The notes beneath the pieces were generated by a model. It ran no database searches. It was given only the letters and a program-made list of their open reading frames with translations, and had not been told where the DNA came from. Below, in pieces: positions 1-64,000 of a DNA stretch of 64,000 bases. Positions within the stretch are counted from its first letter, which is position 1; each line of letters opens with the position of its first letter. The DNA comes from an uncultured Methanoregulaceae archaeon. GTDB taxonomy: Archaea; Halobacteriota; Methanomicrobia; Methanomicrobiales; Methanospirillaceae. The stretch covers positions 1,248,001-1,312,000 of the forward strand of contig CAVTTL010000001.1 of assembly GCA_963737635.1 (NCBI GenBank), written 5' to 3'. Both the position numbers and the translations under genes were made by a program.

Positions 1-188
1 ACCGGGGGGCCGGCATCCTGCTTCACGCAAAAAAAGGAAAACTTATCAAGGCAGGTGAACCTCTTTTTACGATCTACGCCGACAGGGAGTGGCGGCTCCA
101 GAAGGCAGTTGAAGAGGGGCGCCATCTCGTACCGGTGATAGTAGAAGGAATGCTCCTGGACCGGGTACCTTCCCTGTCTGAACTCTGA
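1..188 (+). CDS. AMP phosphorylase (thymidine phosphorylase family), C-terminal end only
   Basis: Frame 3 reads [32 protein letters not shown]...SEL*, the typical C-terminal domain of AMP/thymidine phosphorylases; the gene starts before the window. Confidence 0.75.
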
Positions 189-247
189 TGATGAGGAGAT
201 ATCAAGAACCGATGGGATAAAATACGAGCAGGAGAGGATAATTTACT

Positions 248-1636
248 ATGTATCCATCTCGTTTTCGTTTCCTTTTTGCGCTGCTCTGCGTTCTCGCTTT
301 CTGCAGCGCAGTACAGGCGACGAACCTGCTGATCACGGTGCAGGACAGTCTAGACAACACAACCATTTCCCACGCCACGGTTTACCTAGACGGGACCAAT
401 GTCGGTCTGACTAACAACGCTGGTCAGTTCCTGCTCCAGTCGGGCCAAGGAGATCTCGACCTCATTATTACCATGGATGGTTATAATGACTGGACGGGAA
501 CCGTGGGTGGAAATGTCACAAACCTTTCAGTAACATTGACCCGCAAAACCCTGTACCTGAATGTCTCTCTCTTTGATTCCAATACGCTCGAACCGGTATC
601 CGGGGCGAACTTATTTTTAACATCTGAAAACTCCACCCAGGACGCTACTTCAGATACAACGGGTTCTGCAACATTCGGTGTAACCGCCTATACCTATTAT
701 ACCCTCAATATCACGGCAGCAAACTACCAGCCCCGAAGCGCGACGATTGAGATCGCCGCAGAAAACCAGAATGTTCAGTACTGGCTGTTGTCTGAAAACC
801 AGTATTCTTTTGTTGTCAAGGATCAGAACAGCTTTGCTCCGGTAGCCGGTGCAAGCATCAGCGTTAATTCGGTGCTCTTGGGAATGACCGATTCACGCGG
901 TATCCTGATTGCGCCTATAACCCGGAACACTCCGGTTACAATTCAGATAACCAAGACGGGGTACCAAACAGAAAATCAGGTGCTCACTATCAGTACAAAT
1001 GAAGCAGTGGACTCTATTAGCCTCACTCCGGTTCCGGTCAGCGGCTCTATTTTAGTGTTCGATCAGCAGAACCAGCCCATCAGTGGTGCCGATGTCTCTC
1101 TTAACGGCACGGTCGTGGCTACCACAACGCAATATGGCCGTGCTATGCTCCAGAACCTCATTCCCGGCGACTATGCCATCGTGGTGAGCAAGACCGGTTA
1201 CACACCGGTAAGCGAGCAGATCGATATCGTTAATGAGTCCAGTGAATTCCCGCTGGTTCTCTCACTGGCTTCGGTGGAACAGACCCTCTTTGTTCAGGAT
1301 TCCGATCAGAAAAACATTGCCGGAGCCACCGTTCTTCTAAACGGTGCTGTTGCAGGAACCACCGATCCTCATGGCGAGCTGGACACTCAACTCACCTATA
1401 ACACATCCTATAATATCACGGTGACCCAGGATGGATACCTGCCCCAGATGGTCCAGCAGGAAGTTCCTGTCGGGAATACCACGAGTCCTCTTACCATCAC
1501 ACTTCAAAAGAATACAGACTGGGGATTTGTGACTCTTGTCGGAGTCGGTATCCTGATCGTGCTCTTCATATATGCAGTCATCCGGCTGGCAGGGCGCAGG
1601 AACCGGCATCATGTAGTAAAGCGAAACGAAATCTGA
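248..1636 (+). CDS. Secreted, membrane-anchored surface protein with tandem PEGA/carboxypeptidase-regulatory-like beta domains
   Basis: N-terminal signal peptide; repeated GAxVxLNG..G.T...G and I.K.GY units; many N-x-S/T sequons; C-terminal TM helix followed by a basic tail. Confidence 0.75.
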   Translation: MYPSRFRFLFALLCVLAFCSAVQATNLLITVQDSLDNTTISHATVYLDGTNVGLTNNAGQFLLQSGQGDLDLIITMDGYNDWTGTVGGNVTNLSVTLTRKTLYLNVSLFDSNTLEPVSGANLFLTSENSTQDATSDTTGSATFGVTAYTYYTLNITAANYQPRSATIEIAAENQNVQYWLLSENQYSFVVKDQNSFAPVAGASISVNSVLLGMTDSRGILIAPITRNTPVTIQITKTGYQTENQVLTISTNEAVDSISLTPVPVSGSILVFDQQNQPISGADVSLNGTVVATTTQYGRAMLQNLIPGDYAIVVSKTGYTPVSEQIDIVNESSEFPLVLSLASVEQTLFVQDSDQKNIAGATVLLNGAVAGTTDPHGELDTQLTYNTSYNITVTQDGYLPQMVQQEVPVGNTTSPLTITLQKNTDWGFVTLVGVGILIVLFIYAVIRLAGRRNRHHVVKRNEI

Positions 1637-1754
1637 CGGATACGCGATACAAATCTTATTTTTTTCTAGAAAAGAGCATGGGTCACCGGTACAACAATGC
1701 ACGCGTCCCGAAATAGGATATTTCCCCGGACACGGTAACCGGTTCTACCAAAAA

Positions 1755-1826
1755 CGGACCCAGCGGGAATCGAACCCGCGTCCTTGGGTTCGAAGCCCAA
1801 GAGGATGTCCTCTACCCCATGGATCC
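1755..1826 (-). tRNA. tRNA-Arg (anticodon UCG)
   Basis: Reverse complement folds as a cloverleaf: acceptor GGATCCA/TGGGTCC, anticodon arm TTGGG-CT TCG AA-CCCAA, T-loop GGTTCGATTCC; no encoded CCA. Confidence 0.95.
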
Positions 1827-1882
1827 TTCCCAACCTATTTCCATCAAAAGATATTAAGCATTCTCTACCGATAGAGTACTGA

Positions 1883-2325
1883 ATGATACTGTCTGCCCAG
1901 GAGATTACCCGCCGGCTTTGCAGCAAAAAAGCACAGGAAACGTTAAAAATCGATCCCTATGCACCGGAATGTCAGCAGCCAGCATCCTATGATCTTCGTG
2001 CTGCCGAAGATGGCCTTCTTGCCCGGGGCATGTGTACGCTCGTACCGAGTATGGAATGGGTCGAGCTCCCCCGGATGTTGCCGGCACACTTCGCTGCCGG
2101 TCTTCGTTTGGCCGGAGAGGGGTATTAATGGGTGCGGGTTTTATTGACCCGGGATTCCGGGGCCAGCTGACTCTCTGCCTGACAAATATGGGACCACATG
2201 ATATCGAGCTCCACCGGTCTGAACGTCTAGTACAAATGATCCTGCACGAAGTAAAGAACGGAAATGAACGATATAACGGGAGATATCAGGACAGCACCGG
2301 GGCGGTAGGGGCAAAAGAGTCATGA
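1883..2325 (+). CDS. dcd: dCTP deaminase family protein (one apparent frameshift at the C-run ~2068-2072, probably a sequencing error)
   Basis: MILSAQEI...QPASYDLR in one frame continues as RSSFGRRG...GFIDPGFRGQLTL...YNGRYQ in the next. Confidence 0.85.
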
Positions 2326-3275
2326 TACGTACGGAACGAAAGTATATCGAGATCCTGCGCATCTTAAAGGAGCACCGTGATCCAGTCGGTGCGAAGCGGC
2401 TTTCGGAACTGATGGCAGAACGCGGTTTTGTTCTGAGCGACCGGGCAGTTCAGTATTATCTCAGTTACTTGGACTCGATGGGTTTTACCGAGAAGATAGG
2501 GAATCAGGGCCGGATCCTGACACCCGCCGGTGTCCTCGAGACTGATAATGCCCTTGTTGATGACCGGATCGGATTTATTATCTCCAAACTTGAACGCCTT
2601 GCGTACCGGAGTACGTTTGATCCCGTAACCGGGACGGGAGATGTGGCGTACAATCTTTCCTTTATCCGTAAGGAAGATCTCGACCGTGCACTCCCGGCAT
2701 TTGATGAAGTTATCCGGGCCGGGTGCGGGTTCTTTAACGCTTACAGAATTCTCGATCAGGATCCCCGGGTGCCTCAGAATTGTGTCGGAGTAGTCACCCT
2801 GTGTAGTATCACCATGGACGGCGTTTTCCAGAGGAATGGTATTCCCGTGAGGATGGCGTATGGTGGGAGGCTGGAGATCGAGAATAACATACCCCGGCGA
2901 TTCCACGACCTGATAGGATACCGTGGAACGACTATCGATCCTCTCGAACTTTTCATCTCATCGGGCCTGACCTCGATCCACGACTTTGCCAGAACCAAGA
3001 CCGGTATCGCTCTTGCAAACGTCCGCGAAGTCCCCGATTCTGCACGCAGTGAGGTGGAAGAAACGATCCGGAAGATGAACGATTGTGGTTTTGTCTATCC
3101 GGTTACGATGGGTAACCAGGTATTCAACCTACCGGACAATCCCTATCGTCTCTCAATTGTCGCGTACAGCGGGCTCAACCATATCGGAAACTGTGTTGAA
3201 CAGGGCATTTCTATCCGGACTGAGATCGGAGCCGGGAACATTCCCTTCTCAAAAGTGGCAGAGAGCAATCGCTGA
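2322..3275 (+). CDS. nrpR: NrpR-family nitrogen regulator (winged HTH plus one NrpR regulatory domain, NrpRI-like)
   Basis: N-terminal EILRIL..GAKRLS..DRAVQYYL wHTH; TLCSITMDG and YRGTTIDPLE NRD motifs; ATGA overlap with dcd. Confidence 0.8.
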   Translation: MIRTERKYIEILRILKEHRDPVGAKRLSELMAERGFVLSDRAVQYYLSYLDSMGFTEKIGNQGRILTPAGVLETDNALVDDRIGFIISKLERLAYRSTFDPVTGTGDVAYNLSFIRKEDLDRALPAFDEVIRAGCGFFNAYRILDQDPRVPQNCVGVVTLCSITMDGVFQRNGIPVRMAYGGRLEIENNIPRRFHDLIGYRGTTIDPLELFISSGLTSIHDFARTKTGIALANVREVPDSARSEVEETIRKMNDCGFVYPVTMGNQVFNLPDNPYRLSIVAYSGLNHIGNCVEQGISIRTEIGAGNIPFSKVAESNR

Positions 3276-3282
3276 TTTAGAA

Positions 3283-5574
3283 CTATTCATCGTCCTGTAT
3301 CGACATTTTTCCGCTTCTCTTCTTAGAAAGCGGGGAGACATTCCTCTGCTCTTCGGAAGCGTCCTCTTCTTCTGAGTCGGTCTTGGCTTTTTTTGTTCTG
3401 ATCTCCGTATGAAGAAGTGCCCCGTCTTTTACCCGCAGGGGCTCTTTAAGCGAGACAGATTTTCCCAGGAATATATCATCACGTGCCGGCTGGAGACGAT
3501 TCCTGATACCGAGTTTCACCTCTTCTTGAGACGGGGTTATTGAGGATCTTTTCAGTTCTATGGCAGGTTCAAGTTCTTCCTGGCGCGAAGGGCCTTTAGG
3601 AGTGGCGGACTCCTGGTACACAAATTCCCTACCGGTCCCTGTCTCTTTTTTCCTTTGCCGGATAATTGTTTTCTCGGTCTTTGCTGGCGCCGGTTCGGAA
3701 GGAGAGGTCGGCCTCTGAACTGGTGTCCTTGAAGTAACTCTTGCAATAATAGTTTTTGTTTCCGGCTGTTTGGCGATCCGGGACTGCACCGGGAATGCCT
3801 GAGTATTCCTGTCGTAAGAAATCGCGGATTTTATGATTTCCTTGCGTTCCTGCAGATCCCGCTCAATTGCCAGGTGATCCGGGTTTCTTTCTTTTACATA
3901 GACGTGTTTCAGTGGAAGGTTTCCTTCATAGCCCGATTCGAGCGATCTCCTCGCCGGTCGCCGTATTTCCTGTCCGGACGGCACGATACTCTGCTCTTTC
4001 GTTTGCCGGGGATAGACATCCTCCTCACGCTTTTCCGGAGACGCGATCAGCGGCTCTCTTTGTGAGATAACCTGTCTGCCGAGGAATTTGTGTTCCTCAG
4101 GACGGGAATGGATCTTTGTCGCCGAACTCCTCGTTTCTTCGAGAATGCGTGGCCGCACAACATCCTTGCGCGAATCGTCAGGTTCCATGGAATGGGTTGC
4201 CCGGATCGATGCCGGGAGAATATCCGGGTACTGGTCGGCCTCATAATCAGAGGAATGGAGCGAACTTCTCTTTTTGGGATTCTTCTCTGGGATATTGATC
4301 ATAACATCCCTGAGCTTTGTTCCGCTTGGAGCCGCCTTATTCTCAGGTTCACCGGAGTTTCGGATTTGTCCCTCTGGCTGGAGATTGAGTGACGATAAGG
4401 ATTCCCGAGGGACACCACCCCGGCTCTGATCCCGGATCTCCCGGATCTCGGTGATCCTAGGGATGTTTTCAAGTCCGCTCAAGACCACGATAATTGCCAC
4501 GTTTTCCGAGTTGGTGACCGGATAATCCCCGGATCTCATCTCCATACCTGCTATACTGCGGTCGATCCATTTACGGACCGTCATGAACCCTTTCATCGAT
4601 ATCTCGTGAGAAGGACCAGCCACGAGAATCAACGCCTTTGCGGCGCTGGTCATATCGCAGGGAATTGAGACCTCCTGGTAGATGGCTTTTTTTGCAAGAT
4701 CGATAATCCGTTCTGCACTCTTCCTCTGTTCCGCGGAAGTATCTGGCGTGTGTAATCGCGAGAGAAATGCGAGTGGGCTCTGGGACAGGTGCTCCACGGC
4801 ATACCCGATTGAGATAAAACCCATCCCATTAATGGTGTTAAGCACTTCGCTTGAATCCATCACGACTTCAGCGAGATCGATGCCTCCATCTGCCCGGAAC
4901 TCCCCGGCCCGCAGGATGAGGCTTATCCTCCGGATTATGCTCTGGTTCAGGAGTTTATAGGTGATCTCCTGGGCAGAGGGTTTTGGCTTGTTCCTTCCCA
5001 GTCCAAAGAGTCCGGGCCCCTTAGAGAGATCTTCGAGCAGCTGATCACGCCGGGCCGCGATCTTTTTTAACCAGGTCTCGTTATCAAACAGGATTGTCCC
5101 GTCGAGCAGGGGAGTGATGTTATCGACATCGTCTGCTGCTTTCGCCGACCTCCTTTCTCCCTCAGAAAGGGCAGGCAAGGTAACCAGGCCAAATATCGGC
5201 TCGGTCGTTGAAGCCTTCAGAGCGTATATAAGCTGCGGCACCGCATCCGTCATTCTGCCGCCCATACCTAAACAGAGCAGGATCGCGTCGGTTTCACATC
5301 TCTCCATATTTTGGATGCGTGACATAATCCCTGCCGTATCAATGGTTACGGGCCGGGAAGAGCCGGACCCCTGGCGAGAAATATCTGGTTCAAATTCGGT
5401 AAAATCGATCTTAGCCCGTTCGGGGAGCACTCGCAGCTGTGCCAGTGCATCGCTATCAATATCGACAGCGAGCGCCTGAACACAGGTGACCTTACTGCTT
5501 TTCCTGTCATTGGCATAAAGGGCCTCCGCTATCCGGCAGCCGGCGCCTCCCATGCCAATTGCAAGTACTCTCAT
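3283..5574 (-). CDS. Divergent tubulin/FtsZ-superfamily (CetZ-like) protein with a ~390-aa low-complexity C-terminal tail
   Basis: IGMGGAGCRIA (T1), ILFDNE, VVMDSSEVLNT (T7-like), MRSGDYP; the T4 GGGTGSG motif is replaced by GMGGRMTD. Confidence 0.8.
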   Translation of the reverse strand: MRVLAIGMGGAGCRIAEALYANDRKSSKVTCVQALAVDIDSDALAQLRVLPERAKIDFTEFEPDISRQGSGSSRPVTIDTAGIMSRIQNMERCETDAILLCLGMGGRMTDAVPQLIYALKASTTEPIFGLVTLPALSEGERRSAKAADDVDNITPLLDGTILFDNETWLKKIAARRDQLLEDLSKGPGLFGLGRNKPKPSAQEITYKLLNQSIIRRISLILRAGEFRADGGIDLAEVVMDSSEVLNTINGMGFISIGYAVEHLSQSPLAFLSRLHTPDTSAEQRKSAERIIDLAKKAIYQEVSIPCDMTSAAKALILVAGPSHEISMKGFMTVRKWIDRSIAGMEMRSGDYPVTNSENVAIIVVLSGLENIPRITEIREIRDQSRGGVPRESLSSLNLQPEGQIRNSGEPENKAAPSGTKLRDVMINIPEKNPKKRSSLHSSDYEADQYPDILPASIRATHSMEPDDSRKDVVRPRILEETRSSATKIHSRPEEHKFLGRQVISQREPLIASPEKREEDVYPRQTKEQSIVPSGQEIRRPARRSLESGYEGNLPLKHVYVKERNPDHLAIERDLQERKEIIKSAISYDRNTQAFPVQSRIAKQPETKTIIARVTSRTPVQRPTSPSEPAPAKTEKTIIRQRKKETGTGREFVYQESATPKGPSRQEELEPAIELKRSSITPSQEEVKLGIRNRLQPARDDIFLGKSVSLKEPLRVKDGALLHTEIRTKKAKTDSEEEDASEEQRNVSPLSKKRSGKMSIQDDE

Positions 5575-5883
5575 GATCTCTCTTCAGGGAACCGGATAGG
5601 TACCCTTTAAACAACTGATTAATTATTCTCTCCTGAAGTTCAATATCTTATAGGATATACCATTTAAAAATGTGTACCGGTGATTTCCGGTCAGATCTCC
5701 GCTGATAACGAGCTAGGCTTCCCCGGCAGTTGGGCTGGCAAAGCCGTAATCGCGGTTTGAATATCGCCATCATCCTGCGTTTTTCCCGGATTGGTCCCCC
5801 ATTTCCGGACCATAATTCTGAAATGTCCTGTATCGGGCGCGAATCCGTGTCGCATATCCCCCGGGCCCAGCGTTAAATGATAA

Positions 5884-5922
5884 TTTATTTAAATGGGCGG
5901 ACGGTAATACTCCATGAGGTGA
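5884..5922 (+). promoter_or_regulatory. Putative TATA box and RBS for mer
   Basis: TTTATTTAAA at 5884-5893; GAGGTGA at 5916-5922 before the TTG start. Confidence 0.55.
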
Positions 5923-5929
5923 ACAAGCC

Positions 5930-6916
5930 TTGACATATGGAATTGAATTTGTACCCGGGAATGTCAATGTAAAGCAGGTTGTAAACTTCTGCAGACTTGC
6001 TGAATCCAAGGATATTGACTATGCATGGATAACCAACCACTATAACAACCGCCACTGCTATGCAGTCCTCGCGGCAGTAGCACAGGCGACCACCACCCTG
6101 AAGATGGGCCCGGGCATCATGAACTCGTTTACTGACACCCCGGCTGCAATGGCCTCGTTTATGTGCACTCTCAACGAAATCTCCGATGGACGTGCGGTGC
6201 TGGGTATCGGACCCGGTGACCTTTCTACCCTTCCGAAGATTGCAATCCAGCCCGAGAAACCCGTTGCCCGGCTCGAAGAAGCAATCACGCAGATCCGTAA
6301 GCTCTGTGCCGGAGAAGAAATTAAAAAGTCTGGCATGAAGTTCTTTGATTACGACGGTGCGAAGCTGACTGGTGTCACGCTCCCCGGCAAGAAGAGTATT
6401 CCGGTGTACGTTGGTGCACAGGGTCCCAAGGTTCTTGAACTCGCCGGAAAAGTCGGTGATGGTGCCCTCATTAATGCATCCAACCCCAAGGACTTCCAGG
6501 TTGCCATTCCGATCATCAAGAAGGCGTGTGATGCAGCCGGAAAGAAGAGCTTCGACATCGGTGCATATACCGCCATGTCCATTGACAAGAGTGAAAAGAA
6601 GGCACGCAATGCAGCAAAGATCGTCGCCGCCTTCATTGCAGCAGGTTCTCCGCCGGAACTCCTGACCCGCCACGGTCTTGACCTCAACAATGTCGCCAAG
6701 ATCAAGGCAGCACTCGGCAAGTTCGACTTCAAAACGGTTGGAGAGCTTGTGGGAGACAAGGAGATCGATGCGTTCACCATTGCAGGTACTCCTGAAATGG
6801 TCAAGGCAAAGTGCGACGACCTTACAAAGGCCGGCGTTACCCAGATCATCTTTGGTTCACCACTCGGTCCCGACATGACTACATCTATCCGCCTCCTCGG
6901 CAAGTATATCGTTTGA
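5930..6916 (+). CDS. mer: F420-dependent methylene-H4MPT reductase
   Basis: YGIEFVP, WITNHYNNR, GRAVLGIGPGD, GAQGPK, IIFGSPLGP motifs; TTG start with RBS. Confidence 0.97.
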   Translation: MTYGIEFVPGNVNVKQVVNFCRLAESKDIDYAWITNHYNNRHCYAVLAAVAQATTTLKMGPGIMNSFTDTPAAMASFMCTLNEISDGRAVLGIGPGDLSTLPKIAIQPEKPVARLEEAITQIRKLCAGEEIKKSGMKFFDYDGAKLTGVTLPGKKSIPVYVGAQGPKVLELAGKVGDGALINASNPKDFQVAIPIIKKACDAAGKKSFDIGAYTAMSIDKSEKKARNAAKIVAAFIAAGSPPELLTRHGLDLNNVAKIKAALGKFDFKTVGELVGDKEIDAFTIAGTPEMVKAKCDDLTKAGVTQIIFGSPLGPDMTTSIRLLGKYIV

Positions 6917-6928
6917 GCAGATCGCGAT

Positions 6929-6997
6929 TCTGCCGCAAAATACCCGCCGAAACAAGCCCCAAATGGGGCCTGTTGGCAGATAGTAAATCTTTTTTTT
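6929..6997 (+). terminator. Hairpin plus oligo-T after mer
   Basis: TCTGCC...GCCCC-AAAT-GGGGC...GGCAGA followed by a T-run. Confidence 0.5.
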
Positions 6998-7118
6998 CCC
7001 CTTTTCCTTTCGATGGTGTTCCCTGTCAGACCGGTTGTTTTATAGTATCTCGTCCCGATAGAACGTGGCGTGCAAATGTCTATGTGGTCCCCGGAAGCAC
7101 TCTATTCAGGAGAGGGAC

Positions 7119-8045
7119 ATGTTTACCGTAACTGACGTTGCCACCGGACAGGGAACATTACAGTACCGTGAAGAAAACCTGACCGGGCTAAGATGTAGGA
7201 TCAGTCCCGAAAGGCTCAAGCGACGCATCGATCAGCCTCTTTCCCTTTCCGGAGAATCTGCCGGCTGTCCGTTCTGCCCGGAAAATGTCTTTTCCGTTAC
7301 CCCGACCTTTCCGGATGGATCCCGCATTGTACGTGGGGAAAGTGTGACGTTTCCCAACATGTTCCCGTTTGCTGCATGGCACACAGTGACGGTGATCACG
7401 AGAGATCATATAGTGTCTTCCTTTACCCGGCAGCAAATTGCTGATGCTCTCCATGCACAGACCGAATCACTCCTTCGGTATAACGGGTATCCCAGCATCA
7501 ACTGGAATTACCTGCCTTCCGCAGGGGCAAGTATTATCCATCCCCATATGCAGGGAGTTGCCGATCCGCGGCCCTCATGGTTGGCGGAGCGGTACCTCGC
7601 AGCCAGTAAAGAGTTTTCTGGAGGGACCAAAAGACGGTACTGGGATGCCGTGCGGGAGCAGGAAAGGTCATCGGACCGGTATCTCTTTGGTGATGAGATT
7701 CTCTGGTCTGCCCACGCGGTACCACTCGGCGAACGCGAGGTGCGAGGGATCCTGCCGGTCAGCCGGCTGGATGAGCTGGAAAACTATATTGAACCTCTTG
7801 CAGAAGGAATTCTTGAAATACTTGCACTCTACCAGAAACTGGGAACATATGCATTCAATATGGCCATCTTCTTTAGCAGGGAAAAAACAGACGATTTCTC
7901 TGCATTCTGCTCTCTGATCTCCCGGATCAACCCAAACCCCCTGTCAACGAGCGATTCGGCATTCATGGAACGTCTCCATAACGAACCTGTGATCCTGACC
8001 CTGCCCGAAGATCTCGGGCGGTACTACCGGAATGAAGGCCGGTGA
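7119..8045 (+). CDS. galT: Galactose-1-phosphate uridylyltransferase-like (HIT/GalT) protein
   Basis: CPFCP zinc motif, FPNMFPF, NYLPSAGASIIHPHMQ (HxHxQ); ATG after GGAGAGGG. Confidence 0.8.
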   Translation: MFTVTDVATGQGTLQYREENLTGLRCRISPERLKRRIDQPLSLSGESAGCPFCPENVFSVTPTFPDGSRIVRGESVTFPNMFPFAAWHTVTVITRDHIVSSFTRQQIADALHAQTESLLRYNGYPSINWNYLPSAGASIIHPHMQGVADPRPSWLAERYLAASKEFSGGTKRRYWDAVREQERSSDRYLFGDEILWSAHAVPLGEREVRGILPVSRLDELENYIEPLAEGILEILALYQKLGTYAFNMAIFFSREKTDDFSAFCSLISRINPNPLSTSDSAFMERLHNEPVILTLPEDLGRYYRNEGR

Positions 8046-8071
8046 CCTCGTCGAAGAGTACGAAACGTAGC

Positions 8072-8098
8072 AAAAAAAAAGAAAAAAAAGTGAAAAAA
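8072..8098 (-). terminator. Oligo-T terminator of mtd
   Basis: Long A-runs on + (T-runs on -) immediately after the mtd stop. Confidence 0.55.
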
Positions 8099-8099
8099 T

Positions 8100-8942
8100 T
8101 TACTCGAATTTTGCAACGAGTTTGGTCTTGCGGACGAGCGTGCCATCCTTCTTGTGGGGCTGGCGCAGGATGCTGTCGCCTGCTTTCTCAAGCTCGCGGG
8201 CCTCGTCGCAGAGGACTGCTGCGGTTCTCATCATTTCGTGAGCGCTTGCAACGATTGGGATGTATTTCTCCCATTCCTTGGTCATGAAGCAGCCCTTGAC
8301 GTTCTGGCCTGCAACAGCAATGGCAATCTCGTGGGCAGCGCGTGCCTTTGCCAGCGCGAAGGGGTTGGTGAACTCGCCGTCGACCGCCTTATCGGTGGTC
8401 ATGATGATCTTCGGGAGCTCGATTTCAGTGCCCTTTTTGCCGGCTTTGACTTGGTCGATGACCTTGTCGAGAGCGATTTGGAGTTTGCGGAATGCACCGG
8501 TGATTGCCAGAACTTTGACGAGATTACCGTTGTAGTCGGCCATCTCGATGGGGTCGAGGAATTCGCGGCGTGCACCGATCATGGAGTCGGCCTTCATGAT
8601 GATATAGCCGAACTTGGTGTCAGCCTTGACGCCTTCCCATTCCTTCTTCGTGGTTACATCATCAGTGATGATGACCGTCGGGATACCTGCTGCAGCGAGC
8701 TGTTCGCGGGCGCCGGTCGGGCCGGGGAGAACACCGTTGGGGGAGACTACAATACAGAAGTCCGGTTTGTATGCCTTCAGGTTGGAAACGACACGGTCAA
8801 CATCTGCCGGCTCGAGTTTTGTACCACTGGTCGCCATGAATGTCTGCATGTCTTCACGGTCTGCTCTCTCGTCAAGAAGCAGCTCTGCCATTACACCACT
8901 TGCAATATTGCCTAACTTGGCAACTCCTACTTTAACAACCAT
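8100..8942 (-). CDS. mtd: F420-dependent methylene-H4MPT dehydrogenase
   Basis: [47 protein letters not shown]. Confidence 0.97.
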
Positions 8943-8991
8943 TGAAATTCACCTCTATTTGTTTTATAACACGATATTATGACCTAGTGTT

Positions 8992-9000
8992 CTTATAAAG
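8992..9000 (-). promoter_or_regulatory. Putative TATA box for mtd
   Basis: CTTTATAAG on the - strand, ~50 nt upstream of the start. Confidence 0.45.
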
Positions 9001-9171
9001 ATTTTGAAATCAATTTTCACGCCGGATGCGCGGTTCTTTTCATGGTTTACGTCCGAACCTGTGACTTATGCGGTAAAAAAATATGTTCCGGAGGATATTG
9101 AAAATCTGCAGCATGTGTATCTTTGCGGATGACGCGATGTTAACGAAAAGTGTTTAAGTTCCCGGAATGGA

Positions 9172-9585
9172 ATGGATAGTATGAAAGATGGTCTTCTCAC
9201 CGACAGGCAGATGGAGGTACTTCGGTACCGGAAACAGGGAATGACCCAGCAGCAGATCGCAGACATCATCAGCACGTCCAAGGCGAATGTCTGTACGATT
9301 GAAAAATCTGCGATGGAAAATATCCGGCGGGCAAAAGAGACGCTTGAATTTTTGTATACCCTTGATGCTACACATCTTTGCACCATTCCTTCAGGAACAG
9401 ACCTGTTCGAAGTGCCGGGTATGATCTTTGCCGAAGCTGAAAAAGCCAAGATCAAGGTAAAATATGATACGATATCCCTTATTAACCGGCTCCGGGAAGC
9501 GCGACCCCAAGCGTACAAGGCCCGGTGCATCTGTGAAGATGTGCAGATCTATATCACAGATGAAGGGGAGATCTATTTCGGATAA
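9172..9585 (+). CDS. tfx: Tfx-family DNA-binding protein
   Basis: LTDRQMEVLRYRKQGMTQQQIADIISTSKANVCTIEKSAMENIRRAKETL, an HTH typical of Tfx. Confidence 0.85.
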   Translation: MDSMKDGLLTDRQMEVLRYRKQGMTQQQIADIISTSKANVCTIEKSAMENIRRAKETLEFLYTLDATHLCTIPSGTDLFEVPGMIFAEAEKAKIKVKYDTISLINRLREARPQAYKARCICEDVQIYITDEGEIYFG

Positions 9586-9664
9586 ATGCGCTATGCCGTT
9601 CGTTATTCCTGAACGACCCGGATGTTAAGGGACCGTAAGGAATACCGTGCCACGGAACACTGGC

Positions 9665-9675
9665 ATAAATATATA
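9665..9675 (+). promoter_or_regulatory. Putative TATA box for the long leader/ribosomal protein operon
   Basis: ATAAATATATA ~25-30 nt upstream of the first strand of the structured region. Confidence 0.55.
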
Positions 9676-9696
9676 TGCCCTTTTAATCAATAGTTA

Positions 9697-10203
9697 CGGA
9701 AGCCGATATGGGAGTATCCCTGCCGTACCTGTCTGTGAGACACATATGGCACCGGCGGAAATCATGCCCGAGACGACACCGGGAATGGTTTTGCCGTGGG
9801 TATTTCCCGATTGGTGACCTCCTCGTCTACGAGGAGGGTCCCGAGAAGGAGTTGTGATCCGTCACAACGGGCTGACAGAGTTGGATCTGACCGTGACGTA
9901 CAGGTGGACGTTTCCGTAACGGCCTGTTCCCCTGACTGATATCAGGGGATGCGTCAATGTCAGGGTCTTCTTTCGCGAGAAAAACACCGGGAACTAACTG
10001 GAGTGCAGAATATCTTCATTCCCGCTCTCCGGGTTCCTGGCCGACCGGTTCACAGGCAAGGCATACCACCGCGATATGCGGATGGCATATGCGTCGTGCC
10101 GGTGACACCGGATCGCGTGTTGGCTTACCGGACAGGCAAGTGATAACACTTCAGTCTCGGATTCATCTCTCTAGTTCGTGTCAAGTATAACCCAAAACAC
10201 GAA
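9697..10203 (+). ncRNA. Candidate large structured RNA / 5' leader of the rpl3 operon
   Basis: About 15 nested helices by eye, with G-U pairs and UNCG/GNRA loops; closing helix 9697-9710 with 10116-10130; no credible ORF. Confidence 0.65.
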
Positions 10204-10223
10204 TGCAAAGGAATGATTGACAC

Positions 10224-11237
10224 ATGCCAAAAATAAACAGACCACGCCGAGGCTCACTGGCGTTCAGCCCACGAAAACGTGCACAGAGCCCCATACCCAA
10301 ATACAAGTCTTGGCCACAGCGCACCGGCGCACCCGCGCTGCTGGGCTTCGCCGGCTACAAAGTGGGGATGACGCATGTCCTTATGGTCGATGACCACAAG
10401 GACAGCCCGACAGAGGGCAAAGAGATCATGGTACCGGTTACGATCATTGAAATCCCAACCATGAAAGTTGCTGCCATACGGGCATATTCGCAGGATACCT
10501 ACGGCCGACACGCATTGACTGAGATCTGGGCAGAGCCGTTGGATGAACAGCTTTCCCGCCGTGTAACCATGCCTAAGAATTACGACAGTACAGCTGCGAA
10601 GAAGAAATGTGCAGATGCGCTGGCAGCAGGGCTGGTGGCCGAGATCTACGCGCTTGCATACACCCAACCGGCAACTATGAGCGGTGTACCAAAGAAGGTG
10701 CCCGATCTCATGGAGATCAAGATATCTGGTGGGGATGTTGCAAAGCAGTACGAGTATGCTCTTGGGCTGCTCGGAAACGAAGCCCGGCTCAACAATGTGA
10801 TAGAGATCGGCGCGTATGCTGATATCACGGCCATCACTATAGGTAAGGGCACACAGGGTCCGGTCAAGCGCTGGGGAGTCATGCTCCGCAAGAGAAAGCA
10901 CTCGGTTGGCGGAAAAGAGCGTCATGTCGGTACTCTTGGACCCTGGAATCCCCACCACGTCCGCTGGGAAGTTCCCCAGAGCGGCCAGATGGGTTACCAG
11001 CAGCGCACCGAGTTCAACAAGCGCATTTTAAAGATCGGTGAAAACGGTGCGGAGATCACGCCGGCAGGAGGCTTCCTTAACTACGGCGTTGTCAGGAACG
11101 CGTATGTCGTTATCAAGGGGTCCATCCCCGGTCCGGCAAAGCGTCTTATCCGTATACGCCCGGCAATTCGTCAGGGAGAACATGTTATTCGCGCGCCCGC
11201 GATCCAGTTTGTGAGCGTCCAGAGCAAACAGGGGTGA
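10224..11237 (+). CDS. rpl3: 50S ribosomal protein uL3
   Basis: [47 protein letters not shown]. Confidence 0.98.
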
Positions 11238-11244
11238 TCAAGAG

Positions 11245-11991
11245 ATGAAAGCACAGGTTAAGACAATCGAAGGCGGCGTGGCAAAGGATATCGAACTCCC
11301 GGCCATGTTTTCCGAGGAATACCGCCCGGACCTGATCAAGAAGGCAGTGATGGCACTCCAGAGCACCCGGCGCCAGCCGCATGGTTCGTACCCGTTTGCC
11401 GGTATCTGTTCCTCCGCGGTCGGGTGGGGAAGTGGCAGGGGTGCATCGCATGTCCCCCGTCTCAAGAATGGTTCCCGTGCAGCTAAAGTCCCGCAGGCAA
11501 AAGGCGGGCGAGAAGCACATCCGCCGGTTACCGCAAAGGTGCTGATAAAAGAGATCAACACAAAAGAAAAACAGAAAGCATTCCGATCTGCTGTTGCAGC
11601 AAGCATCCGTGCTGATCTCATAAGCAGCCGGGGACATACGTTTGAAGGAAATGTTCCCCTGATCTTTGAGGACAAGTTCGAGACCCTCGGACGAACGCAG
11701 GATGTCATCTCCGCACTGACGAACCTCGGCGTATACAGCGATGTCGAGCGTGCAAAAGACAGCCGCAAGGTTCGAGCAGGCAGGGGCAAGCTTCGTGGTC
11801 GCAGGTACAGGCAGAGGAAGAGTCTGCTTATTGTTACCTCTGGCCCCGAGTTCCGCGCTGCCCGCAATCTTGCTGGAGTGGATGTTGTGACTGTCGACCA
11901 GCTCAATGTCGAGCACCTCGCTCCGGGCACGCAGGCAGGTCGCCTGACTGTCTGGACCGAAAGTGCCGTCACACGACTGGAGGGAAGGTAA
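11245..11991 (+). CDS. rpl4: 50S ribosomal protein uL4
   Basis: RPDLIKKAV, WGSGRGASHVPR, RAGRGKLRGRRY, LAPGTQAGRLT. Confidence 0.98.
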   Translation: MKAQVKTIEGGVAKDIELPAMFSEEYRPDLIKKAVMALQSTRRQPHGSYPFAGICSSAVGWGSGRGASHVPRLKNGSRAAKVPQAKGGREAHPPVTAKVLIKEINTKEKQKAFRSAVAASIRADLISSRGHTFEGNVPLIFEDKFETLGRTQDVISALTNLGVYSDVERAKDSRKVRAGRGKLRGRRYRQRKSLLIVTSGPEFRAARNLAGVDVVTVDQLNVEHLAPGTQAGRLTVWTESAVTRLEGR

Positions 11992-12243
11992 ATGTCTATC
12001 TTAAAATACCCGTTTGTCACAGAAAAGGCCATGGTGCTTCTGGAAAACGAGAACAAACTCCAGTTCATTGTCGATAATAAGGCCACCAAACATGACATCA
12101 AGCGCGGGATCGAGAAGGCATTTGACCAGAAGGTAAAGCACGTCTGCACGCTTATGTCCATGCACGGCGAGAAGAAGGCCGTTGTGAGTTTCGAGAACGA
12201 AAAGGCCGCTGAGGAGATCCTGAGCCGGCTTGGCATTATGTAG
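11992..12243 (+). CDS. rpl23: 50S ribosomal protein uL23
   Basis: PFVTEKAMVLLENENKLQFIV; operon position. Confidence 0.97.
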   Translation: MSILKYPFVTEKAMVLLENENKLQFIVDNKATKHDIKRGIEKAFDQKVKHVCTLMSMHGEKKAVVSFENEKAAEEILSRLGIM

Positions 12244-12252
12244 GTGGGAAAC

Positions 12253-12969
12253 ATGGGACATCGAATTACTACACAGAACCGGGGCAGGGGAGGCCCGACC
12301 TATCGCGCCCCATCCCACCGGTATAAGGCTGAGTTGAAGCATATCGGAGACAGCACAAAGAAGATCACCGGCGCGATCATCGATATCGAGCACGACCCAG
12401 CGAGAAACGCCCCAATAGCCCTTGTGCAGCTTGAGGACGGTTCCAAGGTTTATATGCTGGTAACCGAAGGAATCGGTATCGGCGAGACCGTTGCCTGGGG
12501 AGTTGATGTCGAAGTCAAGAACGGGAACACACTCCCCCTCCAGAGCATCCCGACCGGGGCCTTCATCTGCAACATCGAATCACGCCCCAATGACGGCGGC
12601 AAGTTCGTTCGTTCAAGCGGGGTCCAGGCTGTTGTCGTCGACAAGATCGGCGAGCGTGTCGGTGTCAGGATGCCAAGTGGCAAGACCAAGTGGTTCAACG
12701 CGCGTTGCCGTGCCACCATTGGCATCGTCGCCGGTGGGGGACGCGTAGAAAAGCCGTTTGTAAAAGCCGGCAATAAATCCCATAAGATGAAGAACACCGC
12801 GTCCAACTGGCCGCGTGTCCGTGGTGTTGCCATGAACGTCATTGATCATCCGTTCGGCGGCGGTGGCCACCAACACACGGGTCGCCCCAAGACCATTGCC
12901 CGGGGTACATCTCCCGGCAGGACAGTCGGACATGTGGCAGCACGCCAGACAGGTAAGAGCAGGAAGTGA
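12253..12969 (+). CDS. rpl2: 50S ribosomal protein uL2
   Basis: IEHDPARNAP, RVRGVAMNVIDHPFGGG. Confidence 0.98.
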   Translation: MGHRITTQNRGRGGPTYRAPSHRYKAELKHIGDSTKKITGAIIDIEHDPARNAPIALVQLEDGSKVYMLVTEGIGIGETVAWGVDVEVKNGNTLPLQSIPTGAFICNIESRPNDGGKFVRSSGVQAVVVDKIGERVGVRMPSGKTKWFNARCRATIGIVAGGGRVEKPFVKAGNKSHKMKNTASNWPRVRGVAMNVIDHPFGGGGHQHTGRPKTIARGTSPGRTVGHVAARQTGKSRK

Positions 12970-12974
12970 ACGGT

Positions 12975-13394
12975 ATGGCAGCACCAAAAAAGACCCAAAA
13001 GAGAATGCCCAGAAGGCGTGAAGAGTTTACCTACCGTGGGTATAAGATTGACGAGCTCAAGGCGATGGGATTAAGCGAACTCATTCCCCTGATGCCAGCC
13101 CGTGCACGCCGCAAATTCAACCGCGGGCTCAACCGCGGCGAAGAGACGTTGCTTGCAAAGATCCGGGGTGGGGATGAGAAGGTCAGAACCCACCTACGTG
13201 AAATGATTGTTATGCCCGAGATGATTGGAAAGAGTATTGAGATTTACAACGGCAAGGAATTCCAGAAAGTCGAGTTCCAGCCGGAGGCAGTTTTCCACTA
13301 CCTCGGTGAATTTGCACTCACCAGAAAGAGGGTTACCCATGGTTCCGCCGGTATCGGTGCAACAAGGGGCAGTAAATACGTACCGCTGAAGTGA
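12975..13394 (+). CDS. rps19: 30S ribosomal protein uS19
   Basis: FTYRGY, RTHLREM, YLGEFALTRK, GIGATRGSKYVPLK. Confidence 0.98.
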   Translation: MAAPKKTQKRMPRRREEFTYRGYKIDELKAMGLSELIPLMPARARRKFNRGLNRGEETLLAKIRGGDEKVRTHLREMIVMPEMIGKSIEIYNGKEFQKVEFQPEAVFHYLGEFALTRKRVTHGSAGIGATRGSKYVPLK

Positions 13395-13399
13395 TGGAA

Positions 13400-13865
13400 A
13401 TGGCACGCATTGCATATTCAAAGAAGATCGAAGGCGATAATATCGCCAGGGGTAAAGCAAACGAGCTTTCCGTCTCTCCAAAGCACTCGATCGAGATCGC
13501 GGATTTCATACGGCATCAGCGCGTCAACGACGCGCTCAGCTATCTTGCCGATGTCGTCGCGCTCAAGAAAGCCATCCCGTTCCGGCATTTTAACCGGAAT
13601 GTCGCGCACAAGCGCGGCCTCCCCGGCAACTGGGATGCAGGACGCTACCCGGTCAAGGCCTCCAAGGCTTATATCAGGATTCTCGAATCGATCAAGAAGA
13701 ACGCGGAATATACCGGGCTTGACACGGAAAATCTAGAGATTATCCATGTCTCGGCAAACCGCGGGCGCGCCCAAAAGGCATTTTTCCCGCGAGCTGATGG
13801 GACGTGCATCTCCTAAAGCCCGCGAAACCGTGAATATCGAGATTGTGGTTCGGGAAGTGGCATAA
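13400..13865 (+). CDS. rpl22: 50S ribosomal protein uL22 (apparent +1 indel at ~13796)
   Basis: SPKHSIEI, GRYPVKAS; removing one base restores FPRAMGRASPKARETVNIEIVV*. Confidence 0.93.
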
Positions 13866-13866
13866 C

Positions 13867-14562
13867 ATGGCCGTTGAAAGGAAATTTATTTCGGAAGGTG
13901 TCCGTAAAGCCCGTGTTGAGAAATACCTGACAAAAGAGCTCAAGCGCGCAGGGTTCGGCGGCATGGATATTGCCCGCACGCCCCTTGGGACACAGGTTAC
14001 CATCTTTGCAGAAAAGCCGGGTATTGTTATCGGCAAGGGCGGCAAGCTCGTCCACCAGCTGACACAGAACCTTGCCCAGAACTATGGCGTTGAGTCTCCG
14101 CAGATTGAGGTTCAGCAGGTTCAGAACCCCAGCTTCAACGCCCAAATCATGGCAGAGAGGCTGGCAAATGCGCTCGAACGTGGCTGGTATTTCAGAAAAG
14201 CAGGCTCCAGTATCCTGCGCCGGGTCATGGATTCCGGTGCACTGGGCTGCGAGGTTATCATTGCTGGCAAGTTGACTGGCGCACGTGCCCGTACCCAGAA
14301 GTTCACCGAAGGCTACATCAAGCATTGCGGTGAACCGAGCAACACTATCGTCGAGAAAGGCTATGCAATTGCCATCAAGAAACTCGGCGTGATTGGCGTG
14401 CAGGTAAAGATTGTGCCGGCCGATGCAAAGATGCCCGACCACTTTGCGATCATCGAACAGGTAAAGAAGCATCCAGCGCCCACAGCGACGGTCACCGCTA
14501 TCGGTGATGTTGATAACGATGAACCGGCCCTTCCTGACGAGAATATCGACGAAGAGGTGTAA
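13867..14562 (+). CDS. rps3: 30S ribosomal protein uS3
   Basis: KH domain PGIVIGKGG, GALGCEVIIAGKL, GVIGVQVKI. Confidence 0.98.
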   Translation: MAVERKFISEGVRKARVEKYLTKELKRAGFGGMDIARTPLGTQVTIFAEKPGIVIGKGGKLVHQLTQNLAQNYGVESPQIEVQQVQNPSFNAQIMAERLANALERGWYFRKAGSSILRRVMDSGALGCEVIIAGKLTGARARTQKFTEGYIKHCGEPSNTIVEKGYAIAIKKLGVIGVQVKIVPADAKMPDHFAIIEQVKKHPAPTATVTAIGDVDNDEPALPDENIDEEV

Positions 14563-14565
14563 TAC

Positions 14566-14770
14566 ATGGCAATCTTACGGGCACATGACGTCGGGCAGCT
14601 CACCGATGTCGAACTTCAGGAACAGATGGACAAACTCCGGATGGAACTTGTCCAGCACTATGGAAAAGTCAGTGCCGGCGGCGCAACTGAGAACCCTGGG
14701 CATATCCGGGAACTCCGGCGGTACCGTAGCCCGCCTGATGACCGAGAAGAACCGCAGGAGCCGCGTATGA
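14566..14770 (+). CDS. rpl29: 50S ribosomal protein uL29 (apparent +1 indel at ~14720)
   Basis: MAILRA..ENPGHIRELRR continues as TVARLMTEKN* after removing one base. Confidence 0.92.
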
Positions 14771-15033
14771 TCTCCTGCCAGAACGTTACGAGGCATGAAC
14801 TGATCGGCCTTGACGTTCTGGTAGCTGGAGCTGCAAACCCGTCTCACCGCGGGGTAAGCGGAAACATCATCGATGAGACAAGGAATCTCGTTGCTATAAA
14901 GACGCACGCCGGAATAAAGAAGGTCCCAAAAGCCGGGACCACGTTCCGGTTTTGTCTTCCAGACAACACCCTTGTTGAGATTAATGGTTCCGTACTAATA
15001 CTGGCTCCAGAAAAGAGGCTCAGGCGAGCATAA
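14767..15033 (+). CDS. rnp1: Ribonuclease P protein component 1 (Rpp29/Pop4)
   Basis: RHELIGL..GNIIDETRN..KVPK..PEKRL; conserved position between rpl29 and rps17. Confidence 0.9.
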   Translation: MISCQNVTRHELIGLDVLVAGAANPSHRGVSGNIIDETRNLVAIKTHAGIKKVPKAGTTFRFCLPDNTLVEINGSVLILAPEKRLRRA

Positions 15034-15051
15034 ACAAGAGAGGATACCATA

Positions 15052-15378
15052 ATGGCACAAAACATTGGATTGAACGTCCAGGCCCCCGAACAGGAGTGCA
15101 AGGATGTTAATTGTCCGTTCCACGGCACTTTACCGGTACGCGGCCAGGTGATTACCGGTAAAGTCGTGAGCGACAAAATGATGGGTACGGTCGTAGTTGC
15201 CCGGGATTACCTGCACTACGTCCGGAAATATAACCGGTACGAGAAGCGCATCTCGAAGCTTCATGCCCACAACCCGCCCTGCATTCAGGCAAAGGTTGGA
15301 GATCTCGTGAAGATCGCTGAGTGCAGACCGCTGTCGAAGAGCACTACGTATGTCGTCGTCGAGGTGCAACAGCCATGA
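15052..15378 (+). CDS. rps17: 30S ribosomal protein uS17
   Basis: [27 protein letters not shown]. Confidence 0.98.
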
Positions 15379-15773
15379 AGGCAAAGCAGTCCAAGACGCC
15401 AAGAGCGCTTGCGACGGGAACTAAGCTGACCTGCGCCGATAATACCGGGGCACGCGTCGTGCAAATCGTCTCTGTCTTCGGCTACCATGGTGTGCGCCGG
15501 CGCCAGCCCAAGATGGGACTTGGCGACATCGCGACGGTAACCGTGAAGAAGGGGACACCTGATATGCGCAAGAAGCTGGTGCGGGCAGTAGTTATCCGCC
15601 AGAAAAAAGAGATGCGCCGCCCCAACGGGCTCCGTGTCTCCTTCGATGACAACGCGGTTGTCGTTGTTGATGAGAAGAACGAGCCAAAAGGGACCGAGAT
15701 CAAGGGACCTGTTGCCCGTGAAGTGGCAGAGCGGTACCCCGAGCTCGGCTCGATGGCGACGATCATTGTGTGA
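15375..15773 (+). CDS. rpl14: 50S ribosomal protein uL14
   Basis: [22 protein letters not shown]. Confidence 0.98.
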
Positions 15774-15784
15774 GGTGCTCGGGT

Positions 15785-16150
15785 ATGGTCAGAATTGAAA
15801 GTTCACAACCGCGCAAGCAGAGAAAAGCGCGATATGATGCACCTTCGCACATGAAGTCCAAGTTCCTCAGCGCGCCGCTCTCGGCAGCGCTCAGGGAAAC
15901 ATATGCGAAAAAGACGGTTCGGGTAATTAAGGGTGATACAGTCAAGGTCACCCGCGGCGATCACACCGGGGAAGAGGGACTCGTCGATGGGATCGACACC
16001 CGCAATGTGAAGCTCATCGTCCATGGTGTCTCGTCCACCAAGGTTGACGGCACCGAAGTCCCGCGCCCTGTTGATGCATCAAAAGTGGAGATCACCAAAC
16101 TCAAGCTCGATGACAAGCGCCGCGTCGAAAAACTCGGGGAGAAGGAATAA
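15785..16150 (+). CDS. rpl24: 50S ribosomal protein uL24
   Basis: SSQPRKQRK, KOW motif GDTVKVTRGDHTG. Confidence 0.97.
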   Translation: MVRIESSQPRKQRKARYDAPSHMKSKFLSAPLSAALRETYAKKTVRVIKGDTVKVTRGDHTGEEGLVDGIDTRNVKLIVHGVSSTKVDGTEVPRPVDASKVEITKLKLDDKRRVEKLGEKE

Positions 16151-16874
16151 TGTCAGATCATCTTAAAAGGCTCAACGCGCCGGATTCGTGGCACATCACC
16201 AAGAAGACCACGAAGTTTGTTGCAAAGACGGCGCCCGGCCCACACAATGCAAATGCAATGCCTGTTGCTGTCTGGCTCAGGGATCAGCAGGGCCTTGCCC
16301 GCACCATGAAGGAAGTCAAGCAGATCCTCAAGCAGAAGGACGTCATCATCAACGGAAGGCCCTGCCGGGATCCCAAGATGGGGATCGGCATTTTCGACGT
16401 GATCGCTCTTCCCCGTGTTGGCAAGTACTACCGGATGCTCCGGGATCTCAAAGGCCGGCACAAGACCGTTGAGATCGATGCAGATGCGGCCCAGAAAAGG
16501 CTCACCAAGATCCAGAACAAGACGACTATTACCGGAGGTAAAGTCCAGTTAAATCTCCGGTACGGTGCAAACGTCATAGCTGACAACACCTACAAGTCAA
16601 ACGACTCCATCGTCATCTCCCTCAAGCCCGAAGACCGGTTCAAGATCCTTGAACACTACCCATTTGCCGCTGGCAACATGGCGACGATCATCGGGGGCCG
16701 ACATTCCGGTAAAGTAGCGCGGATCGTCGAGATCATCAAGACCTCTGGCAGCGTCCCCAACAAGATTATCCTTGAGGACGAAAAAACCCGGGAGCGGTTC
16801 GACACTATCACACCCTATGTCTACATGATTGGAAAAGAGACCGTATCAAAAGCGAGTGGGGGATTGAGCAGTGA
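16150..16874 (+). CDS. rps4e: 30S ribosomal protein eS4 (probable -1 indel near 16850; likely true end ...EWGIEQ*)
   Basis: HLKRLNAPDSW, PGPH, GGRHSGKVA; the shifted frame gives a GTGA overlap with rpl5. Confidence 0.92.
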
Positions 16875-17377
16875 CCGCAATGCGCGATATCCACATCGAT
16901 AAGGTTGTGGTTCATATGGGCGTTGGCGAAAGTGGTGAAAAACTTGTCAAGGCCGAAAATATCATGAAGACGATCACTCACCAGACCCCGATCCGCAGCG
17001 TTGCAAAGATGACGCAGCCGGCGTTCTCCATCAGGAAAGGTGCACCGATCGGCTGCAAGGTCACGCTCCGGGGAAAACCGGCGGAAGACTTTATCAAAAC
17101 CGCCTTAACCATCGTGAACAAAACGGTCTTTGAGAGCCAGTTTGATAAGAGCGGAAACTTCTCATTCGGTGTCGAAGAGCACACGGATTTCCCCGGAATG
17201 TCCTATGATCCTCAGATCGGGATCTTCGGGATGGATATTAACGTCGTGCTCGAGAGAAACGGCATCAGGATTGCCCGCCGCAAAATGCAGCAGAAGAAGC
17301 TTCCCGAAAAACAGCGCGTTAAAAAGGAGGACGCAATTGCGTACCTCAGGAAAGAATATGCCGTGGAGGTGCGGTGA
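16871..17377 (+). CDS. rpl5: 50S ribosomal protein uL5
   Basis: [35 protein letters not shown]. Confidence 0.98.
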
Positions 17378-17532
17378 TGGGTGGCGAAAGAAAGAAGATC
17401 TACGGTCGCGGCGCAAACGAGTGCAAGATGTGCGGGCGCAAGCAGGGGCTTGTCCGCCGGTACCATATCATGTTCTGCCGGCAATGCTTCCGTGAATGGG
17501 CACAGAAGATGGGCTTTAAGAAGATGAACTGA
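17377..17532 (+). CDS. rps14: 30S ribosomal protein uS14, zinc type (51 aa; below the ORF-track cutoff)
   Basis: [51 protein letters not shown]. Confidence 0.96.
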
Positions 17533-17546
17533 GGAGTGACTGCACC

Positions 17547-17939
17547 ATGACACGATTAAATACTATTGCAGACGGGATGAGTGCGTTAAAGAACGCAGGT
17601 GACACCGGCAAGTCCGAGTGCATTATCGAACCCGCAAGTAAGCTCCTCGGCGCAATGCTGCGCATTATGCAGGACGCCGGTGACATTGCCGGTTTTGAGT
17701 TTATTGAGGATGGCCGCGGCGGTCAGCTCAAAGTGCATCTTACCGGGAAGATCAACAAATGCGGAGCGATATCACCGCGTTTCTCGGTCCAGCTGGCTGA
17801 GATGGAATACTGGGAGAAGCAGTACCTGCCCGGCAAGAACTTCGGGCTCATGATCCTTTCCACCTCACATGGCGTTATGTCGCATGTGCAGGCACGTAAC
17901 GAAGGCATCGGCGGAGAACTGCTCGGGTACGTCTACTAG
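17547..17939 (+). CDS. rps8: 30S ribosomal protein uS8
   Basis: [34 protein letters not shown]. Confidence 0.98.
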
Positions 17940-17951
17940 AGGGTGCGAATT

Positions 17952-18476
17952 ATGGCAAGCGTAAGAAAAGTCAGGATTCCCGATGGCGTCAAGGTGAAGC
18001 TTGAGGGAACGCAGCTCTCAGTCACGGGTCCAAAGGGCCAGCTCGTCCGCAGCGTCAGATTCCCACAGGTCAATGTGACCTGTGATGGCAAGGAAATTGT
18101 GATTGCGACCGAATCAAGCCGCAAAGAGATCAATGCGATGGTCGGGACGTATGAAGCACATGCCAAGAACATGTGCCGTGGCGTCACGGAAGGATTCGAA
18201 TACCGGATGAAGGTTGTCTACAGCCACTTTCCGATCCAGCTCAAGCTTCAGGGACAGCGGCTTGAGATTGCCAATTTCCTTGGCGAGAAAAAGGCCCGGT
18301 ACGCCGATATCGCTACCGGTGTCACCGCAAAGGTGGCAAACGACGAAGTGATCCTTACAGGTATCGACCGCGAACAAGTCGGAAATACTGCGGCAAATAT
18401 TGAACACGCCACCCATATCCGTTACCGGGACCCCCGGGTCTTTCAGGACGGTATATACATGGTACAGAGGGGCTGA
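17952..18476 (+). CDS. rpl6: 50S ribosomal protein uL6
   Basis: VTGPKG, VYSHFPI, NFLGEK, RDPRVFQDGIY. Confidence 0.98.
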   Translation: MASVRKVRIPDGVKVKLEGTQLSVTGPKGQLVRSVRFPQVNVTCDGKEIVIATESSRKEINAMVGTYEAHAKNMCRGVTEGFEYRMKVVYSHFPIQLKLQGQRLEIANFLGEKKARYADIATGVTAKVANDEVILTGIDREQVGNTAANIEHATHIRYRDPRVFQDGIYMVQRG

Positions 18477-18484
18477 ACTGAGCA

Positions 18485-19240
18485 ATGACAACTGAAACCA
18501 AGCGACTGATCCGTGTGCGCACAGAGAAGGGTGCCGTCTTCAAGCGCGACGGGTTTGGCAAGAAGAGACAGCTCTCCGATTCATGGAGAAAGCCCCGCGG
18601 ACAGCACAACAAACAGCGGGAGCAGAAAAAGGCAAAGGGAAACCTCCCTAAGCCCGGCTTCGGCAGCCCGGTTGCGGTGCGCGGCATGCACCCCAGCGGG
18701 TTCTTTGAAGTGCTAGTGTTCACGGAAAAAGATCTCGAAAAACTTGACGCGAAGATCCAGGCGATCCGGATATCAGCCGGCGTCGGGGCACGCAAGCGCA
18801 AAATCCTTCAGGAGAAGGCTGTAGCGTCAGGTTTCAAGATCCTTAATACCCATGTGATCAAGGAGCGTGTTGCAGAAGAGGCCGAGACCTCCACCACGCC
18901 GGAAAAAGAGGCAAAGGCCAAGAAAGCCACAAAGGAAACTAAGAAAGAAGCACCGGCAAAGAAAACCGCCTCAAAGGCAGAAAATGCCAAAAAGAAAGGA
19001 ACAATGGAGAAAAAGCCGGTGAAAGCTGCCGCCTCCAAGTCCAAACCTGAATCTAAGGAAACCCCAAAGAAAGAAGAAAAAGCAGCAAAGCCAAAGGCAA
19101 AAAGCGCGGTAAAGGTTCCTGCACAGAAATCTGCTCCGGCAAAATCTGAAAAGAAACAGGCGGTAGCTGTTGAGAAACCCAAAGCAGAGAATGCCAAAGC
19201 AAAGAAAAAATCCTCATCCGGGGTGAAGAAGAATGACTGA
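18485..19240 (+). CDS. rpl32e: 50S ribosomal protein eL32 with a ~125-aa Lys/Ala/Glu-rich C-terminal extension
   Basis: SWRKPRG, GFGSPVAVRGMHPSG, VGARKR, followed by a low-complexity tail. Confidence 0.96.
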   Translation: MTTETKRLIRVRTEKGAVFKRDGFGKKRQLSDSWRKPRGQHNKQREQKKAKGNLPKPGFGSPVAVRGMHPSGFFEVLVFTEKDLEKLDAKIQAIRISAGVGARKRKILQEKAVASGFKILNTHVIKERVAEEAETSTTPEKEAKAKKATKETKKEAPAKKTASKAENAKKKGTMEKKPVKAAASKSKPESKETPKKEEKAAKPKAKSAVKVPAQKSAPAKSEKKQAVAVEKPKAENAKAKKKSSSGVKKND

Positions 19241-19685
19241 TGTCGCCATCCAGAGACGGATCGCTGCATCGATCTTAAAGTGCGGTGTCAACCGTGTCTG
19301 GTTCGATCCCGAACGCCTTTCTGACATCGAGAACGCCATCTCCCGCGAGGACCTGCGCGGACTTATCACTGACGGTGCGATCAAGGCACACCAGAAGAAA
19401 GGGGTAAGCCGCGGCCGGGCACGCGTGCGCACCGCGCAGCGGGCGTATGGTCACCGCAAGGGTGTAGGGAAACGGAAAGGCGCTCTTGGCGCGCGAACAC
19501 CGAGCAAGCGGGCATGGATCCAGAAGATCCGCGCGATCAGAAAAGCCTTGGTCGCGCTCCGTGAGGCAGGTACTATTGACCGGCATCTTTACCGGGTTAT
19601 TTACCGTAAAGCGGCCGGTGGGCAGTTCCGGAGTGTCGCACATATGAAAGCACAGATGGAAATCATTGCCGGGAGGATGAAGTAA
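19233..19685 (+). CDS. rpl19e: 50S ribosomal protein eL19
   Basis: [31 protein letters not shown]. Confidence 0.98.
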
Positions 19686-19686
19686 C

Positions 19687-20211
19687 ATGGCGACCGGAGC
19701 AAGATATTTCGTCGCCTTCCGGCGACGCAGAGAAGGCAGGACCGATTATTACCAGAGAACGAAGCTTGTTGTCGCCGATGCACCGCGCATGGTCGTGCGC
19801 AGGACAAACCGCCACATTATCGTGCAGATGGTTACTGCCGAGATGGACGGCGACAAGACGCTGGTATCGGCCAATTCTGCCGAACTTGAAAAATATGGAT
19901 ACACCGGGTCAACTGCCAACACGCCTGCAGCATACCTGACGGGCCTTCTTTTTGCCGCAAAAGCAAAGAAAGCAGGGCAGGACCGTGCAATCCTCGATAT
20001 AGGGCTCAACCGGGCCACACCTGGTGCACGGGTCTTTGCCGCGCTCAAGGGTGCAGTCGATGCAGGCCTTGAGATCCCGTATGGTGAAGGGATCGTTCCT
20101 TCCGAGGAAAGGCTCAAAGGTGAGCATATCGCGGCCCATAACAAGAATGCCGGCGATATCGTCAAGAATGTCGAGCAGGTGGCAGCCGCCATAAAAAAGG
20201 AGCTGGTGTAA
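19687..20211 (+). CDS. rpl18: 50S ribosomal protein uL18
   Basis: [32 protein letters not shown]. Confidence 0.98.
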
Positions 20212-20829
20212 ATGGCATACGAAAAGGCAGAATGGCGCCCGGTCACCGGTCTTGGCAAGCAGGTCGCTTCAGGAGAGATCAAGAGTATCGATCAGGTCCT
20301 TGAGAGCGGCAGGCCTATCAAGGAACCCGAGATCGTCGATATGTTCCTCCCCGATCTCGAAGACGAGGTTCTCGATATCGCCATGATGCAGAGAATGACC
20401 GACTCGGGCCGCCGTGTCCAGTTCCGTGCCGTCGTGATTGTCGGCAATAGGAACGGGTATATCGGCTTTGGCCAGGGAAAAGATGTTCAAGTCGGTGACG
20501 CTATCAAGAAAGCGATCACCAAAGCAAAGATGAACCTTGTCAAGGTGCGCCGCGGGTGCGGCAGCTGGGAATGCGGATGTAATGTTACGCACTCTATTCC
20601 GATGCAGGTTGAAGGAACGGCTGGCAGCGTCCGGGTCACCCTCAAGCCCGCACCTCAGGGAATCGGTCTTGTTACCGGTGATATCAGCAAAAAAGTGCTC
20701 GAACTCGCCGGGATAAAGGATGTCTGGACGTTTGCACGTGGACAGACACGCACGACGATCAATTTCGCAAAAGCGACATTCAACGCGTTAAAAGAGACCA
20801 ACATGATCCGTACCGGGAGGTCGGAGTAA
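20212..20829 (+). CDS. rps5: 30S ribosomal protein uS5
   Basis: [27 protein letters not shown]. Confidence 0.98.
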
Positions 20830-21292
20830 ATGTACGCGGTTGTGCAGGTCCGCGGCGTTGTTAACACACGCCGGGACATCAAAGACACCTTAAAGATGCT
20901 CCGTCTGCACCACATTAACCACTGCGTGCTCGTGGCAGATACACCCGAGAACCTCGGGATGATCCGGAAAGTAAAGGATTATGTTGCCTATGGTGAAGTG
21001 GATGCAGCAACTCTCGAAACCTTGCTCAAGACCCGTGGGCGCGTTATCGGAGATGATCCCTTAACAGATGACTACATCAAGTCCAATTCGACGTTCAGCA
21101 GCATCATCGAATTTGCACAGGCACTAGCTAAGGGAGAGTCCAGAGCTTCGTGACATCCCGGGCCTCAAGCCGGTTCTCCGGCTTCACCCGCCACGAAAAG
21201 GATACAAGACTACAAAGCGTACATTCGTACAAGGTGGAGCGCTTGGCTATTATGGTCAAGAGATCAATACTCTTCTCTACAAGATGAGGTGA
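20830..21292 (+). CDS. rpl30: 50S ribosomal protein uL30 (apparent +1 indel at ~21143)
   Basis: [17 protein letters not shown] continues as [13 protein letters not shown]...[11 protein letters not shown] in the shifted frame. Confidence 0.93.
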
Positions 21293-21296
21293 AGAG

Positions 21297-21734
21297 ATGC
21301 CGACCAACAAACGTTCAAAATACAGAGGATCGCGGACATGCGGCGGAGGTACCCATAAAAACCGCCGGGGTGCAGGAAATCGTGGTGGCAGGGGTCGCGC
21401 AGGTATCAACGCCCACCACTTTGTCAAGTGGTATAAAGAGATGGGAGGACCTGTCTTTGGTAAGGACGGGTTCTTCCATAACCCGGCAGTTATGGTTCCC
21501 GCCATGGATGTGGGGATTATCGACCAGATTGTACCCTCGCTTCTCGCTCAGGGAATTGCAAAACAGGAAGGAGATGCAATCATCGTAAACGCTGCCGATC
21601 TCGGGATCGAGAAGATACTGGGCAGCGGCAAGGTCAACCGGAAACTCAACATTTCCGCAGCATCATTCTCGGCACAGGCAAAGGCAAAGATCGAAAAGAC
21701 TGGTGGAAAGGCGCAAGTCGTCTCACCAATCTGA
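21297..21734 (+). CDS. rpl15: 50S ribosomal protein uL15
   Basis: RGSRTCGGG..RGAGNRGGRGRAG, KILGSG. Confidence 0.98.
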   Translation: MPTNKRSKYRGSRTCGGGTHKNRRGAGNRGGRGRAGINAHHFVKWYKEMGGPVFGKDGFFHNPAVMVPAMDVGIIDQIVPSLLAQGIAKQEGDAIIVNAADLGIEKILGSGKVNRKLNISAASFSAQAKAKIEKTGGKAQVVSPI

Positions 21735-21750
21735 TTTTTTTGGTGAAATA

Positions 21751-23185
21751 ATGGGTGACCTGCTGGATCGAATGGAACCCCTTCTTGTTGCGATGCCCGC
21801 GGTCAAGAGCCCTGAGGGGCATGTCCATTTCAAGAATAAGCTGAATGTGGACACTGGGAATTTTAATTCTGTATTTTGCGCTTACGAACATTCCGGTATT
21901 TGGTCTCAATTCCGGTGGACAGGACGTATTCAATTATTACCGTGCCCTGCTCGGTGGGGCGTATGGGTCAATTGTTCACCTCGGTATCGGACCCATCGTC
22001 ACCGCTTCCATCGTACTCCAGCTTTTAAAGGGTGCCGATATCCTTCATATTGATACGAGTGAGACTCGCGGTCAGGTCATGTACATGGGGCTCCAGAAGA
22101 TCCTCATTCTCGTCATGATCGTGATCGAGGCTGCCCCCAACATTATCGGTGGGTTCATGCAACCCGATCCAACCGTTGCGGCACAGTTCTTCGGTGGCAA
22201 CCTTTTCGCTGTATCGCTGTTAATCTTCCTCCAGATTTGTATCGGCGGTGTGCTGATCTTTTTGATGGATGAGGTAGTCACCAAGTGGGGTATAGGTTCC
22301 GGGGTCGGACTCTTTATTATCGCCGGTATATCCCAGGCCCTTGTGAACGGGTTTATCAACTGGACCGCAGTCAGCGATCCCTATCCGATTGGATTTTTCC
22401 CGCGACTCTTCGCGGTCGTGCTTGACGGTGCGAATTTCATCCAGTATTTCGGTACGAATCTCCTCGCTTTTGCCACCACTATCGTCATATTTCTGATTAT
22501 CGTATACGTGGAATCCACCCGCATCGAAATTCCTCTTGCCCATGCCCAAGTGAGAGGAGCACGGGCGCGGTTCCCGGTCAAACTGATCTACGCCAGTGTT
22601 CTTCCGATGATCCTGGTACGAGTGCTCCAGGCTAATATCCAGATGGTCGGCATGTTCCTGTCTAACGTAGGTATTACCATCCTGGGAAAATTCAACGGAC
22701 AGACTCCTCAATCCGGCCTGATGTACTTCTTGGCACCCATCAACGGACCCACCGACTGGATGTGGTGGGTGACTGATCTCGGGCATGCACCATGGGAAGT
22801 TCTCCTCCGGATGGGCATCGATACCACGTTCATGGTGGTAGGCGGGGCTATCTTCGCGCTCTTCTGGATCAAGACCGCTGGTCTCGATTCAAAAGACGTG
22901 GCCCGGCAGATCCAGATGTCCGGCATGTCGATTCCCGGATACCGGAGGAATCCACAAGTGCTGGAGAAATATCTGGACCGGTATATCCCCCGCGTTACTA
23001 TCATCGGTGGGGTGTTTATCGGTATACTCAGTGTAGTCGCGAATCTCTTTGGTGTCATCGGAGCTGTAAGTGGTACGGGGTTGTTACTGACCGTGAGTAT
23101 CACCTATAGGCTGTATGAAGAGATCGCAAGCCAGCAGATCATGGAGATGTATCCGTTCATGCGGACGTTCTTTGGCAAAGAATGA
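21751..23185 (+). CDS. secY: Preprotein translocase SecY (apparent +1 indel at ~21844)
   Basis: PAVKSPEGHVHFKNKL then WTLGIL; LGIGPIVTASIVLQLL, GIGSGVGLFI, SGTGLLLTV. Confidence 0.96.
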
Positions 23186-23202
23186 TTGATGAAGGGTCGG
23201 GA

Positions 23203-23775
23203 ATGGCAGGAAAAAAGGTCATTATCACGGGTGTGCCGGGTGTCGGAAAGACAACGGTAATCAACGAGGCATTGAGCAAGCTCAAAAGCGAAGGTGTGGA
23301 ATACCAGCCTATCAATTTTGGTTCCTTCATGTTCGAAGTAGCTAAGAGCGAGGGACTCGTGGAAAACCGTGATCAGATGCGATCACTTGACCGGGCAGAT
23401 CAGAAGCGGCTCCAGCAGCGTGCGGCGCAAGCGATTGCACAGATCCCCGGTAATGTCTTGATTGATACGCATGCATCGGTGAAAACCCCCAGAGGATACC
23501 TCGCAGGTCTTCCTGAATGGGTCCTCCGAGAGATTATGCCCGATGCGATCGTCCTTGTTGAAACGGATAATGACCAGATCCTCATGCGGCGTATAACCGA
23601 TGAAACAAGAATCCGGGATAAGGAAGGCTGGCGCGCAATTGCCGAGCACCAGGAGTTCAACCGATCCATTGCCGCTGCCTATGCCATGATGACCGGATGT
23701 ACCATCAAGATCATCACTAACGCCGATCACCTGCTGGATTTCGCCGCCGCGGAGCTGGCGACCGTCCTCAGGTAA
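23203..23775 (+). CDS. adkA: Archaeal adenylate kinase
   Basis: P-loop GVPGVGKTT, DTHA..GYLAGLP; position after secY. Confidence 0.95.
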   Translation: MAGKKVIITGVPGVGKTTVINEALSKLKSEGVEYQPINFGSFMFEVAKSEGLVENRDQMRSLDRADQKRLQQRAAQAIAQIPGNVLIDTHASVKTPRGYLAGLPEWVLREIMPDAIVLVETDNDQILMRRITDETRIRDKEGWRAIAEHQEFNRSIAAAYAMMTGCTIKIITNADHLLDFAAAELATVLR

Positions 23776-23794
23776 TCCTTTGAAAGGTGGGTCC

Positions 23795-24406
23795 ATGGAC
23801 TTTGGAAAATTCTGGGAAAAGTACGGGTTATACGTCGCGCTCCTCTTCATGTTCGTGATGATGTGGACGTATACGGTTCCTTGGCTTCGTACGGATGTCG
23901 GAAAGGGGATCGACGGGGTATTTTCCCCTCTGGTTACCCAGTTCGGGATCCCGTTTTTCATCTTGATTGTGATCCTCTCCGCCTTGACCGGGTTGTATTC
24001 CTCCGTTATCCAGAAGTACACAATCGATTACGAACGGATGACGGAGGTCCAGGACCGGATGAAGGACTTCCAGAAAGAGTACCGTGAAGCGATGTTATCT
24101 CAGGATGAAAAAAGGATCAAGAAACTGGATGTAAGAAAAGAGCGCATGATGCGCGAACAGCTCGAACTTTCCCAGCAGCAGTTCAAGCCTATGGGATATA
24201 TCCTCATCCTCACGGTCCCTATTTTTTTCTGGCTTTTGTACCGACTGAGCGAGATCAACAATACTATTACCTTCCCGTATTATGGGACCCTGAGCCTGAC
24301 GACTCCCGTTATCTGGGTCATTCCTGCATGGATGGCCTGGTACATGATCTGTTCCATCACGATCAGTCAGGTAATCAGGAAAGCCCTCAATATCGGGGGG
24401 ATCTGA
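23795..24406 (+). CDS. DUF106 / EMC3-TMCO1-YidC-like membrane insertase
   Basis: TM helices around a coiled coil, QQFKPM motif, WYMICS..RKALN; conserved position after adk. Confidence 0.88.
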   Translation: MDFGKFWEKYGLYVALLFMFVMMWTYTVPWLRTDVGKGIDGVFSPLVTQFGIPFFILIVILSALTGLYSSVIQKYTIDYERMTEVQDRMKDFQKEYREAMLSQDEKRIKKLDVRKERMMREQLELSQQQFKPMGYILILTVPIFFWLLYRLSEINNTITFPYYGTLSLTTPVIWVIPAWMAWYMICSITISQVIRKALNIGGI

Positions 24407-24954
24407 TGAGGATTACCGTGAGCGGGCTTCCCGGTAGCGGGACCACCTCACTCTCACGGTATCTTTCAGAGCACCACGGTTTTACCATGATCTCGGCGGG
24501 TGAAGTGTTCCGCCAGTGCGCAAAAGAGCACAACATGGAACTTGCCGAATTCGGCAGGCTTGCCGAGAAGAACCCGGCCTATGACAAAATGATCGACACC
24601 CGGCAAAAAGAGATCGCCGAGGAAAAAGACAATATCATCGTTGAGGGCCGGCTTTCGGGCTGGATGGTGGAAAAAGCGGATCTGAAGATCTGGCTCTTTG
24701 CCCCTATTGGCTGTCGGCTTGAACGAATCGTGTTCCGCGATCAGATCGCTGACATAGAGACTGCAAAAGCGATCACTCTCGAGCGCGAGCACTGCGAAGC
24801 GGTGCGGTACCGCCAGTACTATGATATTGATATCAACAACCTTTCTATTTACCATTTAATCCTGAACTCGGAGCATTGGGGGATCAAGGAGCTCGGGATG
24901 ATTGTCGATACTGCTGTTGACCAGGCGCAGGTAGATCGCGGAAAGGCCGCATAG
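24406..24954 (+). CDS. cmk: Cytidylate kinase
   Basis: ITVSGLPGSGTTS, SAGEVFR, EGRLSGW, RYRQYYDID. Confidence 0.93.
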   Translation: MRITVSGLPGSGTTSLSRYLSEHHGFTMISAGEVFRQCAKEHNMELAEFGRLAEKNPAYDKMIDTRQKEIAEEKDNIIVEGRLSGWMVEKADLKIWLFAPIGCRLERIVFRDQIADIETAKAITLEREHCEAVRYRQYYDIDINNLSIYHLILNSEHWGIKELGMIVDTAVDQAQVDRGKAA

Positions 24955-25042
24955 CTGGTCATCTGATGGCAGTGAAATCCAGGTACCAGCACTATCCGAA
25001 TCTTCTTTTCTTTTGCCGTCTTTTTATCCGGGGGGACGTATA

Positions 25043-25467
25043 GTGAACGTGAATGATATCCACATCGCGATCGTCAGTTCATGGGATGAAGAAGAGATAG
25101 TAGCACTATACCGCGCCGGTGGCTGGTGGGAAGATTCGTTCGATCCTGCCGGTATTCCCGCGCTTATCAGAGGAAGTTTTGCCTTCGTGGTTGCGGCAGA
25201 CACAAAAACCGGCCAGGCGGTCGGTATGGGTCGGGCCCTTTCAGATGGGGTATCGGATGCATACATCCAGGATCTTGTAGTGCTCCCCGGTACCGGGGGA
25301 GAGACCTGGGAACCGCAATCGCCTCCCTGCTTATTGCGCGATGCCGGGATGCGGGCGTCTCCTGGATTGCCCTCATTGCCGAGCCAGGCTCAGAAAAATT
25401 CTATCTCCCTCTGGGATTTGCCCGGATGGAGGGGTATGTTCCCCTGATTTACCGCGGTGAATCCTGA
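25043..25467 (+). CDS. GNAT-family N-acetyltransferase (apparent -1 indel at ~25289)
   Basis: VGMGRALSDGVSDAYIQDLVVLP then YRGRDLG...FYLPLGF in the shifted frame. Confidence 0.8.
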
Positions 25468-26361
25468 TGTTAAAGCAGGAAGATTTCAAGCCGGTGACGC
25501 TTGCTGACCGGGAGTTTTTCGAGCATCATTACTCGTTGTACCCGCAGACCCATAGTGACAACACGTTCACGAACATGGTCAGCTGGAACCAGATTGCCCA
25601 GTACCGATACGCTTACGTAAACGGCAACGTGATTCTCGCTAGTACTATTGCCGGGGTTACGAGGTTCCGCCCGCCTATCGGCCCCCGGGATCCTGGTCTT
25701 ATGAAAGATCTTATTCGCTTTGCACTGGAGATTGGAGACGATTCCCCGCTCGTCCTCATCGATCCGGAAACGGTCCGCTGGATCCAGGAGATCGATCCCA
25801 CACTTACTCTTATCCCGGACCGGAACCACTTCGAGTGACGTATACCTCGCGTCCGACCTTGCAGAGCTCCCAGGAAAGAACTATCTCAAGATCCGCAGCC
25901 AGCTCAATAAATTCAGGAAGAACTGCTCCCACACGGTCGAGCCAATTACCGCAGAAAACCGGGAGGAAGTGATGGAGTTCTTAGTGAAGTGGTGCGAGTG
26001 GAAGGGGTGCGAGAACGATCTCGTGCTCGCTCACGAGAAAGACGCTGTCTTTTTTGCAATCGAACATTTCACCGAACTACCCCTGCGAGGCCTGATGATC
26101 AGGGTCAATTCCCAGGTCGCAGCGATCTCTCTCTTCGAGCGGCTCAATAAGGATATGGCCCTTGTCCATTTTGAAAAAGGACTTCCCGACTGTGAAGGAA
26201 TTTACAAGGCAATCAATCAAGAGACCGCGGCTCTGCTGGTTGGAGATGTGACGTATATCAACCGGGAAAGCGATCTCGGCGTACATGGGCTCCGGGAGGC
26301 AAAGATGCGGTACCACCCGCATCACATGGTCGAAGTCTGGTCGCTCAAAAGGCAGACCTGA
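25467..26361 (+). CDS. DUF2156 / phosphatidylglycerol lysyltransferase-like domain protein (apparent +1 indel at ~25837)
   Basis: SDNTFTN, (Y)VYLASDLAELPGK, VHFEKG..GIY, YINRESDLG..GLREAKMRYHP. Confidence 0.8.
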
Positions 26362-26508
26362 CGTCGATTAGATTCTCTGATTTTTCCAAGGGTCTTTTAT
26401 TTCCGAAAAAGATTCTGCTCCTTGCGTGCCACCAGAAATGTCCGGATGTCAGACAAGGGGGAGCGCAATTAGTATTGGAAAAGAGACGAAAGCGAGAAAA
26501 ATACCGGT

Positions 26509-27114
26509 TTAAGCCGGGAGATGCAACCCCAGTGTTCCCATTATCCCGGAGAAGATGAACTTTACTGCAATAGCGGCGACGAACATACCGAGGACTCTTC
26601 CCATGACATCCGTAACAACAGATCCGAGAAGGTTTTGGATGCCTGCAGAGAAATACAGGATTATCCAAGAAGCGACGAGAGAAAGAGTAATCGCTATAAA
26701 CGGGATGAATATTCCATAGTCATTGGAGAGGAGCATAACGGTCGTGATCGCACCGGGACCGCAGAGAATGGGTGTCCCGATCACCACACCGGCTGCCGTT
26801 GGAGTCTCGTTTTTGGACTTGCATATATCAAGCCCGAGGGCCATCTGCATACCCAGAAGGAACAGCACGACTCCGCCGGCGATCTGGAATGTCGAGAGGG
26901 TGAGGCCAAGTATATTGAAAATCGTGGTATTGAAGATAAGGAAGATATACATCAATGCCCCGGCAACTGCGACCGCGATGACTGCCTGCCTGTGGATCTC
27001 CCGCGATGACTGCCCTTTTGTCATACCCGCAAAGATCGGGACAGACAGGATCGGATCGAGGATAATAAAAAGCGCCGCAAACGCATAGATTAATCCTGAA
27101 ATAAAGTCCGCCAT
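26509..27114 (-). CDS. MarC-family integral membrane protein
   Basis: LFIILDP..VPIF, FQIAGGVVL, PILCGPGAITTV, RVLGMFVAAIAV. Confidence 0.9.
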   Translation of the reverse strand: MADFISGLIYAFAALFIILDPILSVPIFAGMTKGQSSREIHRQAVIAVAVAGALMYIFLIFNTTIFNILGLTLSTFQIAGGVVLFLLGMQMALGLDICKSKNETPTAAGVVIGTPILCGPGAITTVMLLSNDYGIFIPFIAITLSLVASWIILYFSAGIQNLLGSVVTDVMGRVLGMFVAAIAVKFIFSGIMGTLGLHLPA

Positions 27115-27349
27115 ATCAATACTTCTGATCATGCGCAGTGAAGACGGATAAATTCGCGGGTTTTGCGCTCGTTGTCTTGATTACCGGGATCAAATCCAGG
27201 ATTACCGGTACGTTGGAAGAGACGGTAATTTCAGCGAGCCGATTGCACACTACATAATATATAAGAGCCGGTAGTGGCCATCATCCGTTAGAGCGGGTGA
27301 GTACCGGGTAGGATGAAAAAGCCCGGATCATCCGGTCCGGAGAACACTT

Positions 27350-27955
27350 ATGCCAGAAACGAGGAAAGTTTCCGGATCTTCCGGAACCAGAGCTGCACAA
27401 CGGGTACGGAATCCGGCAACGTCCCCTGCGCGATCGAAAAAAACGGTGACGAAGAAAACGGCGGCACCGGCAAAGAAAATGTCGGGAATGAAAAAAGAAA
27501 AGAGCATTCCGGCCTCAAAAGGCAAGGCGGCCGGGAAAAAAGCCGGATCCCCTACAAAGAAGGTACCGACTTACAAGCTGAAGCGGTACCGCTGCCGCCT
27601 TTGCGGTTATGTCTACTCACCGCTCCGCGGAGAACCACACAATGGCATACCGGCGGGAACCCCCTTTGAAGACCTACCCGAAGATTATGTCTGCCCGGTC
27701 TGTGGCTACCAAGGACGAGGCAAGATTGGCAAATGGGGATTTGACGAATGGGCGCCTACGAAATACATATGTTCGATCTGCGGGTATGTGTACGACGAGA
27801 AACGTGGCGAACCCCACCGGGGCATAAAAGCCGGGACAAAATTTGATGATCTTCCTGAGGACTACAAATGTCCCGTCTGCGCCCAGGATCCAAATATCAA
27901 TGTCCAGTTCGGGAAGGTGTTTAAACAGGGATTCGAACCGCTTGATATCCCGTGA
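27350..27955 (+). CDS. Tandem (two-domain) rubredoxin with a Lys-rich N-terminal extension
   Basis: Two CxxCGYVY...GIxAGTxFxDLPEDYxCPVC domains. Confidence 0.9.
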
Positions 27956-28103
27956 GCTCGCGAAGAAACCTCATCACTTCCCTTATTTTTAAAATGGCCG
28001 GTGCCCTCAAGACGTAAACGGCGTAACTTAATACCTTATACATCCATGCTGAATGTGCACGCTACGCATATGATCTCATCTGCTGATGGTACGGGGGTGT
28101 GAG

Positions 28104-28559
28104 ATGCACAAGAGCCAGGATCCGGTGATGGAGCAGAAACGCGATGTGCTCGCCCGGTTCCTCGGCGTGGATAAAACTGCCCTTCGTATCTCAAACGGCC
28201 ACTTATACGGTTTTAAGGCTTTTTTCCACGGCAACGATGAAGCATATCTTGTTCTTTCCGACGCGGAGGCGACACAGGCAGCAGAGAATGCTGTCCAGGA
28301 AAAACTCTGGCTGATCGGTCTTGAATCCCTTTTTGCCTATTTTGATATCAGTTCTTCTCCCGCTGACCTTCTGGGGAAGATCAAAACAAAGGAAATCCGT
28401 CAGGCGAACGAAGAGATCAAAAAACTGATCCATCACACATGCGGGATGGAGCCGCTCAGAAAACGGATGCTCTCCTTTGGCAACCGAAAGAACCTGCTGG
28501 CAGACTATGATCAGGCCGAGCACTACCGGGATGGTTTCTTCATTTACCGCCTGTACTGA
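28104..28559 (+). CDS. Hypothetical protein
   Basis: 151-aa ORF with RBS-like GGGGGTG and an upstream TATA-like TTATA; no recognised family. Confidence 0.65.
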   Translation: MHKSQDPVMEQKRDVLARFLGVDKTALRISNGHLYGFKAFFHGNDEAYLVLSDAEATQAAENAVQEKLWLIGLESLFAYFDISSSPADLLGKIKTKEIRQANEEIKKLIHHTCGMEPLRKRMLSFGNRKNLLADYDQAEHYRDGFFIYRLY

Positions 28560-28738
28560 CAGGAATCTCCTTTCTTCCGGCGTGCATTTGTTATTTACAA
28601 AATATTGCCGGGACGGATCTCTTCACTGGGTTCATCTCGTGTTGCTATGTTGAAATCCAGGATTTCTTTAGTTCTGCCTGTTTTTCCTACCCTTAAATAA
28701 TCGTTTTACCGGCTGACCTGTCTGGTTATACCGCCGCA

Positions 28739-29125
28739 ATGAATATACCTTCCGGCAGTTTATATCCTGTGATGACCCTCAGACGCCTGGTATTATCCTC
28801 CAAATGTGGATGTGTCCTCATCTTGGTGCTCTGTCTTCTATCCTGTGTGCCGGTGACCGGTGCCAGTGCCACCGATATATCTTATACCAGCGGTCCCGCG
28901 GTGCAGAATGTGACGTTGTCCCATGCCGCAGTGCAATTGGCACAGATTCCGCCCCCGACATTCGCGGTCGCTCCCCCTGAGCAGCCGACCGCCCCTACGC
29001 CACCGTATGAATCCGCCCCGGTATCAGCAGAAACAACTCCTGCCACTGCAATGCAGCCCTTATCTTCTTGCATCGCGGTGCTGGGGGTCGCTACAGTGAT
29101 CCAGTACCGGTCTACTCATCAATAA
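28739..29125 (+). CDS. Small secreted Pro/Thr-rich protein with a C-terminal hydrophobic anchor
   Basis: Signal-peptide-like VLILVLCLLSCVPVTGA, P/T-rich linker, PLSSCIAVLGVATVI plus a short polar tail; start codon uncertain. Confidence 0.55.
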   Translation: MNIPSGSLYPVMTLRRLVLSSKCGCVLILVLCLLSCVPVTGASATDISYTSGPAVQNVTLSHAAVQLAQIPPPTFAVAPPEQPTAPTPPYESAPVSAETTPATAMQPLSSCIAVLGVATVIQYRSTHQ

Positions 29126-29207
29126 CGGCTTTTTTATTTCCATCGGGCATGCCGTTCTCTACCCGGGCAATTTATTACGGATGGGGCGTATTTTTGTACG
29201 ATGAGAT

Positions 29208-29816
29208 ATGGACGCTACGGCAATGCTTGAGGTGGCGCATCACCTTGCCCGGGTCGGACGGTATGACGAAGCTCTTGCCGAGTACGACAAAGTGCTGGCG
29301 ATCGACGCGAAGAACACTACAGTGCTCGAACAGAAAGGCGAAGTCTTTTACGCTCTCGGGAGGCATGAGGATGCCCTTGCCTGCTATGGCCGTGCACTTG
29401 AGATTAATCCTCACCTCCTGACGACTTGGTACGAGAAGGGATATACCCTGCGCAAGATCGGCAGGTACGAGGAATCGATCGCCTGTTTCGACCGTGCCCT
29501 ACTCTTGGACCCGGACTATACCCCTGCCCTTGCAAACAGGGGTTATGCATTAAACGCACTAGGGAGGTACGAAGATGCTATCGCATGCTTCAACCGCATC
29601 CTAGAAACCGGCCCGAATAACATCCGGGTGATGACCGCAAAAGGGATTGCCCTGCTGGGCCTCGGGCGAAAAGAGGAAGCACTTGCTATTTTCGATCAAG
29701 CGCTCAGCCTCAATCCGATTAACTCCTTTGTGTGGCAGCACCGGGCCGAGGTCCTGCGTTGTCTGGGGCGCAGTTCTGATGCCGAAGAGAGTCTTCGGCA
29801 CGTGTCTGGGTTATAG
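29208..29816 (+). CDS. Tetratricopeptide repeat protein
   Basis: About six 34-aa KG..L..LGRYEEA..CF..AL.L.P repeats. Confidence 0.92.
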   Translation: MDATAMLEVAHHLARVGRYDEALAEYDKVLAIDAKNTTVLEQKGEVFYALGRHEDALACYGRALEINPHLLTTWYEKGYTLRKIGRYEESIACFDRALLLDPDYTPALANRGYALNALGRYEDAIACFNRILETGPNNIRVMTAKGIALLGLGRKEEALAIFDQALSLNPINSFVWQHRAEVLRCLGRSSDAEESLRHVSGL

Positions 29817-29894
29817 TGCCGTAAGCTCGAAGGAATAGAATACTGCACAAAGAAAAGATCTTTTTTTTTCGATTGCCCCCAAGGGTAAAAAAAA

Positions 29895-30932
29895 TTAGAT
29901 GAGTTTAAAGATGGGGTGGCTTTCTGATTTGCACTCGACGCCGAGCTGGCGGGTTGCCTCAAGGACGGTGATGTCTGTGTAGGCTTGTGCGGTGATCATT
30001 GCTTCGACGTTCTCAATCGGTCCGTACATAATCAGGTCGGCACCAAGGGTGCTTGCAATCATGTTGCAGCCGATATCGGGTGCGGACCATGCGGCCTGCT
30101 TGATACCCTCTATACCACCGAGGTAGTGGTGGGCCATCTGTTCGAGCAGGATATCCTTACCCTTATAGCCTTCTGCAAGGACGGAGGGGGTCTTGCTGGT
30201 GCCTTTCCAGCGCTTGAGCCACGTCCAGGAGACCGTCATGTTGTGGTACGCACCACCTGTCGGGTACCCGTGGATGGCTTTGCAGGCGAGGATCTCACGG
30301 TATGAGCCACCGGAGCCAAGGCCGAGCGGGGTTGCTGCAGTGTCCAGAATCGGGCGGGTAATTCCGCAGTATTCTGCAATCTCCAGCATTCCTTTAGTCT
30401 GGCCTGCGACGCCGCCTTCGACAAGCACTTTCTCACGGCCCGCAACTGACGGGTCTGCCGGGTTGAAAGCGAGCACAATCGCTGCGTCTACGTCACTGTT
30501 CTTTAAGGCCTCGATGCTTTCGGGTAGGATTGATCCGTTGATCGAGTTGTAGATCGCACGGTGTGCAAGCCCGACATCGGTCACGTACTTGCATGCATGG
30601 GCAAGCGCCTTCGGGACCGAGGAGTCCATCAGGAACGCAGTCTTGTTGTCGATACTGTCGAACCAGCTGAAATAACTCTCGAATGCCTCCCCGTATTCCG
30701 CAATGATCTGGATGAAATGCGGAATTCCGGTCATATCAGAGAGTACCTGACAGCGGTTCCAGAGTGCTTCTGCCTTTGCTTTGTCAATCTTTCCGGTCTT
30801 GTCGTCTAGCACGCACTCGTGCTTGTTGTAGAAGATTGAAGCACCCAATACGGTCGGGTATTCGCCAGGCTGTCCACCAATTTTGGTGCCGTTGAAGTCC
30901 CAGACCTTCTGTTCTTTCTCAAACTTGAACAT
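29895..30932 (-). CDS. mtrH: Methyl-H4MPT:CoM methyltransferase subunit H
   Basis: MFKFEKEQKV..IGGQPGEYPTVL, IYNSIN, GADLIMYGPIEN, HPIFKL. Confidence 0.97.
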   Translation of the reverse strand: MFKFEKEQKVWDFNGTKIGGQPGEYPTVLGASIFYNKHECVLDDKTGKIDKAKAEALWNRCQVLSDMTGIPHFIQIIAEYGEAFESYFSWFDSIDNKTAFLMDSSVPKALAHACKYVTDVGLAHRAIYNSINGSILPESIEALKNSDVDAAIVLAFNPADPSVAGREKVLVEGGVAGQTKGMLEIAEYCGITRPILDTAATPLGLGSGGSYREILACKAIHGYPTGGAYHNMTVSWTWLKRWKGTSKTPSVLAEGYKGKDILLEQMAHHYLGGIEGIKQAAWSAPDIGCNMIASTLGADLIMYGPIENVEAMITAQAYTDITVLEATRQLGVECKSESHPIFKLI

Positions 30933-30947
30933 GTTTATTACACCTCA

Positions 30948-31688
30948 TTACACCAATGCCATCAATTTCTGGAGCATGAACAGCAGCATGACAAATACGA
31001 TCAAGCCTGCGACGAGGCCGTATAGTATGCCGATATCCCTCCCGATCTTTCTTCCAACACGCTGTGCCACTTCAGCATCCACGAACTCGAGTTTCTTCTC
31101 GATCTTGTCGAGTCTCTTCTCGATCTCGAGGAACTGGGGGTTTGCCCCTGCTGCTGCGACTTCAGCGCCACCGCCGGCTGCTTCCTTAACTTCGACGACG
31201 ATGGGGTCGCCAGCGAACGCGCCGGGGTCTTTGGCCTTGAGTTCGTTGATTTTGGCCTTGATGGCGGCAAGGTCCTCGGTCTCCATGATATTGACGACGG
31301 TAATCTGCTCCTGGAAGCGCTTGATCGCCGCATCATTGAGATTTTCAATGAAGGGGATAGCGCCTTCAGCGCCGACAATCCTGCCGTCCTTGACGCCGCC
31401 TTTATGGAGAGCGACCATGGACTGGCCGGAGAGGTGGCCCTTGACTTCGGTACCACAGAGGATCATGAACCTGATGTTGGGGTTGGCGATGTAATTGGCG
31501 ATGACCTTTTCAAGACCGAGGTTTTCGGTCTTACAGGAACCGCACATCGCTGCGCCCGCATCACAGATACCCTGTTCATCGAGGTGGGAACCCATGGTGA
31601 TAACAGCGACGCAGCTGTTTGCATCTCCTGAGTGGAAGTCGCCTTTAACGAGCGGCCATCCACTTGCCGGTGATTTCTTATCTGCCAT
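30948..31688 (-). CDS. mtrA: MtrA-MtrG fusion (second MtrA domain with an MtrG C-terminus)
   Basis: MtrA domain ([16 protein letters not shown]) followed by [24 protein letters not shown] (MtrG). Confidence 0.93.
31160..31688. repeat. 529-bp direct repeat, copy 1 (mtrA domain of the mtrA-G fusion)
   Basis: Identical by eye to 32103-32631 (offset 943); alternative-frame translations in the ORF track also match. Confidence 0.93.
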
Positions 31689-31699
31689 TTGTCTTCACC

Positions 31700-31900
31700 T
31701 CAGATCAGTAATGCTGGCACCACAATCAGGATCAACGCTATAAGTAGTCCCGCGACAAACGCGACGAGCCCGTTTGTAGAAACTGCTGACTCGATCTTGT
31801 TTGTACGTGCAAGGATCTGTGACTTGTAGCGGACGTTCTCGACCATGTTGTCGATTGCGACCATCCTGACTGGTCCTGCAGCTTTTGCTTCTTCTGCCAT
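31700..31900 (-). CDS. mtrF: Mtr subunit F
   Basis: IDNMVENVRYKSQILARTNKI plus one TM helix. Confidence 0.92.
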   Translation of the reverse strand: MAEEAKAAGPVRMVAIDNMVENVRYKSQILARTNKIESAVSTNGLVAFVAGLLIALILIVVPALLI

Positions 31901-31905
31901 CTCCT

Positions 31906-32631
31906 TCACCCCATCCACATGAATCCGATCAGGGCAAACGAGATGATCAGGCCGATCATCAGCCCTTCGATCTTCCCCGCATAGACACCAGCGGCAAACT
32001 TATCGCGGTATCCGATGTCCGTGACCATCTTTTCGATGACTTTGATGCGTGCGGTGATAAGTGCCATCTCGCCGGAGATCGGGCGTACTTCCCCGCCTGC
32101 CTCTTCAGCGCCACCGCCGGCTGCTTCCTTAACTTCGACGACGATGGGGTCGCCAGCGAACGCGCCGGGGTCTTTGGCCTTGAGTTCGTTGATTTTGGCC
32201 TTGATGGCGGCAAGGTCCTCGGTCTCCATGATATTGACGACGGTAATCTGCTCCTGGAAGCGCTTGATCGCCGCATCATTGAGATTTTCAATGAAGGGGA
32301 TAGCGCCTTCAGCGCCGACAATCCTGCCGTCCTTGACGCCGCCTTTATGGAGAGCGACCATGGACTGGCCGGAGAGGTGGCCCTTGACTTCGGTACCACA
32401 GAGGATCATGAACCTGATGTTGGGGTTGGCGATGTAATTGGCGATGACCTTTTCAAGACCGAGGTTTTCGGTCTTACAGGAACCGCACATCGCTGCGCCC
32501 GCATCACAGATACCCTGTTCATCGAGGTGGGAACCCATGGTGATAACAGCGACGCAGCTGTTTGCATCTCCTGAGTGGAAGTCGCCTTTAACGAGCGGCC
32601 ATCCACTTGCCGGTGATTTCTTATCTGCCAT
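31906..32631 (-). CDS. mtrA: Mtr subunit A (corrinoid protein)
   Basis: [25 protein letters not shown] (His ligand), GVYAGKIEG plus TM helix. Confidence 0.97.
32103..32631. repeat. 529-bp direct repeat, copy 2 (mtrA)
   Basis: Identical by eye to 31160-31688. Confidence 0.93.
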
Positions 32632-32632
32632 A

Positions 32633-32926
32633 TCAGCCCACCTTGATCAGCTGCAATGCAATGACTCCTGCAACGAGTAATCCGATGGCAAGCCCGTACC
32701 AGAAGGCACTGATGCTGCCACCGATAGTAAGGGTCTTCTCGCGGCCCGGGAAGGATGCAACATAGTTTCCTTCGCCGGAAAGCATGTTGACCAGATCATC
32801 TGCCGATGCCTCGAGTATTGCTACCTTGTCTGCAACCGGGGAAAGCGATTCTCCGGCAGTCGTGATAATACCTACAACGGGGTCAGCAACCAAGCCGAAT
32901 TCCGGGAGAACAATAACGTATGCCAT
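32633..32926 (-). CDS. mtrB: Mtr subunit B
   Basis: [21 protein letters not shown]. Confidence 0.95.
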
Positions 32927-32928
32927 GG

Positions 32929-33778
32929 TTAGTGTCCCTCCACATCAGGAATCGGTTTTGAGTCAAGCCATGCGTATGCATCGCGCTTCGAGAGCTTGAT
33001 GTACTCACAGTAGGTGTATACCCATCCGATGATTGCAATGACCAGCGATATAACTGCCGATCCGGCGCTGACGAGCGCAAACGACATAATTGCTGCGACG
33101 ATCATGCTCAGGAACCCGCATTCTGCGGTGAGCATAAGCATCCGGTCCTGTTTCCAGCCGGGTCCCAGGCACGCGTTGAACGGATGCTGGATCGCAATTG
33201 CCCCGAGCAGGAATGCAACGCCCGTGAGACCGCCGCCAATGAATGAGACCTGGTAACTGGCCATGGAAATACCCATGAGCGCAACGGTACCGGAGCTCAG
33301 CGTAGTGAACGTGAAGTCTGCCGGTAATGAGGACTGCAAGGCCCATCAGCGTGAGTGCACCGACAACGGCAAGCTCGGTCAGAGCCTGGATCATTACCGG
33401 AATCTTCATGTTGAGGACTTCATTTGCAAGATATCCAAGGATAAGCCCAATGACGGCTGCAAGGATGAGCGCAACGATAGGTGCTGCAATGCCGAACTTG
33501 GTTGCAAGGAGCATCGCAATGACACCGGAACCGAATGCAATCATACCTGCTGAGGGTACACCGGTACCGATACCGTAACTGCACAGTACCTTGATAGTGT
33601 GGCTCCCCCAGATAAGGGCAGCAACTGCGGCGAGGCCGCCGAAGAACGAGAACATCTCGGTGCCGGTCAGCACATTGAGATAGGAGAGGTACAGGCACAC
33701 GATCGTACAGATTATTCCTGCGATCATGATCTTTGTGTGCGGGACGCCTCCTTCGATTACTTCAACTTTTACGGTCAT
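32929..33778 (-). CDS. mtrC: Mtr subunit C (apparent +1 indel at ~33320)
   Basis: SYGIGTGVPSAGM, MKIPVM; downstream frame has QHPFNACLGP and KRDAY. Confidence 0.93.
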
Positions 33779-33787
33779 TTCAACACC

Positions 33788-34621
33788 TCAGATCGTGACG
33801 ATCAGGATCGCCACAAGACCGCAGAGCGCCGACGCGACCGCGGATGCAACGATTGCCCGTGGCCAGCGCTTGAACTTGGGGTCGTGGGGGCCCTCGATGG
33901 TTCCCGTGATGTTGTAGGCTGTCAGCACGGCATTGACAAGGAACATACCTATAGCAAAGATTCCTGCGGTTGAAACTGCAATCGGAAGGATCTGCGCAGC
34001 GGTTGCACCTATAAGGTTCGGAAGTGTTGCCTGGTACAGGTTGAGAAGCTCGATATAGATAAGCGTACCTCCTGCACCGCCGAGAATACCCCCGGTGACA
34101 CCGCCCACAAACGAGACGAATGGAAGACCATGCCCCTCAGTACCCTGCGATTTGAATTCAGGCTGGGAGTCCCCGGTGATCGGGTCCTTTAGTACCTTGC
34201 CTGAAGCTGCCGGGATACCCATGCCAAAGACATAGACGAAGTTGACCATCATGCAAGTGACAGCCATCATCATCCCGCCGCCGATGCCGCCGGTAATGAC
34301 CGCGATAACAAGTCCCTGGCTGGCGGCCCATGCGCCACCGAAGAGACCGGCAAGACCTGCACCGGCTGCGAGCATAGCGACACCGGTTGCGATACCGGGT
34401 GCTTGGCCCATTGCCGCGGGTGCACCGCCGACCGGCACGAAGTGGACGCCGAATCCGATCAGGACACCGCCGATGACTACGCCGATCAGGGCCATGAAGC
34501 CGAGTGTCGGGGAGACAAAGTAGCCAATCCCGAGAAGAATGATAAGCAGGATCACACCCACTGCCATCGCAGTGGGATTCATTGCCGAGCCCGCGGCTGG
34601 CTTCGCTGCAACTGCGGTCAT
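33788..34621 (-). CDS. mtrD: Mtr subunit D
   Basis: VHFVPVGGAPAAM, GTEGHGLP, GTIEGPHDPKFK. Confidence 0.97.
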   Translation of the reverse strand: MTAVAAKPAAGSAMNPTAMAVGVILLIILLGIGYFVSPTLGFMALIGVVIGGVLIGFGVHFVPVGGAPAAMGQAPGIATGVAMLAAGAGLAGLFGGAWAASQGLVIAVITGGIGGGMMMAVTCMMVNFVYVFGMGIPAASGKVLKDPITGDSQPEFKSQGTEGHGLPFVSFVGGVTGGILGGAGGTLIYIELLNLYQATLPNLIGATAAQILPIAVSTAGIFAIGMFLVNAVLTAYNITGTIEGPHDPKFKRWPRAIVASAVASALCGLVAILIVTI

Positions 34622-35523
34622 GGTGCTGCCTCCTTTACCGGAACCGTATAGGGTCCATAGTTCTTGCGTGCCCAGACCTCGATGTACCGGTCAATGACCG
34701 TGAAGACAAGGATGATCAGGATACCGATGACGATTGCACCCCAGCCAGCTCCGATCTTATCGAAGAGGATGGAGCGCCAGAGTTCAAGGAATACGATCAG
34801 GCCAAAGCAAAGGCCCGATGCGGGACCGCCGAACTTTGCGGTGAAGAATCCGTTATCGATCGAGTTGCGTTCTCCGGCTTCAGCATACCGGACGATGTTT
34901 CCTGATGCTGAGATCGGGACACCGGCACCGAACTTCTGGTTCTGGTACTGGCGTTCCTTGCCGTAGTACGGGTTGCCCGTTGCAGACCCTGCTGCTCCAA
35001 GGGCGATTCCCCAGATGAACCCGAGCAGCGGCAGCGGGAATGGGTGTCCCAGTGCGACGTTGATCAGGTAACAGATGGTGACGGTACAGAAAATTGCTAC
35101 AAAGGCATGAGCCATGGCAACCGTCGTCATGGACTTTAAGATGTCCACGTAGACCGGCTGGCCGAACTTGGCGAGACTTGCTGTCCTGCCCAGGTATGCA
35201 GTTGTCGCATAGACGCCCTGAACGAAGACTGCAAGAAGAGAGCCCAAGACAATTGCGAGGACCGCGTTGAACTGCATGGCCAGAAATGCCCATGCAAGTC
35301 CTGCGCCAAGAGCACACCACAAACCATACGCCGGGGGTTCTCCGGCAACCGCCTTATTGAAGATGCGGTGCACGAATCCCATCTGCGGAGCGAGCTGAAC
35401 CTGCGAGTTGGGGTCTCCCTGCGACCCGATGTTGGATTCAGTATCTTCCGCTGAACCGGCTACGGTGGCAAGGGCTCCTGCCAGTGCAGTAATTCCAATG
35501 CCAAATACAATATTATCTACCAT
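34618..35523 (-). CDS. mtrE: Mtr subunit E
   Basis: EDTESNIGSQGDPNSQVQLAPQMG, HRIFNKAVAGEP, ARKNYGPY. Confidence 0.97.
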   Translation of the reverse strand: MVDNIVFGIGITALAGALATVAGSAEDTESNIGSQGDPNSQVQLAPQMGFVHRIFNKAVAGEPPAYGLWCALGAGLAWAFLAMQFNAVLAIVLGSLLAVFVQGVYATTAYLGRTASLAKFGQPVYVDILKSMTTVAMAHAFVAIFCTVTICYLINVALGHPFPLPLLGFIWGIALGAAGSATGNPYYGKERQYQNQKFGAGVPISASGNIVRYAEAGERNSIDNGFFTAKFGGPASGLCFGLIVFLELWRSILFDKIGAGWGAIVIGILIILVFTVIDRYIEVWARKNYGPYTVPVKEAAP

Positions 35524-35625
35524 TTAGCCTCCTCCCTGCGTGCTTTTACACGAGAGTATTCAAAATGCAATGCCACGCACATCGAGTTAAACTCTTTGTG
35601 GTCAGTGTAAAATTAGTGAGATCTT

Positions 35626-35640
35626 GATTAAAAGGTTTCG
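35626..35640 (-). promoter_or_regulatory. Putative BRE-TATA for the mtr operon
   Basis: CGAAACCTTTTAATC on the - strand, ~105 nt upstream of mtrE. Confidence 0.5.
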
Positions 35641-35984
35641 AAATCATGTTCGGGAAAACGGAGTGTTTAAAGCCTGAATTATAAAACTGGGGCGTATAAC
35701 GGATTATTTTGACATGTAAACTTTCGTTAATGAAAGATAGGTTGCGTTCGGGGCAAGCAATCTTGTGCTAGCCGTCATAGGGGCCGGGTGAGCACCGGAG
35801 TTTCATCGAATCTAAACTATTTATTGATAGTTCATCAATCACTCTGTCTCTAGAATTCAGGTACTGATATGGTCACAGTTGGTCCCTGATTTTTCCATCT
35901 CGGAAAAAAATCCCCTATCAACCGCCAACTTATCAGAACCCTCAGTCCTTACCGCTAAATACCGCTAAGACTCTATCTCTTCTC

Positions 35985-36371
35985 ATGCCAAACATCTTGC
36001 ACTTCATGGTCCCGGCCGACAACGTGGACCGGGCACGGCACTTCTACACCGCCCTCCTTGGCTGGACGATCGAACCTGTCGTCCCCACCCCCGATCCTGG
36101 TGGGATAGCTGCGATGCAGTACCATGCGATCACGACTGGCTCTACCGAGCCAGGCACGCTGAACTCTGGGGGTCTATATAAACGGCACCTGAGCGAACCA
36201 ATCCTGGATTTCGTGCAGATCGAAGATATCGACGCTGTGCTCTCAAAGGTGGAGGATCTCGGCGGGAAGATCATGATGCCGAAGACCGTCATCCCCGGCG
36301 TAGGACACACAGCAATGATCCTCGACTCCGAAGGAAACATGATCGGCTTTTTGATGCCGGAAAAGGCGTGA
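35985..36371 (+). CDS. VOC (glyoxalase/bleomycin resistance) family protein
   Basis: ILHFMVPADNVDRARHFY..LLGW, IEDIDA..VEDLGGK, DSEGN. Confidence 0.88.
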   Translation: MPNILHFMVPADNVDRARHFYTALLGWTIEPVVPTPDPGGIAAMQYHAITTGSTEPGTLNSGGLYKRHLSEPILDFVQIEDIDAVLSKVEDLGGKIMMPKTVIPGVGHTAMILDSEGNMIGFLMPEKA

Positions 36372-36544
36372 GGGTGGCGGGGGTCGCCCTCCCTTCAGCC
36401 CGGATCCTGCCGGTGCGTTTTCCGCGTCCCGGTCGCGAAAATACCTGTTTAAAACCGTTTGAGTTCCCGAATCATAAGAAAGCGTATATCCCGGGATAAA
36501 GAGAGTAACAATACGTGGCATAAACCACAATCAACGAAAAGGAA

Positions 36545-36652
36545 GTGATTACTACGTCAGTGAAGATAACCAAGGCAGCCGCCGCGAAGAAGGCGTCGGC
36601 AAACGCGAAGTCCGCTGCCGGTGACAAGAACACCAGCGCAAAGAGCGCGTAA
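36545..36652 (+). CDS. Candidate ~31-35-aa Lys/Ala-rich small protein
   Basis: (V)ITTSVKITKAAAAKKASANAKSAAGDKNTSAKSA*; RBS-like GGAAGTGA; all Lys codons AAG; T-rich stretch after the stop; no ATG (GTG or ACG start). Confidence 0.45.
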   Translation: MITTSVKITKAAAAKKASANAKSAAGDKNTSAKSA

Positions 36653-36915
36653 ACCCCCTAACAATCTCTATTTTTTACCTATTGATTTTTCACCCCGTCA
36701 AGTTGTTTCCCGGTATGATCGTGCCTGTTCTCTGCAAAACTCTTGATAGATCTTTCTGACGCACTTTTCGATCTTCGGCATTTCGATGCCATTCGCCATC
36801 GTGACGTGAGCATCCCCCGGAGAACGATAACTCCCGCCGTGCCCCGGAGAGGCCATGAGAGGGGAAATCCTCGTCGGAGTAATGAAAAAATCTGAATGAT
36901 GAGAGAATTTACGGT

Positions 36916-38085
36916 TTACCGCATTGCGTTCTTCCGCATCAGCGCCATGACGACGGGCTTTGCGGGTTTCTGCGGCTTGTCTTGTGACGACATCCCGAAG
37001 CCGCCCATCTCCATCGGGGGTGTGTCGAACATTTCCTTATTGAGCCGGCCGCTGATCTCATCGAAGATCCGGGTATAAGCCACGCAGTGCGTATCGACAC
37101 CCTCGATCCTCCCCGGCGTTGGCGCCATCGCGTTGTATGGGCACCCGCCCCGGCAATACTTGATATGTTTGCATTTGCCGCACGCCGTATCCACGTAATC
37201 CCTGAAGGCGAGCATCAGTTTTCCCGCCGGAGACTCCATCAGCGTCTCGATTGAAGGGTGATCCGCAACATTCCCCATCACGTATTCCGGCATCCCGACA
37301 AATCGGTAACAGGGATAGATACTCCCATCTGGCCCCACGGCAAAGGTGCTTCCCATGCAGTCCACATACGTGCAAACGCTGCCCCGCCGGGTAAACACGC
37401 ACCGGCAGAGGTCGTTGATGTTCATCACCTCAATCTCGCCCATGTGGCCGAGCGCCTCGTCGAGGAGATACACCAGCAGTTCGCCGTACTCCGCTGGTTC
37501 GAGTGCCCATTCCTTCGGGTTCTCGGAACGGAGCGACGGGAGAGCCGGGTGCAATTTCAGGGTAAAGCCCTTATAGAGGAAGAACCGGAAGATCTCCTCC
37601 TTCTTCTTCACCGATCTGCTCGTGAAAGTACAAATGAAACGCACGTCGAGGCCATGGGCTTTTGCGATTTCGTAGCCCTTCATGGTTTTCTGGTAATACC
37701 CGTTCCCCCGCTGCGAATCGGTTATTTCCTCGGGCCCGTCGATGCTCGACCCAATTGGCACACGGTACGCCGCTAGGGCATCTGCGATCTCCGGTGTCAT
37801 TCGCCAGAGATTGGTCTGCATCGCGAACTCCGGGTGCATCCGGGCGAGCCCTTTCGAAAGAAGCGGTAATGCTTGCTGGTAGAACTCAGCTCCGGCAAGC
37901 AGCGGTTCCCCGCCGTGGAAAGTAAACGTCACCCTGTCATTCGGGATATCCTTCAGCCACGCCACGATCTCCTTTATCGTATCCACGGTCATGACCGGCG
38001 ACCCTTCTTCCGAGCTCCAGCAGTACTTGCACTTCGAAGGGCAGCCTAGCGTTGGGATGATCATCACGTGGAACGGGTTTTTCAT
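36916..38085 (-). CDS. Radical SAM/SPASM enzyme, putative peptide/protein maturase (resembles the methanogen TIGR04083 family)
   Basis: CPSKCKYC, FHGGEPL, SIDGP; SPASM C..GSIYPC and CxxCx5CxGGC. Confidence 0.88.
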   Translation of the reverse strand: MKNPFHVMIIPTLGCPSKCKYCWSSEEGSPVMTVDTIKEIVAWLKDIPNDRVTFTFHGGEPLLAGAEFYQQALPLLSKGLARMHPEFAMQTNLWRMTPEIADALAAYRVPIGSSIDGPEEITDSQRGNGYYQKTMKGYEIAKAHGLDVRFICTFTSRSVKKKEEIFRFFLYKGFTLKLHPALPSLRSENPKEWALEPAEYGELLVYLLDEALGHMGEIEVMNINDLCRCVFTRRGSVCTYVDCMGSTFAVGPDGSIYPCYRFVGMPEYVMGNVADHPSIETLMESPAGKLMLAFRDYVDTACGKCKHIKYCRGGCPYNAMAPTPGRIEGVDTHCVAYTRIFDEISGRLNKEMFDTPPMEMGGFGMSSQDKPQKPAKPVVMALMRKNAMR

Positions 38086-38260
38086 TAGTTTTTTTTCCTT
38101 TCATCAGAGCATAATGGTTTTCATATACGTTAGGCCTGCACATGATCGATAGGAAATCCTGATAAAAGAGGGATGGGCCCTGCCTGAGTGGGTCTCTTTG
38201 GTGCCATGGAGGCGCACATCAAGCAACGCTCTTTTGCCCGGATGTATACGATTTTAAGGG

Positions 38261-38977
38261 TTATTTTGAACCGGCAGCTCCGATGACTATAGGCAGTGCA
38301 GTAATGATCTCGGGGAGCATCTCGGCAGGGAAACCCATCACCAGCTCGTCATCTGCGATACCGGAGTATCTGCGCGATCCATCGCAGCCCAGCGAGAAGT
38401 TCGGCCGCCCGGAAAGATAGGTCTGTGCCGTCGCATCCGCACAGACCGACTGGATGCCGGAGAACTCCGCACAGATCCTTCCGCCGAGCCTGAAGAGGCT
38501 GCTCTGGGCGAGCTTGAGCATATTGCGGGGTGTGGTGATAATCAGGATGACCTGAGGGGAAAAAGGCGTTTTCTCCAAGGGGGCATAGAGCGTGGCGTAT
38601 GTTTCGCGCGTATCGAGATGCGGAACCTTCTCAATCGTCCGCTTGCAAGCAGCATCGCTATCGAATTTTCCCAGCTTGAAATAGAACTCCCCTTTTTTGA
38701 GGGTGGGTGTTATCTCTTTTAACCCCAGCGACCACGCCCCCCCGTTGCATTCGTGCCGTTCGGCGGGAGCGTAGAATATCTTTCCCTCGGTTCTTGCCAG
38801 GTTCACCATAGAACAATGCCGGATGGTCTTATCGAGTTCCACCATCCCGGCCGGGATATCCGCTTTTGTGGGCGCGAACCTGATGGCAACTGGCGATCCT
38901 TTCAGGCCCAGTATTTTTTTCAGCGTTTCTGCGGCCTCTAAGAAATTTACCGGTATCTTTGTCTGCTCATTGCTCAT
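38261..38977 (-). CDS. DUF169 family protein
   Basis: LGLKGSPVAI, RHCSMV, C.GGA..LG, QSVCAD, SLGCDGSR. Confidence 0.85.
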   Translation of the reverse strand: MSNEQTKIPVNFLEAAETLKKILGLKGSPVAIRFAPTKADIPAGMVELDKTIRHCSMVNLARTEGKIFYAPAERHECNGGAWSLGLKEITPTLKKGEFYFKLGKFDSDAACKRTIEKVPHLDTRETYATLYAPLEKTPFSPQVILIITTPRNMLKLAQSSLFRLGGRICAEFSGIQSVCADATAQTYLSGRPNFSLGCDGSRRYSGIADDELVMGFPAEMLPEIITALPIVIGAAGSK

Positions 38978-39110
38978 GTTGTTACCTCATCCTCCTTAGT
39001 TCGCGGGGGTAATTACCCATATGAGCGGAACCATAAAAAGATGATGAAAAGGTCAGAAGCGATCAAAAATGCGGTGCCACTTAGGAGTGGCGATTTTACA
39101 AATGCGGAAT

Positions 39111-39127
39111 TAAAAAAAAGAAAAAAT
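39111..39127 (-). terminator. Oligo-T terminator of the mcr operon
   Basis: A-runs on + (T-runs on -) about 20 nt after the mcrA stop. Confidence 0.55.
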
Positions 39128-39146
39128 TTGTTGGGGACGATCGTGC

Positions 39147-40832
39147 TTACCTTGCGGGGATGATCAGCGAGCGCTCGCCGGCGGGCATGAACTCGCGGAT
39201 TGCGCCCTTTGCGAACTCGCGGCGTGGTTCGGAGAAGTCGAACTTGAGCGACGGGTCTGCGAACGTGATCTTCATGAGCGGGGACAGGGTCCAGGCATCT
39301 TGGCGTCCATAGTGGGCGGCCGCAGCAATTGCGGCGTATTCTCCCTGGTGTCCGACATTCATTGCGTAGTTCGGGTAGTTCGGGCCGCGAAGTTCCCCGA
39401 TACAGCCCTCGTCGGGCCGGACGGACATACAGTTCGCGGAACCGCACTGGTCCTGCAGGTCGTAGCCGAAGAAGCCGAGACGTGACCAGCCTTCCTTGTG
39501 CATGAGCATCGACATGTACCAACCGTTCAGGCCTGCATTGGAGTTTGCCGTTCCAAGTGAAGCGGAGATACCTGATGCCGCGGCAAGGACGGATGCACGC
39601 TGGGAACCGCCGAAGTGGTCCTCGAGTGCAGTCGGGTACTGCTCGTACTGCTCCATACCGTAGAGCGTGACTTCAGATGCAATGTCGCTGACTGCTTCCT
39701 GGGTCTGTTTTGCCTTTCCGATACCGCCGTGGTTCTTCTTGACGTAGTCAAGACCGTAGTAGCAGTAGTCGTCGAGGATGTTGTCGGTATATGCAGCGGT
39801 TGCATACTGGGTGAATCCGACACCGCCGGACATATAAGATCCGAGCCAGATCTGGTCGAAGAGCATGGTACCTGCACCGACGACTTCAAGGGATGCCTTG
39901 ACGGGGTCGTTGGGGTACTTGCGGTCTGCCTGGATCATGTCGGCGAAATGTCCGAACTTGATGCCACCTGGCTCGTTCGGGCCACGTGCACGGCGGGCGG
40001 GCAGGATATCTGCCATCTGGATGACGCCGGCGTGCTTAGCTGCGAATGCGAGGTCGGCGACTGCTGCCTCGCCGGCGCACATCTTGTACGCTCCGATGAA
40101 GGACATACCGATCTGCATGGCGGACCACCGGGAGGTTGTTCCTCCGTCGCAGGTCCTGCTGACTGTAGTCGGGATGTGGACAGCCTGCCACATGGACTTG
40201 CCGACTGCTGCCTTGAGTGCTGCTGCCTGCTTTGCCGGGAAGAGCTTGTCGAGGTTTAAGACGAACTGGGATTCGAGGTCGTCCGCCATCTCATCATCGC
40301 CGGTGAAGACCTTGACGTAGCAGTCATCGACGAGTGCCGGGTGAGTCTCGACCATGTGTTCCTGCACGACGGCTGCGCCGGGCATCGCGTGGTTGAGCAC
40401 GTGGAGGTACTCGTTGATGGTTTCAGGAGTAACTTCTTTCCCGAGACGCTTCTGGAGGGTACCGTGGGCGAGGTCGAGGCCGACGATGATCGTCCGGCGG
40501 ATGTCGTCCCACATCTGCTGCATTGCAGCGTTGTTGACAAAGTGAAGGTCATCGCCCTCTACAAAGACACCGGTGCCGGAGACCTCGTAGGTCATCAGCT
40601 GGCGCTGGCCGAGAGGAATACCGCCACAGTGGCAGCGCTTGGGGTCGTACATGGAGATGCCGCGGTCCATCTCGGCCTTCTTACCGGCCTTGAGGAACTC
40701 CATCTTGCGCGGGGACTGCTCGAGACCTTCGCGGGCGAACACCGTTGAGGTTGCCTGGGGGTCTTCTGCGAACTTCTCCTTCATTGCCTTCAGGAAGAGC
40801 TTCTGGGTCCTTTCGATTTTTGCCTTTGCCAT
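39147..40832 (-). CDS. mcrA: Methyl-coenzyme M reductase alpha subunit
   Basis: [56 protein letters not shown]. Confidence 0.99.
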
Positions 40833-40838
40833 ATCTTA

Positions 40839-41604
40839 TCACTCCTTTGGCATGAAGCCGTATTTTACCCTCAGCGCGTGGATGCGCTGGATGTATTCAA
40901 TGTATTCTGCGTCTTCACGGAATCCGGTACCGACAAGCGAGTGGAACATGGTGGTGTGTGCCTTGAGCCACTTCTCGTCCATAGCCTTGCCGACCTTGAC
41001 TTCGGAGTCAAGGGGAACGCCGACTTGGTCTTTGACGTACTTGATCTGTCCCGACTTCTTGTCCATGACAAAGCGCTGGAGCATATCGAACATCATCCCA
41101 TTCTCATCGAGACGGAGGGAGTGTCCGTGCACGGTACAGCCGCGGATGCCGGTGAGTGCTGCATCGAAGAGACTCGGTGTTGACGAGTTCTTTTGCATAC
41201 TTCTCGAGATCTCTCTCACGGCATTCGATGATCTGACGGCCTGACAGCGTACCCGGGTCGATACCACGGTAGCGGTATGCCTCGAGCCAGCTTCTCTGGT
41301 AGGGCTGGCAGGGTGCATTGTACATCGAGTCGGTAAACTGGATGTAGCGGACGCGGTCGCCGGCTTTTGCGCCGTCGGTCGGGGTCACGAGCTTGCGGAT
41401 CGGACATGCCGGTTCCTGTTGCTCGGAGAGTGGCGGGTGGGCAGATGGATATGCTGCACCAGGTGCCTTGTGTCCCATGACGAGGACGATGTCCTTGTCC
41501 GTTACATCGCGAAGCTTTTCCAGCTTGTGGGTTGGGTCCAGCTGCTTGCGCCTGTTTTCGGCGATATGCGTCTGGCCGGGACAATACTGGGGTTTGTATG
41601 CCAT
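40839..41604 (-). CDS. mcrG: Methyl-coenzyme M reductase gamma subunit (apparent +1 indel at ~41173)
   Basis: YPSAHPPL, GDRVRYIQF, GTLSGRQ; shifted frame continues LFDAALTGIRGCTVHGHSLRLDENG. Confidence 0.96.
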
Positions 41605-41611
41605 TGTTTAA

Positions 41612-42250
41612 TCACTCCAATGTTGTTTCCTTCTTTTTCACGATTCTCATGACAGATGAAATGACTTCCGCCATCTTCTCTCGCGTGGGGGTCTGACCCC
41701 GGGTTACGCCGCTGACTATAGCCATCACCGTGCCTTTCGTCCGGATCCGGTCTGTCGGGGGCATCACTACCGCGGTCTTCACGCCCTCTTTTGCGAGATC
41801 TTCATAATCAATCGGGGACTGGGAGACGACAATTGCCTTCACGTCACAATTCTCAAGGATAAACCGGACCTTGTGCACGACATGGGATCGGACGTTCCCA
41901 TGGTGAAGTATAGCGACTTTGTGTCTCTCAATCTGCGCAATTTCCTTATCTGTAAGCCCGAAGTAGGCGCCGATGACCCCGCCGGGAATATTGGGAGCGT
42001 CCGGGGGGACGCCGCTGCCGGCGTTCAGTACAAGGGTGCTGATGCTGTATTCGACGCCCTGCTGTCGCAGCCCTGAGGTGATATCGCACACCGGTTTGGT
42101 GACGTGGCGGCGTCCGGGGGACATCCCGACCACGATCACGTCCGGGTACCGGCATTCGGAGATGGTGCCTCTCTGGGCTATCCCGCCTCCTTTACCCATG
42201 CCCATCGCCTCTCGGCAATCCACAACTTGGGTTACTCGTCCTATCGGCAT
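41612..42250 (-). CDS. mcrC: MCR operon protein C
   Basis: VDCREAMGMGKGGGIAQRGT, MSPGRRHVTKPVC, LNAGSGVP. Confidence 0.97.
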   Translation of the reverse strand: MPIGRVTQVVDCREAMGMGKGGGIAQRGTISECRYPDVIVVGMSPGRRHVTKPVCDITSGLRQQGVEYSISTLVLNAGSGVPPDAPNIPGGVIGAYFGLTDKEIAQIERHKVAILHHGNVRSHVVHKVRFILENCDVKAIVVSQSPIDYEDLAKEGVKTAVVMPPTDRIRTKGTVMAIVSGVTRGQTPTREKMAEVISSVMRIVKKKETTLE

Positions 42251-42720
42251 TATTTAATTCCCTGAATGATGGTGGGCCTGGACTTGCTGCTTGGATCAGC
42301 AAGGCCGAGGATCGATTTGTCCGCATCCGGCCCGTACTTGCAATAATCAACGAGCGACGGCTCGGTCTTCATGAATTTCCCTTCCTGTATCCGGAATGAA
42401 AAACAGGTGAAGACCTGTTCGCATGCGGCCTTCAGTGCGGGAATAACATCACGGCTTTCAATCTCGAGAAGTACCGTACCCACGTGAACCTGCAGATCCA
42501 CTTCCTGGTCACCCACATGAATTGTCTTCCTCATTGAATGAGGATTGGCAAGTCCTTTAGCGGGGCCGTAAGTTATGGTAACCGGAAGGCGTGGTCCGTT
42601 GAGAACCATGCGGCGGATACCAGGGATCTCAATAATCTTGTTCAGTAGGTGCTCGGTCGTCTCTGGATTAAGCAGCCGCTCAGTGACTATCCTGCACTGG
42701 GGGAACGTGGCTTCAGTCAT
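42250..42720 (-). CDS. mcrD: MCR operon protein D
   Basis: ERLLNPETTEHLLN, GPRLP..YGPAKG, DYCKYG. Confidence 0.96.
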   Translation of the reverse strand: MTEATFPQCRIVTERLLNPETTEHLLNKIIEIPGIRRMVLNGPRLPVTITYGPAKGLANPHSMRKTIHVGDQEVDLQVHVGTVLLEIESRDVIPALKAACEQVFTCFSFRIQEGKFMKTEPSLVDYCKYGPDADKSILGLADPSSKSRPTIIQGIK

Positions 42721-42736
42721 TTGTATCCGGGAGGGT

Positions 42737-44051
42737 TTATACACCCTTTGCGATCGTCTGGATCGGCTTCTTGAACGAGTCAAGCTGCCCGAAGGTGTCC
42801 TGGTAAACCTTTGAGGTAGCCTCGGGGCCGAACATCTGGGTGCCTGCATCCAGTGCGCATGCTGCTACGATACAGGGCATACCGACACCGGCTGCATGAC
42901 GGGTAACGACGTGGTTACCGTTGAATCCACCGGGGCCACCGCCACCATAGATTGAGTGGCTGAAGAACGAGAACCCAACTGCAACACCCATCGCACGGCC
43001 GAAGTCAGAGCCGGGGAGACCGGTCTCATGCTCAAGCAGGTCGTTGAAGTAGAGCAGGGTTGCGGATACTGCCTGGGCGAACCGTCCGGCACCACAGTTA
43101 ACCATGGTTGCCGCGAGGGTGCCTGCAGATGCGTACGCGTTCCACATCATCGGATCCTTGGTCTCGTAGAAGACGTAGCCGCTCTTGCCCTTCTTGCCTG
43201 CCTTGATGACTTTGTCGTCAATGGCACGCTCGACAAGGCTCTGCACGACAGTACCCGATGGTACCGGTCTTGCCGTTCTTCTTAACGAGGTCGTAGACAA
43301 TGTTGTTTGCGTTTAAGCCCTGGTATGCGTAGAGCAGAAGCTGGGCGCGCTCGAACGGGCCGATTGCTGCACCCATTTCAAACTCTCCAGCCTGCTCGAA
43401 GGTAGCACAGAGTGCTGCACCCTGCATTGCATTCCGGTGGGTTATCATGACCGCGTGGTTTGCCGGGATGTTGCGCAGTGCATAGCCGAGGCCTTCGTTG
43501 TTCTGCGGGATGGACAGGATAGAAACGACGTTTCCGCCCTGCATATCCATCGTCTGTGGGTAGGTACCCCAGACTGCACCCTTGACGTAGGAACCATCGA
43601 ACATACCGACCTTGTACTGGTCGATCAGTGCGTAGGTGGTTGCCGCTGCAACGCATGTGGATGTTGCATCGTAGGTTGCTGCTGCGTCCAGCCGGGCGCT
43701 CGGGACCTCGACAAGGAGCATCTTGCCGCCGCCGATCTTGGTGATCTTGGTGTTGTCGCCTTCAGTGACTTGGATCATGTCCTTGATCTTGGCAGAGATA
43801 GCGTCAGCATCCTTGACAACGCTGCAGTTCATGCTGCGGCCGAGGATCTGGTTGGACTTGCCGCCCATCTTACCGGTCTTGAGTGCTTCCTCAATACCGG
43901 CGAGGTTGACTGCCACGGTCCTCTTGGTGAGGTCGATGATACCGGCTGCACCTTTGTTGACCAGCGGGCTGATCTTGTCAATGGTGACATTGCTCTTTAA
44001 GAGCTTACCCTCATCGTCGTAGAGGTCGATTGCATCTTTATATTTTGCCAT
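42737..44051 (-). CDS. mcrB: Methyl-coenzyme M reductase beta subunit (apparent +1 indel at ~43255)
   Basis: [27 protein letters not shown]; shifted frame has [15 protein letters not shown]. Confidence 0.97.
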
Positions 44052-44195
44052 GTAATTTCCTCCAAATCTGGTTGTAACTGCTGTACCGTACGATATCTGA
44101 ACACTGGTAGTCACTAACAGGAATCACTGATAATGAATGAGAGTCACTATTGCACGTCCCCTAAATCGGGACATTGATTAATTCCCAATTTCTCC

Positions 44196-44209
44196 TTATA
44201 AGCGTTCCG
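44196..44209 (-). promoter_or_regulatory. Putative BRE-TATA for the mcr operon
   Basis: CGGAACGCTTATAA on the - strand, ~145 nt upstream of mcrB. Confidence 0.5.
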
Positions 44210-44429
44210 ATTTTATCTCGAAAGATTGTTTTATACAAATGCAAAAATATTACATAAACATGAAGGAATGTTCAAATATTACATATATCTGCCCTTTCTT
44301 TGTTTTACGCAGTGTGATTTTTTTTGAGAAAAGTGCTATTTTTTCTTATGTAAAATAAGAAAAACGCATATTTTCCTGTGCGCTTCTTATAAAAAAATAT
44401 TGGTTCTGACAGGTTTTTTGCAAAGGCAC

Positions 44430-44885
44430 TTATTTGTTTTCCGTAAGTGGGCTTGGTCCGAGTTCTCTTACGGTATCAACGACGTTTGTAACAACTTTTG
44501 CCCATTTTGCACCTTCCGATGCAGAGACAAAGGTCATCCGGAAGCGCCGGTCGTCAAGACCGATACTCTTCATAAGTCTCTTGACCATGAACATCCTCTT
44601 TGCCGCCTTGTAGTTGCCTTCAAGGTAGTGGCAGTCCCCGAAGTGGCACCCGGAGACAAGAACGCCATCAGCCCCATCGGCAAACGCTTTGAGGACGAAG
44701 AGAGAATCGAGACGGCCCGTGCACATGACACGGACGATCCTGATGTCCGGAGGGTACTGGATACGACCCCCGCCGGCGAGATCGGCCCCTGCATAGGAAC
44801 ACCAATTGCAGACCATACCGAGGATCTTAGGTTGCCAGAATCCGGGGCCTCTTTCTGGGATTTTGAAGTCACCTGGTGCTGACAT
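44430..44885 (-). CDS. mvhD: [2Fe-2S] subunit MvhD
   Basis: CNWCSYAGADLAG, RVMCTGR, GCHFGDCHY; Cys, not Sec. Confidence 0.96.
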   Translation of the reverse strand: MSAPGDFKIPERGPGFWQPKILGMVCNWCSYAGADLAGGGRIQYPPDIRIVRVMCTGRLDSLFVLKAFADGADGVLVSGCHFGDCHYLEGNYKAAKRMFMVKRLMKSIGLDDRRFRMTFVSASEGAKWAKVVTNVVDTVRELGPSPLTENK

Positions 44886-47037
44886 TTATTGCTCACCTCC
44901 GAGAAGGAATGCATCGATTTGGGCAACAACCTGAGGTGTCGTAAAGTGGTTCATCCAGATTGCGCCACCGGGACAGAAGCCGCCGCAGGTACCGCAACCC
45001 TTGCACTTGGCCTCGGTAACCTGCATGACCGTCTTTCCTTCCTTCTCTACGAGAGAAAGGGCGGTGTAGGGGCAGAGGTTTACGCACATGCCGCAACCGG
45101 CACACTTCTCCTCGATACAGGTGGCGAAGTACGGTTCAAGTTCGACCTCTCCGTTGTGGATCGGAATGCTTGCCGCAGAGGCAGCGCCTTCTGCAGATGC
45201 TACCGTGTCTGGGATATCCCTTGGACCCTGACAGACACCGGCAAGGAAAACACCGGCAGTAGTAGTTCCGCACGGATTGAGCTTCGGGTGGGCTTCTTGG
45301 AGCCAGCCGTCGCCAGGTACAGGAAACGCCGAATAGTCTCCGTGTCCTTTCTGTGTCTGCTTTTGGCTGGATTGCTGCTGCAAGTACGACAAGATCGACT
45401 TCCATATCGACCGGGCGGTCAAGCAGGGTATCGTCGGCGTGGACATGGAGGTTCTTGGTCTTGTAATCCTCGAGGATGTTTGCCACGCGCCCGCGGATAA
45501 ATTTCGCTCCTTCATCCTGGATGCGGTAGTAGAACTCCTCGTATGCCTTACCGAATGACCGGATATCCATATAGAAGATGTAGGGTATGCACCCGGGGAT
45601 TTTCTCGGTGATCTGGTGCGCGTGCTTTAAGGAATACATGCAACAGAACCGGGAACAATAGGGTTTACCGATACCGGTGTTGTCACGGGACCCGGCGCAG
45701 AGCACGAAGGCCACACGCTTGGGCGTTTCGCCATCGCTTGGGCGGACAAGGTGGCCGCCGGTTGGGCCGGATGCGCAGATGAGCCGCTCGAACTCGAGGC
45801 TGGTAATCACGTTCTCGTACCGCTTGTATCCCCATTCCTCTTTCTTTTCGATGGGGAAAATATCATAGCCTGTGGCGAGGATTGCCGTTCCTACCTTGAC
45901 TTTGATGAGCTCGTCCTTGGACTCGAGATCGATTGCTCTCTTTTCAGGACCGCATGCAGTCACGCACAACCCGCACTTGATACAGGTGTCGAAATCAATC
46001 GTGTAGATCAACGGGACAACCTGCGGGTGGTAGATGTAGATGGCCTTTCTCGGCTTCATCCCGATCTCGAATACGTTGGGCTTGATGACCGGGCAGACCG
46101 CGTCACAGTCACCGCAACCGTTACAGCCGCCTCCGACAATCCCGCGTGCTTCTGCCTCCTTCGGGGTCAGTACACCGCGGGCCTTCTTGCGGAGGGTTAC
46201 ATCGAAGTTCCCGATGTATCCTTCCACATTATCAACTTCGGAGTAGGTCATCAGCTCAATGTTCTGGCTCCTGCCGACGTCCACCATCTTTGGTGTCAGG
46301 ATGCACTGTGAACAGTCGAGGGTTGGGAACGTCTTGTCGAGCTGGGACATCCTGCCGCCAATAGTTGGCGCTGATTCGATGAGGTAGGTCTTAATCCCTG
46401 CTGCTGCAAGATCGAGCGCTGCCTGCATACCGGCGATCCCTGCACCGACAACCATTGCAGCCTTCTCGACCGGCACGGACTTCGGGAAGAGATCTTGGAG
46501 GAGTGCTGCCTTTGCAACAGCAATACGGACTGCATCCTTTGCCTTCTCCGTTGCACCAACACGGTCGTGCATGTGCACCCATGAGTTCTGGTCACGGATG
46601 TTTGCCATCTCGAACCGGAACGGGTTTAATCCGCCTTCCTTTGTTGCCATCCTGAATGTCGGCTCGTGGAGACGCGGCGTGCATGCTGCGACGACAACAC
46701 CTGTCAGTTTCTGGTCTTTGATTGCTTTTTCAATCTTGCCTTGGCCGGGTGTCGAGCACATGTACTGGTAATCGTCTGCCCATGCAACTTCGGGGAGCGT
46801 TTTTGCGTATTCCTCGACTTCTTTGATATCGAGCGAACCGGCAATGTTAGTACCGCAATGGCAGATGAAGACCCCGATGCGTGGTTTCTGCGTGGTGGTA
46901 GCACCGGGCGCTGCTCCTGCTTTTACTTCCGGTGCAAGGGCCTGTTTCTTGACTTCCTCTTTCACGGGAGCCTCCTTTTTAGTATCCTGCTTCTTGGTTT
47001 CGGTCTTTTTGGTAGTTGCTTTCTTCTTTTCAACCAT
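44886..47037 (-). CDS. hdrA: Heterodisulfide reductase subunit A (apparent indel at ~45315)
   Basis: RIGVFICHCGTNI, GAGIAG, CSRFCCMY; shifted frame continues DGWLQEAHPKL..GVCQGPRDI and the ferredoxin domain. Confidence 0.96.
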
Positions 47038-47047
47038 CTTTCCCACC

Positions 47048-47971
47048 TCACAGCACCTTCTGCAGGAATGATTCGCAGCTGATTCCGTGCAGGTCAAGTC
47101 CGAGATCCTGAGGGCTCATGCCCTGTGCAAGGCCAAGGAGCTCGGCAAAGTGCAACACCGGTAAATTATAGCTGACGCCGAACTTTTCCTTGATCTCAAT
47201 CTGGCCGCGGTCGAACTGAAGCTGGCAGAATGGGCAGATATCGGTTAGCGCATCCACTCCTGCCTCTTTGAGGTTGATCAGCTTATCGTTGGTAATATCC
47301 AGCGAATGGACGATATCGTATCCGCGGACACCGCCACCGGCACCACAACACTGCATCTTATTGCGGTACTCAACCGGTGTTGCACCAAGAGCTGCGACTA
47401 ACTCTTCCATCCAGCTCGGGTGCTCGGTGTTCAGCATGACTTCCTTCTCAAATTCACGATCCTTGTGGGGTTTGGTGAGGTGACAGCCGTAATGGACGGC
47501 GATGCGGGAACCAGTAAGGGGACTTACTACGGTGTCTTTAATCTTCGCGACACCGGCGAACTTGTCATTGTAGAGAATCTCAGCGAGGTGATAGACATTG
47601 ATAGTGCCCTTGAACTCCATATCGACTTCTTTAAGCACTTCGTTGACGCCATCACGGAGATCCTGGTTGTGTTTGAGCTTGTGGTTGACTTCCCAGATCG
47701 ATTTGTAGCAACCATTGCAGACTAGTGCGATATCGGTTTTCATCTGTTCGGCGAGCACAAGATTGCGTGCTGCCATTGCATAGAAAACGTTCATATCGAT
47801 GGAACCAAATGCACCGGGGGCCGGGCAGCAACTTGCTCCCTTAAGGGGAACGAGATCGATGCCGAGTTTCTTGCAACCTTTGATAGATGCGGATTCCACA
47901 CCCGGGTACCGGTTTGGTGCAATGCAGCCAAGGTAGAACGCGAACGTGTGGTTTGCTTTGGATTCTGACAT
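47048..47971 (-). CDS. hdrB: Heterodisulfide reductase subunit B
   Basis: LGCIAPNRYPG, SCCPAPG, HYGCH, CCGAGGG, CPFCQLQFD. Confidence 0.97.
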   Translation of the reverse strand: MSESKANHTFAFYLGCIAPNRYPGVESASIKGCKKLGIDLVPLKGASCCPAPGAFGSIDMNVFYAMAARNLVLAEQMKTDIALVCNGCYKSIWEVNHKLKHNQDLRDGVNEVLKEVDMEFKGTINVYHLAEILYNDKFAGVAKIKDTVVSPLTGSRIAVHYGCHLTKPHKDREFEKEVMLNTEHPSWMEELVAALGATPVEYRNKMQCCGAGGGVRGYDIVHSLDITNDKLINLKEAGVDALTDICPFCQLQFDRGQIEIKEKFGVSYNLPVLHFAELLGLAQGMSPQDLGLDLHGISCESFLQKVL

Positions 47972-47977
47972 GCTCTC

Positions 47978-48560
47978 TTATCCCTCCCGTTCCTTGACAA
48001 TCCTGTCGGCATTCTCTTTGAGATGGTAGTGGTCGATGATCTTCCTGATGGCCGGCATATATTCGGGGTACATGTGGGTGGTCGGTGGGTCACGCGTGAG
48101 TCCGAGTCTCTCTCGGGCTGCACGGTTGACATCATTGTTGGGCACACCGTGACCGGAGCTGTAGATCGCCTGCACGGTCTTGAGGAAGTTCACCGGTATA
48201 ATATCGTGGGTGAATGCCATGTTTCTCATAGCCATAATCACATCAGTGGGTGCAATGTCACGCGGGCACCGGTCGGTGCAGCTGTAACAGGTGGTGCACA
48301 GCCAGAGATCGGGATCGGTAAGCGCCTCGTTCTCGAACCCGAGGACAGACTCTCCGCATAAACTTGCGGATCCGGTAGGTGCTTCTGGGTGCTGAGGGGC
48401 ACGAGCCGGTGCAGGTACCACATTGGTAGCACATATGGGCAATGGTGCGTGAAATACCCTCGACTCTCTTAGTAAAGTCAGGAACCGAGTCTTCACGGAA
48501 ATACCGCTGATCGTGGAGTTTTTTCTCCATCGCTTCCGGGTAACCTTTTGTTCTTGCCAT
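47978..48560 (-). CDS. hdrC: Heterodisulfide reductase subunit C (apparent +1 indel at ~48349)
   Basis: CYQCGTCTGSCP in one frame, WLCTTCYSCTDRCPR in the next. Confidence 0.94.
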
Positions 48561-48572
48561 GCTCGTCCTCCC

Positions 48573-49745
48573 TCACGCCTTCTCCATCATTTTTAGTCCG
48601 ACCTGTCCGGTAATATTTTCCTTTACCTTTGAGGTTCTTCTCGTGCAGAGTTTCTCCTTGATCTTCCTGAAGAGGTCCGTCTCCGTTCCTTTCATCCGGA
48701 GGCCGGTCCGCTGGAGCACGATGATATCTTCACCGGGACAGGCATCAACACAGGCACCGCAGAGAATACAGTAATCCTTGTTGACTGCGATGGTAGCCTC
48801 GATGTTGTGTCCCATCTCGGCTGCCGGCTTCTCGCTTGGGAGATAAATCGCATTTGCCGGGCAGATTTCCACACAGGTGGAACAACCACCGGGGCACTTT
48901 TCGGCATGGAACTCAATATCGCCTTCAAAGAGCTTCTCAACAACAATTGCCTCAGTCGGGCAATTGCGTGCACACCAGGTACAGGTGCAGCAGTTGTCCT
49001 GTATAATGCTGACCTTACCGCTTATCTTATCGGAAATTACCTCGCGTTCAACGGTGATGCATTCTTCAGGGCAGGCTTCTACGCATACCTTGCATGCGTC
49101 ACATTTGGTCTCGTCCCAGATTACATCGCCTTCAACTTTGCCGACCTCAGCCGTAAATTCCTTGTGCTTGACTTTTATAGCAGGACAGAGTGCACCACAT
49201 ATACCACACAAGGTGCATTTCTCCTTGTCCACTGTGAAAGTAGTCTTTGCCGTGAGTGCGGTCTGGCGATCCTTTGCGCCTGCAATCGGCCCTTTATAAG
49301 TACCTTCATAAGCGGGAACATTCCTGTCGATTGCATCACGCGGGCAGACCGATTCGCAGATCGTGCACCTCACGCATTTTTCGTCATCGATCTCTGCCTT
49401 CATGTCATACTGCGGGAATCCCTCTTTTTCAATAATGGGAAGCCGCTCCTGATTGTCGACTTTCAGAGTCAATGCATTGAACGGGCACATGATCACACAG
49501 ACACCGCAGTACGAGCACTTGGTCTCGTCTACATCGATTGGTGTCGCATAGTTAATGGCACCCCGGCGGGCTGCACCGACAAGTCCGAGGACAATAGCCT
49601 CCTCAGGACAGGACTCGACACAGATACCGCATCCTGTGCAGGTCTCTGAATTCAGAATCAGGTTGTTCACGCTCTGAAGGAGACGCTGCTCCATCACAAC
49701 GTTGACACCATCCCTTTTTTTGGAAAACTTTGGAAACAATGCCAT
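48573..49745 (-). CDS. fwdF: Polyferredoxin, formylmethanofuran dehydrogenase subunit F-like
   Basis: Eight CxxCxxCxxxCP-type motifs; adjacent to hdrC. Confidence 0.88.
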   Translation of the reverse strand: MALFPKFSKKRDGVNVVMEQRLLQSVNNLILNSETCTGCGICVESCPEEAIVLGLVGAARRGAINYATPIDVDETKCSYCGVCVIMCPFNALTLKVDNQERLPIIEKEGFPQYDMKAEIDDEKCVRCTICESVCPRDAIDRNVPAYEGTYKGPIAGAKDRQTALTAKTTFTVDKEKCTLCGICGALCPAIKVKHKEFTAEVGKVEGDVIWDETKCDACKVCVEACPEECITVEREVISDKISGKVSIIQDNCCTCTWCARNCPTEAIVVEKLFEGDIEFHAEKCPGGCSTCVEICPANAIYLPSEKPAAEMGHNIEATIAVNKDYCILCGACVDACPGEDIIVLQRTGLRMKGTETDLFRKIKEKLCTRRTSKVKENITGQVGLKMMEKA

Positions 49746-49768
49746 GAAATAACCCTCACGCTGTTCCT

Positions 49769-50038
49769 CTATTGCACCTTTGCCTTTGCTCTGGTTTCCC
49801 AGGGCCCTGTCAGCCTGATAATATCATGCGGACACGTCTGGACGCATTCACCGCACACGGCGGGTAGGAGCATACTCTTGAAGTCCGGGATTATCATCAC
49901 TCCATCCCGGTCTGTGCAGATATTTTTGGTTGACTCCGGAACTACCGTGTGAAGTTCCAGCGCGTCCACAGGACATGCAACAACACCACTGCTACAGCCG
50001 GTGCAATGGCCGAAATTGATCTGCACTGCAAATGCCAT
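49769..50038 (-). CDS. FwdG-like small ferredoxin with degenerate cluster motifs
   Basis: MAFAVQIN..CTGCSSGVVACPVDALE and AVCGECVQTCP; each motif lacks one Cys. Confidence 0.65.
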   Translation of the reverse strand: MAFAVQINFGHCTGCSSGVVACPVDALELHTVVPESTKNICTDRDGVMIIPDFKSMLLPAVCGECVQTCPHDIIRLTGPWETRAKAKVQ

Positions 50039-50307
50039 GTGTTCACGCACCAGCTATGATCGATTTCAAAATCGATTATTAAAAGAGTGGTGGAAGTATC
50101 TAGATAAAGGTTCTGAAATATGTCGTGCCAAAACAGCAATTTTATTCATTTTTTTTAATTTTTATTTATATGCTCCGAGCTAGTGTTAATCACAAATACT
50201 ATACTTTTTAATGATATTCCACTGCGCTCTTAGAATCTCTACGATCAAATGAGAAAATTTATTCGGTAATATCATGGTACTTCTGGTATACCTGAGGTTA
50301 TGTTAGT

Positions 50308-51193
50308 ATGGAAATTAATGGCGTGACAATTGACAACACCTATGCAGAGGCATTCCCCACCTGGGTCTGCCGGGTTATAATCACCGCAGTGACAAAAGAC
50401 TGGGCACTCAAGGCAGCAACCGAGGCAACCGGCTTTGCTACTTCCGCGATCGGCTGCCCGTGCGAAGCGGGTATCGAGACCATCCTTTCCGGCAGCGAGA
50501 CCCCCGATGGAAGACCCGGGGTTGCAATCCTTATCTGCGCAAGCAAAAAGAAACTCAAGGAGCAGGTTGTGGAGCGTCTTGCCGAATGCGTGCTGACCGC
50601 ACCTACAACGGCAGTCTTCAGTGGTATCACCGATGCCGAGGAGAAAATTCCGGTGAAGCTACATTTCTTCGGCGACGGGTATGAGTACCAGAAGGAAGTG
50701 GGCGGCAGGAAGTGCTGGGTCATTCCGATCATGAACGGCGAATATGTCGGGGAAGAGGAATTCGGTATCGTAAAAGGTGTCGCCGGCGGTAACTTCTTTA
50801 TCATGGGAGAGAACCAGATGGCAGCGCTCGTAGCCGCCCAAGCTGCGGTAGATGCCATTGCCGAAGTTAAGGGCGTTATCACGAGTTTCCCCGGCGGGAT
50901 CGTGGCAAGTGGCTCCAAAGTCGGCAGCCTGAAGTATAAATTCATGACGGCATCCACGAACGAGAAATACTGTCCTACGCTCCGCGAAAAAGTGGCAGAC
51001 AGCAAGGTTCCGGCGGGTGTAAAGGCGGTCTATGAAATCGTTATCGATGGTATTGACGAGAAGAGCGTTGCCGCTGCAATGGGAGCCGGGATCAAGGCAG
51101 CAGGTACAGGTGCCAGGAGTTAAGTTCATATCTGCGGGTAACTTTGGCGGTAGTCTCGGCCCGTTCAAGATCGAACTTGCAAAAGTTCTCTAG
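50308..51193 (+). CDS. ftr: Formylmethanofuran:H4MPT formyltransferase (apparent +1 indel at ~51104)
   Basis: MEINGVTIDNTYAEAF, TPDGRPG, GVAGGNF, GSKVGS; shifted frame ends ISAGNFGGSLGPF. Confidence 0.96.
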
Positions 51194-51196
51194 TTC

Positions 51197-51205
51197 TTTT
51201 TTTTT
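51197..51205 (+). terminator. Oligo-T terminator after ftr
   Basis: T9 run just after the ftr stop. Confidence 0.55.
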
Positions 51206-51229
51206 ACAAAATTTTTCTCTCATGGAATC

Positions 51230-51281
51230 TTATAAATAGTGTTATTGCCGATTTAGTTGTTAACGAAAATTTCGGCGATAA
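51230..51281 (+). promoter_or_regulatory. TATA box plus inverted repeat upstream of the nine-gene operon
   Basis: TTATAAATA at 51230-51238; TTATTGCCGA (51242-51251) / TCGGCGATAA (51272-51281) centred on GTTAAC. Confidence 0.55.
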
Positions 51282-51282
51282 T

Positions 51283-52239
51283 ATGATTACACTCACCCCC
51301 GACGACGTGAAACAGCGGTTTGGCCCGCTCTTCTCGAAGAAATTCTTGGTGATGGTAGACGAAACAACAGGACTTGCAGAGATCCTCGAGAAATGCCATG
51401 CCCGCGGGACGATAGAGTGGGACGCCATGAACCGATCCCGGGCCGGTGGTGCGGTGAAAGCGTGTGCTGTAGAGGGGTGCATGATGACGATACAGGCTCG
51501 CCTCGGCAGATATCCGGTCAATTTCGGTCCAGCCGCTGATACGATAGGTGGGCAGGCATTGGAAGCGGTTGAAGTGAACGGTGACGAGGTAATCACAACA
51601 TGGGCAGGTATAGCTGGTGCTGGTGTCGGTATTGCCGCGTGTCTCCCTCAGGCACCCGGGGTTATCCGGGCGGAATACCCGTTAGAAGAAGATCTCAGGA
51701 TTGGAGGTGCCCGGACCAACCATGTGAGGATAGTCTCGCCGAAGTACGAAAAGGTCTGCTTTGGTATTGACGATACGGATACAAAACAAGAGGGCGCCAC
51801 GTGGGTGATGGCACTCAAGTGTGCAGAGGCCTGTCATGTCCCGGGAGTGGAATTTCTTGGTATGCGCCTTATCCAGCTCAATCCGGCGGTTCCCGACAAA
51901 ACAACAAACTGTGTCGGTTCAGCGCTCAATTTTGCCGCCCGTTCCGGAAGCATCGAAGCACTTCGCGAGTTCGTCAGCACATTTGTAGGGAAACATACCT
52001 TCTCAAAGGACACCGGTATCGCATTTGCCCGGGGCATTGGAGCGATAAAGGAGTCTCGGGTGCTCAAGGCGATCAAAACCGAGATCGTACCGCTCGAAGA
52101 GGCTGAATCCGAGGCCCAGCGGCTGGGTATCGAGTTCCTCGACACTAACGGGAGAAAGGGGAGGATCGGTGCACTAGGTGCCGTGATCTGGGCGAATCGT
52201 GGCATCGAAGCGGCAGGTTTGTATGGCGAGCATCTCTGA
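51283..52239 (+). CDS. Methanogenesis marker protein 11-like paralogue (C-terminal TiaS-kinase-like domain)
   Basis: GIAGAGVG..C; FGIDDTD..EGATW; LIQLNPAVPDKTTNC; GRIGALGA. Confidence 0.75.
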   Translation: MITLTPDDVKQRFGPLFSKKFLVMVDETTGLAEILEKCHARGTIEWDAMNRSRAGGAVKACAVEGCMMTIQARLGRYPVNFGPAADTIGGQALEAVEVNGDEVITTWAGIAGAGVGIAACLPQAPGVIRAEYPLEEDLRIGGARTNHVRIVSPKYEKVCFGIDDTDTKQEGATWVMALKCAEACHVPGVEFLGMRLIQLNPAVPDKTTNCVGSALNFAARSGSIEALREFVSTFVGKHTFSKDTGIAFARGIGAIKESRVLKAIKTEIVPLEEAESEAQRLGIEFLDTNGRKGRIGALGAVIWANRGIEAAGLYGEHL

Positions 52240-53119
52240 ACCATATGTCATAAAATATCCGCAGATTGTGGCGGTTGCAGACGAGAGCGGCAGTAAAGTC
52301 GAGTTAATTGAATTCTTTGACTGTTTAGGTGGCGCGATGTGGACACAGCACCATTATGCCAAAAGCCCGCTCGTCGAAAATGTACGATGCGTAGGGGCAA
52401 CAACCCGTTTCCTGCTCCATCCCGGTCTTGTGGATCTCGCACTTGAAGGATCCCGGTTCCCCGCCGGAATATCAGGTGTCTCAGTCACTGGCGACGAGAT
52501 TGCCGTGACATACATCGGCATGGGCGGCGGAGGCGTAGGCGCGACATCCTGCCGTGCAGCTGCACGGGGCGTGCTGCGAGATCACTGCGATCCGGCAGGT
52601 GGGGGAAAAGTGGCAGGTGCAACACTTTGGCTGCCCCGGCGGCAGCGTGTGCTGATCGGGGTGGATGACACCGACACCGCAGAAGAGGGTGCGACCTGGA
52701 CCCTCGTCCATAACATCGCAAAGGCAGTGGAAGATGAATACACCGCATATCTGTCGCACACGATAGTCCAGCTCTTCCCGGTTGCGTACCGGACAAAGAA
52801 CTGCGTGAGCCTTGTTGCTGAATTTGGCACGACTCAACCGGAACGCCTTGTTGGGGAGTTTTACGAGCTGCTCCGGAAATATACCCTCTCTGAGAAGACC
52901 GGCATGGCAGTCTATACCGGCTTTGCTCCATCAAAAGAGCTCCTGGATTATGCAAGCAAAGTAAAACGAGGGGAAGTAACGCCGGATCTTGTGAATACCA
53001 TTAACGATCCCCAGCTCCGCATTGTTATGAACGGCCGGGGGATTACCGGGGCAGTGGCGGCACTGCCGTTCTCTACCCGTTACGAGGAGGCGCTGGAACT
53101 ATGCAGTGGGAAGAACTGA
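52223..53119 (+). CDS. Methanogenesis marker protein 11 (C-terminal TiaS-kinase-like domain)
   Basis: ELIEFFDCLGGAMW, GMGGGGVGA..C; IGVDDTD..EGATW; VQLFPVAYRTKNC; GRGITGAVAA. Confidence 0.8.
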   Translation: MASISEPYVIKYPQIVAVADESGSKVELIEFFDCLGGAMWTQHHYAKSPLVENVRCVGATTRFLLHPGLVDLALEGSRFPAGISGVSVTGDEIAVTYIGMGGGGVGATSCRAAARGVLRDHCDPAGGGKVAGATLWLPRRQRVLIGVDDTDTAEEGATWTLVHNIAKAVEDEYTAYLSHTIVQLFPVAYRTKNCVSLVAEFGTTQPERLVGEFYELLRKYTLSEKTGMAVYTGFAPSKELLDYASKVKRGEVTPDLVNTINDPQLRIVMNGRGITGAVAALPFSTRYEEALELCSGKN

Positions 53120-54069
53120 AGTCCCGGCTGCTTGAATGCGGTTCGGCCCGGCTCGGTGGGGAAACAGCGGACGATTTTATTGCGAAATCTACCGCTGGCC
53201 CAGGTGCCGGGGGAAAAGGTTCGGTCTTCTTTGCCATGGGCAGCCACCGGGTCAAACTCGCAATCAATCCTGCATCCTCCGTTGAGATTGTCCATCGGGG
53301 CGGTGGTGTCGCCGATCTGTATTTTGACGGCCGACAGATCCCCGGACGGCTCCTCCTGCCGGGGCTTCACTGCCCGGATCAGGCATTTATCACGGTAACG
53401 GAGAGTTGCATCTTCTCGTGCCGCTATTGTTCGGTTCCCCGGATCTCCGGGAAACGGAAGACTGTCGAGGAGATTATGGCACTCGTTGAATCGGTCCGGC
53501 ACCGTGTCAATGCTCTCTCTCTGACAAGTGGTGTCTTGGGGAGCATCGATGAGGAGGAAGCTTATGTCTGTGAGGTTATCGATCACCTGAGGTTCTTCGA
53601 ACTCCCTATGGGGGTCTCCATTTACCCGACCGAACAGACCCCGGACAAGCTCCATGCTCTCGGCGTTGATGAGGTAAAATTCAATATCGAGGCAGCGACG
53701 CCGGAACTTTTTGCAGAAATGTGTCCCGGCCTTGACTATGATCTCCTCTGGCGGGTCCTTGACCGTTCAGTGGATCTCTTCGGGAGAGGCCGGGTTTTTT
53801 CTAATGTCATTGTGGGGCTTGGTGAGACCGATGCAGAGATGGAGACCTGTATCAACCGGCTCGCATCCCACAGCGTTATACCAGTACTCCGGCCGCTTAA
53901 CCCGGTGGCAGGGTGTGCCGGCGGATCCCGGCCGTCCGCAGAACGGCTGAGGAAACTATTTGCCCTCCACCGGGAGGCCCTTTCCCGCGAAGGACTGGAT
54001 ACCGCCGGTGCTCTTACGATGTGTACGACTTGCGGGGGCTGCGATCTCGTACCAGGGAGGGATGAATGA
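53101..54069 (+). CDS. Radical SAM protein (biotin/lipoyl-synthase-related fold) with an extra C-terminal CxxCxxC
   Basis: CIFSCRYC; KFNIE; SNVIVGLGET; CTTCGGC at the C-terminus; N-terminal STAGPGAG. Confidence 0.85.
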   Translation: MQWEELKSRLLECGSARLGGETADDFIAKSTAGPGAGGKGSVFFAMGSHRVKLAINPASSVEIVHRGGGVADLYFDGRQIPGRLLLPGLHCPDQAFITVTESCIFSCRYCSVPRISGKRKTVEEIMALVESVRHRVNALSLTSGVLGSIDEEEAYVCEVIDHLRFFELPMGVSIYPTEQTPDKLHALGVDEVKFNIEAATPELFAEMCPGLDYDLLWRVLDRSVDLFGRGRVFSNVIVGLGETDAEMETCINRLASHSVIPVLRPLNPVAGCAGGSRPSAERLRKLFALHREALSREGLDTAGALTMCTTCGGCDLVPGRDE

Positions 54070-55337
54070 AAGGTGTTGAGGCGCTGGCGGCTGCCATATG
54101 TGCGGGTACTGATCGCCGATATACGGTCCCGGGTTTCCCGGTAACCGAGCTTGGCACATTCACCCGGGCGGAGATGGTCATAAACGAGAAGACCGCACTT
54201 GAATATGCACTGGGAGATTCCCTTTCCGGTCAACGTGCAGCGGTCATTATAAAAAATGTTGGAGTAAACGCCTGCGCAGACCCTCTGGCCCAGGCTTCCG
54301 TACAGGGACTACGGGGAGGTGTTCTCCTTGTCGTGGGTGATGATCCCGACGCAAAAGGTTCCCAGACGGCACAGGACTCCCGTTATTACGGAGAACTGGC
54401 GGAACTTCCGGTGATCGAACCTGATACGACAACCTGCTTCACTGGCGTTGAAACGGCACTTACCGCTTCGGAAACATTTTCCCGCGTCGCTATGCTCCGG
54501 CTTACACCGCAGCTGCTGGACGCTGACGTCACCGGGGTGCCCATCCCCCGGAACCAAGGTAGCGGAAAGCTTGCCGATCCGGCCTGGACCATGCACGGCA
54601 GGGTAACTGCGGCCGAAGAAATCTACCGGACGATGTTTGTGTGGTCGGAGATATCACCCCAAAACCAGTGGAAAGACGGCACACTTGGCGCCGGTTCTGC
54701 ACCGGGGAATTCCCGGCTTGTGACGGTCAATCCGGTTCCCTCCCGTGCTGCAGGATTCCCATCGGTAAACGAGTACGGGAGGTCCTTTATCCGGGATCAC
54801 CGTACCCTAGTACCACCAGAACCGCAGGAACAGCCGGAATCCTATAAAAATCGGGGATTTAGCAGGACATTCTGCTCTGCATGCCCGTACCGGACCCTGC
54901 TTAACATTATCAGGGAAAAGGATATGCACCTGATATGCGACGCGGGGTGCTCGGTCTTTGGTATGAACCCGCCGTATAGTCTGGGCGTTGCCAGCTATGG
55001 TATGGGTTCGAGTATTGCGGTTGCCGCACGAAGCACGCATGTAGCGCTGATCGGGGACTACGCGCTGCTTCACTCGGGCCTCAACGCCCTTATCGACGTG
55101 TATGAAAAGAGACACCCACTCCTGTGTATTGTCATGAAAAATCACTGCGCAGCAATGACCGGGTGTCAGCCGGTGAGTGATCCGGTTCCTTATATCCGGT
55201 GGGCCGACCCGGTAGTCTGCCCTGCAGAAGATGAATGCCGCCTCCGCGAAATTATCCGGTACCCAGATGCGCCCTTAACGGTCGTAGTGGAAGCGGAATG
55301 CCCCAAGGGAGCACGCCATGAAACCGTGGAATGTTGA
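54066..55337 (+). CDS. ThDP-dependent enzyme, truncated IorA (indolepyruvate:ferredoxin oxidoreductase alpha)-like
   Basis: PGFPVTE, NEKTALE, GDDP; FCSACPYR, DAGCS; ThDP motif GDYALLHSG...N..AMTG; no ferredoxin domain. Confidence 0.85.
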   Translation: MKGVEALAAAICAGTDRRYTVPGFPVTELGTFTRAEMVINEKTALEYALGDSLSGQRAAVIIKNVGVNACADPLAQASVQGLRGGVLLVVGDDPDAKGSQTAQDSRYYGELAELPVIEPDTTTCFTGVETALTASETFSRVAMLRLTPQLLDADVTGVPIPRNQGSGKLADPAWTMHGRVTAAEEIYRTMFVWSEISPQNQWKDGTLGAGSAPGNSRLVTVNPVPSRAAGFPSVNEYGRSFIRDHRTLVPPEPQEQPESYKNRGFSRTFCSACPYRTLLNIIREKDMHLICDAGCSVFGMNPPYSLGVASYGMGSSIAVAARSTHVALIGDYALLHSGLNALIDVYEKRHPLLCIVMKNHCAAMTGCQPVSDPVPYIRWADPVVCPAEDECRLREIIRYPDAPLTVVVEAECPKGARHETVEC

Positions 55338-56445
55338 GATCTGTGACGTAACGCTCAGAGACGGAGAACAGACGCCCGGTGTGTCGTTCTCCTGCGAAGA
55401 AAAAGTGGACATCGCCCGGACCTTGGATTGTGTCGGCGTGGAAGTGATCGAGGCCGGGTTTCCGGCAGTCTCCGAAAACGAGAAACAGTGTGTAAAGACC
55501 ATCGCAAACCTCGGGCTCGATGCACGGATATGCGGTTTTGCCCGGGCACGGAAAGAGGATATTACGGCGGCAATAGACTGCGGTGTCGATATGGTATCCA
55601 TCTTTATCCCCACATCGGATCTCCATGTAAAGGTCAAATTCAGGAAACCACGTGAACAGGTGCTCGAAGATGCCCTTGCCATGATAGATTTCGCCCGGGA
55701 TCAGGGGGTTGCCGTGAGGTTTGCTGCGGAGGATGCATCGCGGACCGATCCGGTCTTCCTCAAGGAAGTATACCGGCGTGCGTCGGACCACGGGGCAGTC
55801 CTGCTCAGTTTCGCCGATACCGTGGGATGCTTGATCCCGGATGAGATGCGCACGATCATGGCTGATCTGGTCTCTTCGGTCGATCAGCCGTTTTGTGCCC
55901 ATTGCCACAACGATATGGGCTGCGCCGTTGCAAACACCATCACTGCGGCACAGGCTGGGGCGTTCCAGCTCCACACGACGGTCAATGGGATCGGTGAACG
56001 TTCAGGCAATGCCTCACTGGAAGAGGTGCTGGTTATCCTGCGAACCAAAGGCGGCATCGACCGGTATGATCTCTCGTACCTTTCCACACTCTCAAGAAAA
56101 GTAGAAAAGTATTCCGGTATTGCGCTCCCGAAGAACAAGCCGGTAACCGGAGAACTTGCATTTTCTCACGAAAGCGGCATCCACATCGCCGCTATTCTCG
56201 AAGATCCTGCCACGTATGAGTACTTCCCTCCGGACCTTGTGGGCGGGGAGCGGCACTTCATCCTTGGAAAGCACACCGGAAGAAAAGCGCTCGAACATGT
56301 CATCGCATCACTTGGCCAGGACCTCTCCGGGGCCCAGATCTGCCGGGTTCTTGATCTTGTTAAAGAACATTCCGAACAGAAATGCAGCATCACGCCCGAG
56401 GTATTGCAGAAGCTGATCCAGAAGGCACAGAGGGAGATGGTATGA
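55318..56445 (+). CDS. aksA: Homocitrate synthase (2-oxoacid elongation)
   Basis: DVTLRDGEQ, HCHND.G, NGIGERSGN, HESGIH, LGKHTG; 375 aa without the LeuA/CimA regulatory domain. Confidence 0.82.
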   Translation: MKPWNVEICDVTLRDGEQTPGVSFSCEEKVDIARTLDCVGVEVIEAGFPAVSENEKQCVKTIANLGLDARICGFARARKEDITAAIDCGVDMVSIFIPTSDLHVKVKFRKPREQVLEDALAMIDFARDQGVAVRFAAEDASRTDPVFLKEVYRRASDHGAVLLSFADTVGCLIPDEMRTIMADLVSSVDQPFCAHCHNDMGCAVANTITAAQAGAFQLHTTVNGIGERSGNASLEEVLVILRTKGGIDRYDLSYLSTLSRKVEKYSGIALPKNKPVTGELAFSHESGIHIAAILEDPATYEYFPPDLVGGERHFILGKHTGRKALEHVIASLGQDLSGAQICRVLDLVKEHSEQKCSITPEVLQKLIQKAQREMV

Positions 56446-57653
56446 GCACGCTGTCAGAACGTATCCTGGGTGCAGCTGCAGGGGAATATGTCGACCGGAA
56501 GGTTGACAGGGCATATGCCCATGATGGCACCGGTGTCCTTACCTTGGAAGCCTGGAAAGACATGGGCGGAGACCGGTTGGGAAAAGATACCGGATATTAT
56601 ATCCAGTTCGATCATATAGCCCCGGCCAACAATAGCACGACCGCGACCCTCCAGCACGAGCTCAGGGATTTTGCGAAACGTTCGTTTATGCAGTTCTCCG
56701 ATATCGGCTGCGGCATCTGCCACCAGCTGATGGGCGAGGGTATCGTCCTGCCCGGGGAGATTGTCGTCGGCGCAGATTCGCACAGTGTTACGCTCGGGGC
56801 ATTTGGAGCGTTTGCGACCGGTATGGGCGCCACCGACATGGCTGCGATCTGGCTGACTGGGGAGACTTGGTTCCGGGTTCCCGAATCTGTGGGCATTCAC
56901 CTGAGCGGAAGGTTCACTGGTGCTGCGGAAGCAAAGGATCTTGCGCTGGCCTACGTAGGAAAACTCGGCACGGACGGTGCAACCTATCAGGCACTGGAGT
57001 TTGTAGGCGAAGGCACGCACTATCTTTCGATGGACGAACGCCTCGTACTTGCAAATCTTTCTGTCGAAGCCGGGGCAAAGGCAGGGCTCTTCTACGCGGA
57101 TGATGTGACGGTCCGCTACCTGAAGGAGCATGGGCATGACGTCGCGTTTCAGGAATACGAATCCTGTACATACCGGCAGGAACTCGATCTCGATCTTGCA
57201 GATATCGTGCCGCTCGTTGCGGTGCCCCACCGGGTGGACACGGTAAAGCCCGTGGATGCGGTTGCCGGCTTACCGCTTGACCAGGTCTTTGTTGGCACCT
57301 GCACTAACGGCCGGTATTCCGATCTCGCCCGGTTTGCCCGGATGATTAAGGGCAGGAAAGTGGCCGTACGGACCATCGTGGTTCCGGCATCAGCTTCGGT
57401 TCTTGAAAAGGCAATCCGGACCGGGGTGCTTACCGATATTGTCGGGGCCGGGTGCACTCTCGGGACGCCCGGGTGTGGTCCCTGTCTCGGGTACCATATG
57501 GGGGTACTCGGTGAAGGGGAAGTCTGCCTCTCGACAGCCAACCGGAATTTCAGGAACCGTATGGGTATCGGCGGGGAAATCTACCTTGGTTCTGTCGCTA
57601 CTGCCGCAGCAAGTGCTCTCGCAGGTGAAATTGCATCGCCGGAGGCCGGATAA
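56442..57653 (+). CDS. aksD: Homoaconitase large subunit
   Basis: HDGT, FDH, GICHQ, GADSH, GTCTNGR, PGCGPCLG, STANRNF. Confidence 0.82.
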   Translation: MSTLSERILGAAAGEYVDRKVDRAYAHDGTGVLTLEAWKDMGGDRLGKDTGYYIQFDHIAPANNSTTATLQHELRDFAKRSFMQFSDIGCGICHQLMGEGIVLPGEIVVGADSHSVTLGAFGAFATGMGATDMAAIWLTGETWFRVPESVGIHLSGRFTGAAEAKDLALAYVGKLGTDGATYQALEFVGEGTHYLSMDERLVLANLSVEAGAKAGLFYADDVTVRYLKEHGHDVAFQEYESCTYRQELDLDLADIVPLVAVPHRVDTVKPVDAVAGLPLDQVFVGTCTNGRYSDLARFARMIKGRKVAVRTIVVPASASVLEKAIRTGVLTDIVGAGCTLGTPGCGPCLGYHMGVLGEGEVCLSTANRNFRNRMGIGGEIYLGSVATAAASALAGEIASPEAG

Positions 57654-58123
57654 TGAAGGGCAAAGGAACCGCCGTATGCCTCCCGGCAGATATCGATACC
57701 GATGTCATTATCGCCGGCCGGTACTTGCGGACGAAGGATCAGGGAGTCTGGGCAACCCATGTGTTCGAGGATCTCGATCCTTCGCTTGCCCCCCGTCTCA
57801 AAGGAGCTGTTATTGTCGCCGGCAAAAATTTCGGGTGCGGCTCTTCGCGGGAGCAGGCGACCATTGCCCTCAGGGAGGCAGGGATTGTTGCTGTCATTGC
57901 CCCGTCGTTTGCACGGATATTCTTCCGGAACGCGATCAATATCGGCCTTCCGCTCATCGAATCAGATCTGGCCTGTGCGGAAGGCAGCAGGGTAACATTT
58001 GACCTGTCAGGTGGTTGGGTGGAGACTGGCGGGAAAAGGCACGAAATCCGTTCGTTGTCTCCCCGGATGCAGGAAATCCTGGACGCGGGGGGCCTCGTTG
58101 AATATTGGAGGGCTCACCGATGA
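57653..58123 (+). CDS. aksE: Homoaconitase small subunit
   Basis: DIDTDVII.GRYLRT (YLRT loop of methanogen homoaconitase rather than LeuD YLVY); NFGCGSSRE. Confidence 0.85.
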   Translation: MKGKGTAVCLPADIDTDVIIAGRYLRTKDQGVWATHVFEDLDPSLAPRLKGAVIVAGKNFGCGSSREQATIALREAGIVAVIAPSFARIFFRNAINIGLPLIESDLACAEGSRVTFDLSGGWVETGGKRHEIRSLSPRMQEILDAGGLVEYWRAHR

Positions 58124-58920
58124 TCTTTCCGGACCATTGCAAGTATGTGGGGATTGCTTCGACCCGACCCTGCGGAGATCGGGTCTATACCCTGAGCCGG
58201 TATCTCCTGTGTGAGACAGAGCGGGGGTATGAACTCCGGGAAGTTATCCTTGATCATACCGGAAAAAACGTTATGAGGAAAATTATCTCCTCCAGAGTAC
58301 TTGCAACTCCGGCGGAGTTTTACTGTTACCCTGAAAAAGTGCAGCTTAACGACAGGGCGAGACTCGTACGGCTCGCATCTGAAAGCGGGTACCGGTGCAC
58401 GGTCTTTACCGGTCTCGAGGAAAACATGACGTTTGTCCTCGATCCCGATCTGTCAGGATTCCTTACAGTGCACGTCTATGATGTCATACCACCCCGTCCG
58501 ACCCTTTCGGCGAGCCTGAAAGAAATGGAGGCGATCGGTCTCTTCGGGGAACTTTCGGTGGTCTTCGACCATCATATCCGGGACATTACTGTGGTGCCTG
58601 CGGATGTCTATCCATGCCGGGCTGCAGGATATACGAGGACGCTGGACGCCGATCCCCTGCATGGTGGCGAACGGGTGGCCGGGTGCCTTACGGCGAAACA
58701 ATTCTGTACTGAGTGCTATGGGACGGATTTTGTGCTCGAGACTATCTGCCCCCTTGAACAAGTTGCAGAAGAGCCCTTTATTGCCCGGTGCTGCCGGTCT
58801 GAGCGGGAGGGCGTAGGTACCTGGAACGGCAGGTTCGGGGCGATTGTCCACTGGGGTGCAGATCCGGCAAAGATTGCCCGGTCAGTCCAGGAACTGGTCA
58901 GGCAGTGGAGGGCAAGATGA
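58120..58920 (+). CDS. Uncharacterised Cys-rich protein (12 Cys), possible Fe-S protein
   Basis: ATGA overlaps at both ends; YPC, GCx6CxxC, ICP and RCC clusters. Confidence 0.8.
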   Translation: MIFPDHCKYVGIASTRPCGDRVYTLSRYLLCETERGYELREVILDHTGKNVMRKIISSRVLATPAEFYCYPEKVQLNDRARLVRLASESGYRCTVFTGLEENMTFVLDPDLSGFLTVHVYDVIPPRPTLSASLKEMEAIGLFGELSVVFDHHIRDITVVPADVYPCRAAGYTRTLDADPLHGGERVAGCLTAKQFCTECYGTDFVLETICPLEQVAEEPFIARCCRSEREGVGTWNGRFGAIVHWGADPAKIARSVQELVRQWRAR

Positions 58921-59885
58921 CGCGGATCGCGGTTGTTGAAGGCGACGGGATAGGTCATGAGGTGATTCCGGTTGCCCAGAAAGCGCTAGCGTTGCTCCAC
59001 CCTGAGTATGATTATTTTCCGGTCGAGGTCGGGTACGGCCGGTGGGAGCAGACCGGCTGCCCCTGTGCGGACAACGATATTTCCATGCTCAAAACAGCTG
59101 ATGCTATCCTGTTTGGTGCCATTACCACCCCCCCGATGAAAGACTACCAGAGTGTCGTTTTGCGGATCCGTAAGGCACTCGACCTGTTTGCAAACCTGCG
59201 GCCAGTCCGGGGCGACGGGTTTGATTTCATGATCGTCAGGGAAAATACGGAAGGACTCTACTCGGGGATCGAGGAGCTCAGCAACGACCGTGCGACAACA
59301 CTCCGGCTGGTGACCCGGCCGGGGACCGAGCGAATTGCACGGGCGGCGATCCGGCGTGCGCAGCAGCGGCGGGGAAAACTAACGATAGGCCACAAGGCAA
59401 ACGTCCTCAAATCGGATGTCTTCTTTCGGGACATCTGTGTAGCTGAGGCAAAAAAGGCCGGCGTTTCTTACAGTGATAAGTTCATCGATTCGCTTAGTCT
59501 CGATGTCCTCCAGCATCCGGAAGTATATGATGTCATTGTAACCACGAATATCTTTGGCGATATCCTATCAGACGTTTCCTCGTATCTTGTTGGGGGCCTG
59601 GGCCTTGTGCCAAGTGCAAATATCGGGGATCGGTACGCCCTGTTTGAACCGGTACATGGGAGCGCCCCGGATATTGCCGGTAAAAACATTGCAAATCCTG
59701 TAGCAGCCCTGCGGAGTGCTGCGATGCTTCTCGCCCATCTTGGAGATAAAGAGGGTTCTCAGCGGATAGAATTGGCTATATGCGAAGTACTCGCGACCGG
59801 TATCCGGACCCGGGATATTGGGGGATCAGCCGGAACCCGCGAGTTCGGTGATGCGGTCACGAGAGTCCTTGGCTGGCAGGGATAG
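58917..59885 (+). CDS. aksF: Homoisocitrate dehydrogenase (2-oxoacid elongation)
   Basis: [25 protein letters not shown] (AksF-like), [25 protein letters not shown]. Confidence 0.82.
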
Positions 59886-59915
59886 ATTGGCCTAACACAT
59901 CACCTGCTTTTCTTC

Positions 59916-60278
59916 TTATTCCGGGAGCCCTCTTCTTGTCGTGGAATCCGCCAGGAGATGGAAGAGATACCCAAGCGCGCAACAGGAGAGACCGAAAATA
60001 AGGGCTTTGCTTGATACAGATGGTAAAGGTAGCAGACCGATTGTAGCACAAAGGCCAAAGATTCCCACAGTACATTTCAATGCCCGTTTGCTGTGAAAGA
60101 TCCTCCTGTGTTTGGAACTCGTCGGTGGTTCCAGAATATCCGGCATGATCGAACCGATTGTAACAGCAAGAAATCCGAGAATGAAAAAATCCACGGTAAT
60201 AGTACGTATGCAATTAAGCAGGTATGCATATACCAAAAATGCCACTGCCCCTATTATGAGATGAACACCTTTTCTCAT
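59916..60278 (-). CDS. Membrane-bound metal-dependent hydrolase (YdjM-like)
   Basis: H near the N-terminus, GSIMPDI, HRRIFHS, GYLFHLLAD motifs with TM helices. Confidence 0.82.
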   Translation of the reverse strand: MRKGVHLIIGAVAFLVYAYLLNCIRTITVDFFILGFLAVTIGSIMPDILEPPTSSKHRRIFHSKRALKCTVGIFGLCATIGLLPLPSVSSKALIFGLSCCALGYLFHLLADSTTRRGLPE

Positions 60279-60519
60279 TGAGGAAATCGTTAGAAAAATA
60301 CCGTATAAATACCAGCCATGAACGGTGAAAGTGTTAGCTGTCAATTCTTTTGGATCATTTAGCCACTTCGGATCGTTAGAATCTTTTTAACCGGTCTTGA
60401 ATAGGGCATAATTTAACAGGATATATTACCGGCAACATTTGTATAAACCTATATGCGGTTTAAACGAGATTACCTGGTGTGGGGCACTTTTAGAGAGAGG
60501 TCCTCGTATGAAACGGGGC

Positions 60520-61002
60520 TCATCTTACGATCCGATATCCGGCCCGCTCAAAAACTTCTGCAACGGAGGTTTCCCATACTGCCTCATCAGGAATTATTGC
60601 ACCTGCGATCCCGTCCTGCCAAAGCCTTCGAAGATCTAGGTTCATAGTAGAAAAAAATCTCGAGCCATCCTGCACCCGACCCTTGTAATCGCCATCCGGA
60701 CTTAGAACAAGGAGACGAAAACAGATGTAAATCCTGCAGAGATCGGGACGGGTATGGTGAATAGTACAGAGTGCTTTTTTATTCTTGTCTGACCGAAGAA
60801 AAGGACAGGCCTCAGGTTGCAATGTTTTGAGATCCCGCGTGCGGAAAAGTACCTGTTTATCATGGTCAACCGTGACCTCCATCTCATTACCGGTGGCGGT
60901 AAACCGGATCCGGAACTTCAGTGTCCCGGTCTCCTCTTCAATACGGATAAGCTCCCCCATTGAACCACAGCATTTTCCGCATTGCTGGCACCGGAATGTC
61001 AC
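60520..61002 (-). CDS. YkgJ-family cysteine cluster protein
   Basis: FRCQQCGKCC, CPFL, CTIHHTRPDLCR. Confidence 0.85.
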   Translation of the reverse strand: MTFRCQQCGKCCGSMGELIRIEEETGTLKFRIRFTATGNEMEVTVDHDKQVLFRTRDLKTLQPEACPFLRSDKNKKALCTIHHTRPDLCRIYICFRLLVLSPDGDYKGRVQDGSRFFSTMNLDLRRLWQDGIAGAIIPDEAVWETSVAEVFERAGYRIVR

Positions 61003-61165
61003 AAGTGAACCTCTCTACCTGCTATGTGGTTGCGATCGGGATTAAAGTGACGCAGAAGTCTACAGGCCTTTTCCCCATGTTCATGGTGTATGCAATAAAA
61101 CGGTCACTATCCTAAGGTCTATTATCCTAAACCCTGATTACAAGGTGTGGGAGGCGTTCTTCTTG

Positions 61166-61639
61166 ATGAATAATGCAGATGCAGGGAACAGAAACGGAAA
61201 AATTCCAATCTTTAACCCGGAAAAAAATGAAGTCGAATATGTTACTCCAATTGAAAAATCCGATGCAGAATGGCAGGCTCAGCTGACCCCCCGGCAGTTT
61301 GCCGTGGCACGAAAGCAGGATACCGAGTACCCCTTTACCGGCAAGTACCATGACTGCAAGGCGCATGGTATCTACCATTGCGTCTGTTGCGGGACTGCAC
61401 TTTTCCTTTCAGAGGCCAAGTTTGACTCAGGTACCGGCTGGCCGAGTTTTACTGCGCCGATCTCATCGTTCAATGTCACAACCCGGACGGATACATCTCA
61501 GCAGATGTTCCGGACTGAAGTCCTCTGCGCCCGGTGCGGGGCCCATCTCGGACATGTTTTTGATGATGGCCCTCCCCCCACAGGAAAACGCTACTGCATG
61601 AACTCAGAATCTCTCGTGCTTCAGCAAATTCCAGGATGA
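61166..61639 (+). CDS. msrB: Peptide methionine sulfoxide reductase B
   Basis: [38 protein letters not shown]. Confidence 0.95.
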
Positions 61640-61739
61640 AGAGGGTTTGAGCCTGCCCATCTCGGAGAGATCGATGGATACCTGAAAAGGACACGAGGTA
61701 TTTATCTTGTTTTTCCACTATAATGGATGAATGAAGATT

Positions 61740-62291
61740 ATGGAAAAAAAGGACGATCTTGAGGCAATAGAACGCATCATCGGATATCATTTTTTTGAGC
61801 GACAGCATCTTATCCGTGCGCTGACGCATCCCGCGTATGCAAATGAATTGATCCAGAAAAATCAGGTCTGCCTGACTCAGGAGGCGTATAGTACTCTAGG
61901 GGATGCCATCCTCAAGACCAGCCTGATTTTGTTTTTAATGGAAAAAGGATTGCAGGAAAAGGGTTCGATAACCCAGGCAAAGGAAAAACTTGAGGATAAT
62001 CCCAGTCTTGCAAAGATCGGCAGGCGCCTGAAGATCAAAAGGTTTATCCGGCTCGGCCGCGGGGAAAAGGATCTCTGGCAATCCGGAGAAGAGACTCTCC
62101 TTGCTGACACCATAGAGGCGATCATCGGTGCGATATTCCTTGACAGCGATGCAGGTTTTGGTGTAGTCCGGCAATGTATCGGAACTTGGTTTGAGCCCGA
62201 GCTGGCTCAGATCCGGTTGAAAGAAACGCCAAAAAAGAAAATTAAATCTCCCATTCCCTCAAGTCCCCGGCGAAGAACACGATCCAGATGA
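61740..62291 (+). CDS. Ribonuclease III domain protein lacking a dsRBD
   Basis: IGYHF..LIRALTH, EAYSTLGDAIL, LADTIEAIIGAIFLD. Confidence 0.8.
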   Translation: MEKKDDLEAIERIIGYHFFERQHLIRALTHPAYANELIQKNQVCLTQEAYSTLGDAILKTSLILFLMEKGLQEKGSITQAKEKLEDNPSLAKIGRRLKIKRFIRLGRGEKDLWQSGEETLLADTIEAIIGAIFLDSDAGFGVVRQCIGTWFEPELAQIRLKETPKKKIKSPIPSSPRRRTRSR

Positions 62292-62376
62292 ACGACCCGG
62301 TTGTTTTCATGTGCCGGTGACTTCCGCAAGGCGAACACTCATATATCGGACGCTTGTATTCTGGAGTACAGGTGAC

Positions 62377-62859
62377 ATGATGGAACCGCAGCCTATGATC
62401 CGGACTGGAGATCCGGCACAGAATTTCTCGCTCAAGGATCACAACGATACGACTTTCGATCTGTTCGAACAATCGGGAAAATGGGTTCTTCTCTCGTTCC
62501 ATCCGCTCGCGTGGACTCCCGTTTGTACCGGCCAGATGAAGTCCCTTGAGGAGAACTATGATGTTCTAAAATCGCTGAACACAACAGCAGTCGGGATCAG
62601 TGTCGATTCGGTTCCGTGCAAGAAAGCATGGGCCCAGAATATTGGGATCACCCACACACCTCTCTTGTGCGATTTCTGGCCTCATGGCGGTCTTGCAATG
62701 GCGTACGGGATCTTTCGGAATGCAAATGGGTTCTCGGAGAGGGCAAATATTCTCATTGACGAGAACCAGCGGGTTAAATTTGTAAAGATTTACCCGGTCC
62801 ACAGTCTTCCCGATATCAAGGAAATTATTGAGTTTTTGCACAAGCAGAAGCCGGCTTGA
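62377..62859 (+). CDS. Peroxiredoxin (AhpC/TSA family)
   Basis: FHPLAWTPVC (PxxxTxxC), GISVDS, DFWPHG, SERA. Confidence 0.9.
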   Translation: MMEPQPMIRTGDPAQNFSLKDHNDTTFDLFEQSGKWVLLSFHPLAWTPVCTGQMKSLEENYDVLKSLNTTAVGISVDSVPCKKAWAQNIGITHTPLLCDFWPHGGLAMAYGIFRNANGFSERANILIDENQRVKFVKIYPVHSLPDIKEIIEFLHKQKPA

Positions 62860-63039
62860 TATACCTTTTCGACCGATGGTGGGCTCTCTCCGCGGAAGGG
62901 TATTCGGAGCCATAACTGGCATCGGTATCGCCATGATCGTGCTGATCCTGGTAAAACGGCACTCTCCTTTTTTCAGCGGGGAGCGTGAGCTGCCACGGCT
63001 CAACGAAAAAGCCGCGAGAGATGGGGTTTTCCGGAACTT

Positions 63040-64000
63040 TTAGGGCCGGGGCTGCTGCTGGGTCGCACAGTGGAACGTCCCGAACCCTTCGACCATCGCA
63101 CGGGCTCTTATCCCAAGGACCGTCCGTTCCGGGAAGAGTCCCCGGATAATCCGGAGCGCTTCCTCGTCATGCGGATCATCAAATACCGGAACAATAACCA
63201 CGGTATTCCCGATATAGAAGTTGGTATAACTTGCAGGGTACCGTTCATCTCCACTTATGACGGGAGCTGGCATGGGGAGTTTTATAACCTTGAATGGTTT
63301 TTCCTCCTGGTCGGTTACAGAGCTCAGGATCTCATAATTTTCTTTCAGGGCAGCGTAATTTTCGTCGGCAGGGTTTTCTTCATATGCACAGACGATCATG
63401 GAGGGTGCGACAAACCGTGCTATATCATCGATATGGCCATCCGTATCATCGCCGGACACGCCCCGATTGAGCCAGATAATTTTTACTACTCCCAGGTATT
63501 CCTTAAGATAATTCTCGATCTCATCCTTTGCGAGACGGGGGTTCCGGTTCGGGTTGAGAAGGCAGGCGCGGGTAGTCAGCACTGTTCCCCTGCCGTTGGT
63601 ATCAATCGATCCCCCTTCCAGAATAATTCCTGGCTTAAATATGGGTAGATCAAGCCACCTGTTCATGTCGTTGGGGATATGCCCATCGGCGATCTGATCC
63701 TCATATTTTTCACCCCACGCATTGAATTCCCAATGAACCATCGCCGATTGTCTAATGGCCGGGTTCACCACAAATGTCGGGCCATAATCCCGAATCCATA
63801 TGTCGGAATAGGGGATTGTCCGTATCGTAACCCGGGACAGGTCGATACCTTCGCTTTTCAAGCGTGTTTTTACCCTCCTGTTTATGGAAGTACTGGGCAC
63901 GAACATTTCGACGCGTTCCGAAGGAACGATCGCTGCAATGAACCTGATATATGTCTCCTCTACCATCCTGAGATTGGGAAAGGTGTTTTTGTTGTGCGGC
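63040..64000 (-). CDS. aguA: Agmatine deiminase (5' end outside the window)
   Basis: WIRDYGP, FNAWG, EGGSID, DTDGHIDD, SYTNFY, GTFHCATQQ; frame open to the window edge. Confidence 0.93.
   Translation of the reverse strand, partial: PHNKNTFPNLRMVEETYIRFIAAIVPSERVEMFVPSTSINRRVKTRLKSEGIDLSRVTIRTIPYSDIWIRDYGPTFVVNPAIRQSAMVHWEFNAWGEKYEDQIADGHIPNDMNRWLDLPIFKPGIILEGGSIDTNGRGTVLTTRACLLNPNRNPRLAKDEIENYLKEYLGVVKIIWLNRGVSGDDTDGHIDDIARFVAPSMIVCAYEENPADENYAALKENYEILSSVTDQEEKPFKVIKLPMPAPVISGDERYPASYTNFYIGNTVVIVPVFDDPHDEEALRIIRGLFPERTVLGIRARAMVEGFGTFHCATQQQPRP

Follow-up and report, generated by a model that had tools for sequence, protein, structure and literature searches.

A conserved, folded region ahead of the Methanoregula rpl3 operon carries the RF03135 motif and shows nucleotide homology to a lost SPOUT methyltransferase gene

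Introduction

The S10 operon leader of E. coli, a structured leader lying ahead of the L3/L4 operon, is the setting of autogenous control by L4. Few cis-regulatory RNAs are known to us from archaea, and to our knowledge none has been tested for the L3–L4 operon; we likewise know of no NusA-type attenuation in archaeal transcription.

Three bodies of published work bear on the region described here. The first concerns RF03135, an 85-nt motif of Archaeoglobi that was rated a borderline candidate by its discoverers (Eckert & Weinberg 2020, PMC7247131); Table 1 of that paper places the motif upstream of rplC-rplD-rplW-rplB and names L4 as a ligand proposed by analogy. The second concerns Methanolobus psychrophilus, where (PMC5499594) most ribosomal protein operons are described as having large 5′ UTRs with a mean of 154 nt, cleavage within which stabilizes the transcripts and enhances their translation. 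The third concerns the SPOUT methyltransferase family PF02598/COG2106 (MT1, PDB 1k3r), which is encoded by the first gene of archaeal rpl3 operons. In its members the catalytic domain is interrupted by an OB-fold insert (PMC1829167), their genes are located in ribosomal protein operons of diverse archaea, and one paper proposes 23S m3U methylation for the product (PMC2584109).

Here we analyze a stretch of 64,000 nt from an uncultured Methanoregulaceae archaeon (assembly GCA_963737635.1, contig CAVTTL010000001.1, positions 1,248,001 to 1,312,000; hereafter “the window”, in whose own numbering all coordinates are given). A first-pass annotation of this DNA, made from the letters alone, had described a large multibranched RNA ahead of rpl3, taken to be either an undescribed autogenous ribosomal leader or an independent large ncRNA. 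Considering anatomy, origin and cis role jointly, we think it probable that 9698–10223 is a non-coding 5′ leader of ~527 nt on the rpl3-rpl4-rpl23-rpl2 mRNA.

Results

Conservation of the tfx–rpl3 gap begins at a TATA-like block

The Tfx gene (9172–9585) and rpl3 (10224–11237, matching PF00297 at E 1e-86) are separated by 638 nt, in agreement with the gap length reported by the first-pass annotation. Downstream of the gap lie, in order, the genes for uL3, uL4, uL23 and uL2 (the rpl3-rpl4-rpl23-rpl2 operon), which correspond to the rplC, rplD, rplW and rplB given as the setting of RF03135. Gap DNA is matched in 21 of the 24 other genomes of the same genus. In an alignment of 20 species, the sequence between the tfx stop and 9662 is unalignable (the 78 nt upstream of the TATA-like block gave no alignment among the 20 genus sequences), and conservation sets in with that block, upholding the TATA box proposed earlier, and continues through the rpl3 start. 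We infer a transcript start near 9698 and read-through into rpl3. Measured from the 5′ anchor to the start codon, 74 further Methanoregula leaders are 517–581 nt long.

When these leaders are aligned with that of the window (75 rows), 111 of 529 window positions are invariant (21%) and 183 are conserved at ≥90%; as a yardstick, the adjoining rpl3 has 17 invariant third codon positions out of 337 (5%) in 72 of the same genomes. The invariant positions occur in blocks, with 25 of the 37 positions in 9841–9877 and 29 of the 95 in the Rfam core described below, and none across the variable region further downstream. Because these blocks are more invariant than the third positions of rpl3, they point to selection acting on single bases. 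A search for the genus blocks across families, using typed motifs, found most of them absent elsewhere, the regular expressions being too strict; diverged versions of the blocks were later found in other families by eye.

The centre of the region is a known Rfam family

An Rfam scan of the whole window at gathering threshold returned one tRNA and RF03135 (the L4-Archaeoglobi ribosomal protein leader candidate) and nothing else. RF03135 matches 9887–9963 on the + strand with 48.4 bits, against a gathering cut-off of 34.5; the match covers model positions 1–85 of 85, ends 260 nt upstream of the rpl3 start and is the only one in the window's genome. Within the gap, no bacterial leader family was matched in the Rfam scan. 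A permissive scan of the same gap also gave sn2429, mir-663 and HgcC, all of them sub-threshold chance matches.

The central 77 nt are thus a known Rfam family, an outcome that the first-pass annotation had named as refuting its proposal, and to this extent the leader is not undescribed; the ~450 nt that surround the match are nevertheless conserved and covarying. The locus shares with the published motif the whole model and the position upstream of rplC-rplD-rplW-rplB. It differs in that the published motif comprises 85 nt, whereas here it lies in the middle of a fold of ~527 nt that is itself conserved, and in its range: the motif is assigned to Archaeoglobi (PMC7247131), whereas of 151 genomes searched across the phylum we find it above cut-off in 82, and of 121 genomes searched in the window's order in 61. 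Of 59 loci inspected, 58 have the element directly ahead of rpl3. Five of the genomes of the order that lacked an Rfam match under strict filters were checked further, and four of these still gave none at E ≤ 1. By eye only, the anchor, core blocks and 3′ block can be recognized in those four.

A consensus fold extends over the leader

The interval 9697–10203 folds better than 100 out of 100 dinucleotide shuffles on the + strand (z −4.89), the outcome of a comparison that the first-pass annotation had proposed; the − strand folds well too (100 of 100 shuffles, z −4.34). A consensus fold obtained with RNAalifold from 75 Methanoregula leaders (the window and 74 others) comprises 132 pairs (Table 1). 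Its pairs are formed in 92.1% of cells, as compared with 38–42% when the partners are slid by 1–3 columns; its covariation score is 0.212 versus 0.05–0.07 in the slid controls, and it contains 594 double-change cells versus at most 220. G-U is the commonest pair at 12 of the 132 consensus pairs (a tally taken from the per-pair table), and the frequency of such pairs favors an RNA of the + strand, as had been argued from the window's own G-U pairs. Conserved and folded, the leader combines a three-way domain at its 5′ end with two hairpins and, centrally, the RF03135 junction.

Table 1. Features of the tfx–rpl3 gap in window coordinates.
Feature	Position	Strand	Observation
TATA-like promoter block	9663–9676	+	invariant in 20/20 genus sequences
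5′ domain: P1 (9702–9713/9805–9815) around hairpins A and B	9702–9815	+	consensus fold
Hairpin A	9722–9727/9745–9750	+	double changes at 6/6 pairs
Hairpin B	9753–9762/9787–9796	+	double changes at 5/10 pairs
Remnant, at nucleotide level, of the middle (OB-fold insert) of the lost PF02598 coding sequence	9812–9985	+	blastn/tblastn against the L032 gene
Hairpin C	9819–9836	+	double changes at 6/7 pairs, 75 leaders
Candidate long-range helix LR1	9841–9849/10152–10160	+	RNAalifold consensus
Hairpin D, 7 bp and 4-nt loop	9851–9868	+	99.8% of cells paired
Candidate long-range helix LR2	9869–9877/10118–10126	+	94.5% paired
Core three-way junction (RF03135 with extended closing stem)	9878–9972	+	consensus helices 11–15 covary, 75 leaders
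Candidate long-range helix LR3	9974–9978/10113–10117	+	consensus fold
Variable region, lineage-specific hairpins	9986–10108	+	0/123 positions invariant
Conserved 3′ block with the 3′ strands of LR3, LR2 and LR1	10109–10170	+	11/62 positions invariant, 75 leaders
Terminal hairpin before the ribosome-binding site	10177–10201	+	consensus helix 25
Shine-Dalgarno-like block and rpl3 start codon	10205–10226	+	conserved in 75 leaders

All of the helices and hairpins that had been listed from the window can form in its own sequence, and the comparison with relatives separates them. Both-side changes are present, in the alignments of 20 and of 75 species, in the hairpins at 9721–9751 (outer stem), 9816–9840 and 9928–9949 and in the helix 9894–9900/9950–9956. 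The hairpins at 9851–9868 and 10175–10203 are paired and hardly vary within the genus. Four of the proposed long-range helices were not sustained: in the 20 species, only 54% of cells are paired for 9752–9756/10098–10102, 39% for 9773–9777/10093–10097 and 45% for 9987–9994/10033–10040 (where the alignment is unreliable), and 9872–9877/9958–9963, which carries C-A in 4 of the 20 species, is displaced by the P1 stem of the Rfam model (9883–9891/9959–9967), the last pair of which reads CG:43, UG:16 and UA:15 in the alignment of 75 leaders.

The 5′ end of the leader is best described as having two competing partners. One is the 14-bp helix earlier proposed to close the whole structure, which is 88.6% paired and has the strongest duplex partner of the window's 5′ end, the block at 10109–10170, at −23.5 kcal/mol; against this, C-A breaks it in 3 of 20 species, and its 5′ strand covaries instead with 9805–9815. 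The latter pairing, P1 of the 5′ domain, is 97.9% paired and shows double changes at 3 of 11 pairs across the 75 leaders (for example, AU:46/GC:18 at one pair and GC:66/AU:4 at another). P1 has the covariation and the closing helix the better energy in the window, and the assignment is ambiguous. We also searched for the best duplex of the 5′ end in 15 representatives, two of which gave no anchor call (L176, L179) and three an anchor that was evidently wrong (L175, L046, L044). It falls at the P1 place, 60–107 nt before the core, in 6 of the 15, two of these gene-bearing, and elsewhere in four (the window, L058, L052 and L033).

Hairpin D, immediately upstream of the core, is without variation at 5 of its 7 pairs among the 75 leaders; its stem shows both-side changes in other genera, as read by eye from an alignment and without a count. 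Three further helices would span longer distances. Five pairs of LR1 are invariant in 75 of 75 leaders, and hence provide no covariation within the genus; five pairs of LR2 have one-sided changes that preserve pairing (GC to GU in 8, UG to UA in 11) and no double changes; and LR3 never varies at 3 of its 5 pairs, has zero double changes and is self-complementary in sequence. Since double changes are absent from all three, we treat LR1–LR3 as candidates resting on conservation and energy; as such, they would tie the core to a conserved block 60–110 nt upstream of the start codon. The partner blocks of LR1 are discernible in other families, where one position appears by eye to be compensated, too weak a sign for a claim. 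Downstream of the core, double changes are found in local hairpins of the variable region (consensus helices 19, 20 and 22), and pairing in the terminal hairpin stands at 94.2%, two of its six pairs never varying.

The leader occupies the place of a methyltransferase gene

In L032, from another genus of the same order, the tfx–rpl3 space is filled by an ORF of 285 aa, and in L062, from another class, an ORF of 316 aa stops 4 nt short of rpl3. PF02598 (Methyltrn_RNA_3) matches the two ORFs at E ~1e-56. Window positions 9812–9891 align to nucleotides 305–387 of the L032 gene with 85% identity (blastn, E 2e-20), the alignment being interrupted by gaps of 1, 1, 4 and 1 nt; less strong matches to the same gene are present at 9903–9912 and 9954–9980, and a protein-level match (tblastn) runs in frame 2 and then in frame 1, switching at ~9880. 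Judged by these alignments, 9812–9985 is homologous to the middle of the PF02598 gene. Homology and synteny agree on this relationship: the region and the gene share the same tfx–rpl3 slot and the same 5′ UTR anchor, and the ~170 nt of homology fall in the OB-fold insert region. The window differs from the gene in having no reading frame, no remnant of the SPOUT domain and no HMM match. In the window's genome, which is 90% complete, a six-frame search for PF02598 that read through stops returned nothing at E ≤ 10. This origin was not visible to the author of the first-pass annotation.

Could the region still encode protein, by recoding or as a small OB-fold-like peptide? Short ORFs do exist, e.g., 9708–9857 and 9796–9939, but neither their positions nor their frames are conserved among the 75 leaders, in which the median length of the longest + strand ORF is 75 aa, ORF starts are scattered and no frame is conserved; hairpin loops carry indels of lengths not divisible by three, and reading all six frames through stops recovers zero PF02598 signal. 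Among 72 leaders, at least 61 have an ancestral frame that runs for no more than 33 codons before a stop. We regard continued coding as hardly credible.

To relate the motif to the gene, we cross-tabulated RF03135 and PF02598 searches over the same 151 genomes of the phylum. Of the 90 RF03135 matches, 73 lie inside a PF02598 match, the gene in question opening the rpl3 operon, whereas the motif was published as a leader. The other 17 are in genomes without PF02598, 15 of them in the window's order and the two outside it scoring under the Rfam cut-off; conversely, 7 genomes have the PF02598 gene and no RF03135 match. Haloferax volcanii, taken as a control genome, matched both models. The context of RF03135 is thus mixed, being non-coding in the window and within the PF02598 ORF for most matches of the phylum. 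Within the order, PF02598 is present in 5 of 121 genomes (3 of 30 genera, and 0 of 22 genomes in the window's family). Mapped onto a 39-row uL3 tree, PF02598 presence takes 4 changes of state, two of which are losses on well-supported branches within families f2 and f4; as the backbone of this tree is weak (18 of 36 inner branches open), we claim only that the frame was lost at least three separate times.

A gene relic with frameshifts and stops is also what would be expected of a functionless, decaying pseudogene, its conservation and structure being leftovers, and outside the order G178 and G206 seem by eye to hold a younger decayed copy with C-terminal coding remnants (these gave no protein-level match at E ≤ 0.01). 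We nonetheless hold this explanation to be very unlikely. The share of invariant positions in the 75 species (111/529, against 17/337 for rpl3 third positions) is not the pattern of neutral decay; sites that would be synonymous are conserved too, and the sequence between the blocks is scrambled; the helices are kept intact by covariation; and the core persisted while the frame was lost on at least three separate occasions. Conservation of the relic nucleotide by nucleotide, and not codon by codon, leads us to read the leader as former mRNA in which RNA structure has outlived the reading frame.

Related RNA features occur in relatives that retain the gene

Four relatives (L032, L033, L034 and L035) have the same TATA box and 5′ anchor ahead of an intact methyltransferase gene, the anchor constituting the short 5′ UTR of that gene. 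In unconstrained minimum free energy folds of the 5′ UTR together with the gene, the anchor pairs with mRNA nucleotides 310–331 in two of three gene-bearing relatives; this pairing site is located immediately upstream of hairpin C, i.e., at the P1 place. The LR1 partners also pair in the minimum free energy fold of L032. A hairpin can be seen by eye at the hairpin C place within the coding sequence of gene-bearing relatives.

In a descriptive comparison across 29 intact genes, synonymous codon entropy is 0.53–0.79 around the motif versus 0.85–1.1 elsewhere, and amino-acid conservation around the motif is not above that of the rest of the gene. Eight of the 27 motif pairs are compensated in 22 coding-lineage sequences, a count that covers 22 of the 29 loci (L064, L068, L069, L071, L073, L074 and L082, with figures equalling those of a neighbor, were omitted). 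On this comparative sequence evidence, the RNA architecture (core, promoter and 5′-end pairing) is older than the loss of the gene and is retained in Methanomicrobiales that lack the frame. That the element survived repeated losses of the methyltransferase shows its role to be independent of that enzyme.

Transcript contigs of relatives bridge the leader and rpl3

In each of 24 RNA runs fewer than one-tenth of the sampled words were present, which places the window's organism in none of them; the transcript data are therefore contigs of relatives from four metatranscriptomes, in which ends and strand are not readable and DNA carry-over is possible. Such contigs span 9710–9983, and two contigs bridge the 3′ part of the leader and rpl3 (10107–10387 and 10114–10249), which is compatible with a single leader–rpl3 transcript. 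Some skip or replace the variable region, with joints at 9987–10103 and 9990–10107. Depth over 9532–9707 is zero in the four runs, an observation from which we conclude nothing.

These data bear on whether the element is an independent stable ncRNA with a function in trans, whether transcribed from the 9663–9676 promoter or freed from the leader. In length and extent of folding (z −4.89) the element resembles large ncRNAs, and the promoter stands 527 nt away from rpl3. We judge this reading to be quite improbable, however, given that the element is single-copy and adjoins rpl3 at all but one of the 59 loci, that the genus alignments (20 and 75 sequences) contain no conserved TATA-like block between the element and rpl3, that contigs of relatives bridge into rpl3, and that in other lineages the same element lies within the coding region of an mRNA.

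A serious alternative, or complement, is that the leader acts via endonucleolytic processing, whereby the 5′ part would be cut away to yield a shorter, stabler and better translated rpl3 mRNA. Cleaved ribosomal protein 5′ UTRs in M. psychrophilus set a precedent (PMC5499594), and contig depth in run X3 is higher over 9752–9971 (~60–159) than over rpl3 (31–66), contig depth being a poor measure. Processing alone would give no account of the base-level conservation of a 95-nt three-way junction across the phylum; we consider it unlikely as the leader's mode of action, and it would be compatible with feedback by a ribosomal protein.

Discussion

Our best reading of the region is a cis-acting leader with uL4 as candidate ligand. 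This keeps the ribosomal protein leader suggested by the first-pass annotation, with uL4 as a candidate by analogy, and gives up the idea that the element was wholly undescribed. Like the S10 operon leader of E. coli, it is a structured leader preceding an L3/L4 operon for which a feedback logic can be proposed; its length is more than double that of the E. coli leader. With the M. psychrophilus leaders it has in common its length, its position in an archaeal ribosomal protein operon and the proposal of post-transcriptional control; those leaders average 154 nt and act via cleavage, and the accessible part of that study mentions neither a multi-helix fold nor an origin from a gene relic (PMC5499594).

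In the mechanism that we propose, the core would be bound by one of the ribosomal proteins that the downstream genes encode, with uL4 suggested both by analogy with bacterial L4 control and by the guess of the Rfam authors. Binding would lock the closed long-range fold and hold the core beside the block ahead of the ribosome-binding site, and expression of the operon would be lowered when free protein is in excess over rRNA. Feedback by a ribosomal protein specifically is a tentative proposal, which we favor somewhat less than its negation. A short-word blastn comparison with the genome's own rRNA operon region gave a best E of 1.1, which is chance level and lends no support to mimicry of rRNA at the sequence level.

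In the literature searched we found no description of the 527-nt fold, of the wide distribution of RF03135, of the motif within coding sequence or of an origin from a gene relic; the supplements of the discovery paper may bear on this. The locus supplies independent comparative support for a motif that its discoverers rated borderline, and it corrects the location of that motif, which in most lineages is inside coding sequence. Annotation pipelines and users of Rfam should, as a consequence, expect it to overlap COG2106. Either the core (9878–9972) or the full leader offers a construct for binding and probing with uL4 and its operon partners.

The origin of the region invites a broader interpretation, to which we attach an even chance. 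An old regulatory RNA, made up of the RF03135 three-way junction and a helix pairing the 5′ UTR with mid-coding sequence, would reside in the first gene of the archaeal rpl3 operon; it would have outlived the frame at least three times in Methanomicrobiales, where methyltransferase mRNA would have become a leader of ~530 nt. If this is true, what Rfam lists as a “leader” resides inside a gene in most archaea, and the losses of that gene amount to a natural experiment in which the element works independently of the protein once encoded around it. The locus is a clear case of a coding region turned leader, an overlapping RNA structure having remained under selection after the protein became dispensable. 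For the organisms themselves, the loss of COG2106 in most Methanomicrobiales predicts the loss of any rRNA methylation for which that enzyme is responsible.

Pairing partners of the leader 5′ end

The 5′ end of the leader RNA (9698-9719) has two partners that exclude each other, at 10108-10130 in the 3′ block and at 9805-9815. Comparison favors 9805-9815 as the partner, while in the window's own sequence the stronger duplex is formed with the 3′ block (-23.5 kcal/mol), for which 9869-9877 is a further possible pairing partner. This competition for the leader 5′ end could represent a switch, or could be mere ambiguity. Separately, 9846-9861 holds a purine run resembling an SD sequence and, after it, the 5′ arm of hairpin D; this stretch may be partly complementary to the archaeal 16S 3′ end.

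Other genes in the window

The methylene-tetrahydromethanopterin dehydrogenase gene lies upstream of tfx, in divergent orientation. The 326-aa ORF, which overlaps several shorter frames, gave no Pfam match at E<=0.001.

Further genes in the window
Feature	Position	Strand	Match
Methylene-tetrahydromethanopterin dehydrogenase	8100-8942	-	PF01993, E 1e-104
326-aa ORF	7065-8045	+	
tRNA gene	1755-1826	-	Rfam RF00005, 57.5 bits

Unusual states of the PF02598 gene

Where the PF02598 methyltransferase gene precedes rpl3, its frame usually spans 280-320 aa; the open frames running through the PF02598 match in genus g7 (483 aa) and genome G040 (414 aa) are far above this. The tfx-rpl3 gap of genome G030 (loci L025/L034), of genus g7, is 1595 nt, ~500 nt above that of other gene-bearing relatives.

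In two species of one genus (L182, G175:C8:218400-221200; and G166:C1:2228222-2228975), the gene upstream of rpl3 appears as two overlapping match pieces in differing frames, with a TGA inside one of the two; this split could come from a frameshift that both species share, from decay at an early stage, or from recoding. In two genomes from another family of the phylum (L180, G178:C1:1542000-1545200; L181, G206:C80:3300-6400), tblastn of the PF02598 protein gave no match at E<=0.01 in the region ahead of rpl3, and inspection by eye indicates that both loci retain the RF03135 motif together with remnants of the PF02598 C-terminal coding motif. These loci look like an independent, younger decay of the PF02598 gene.
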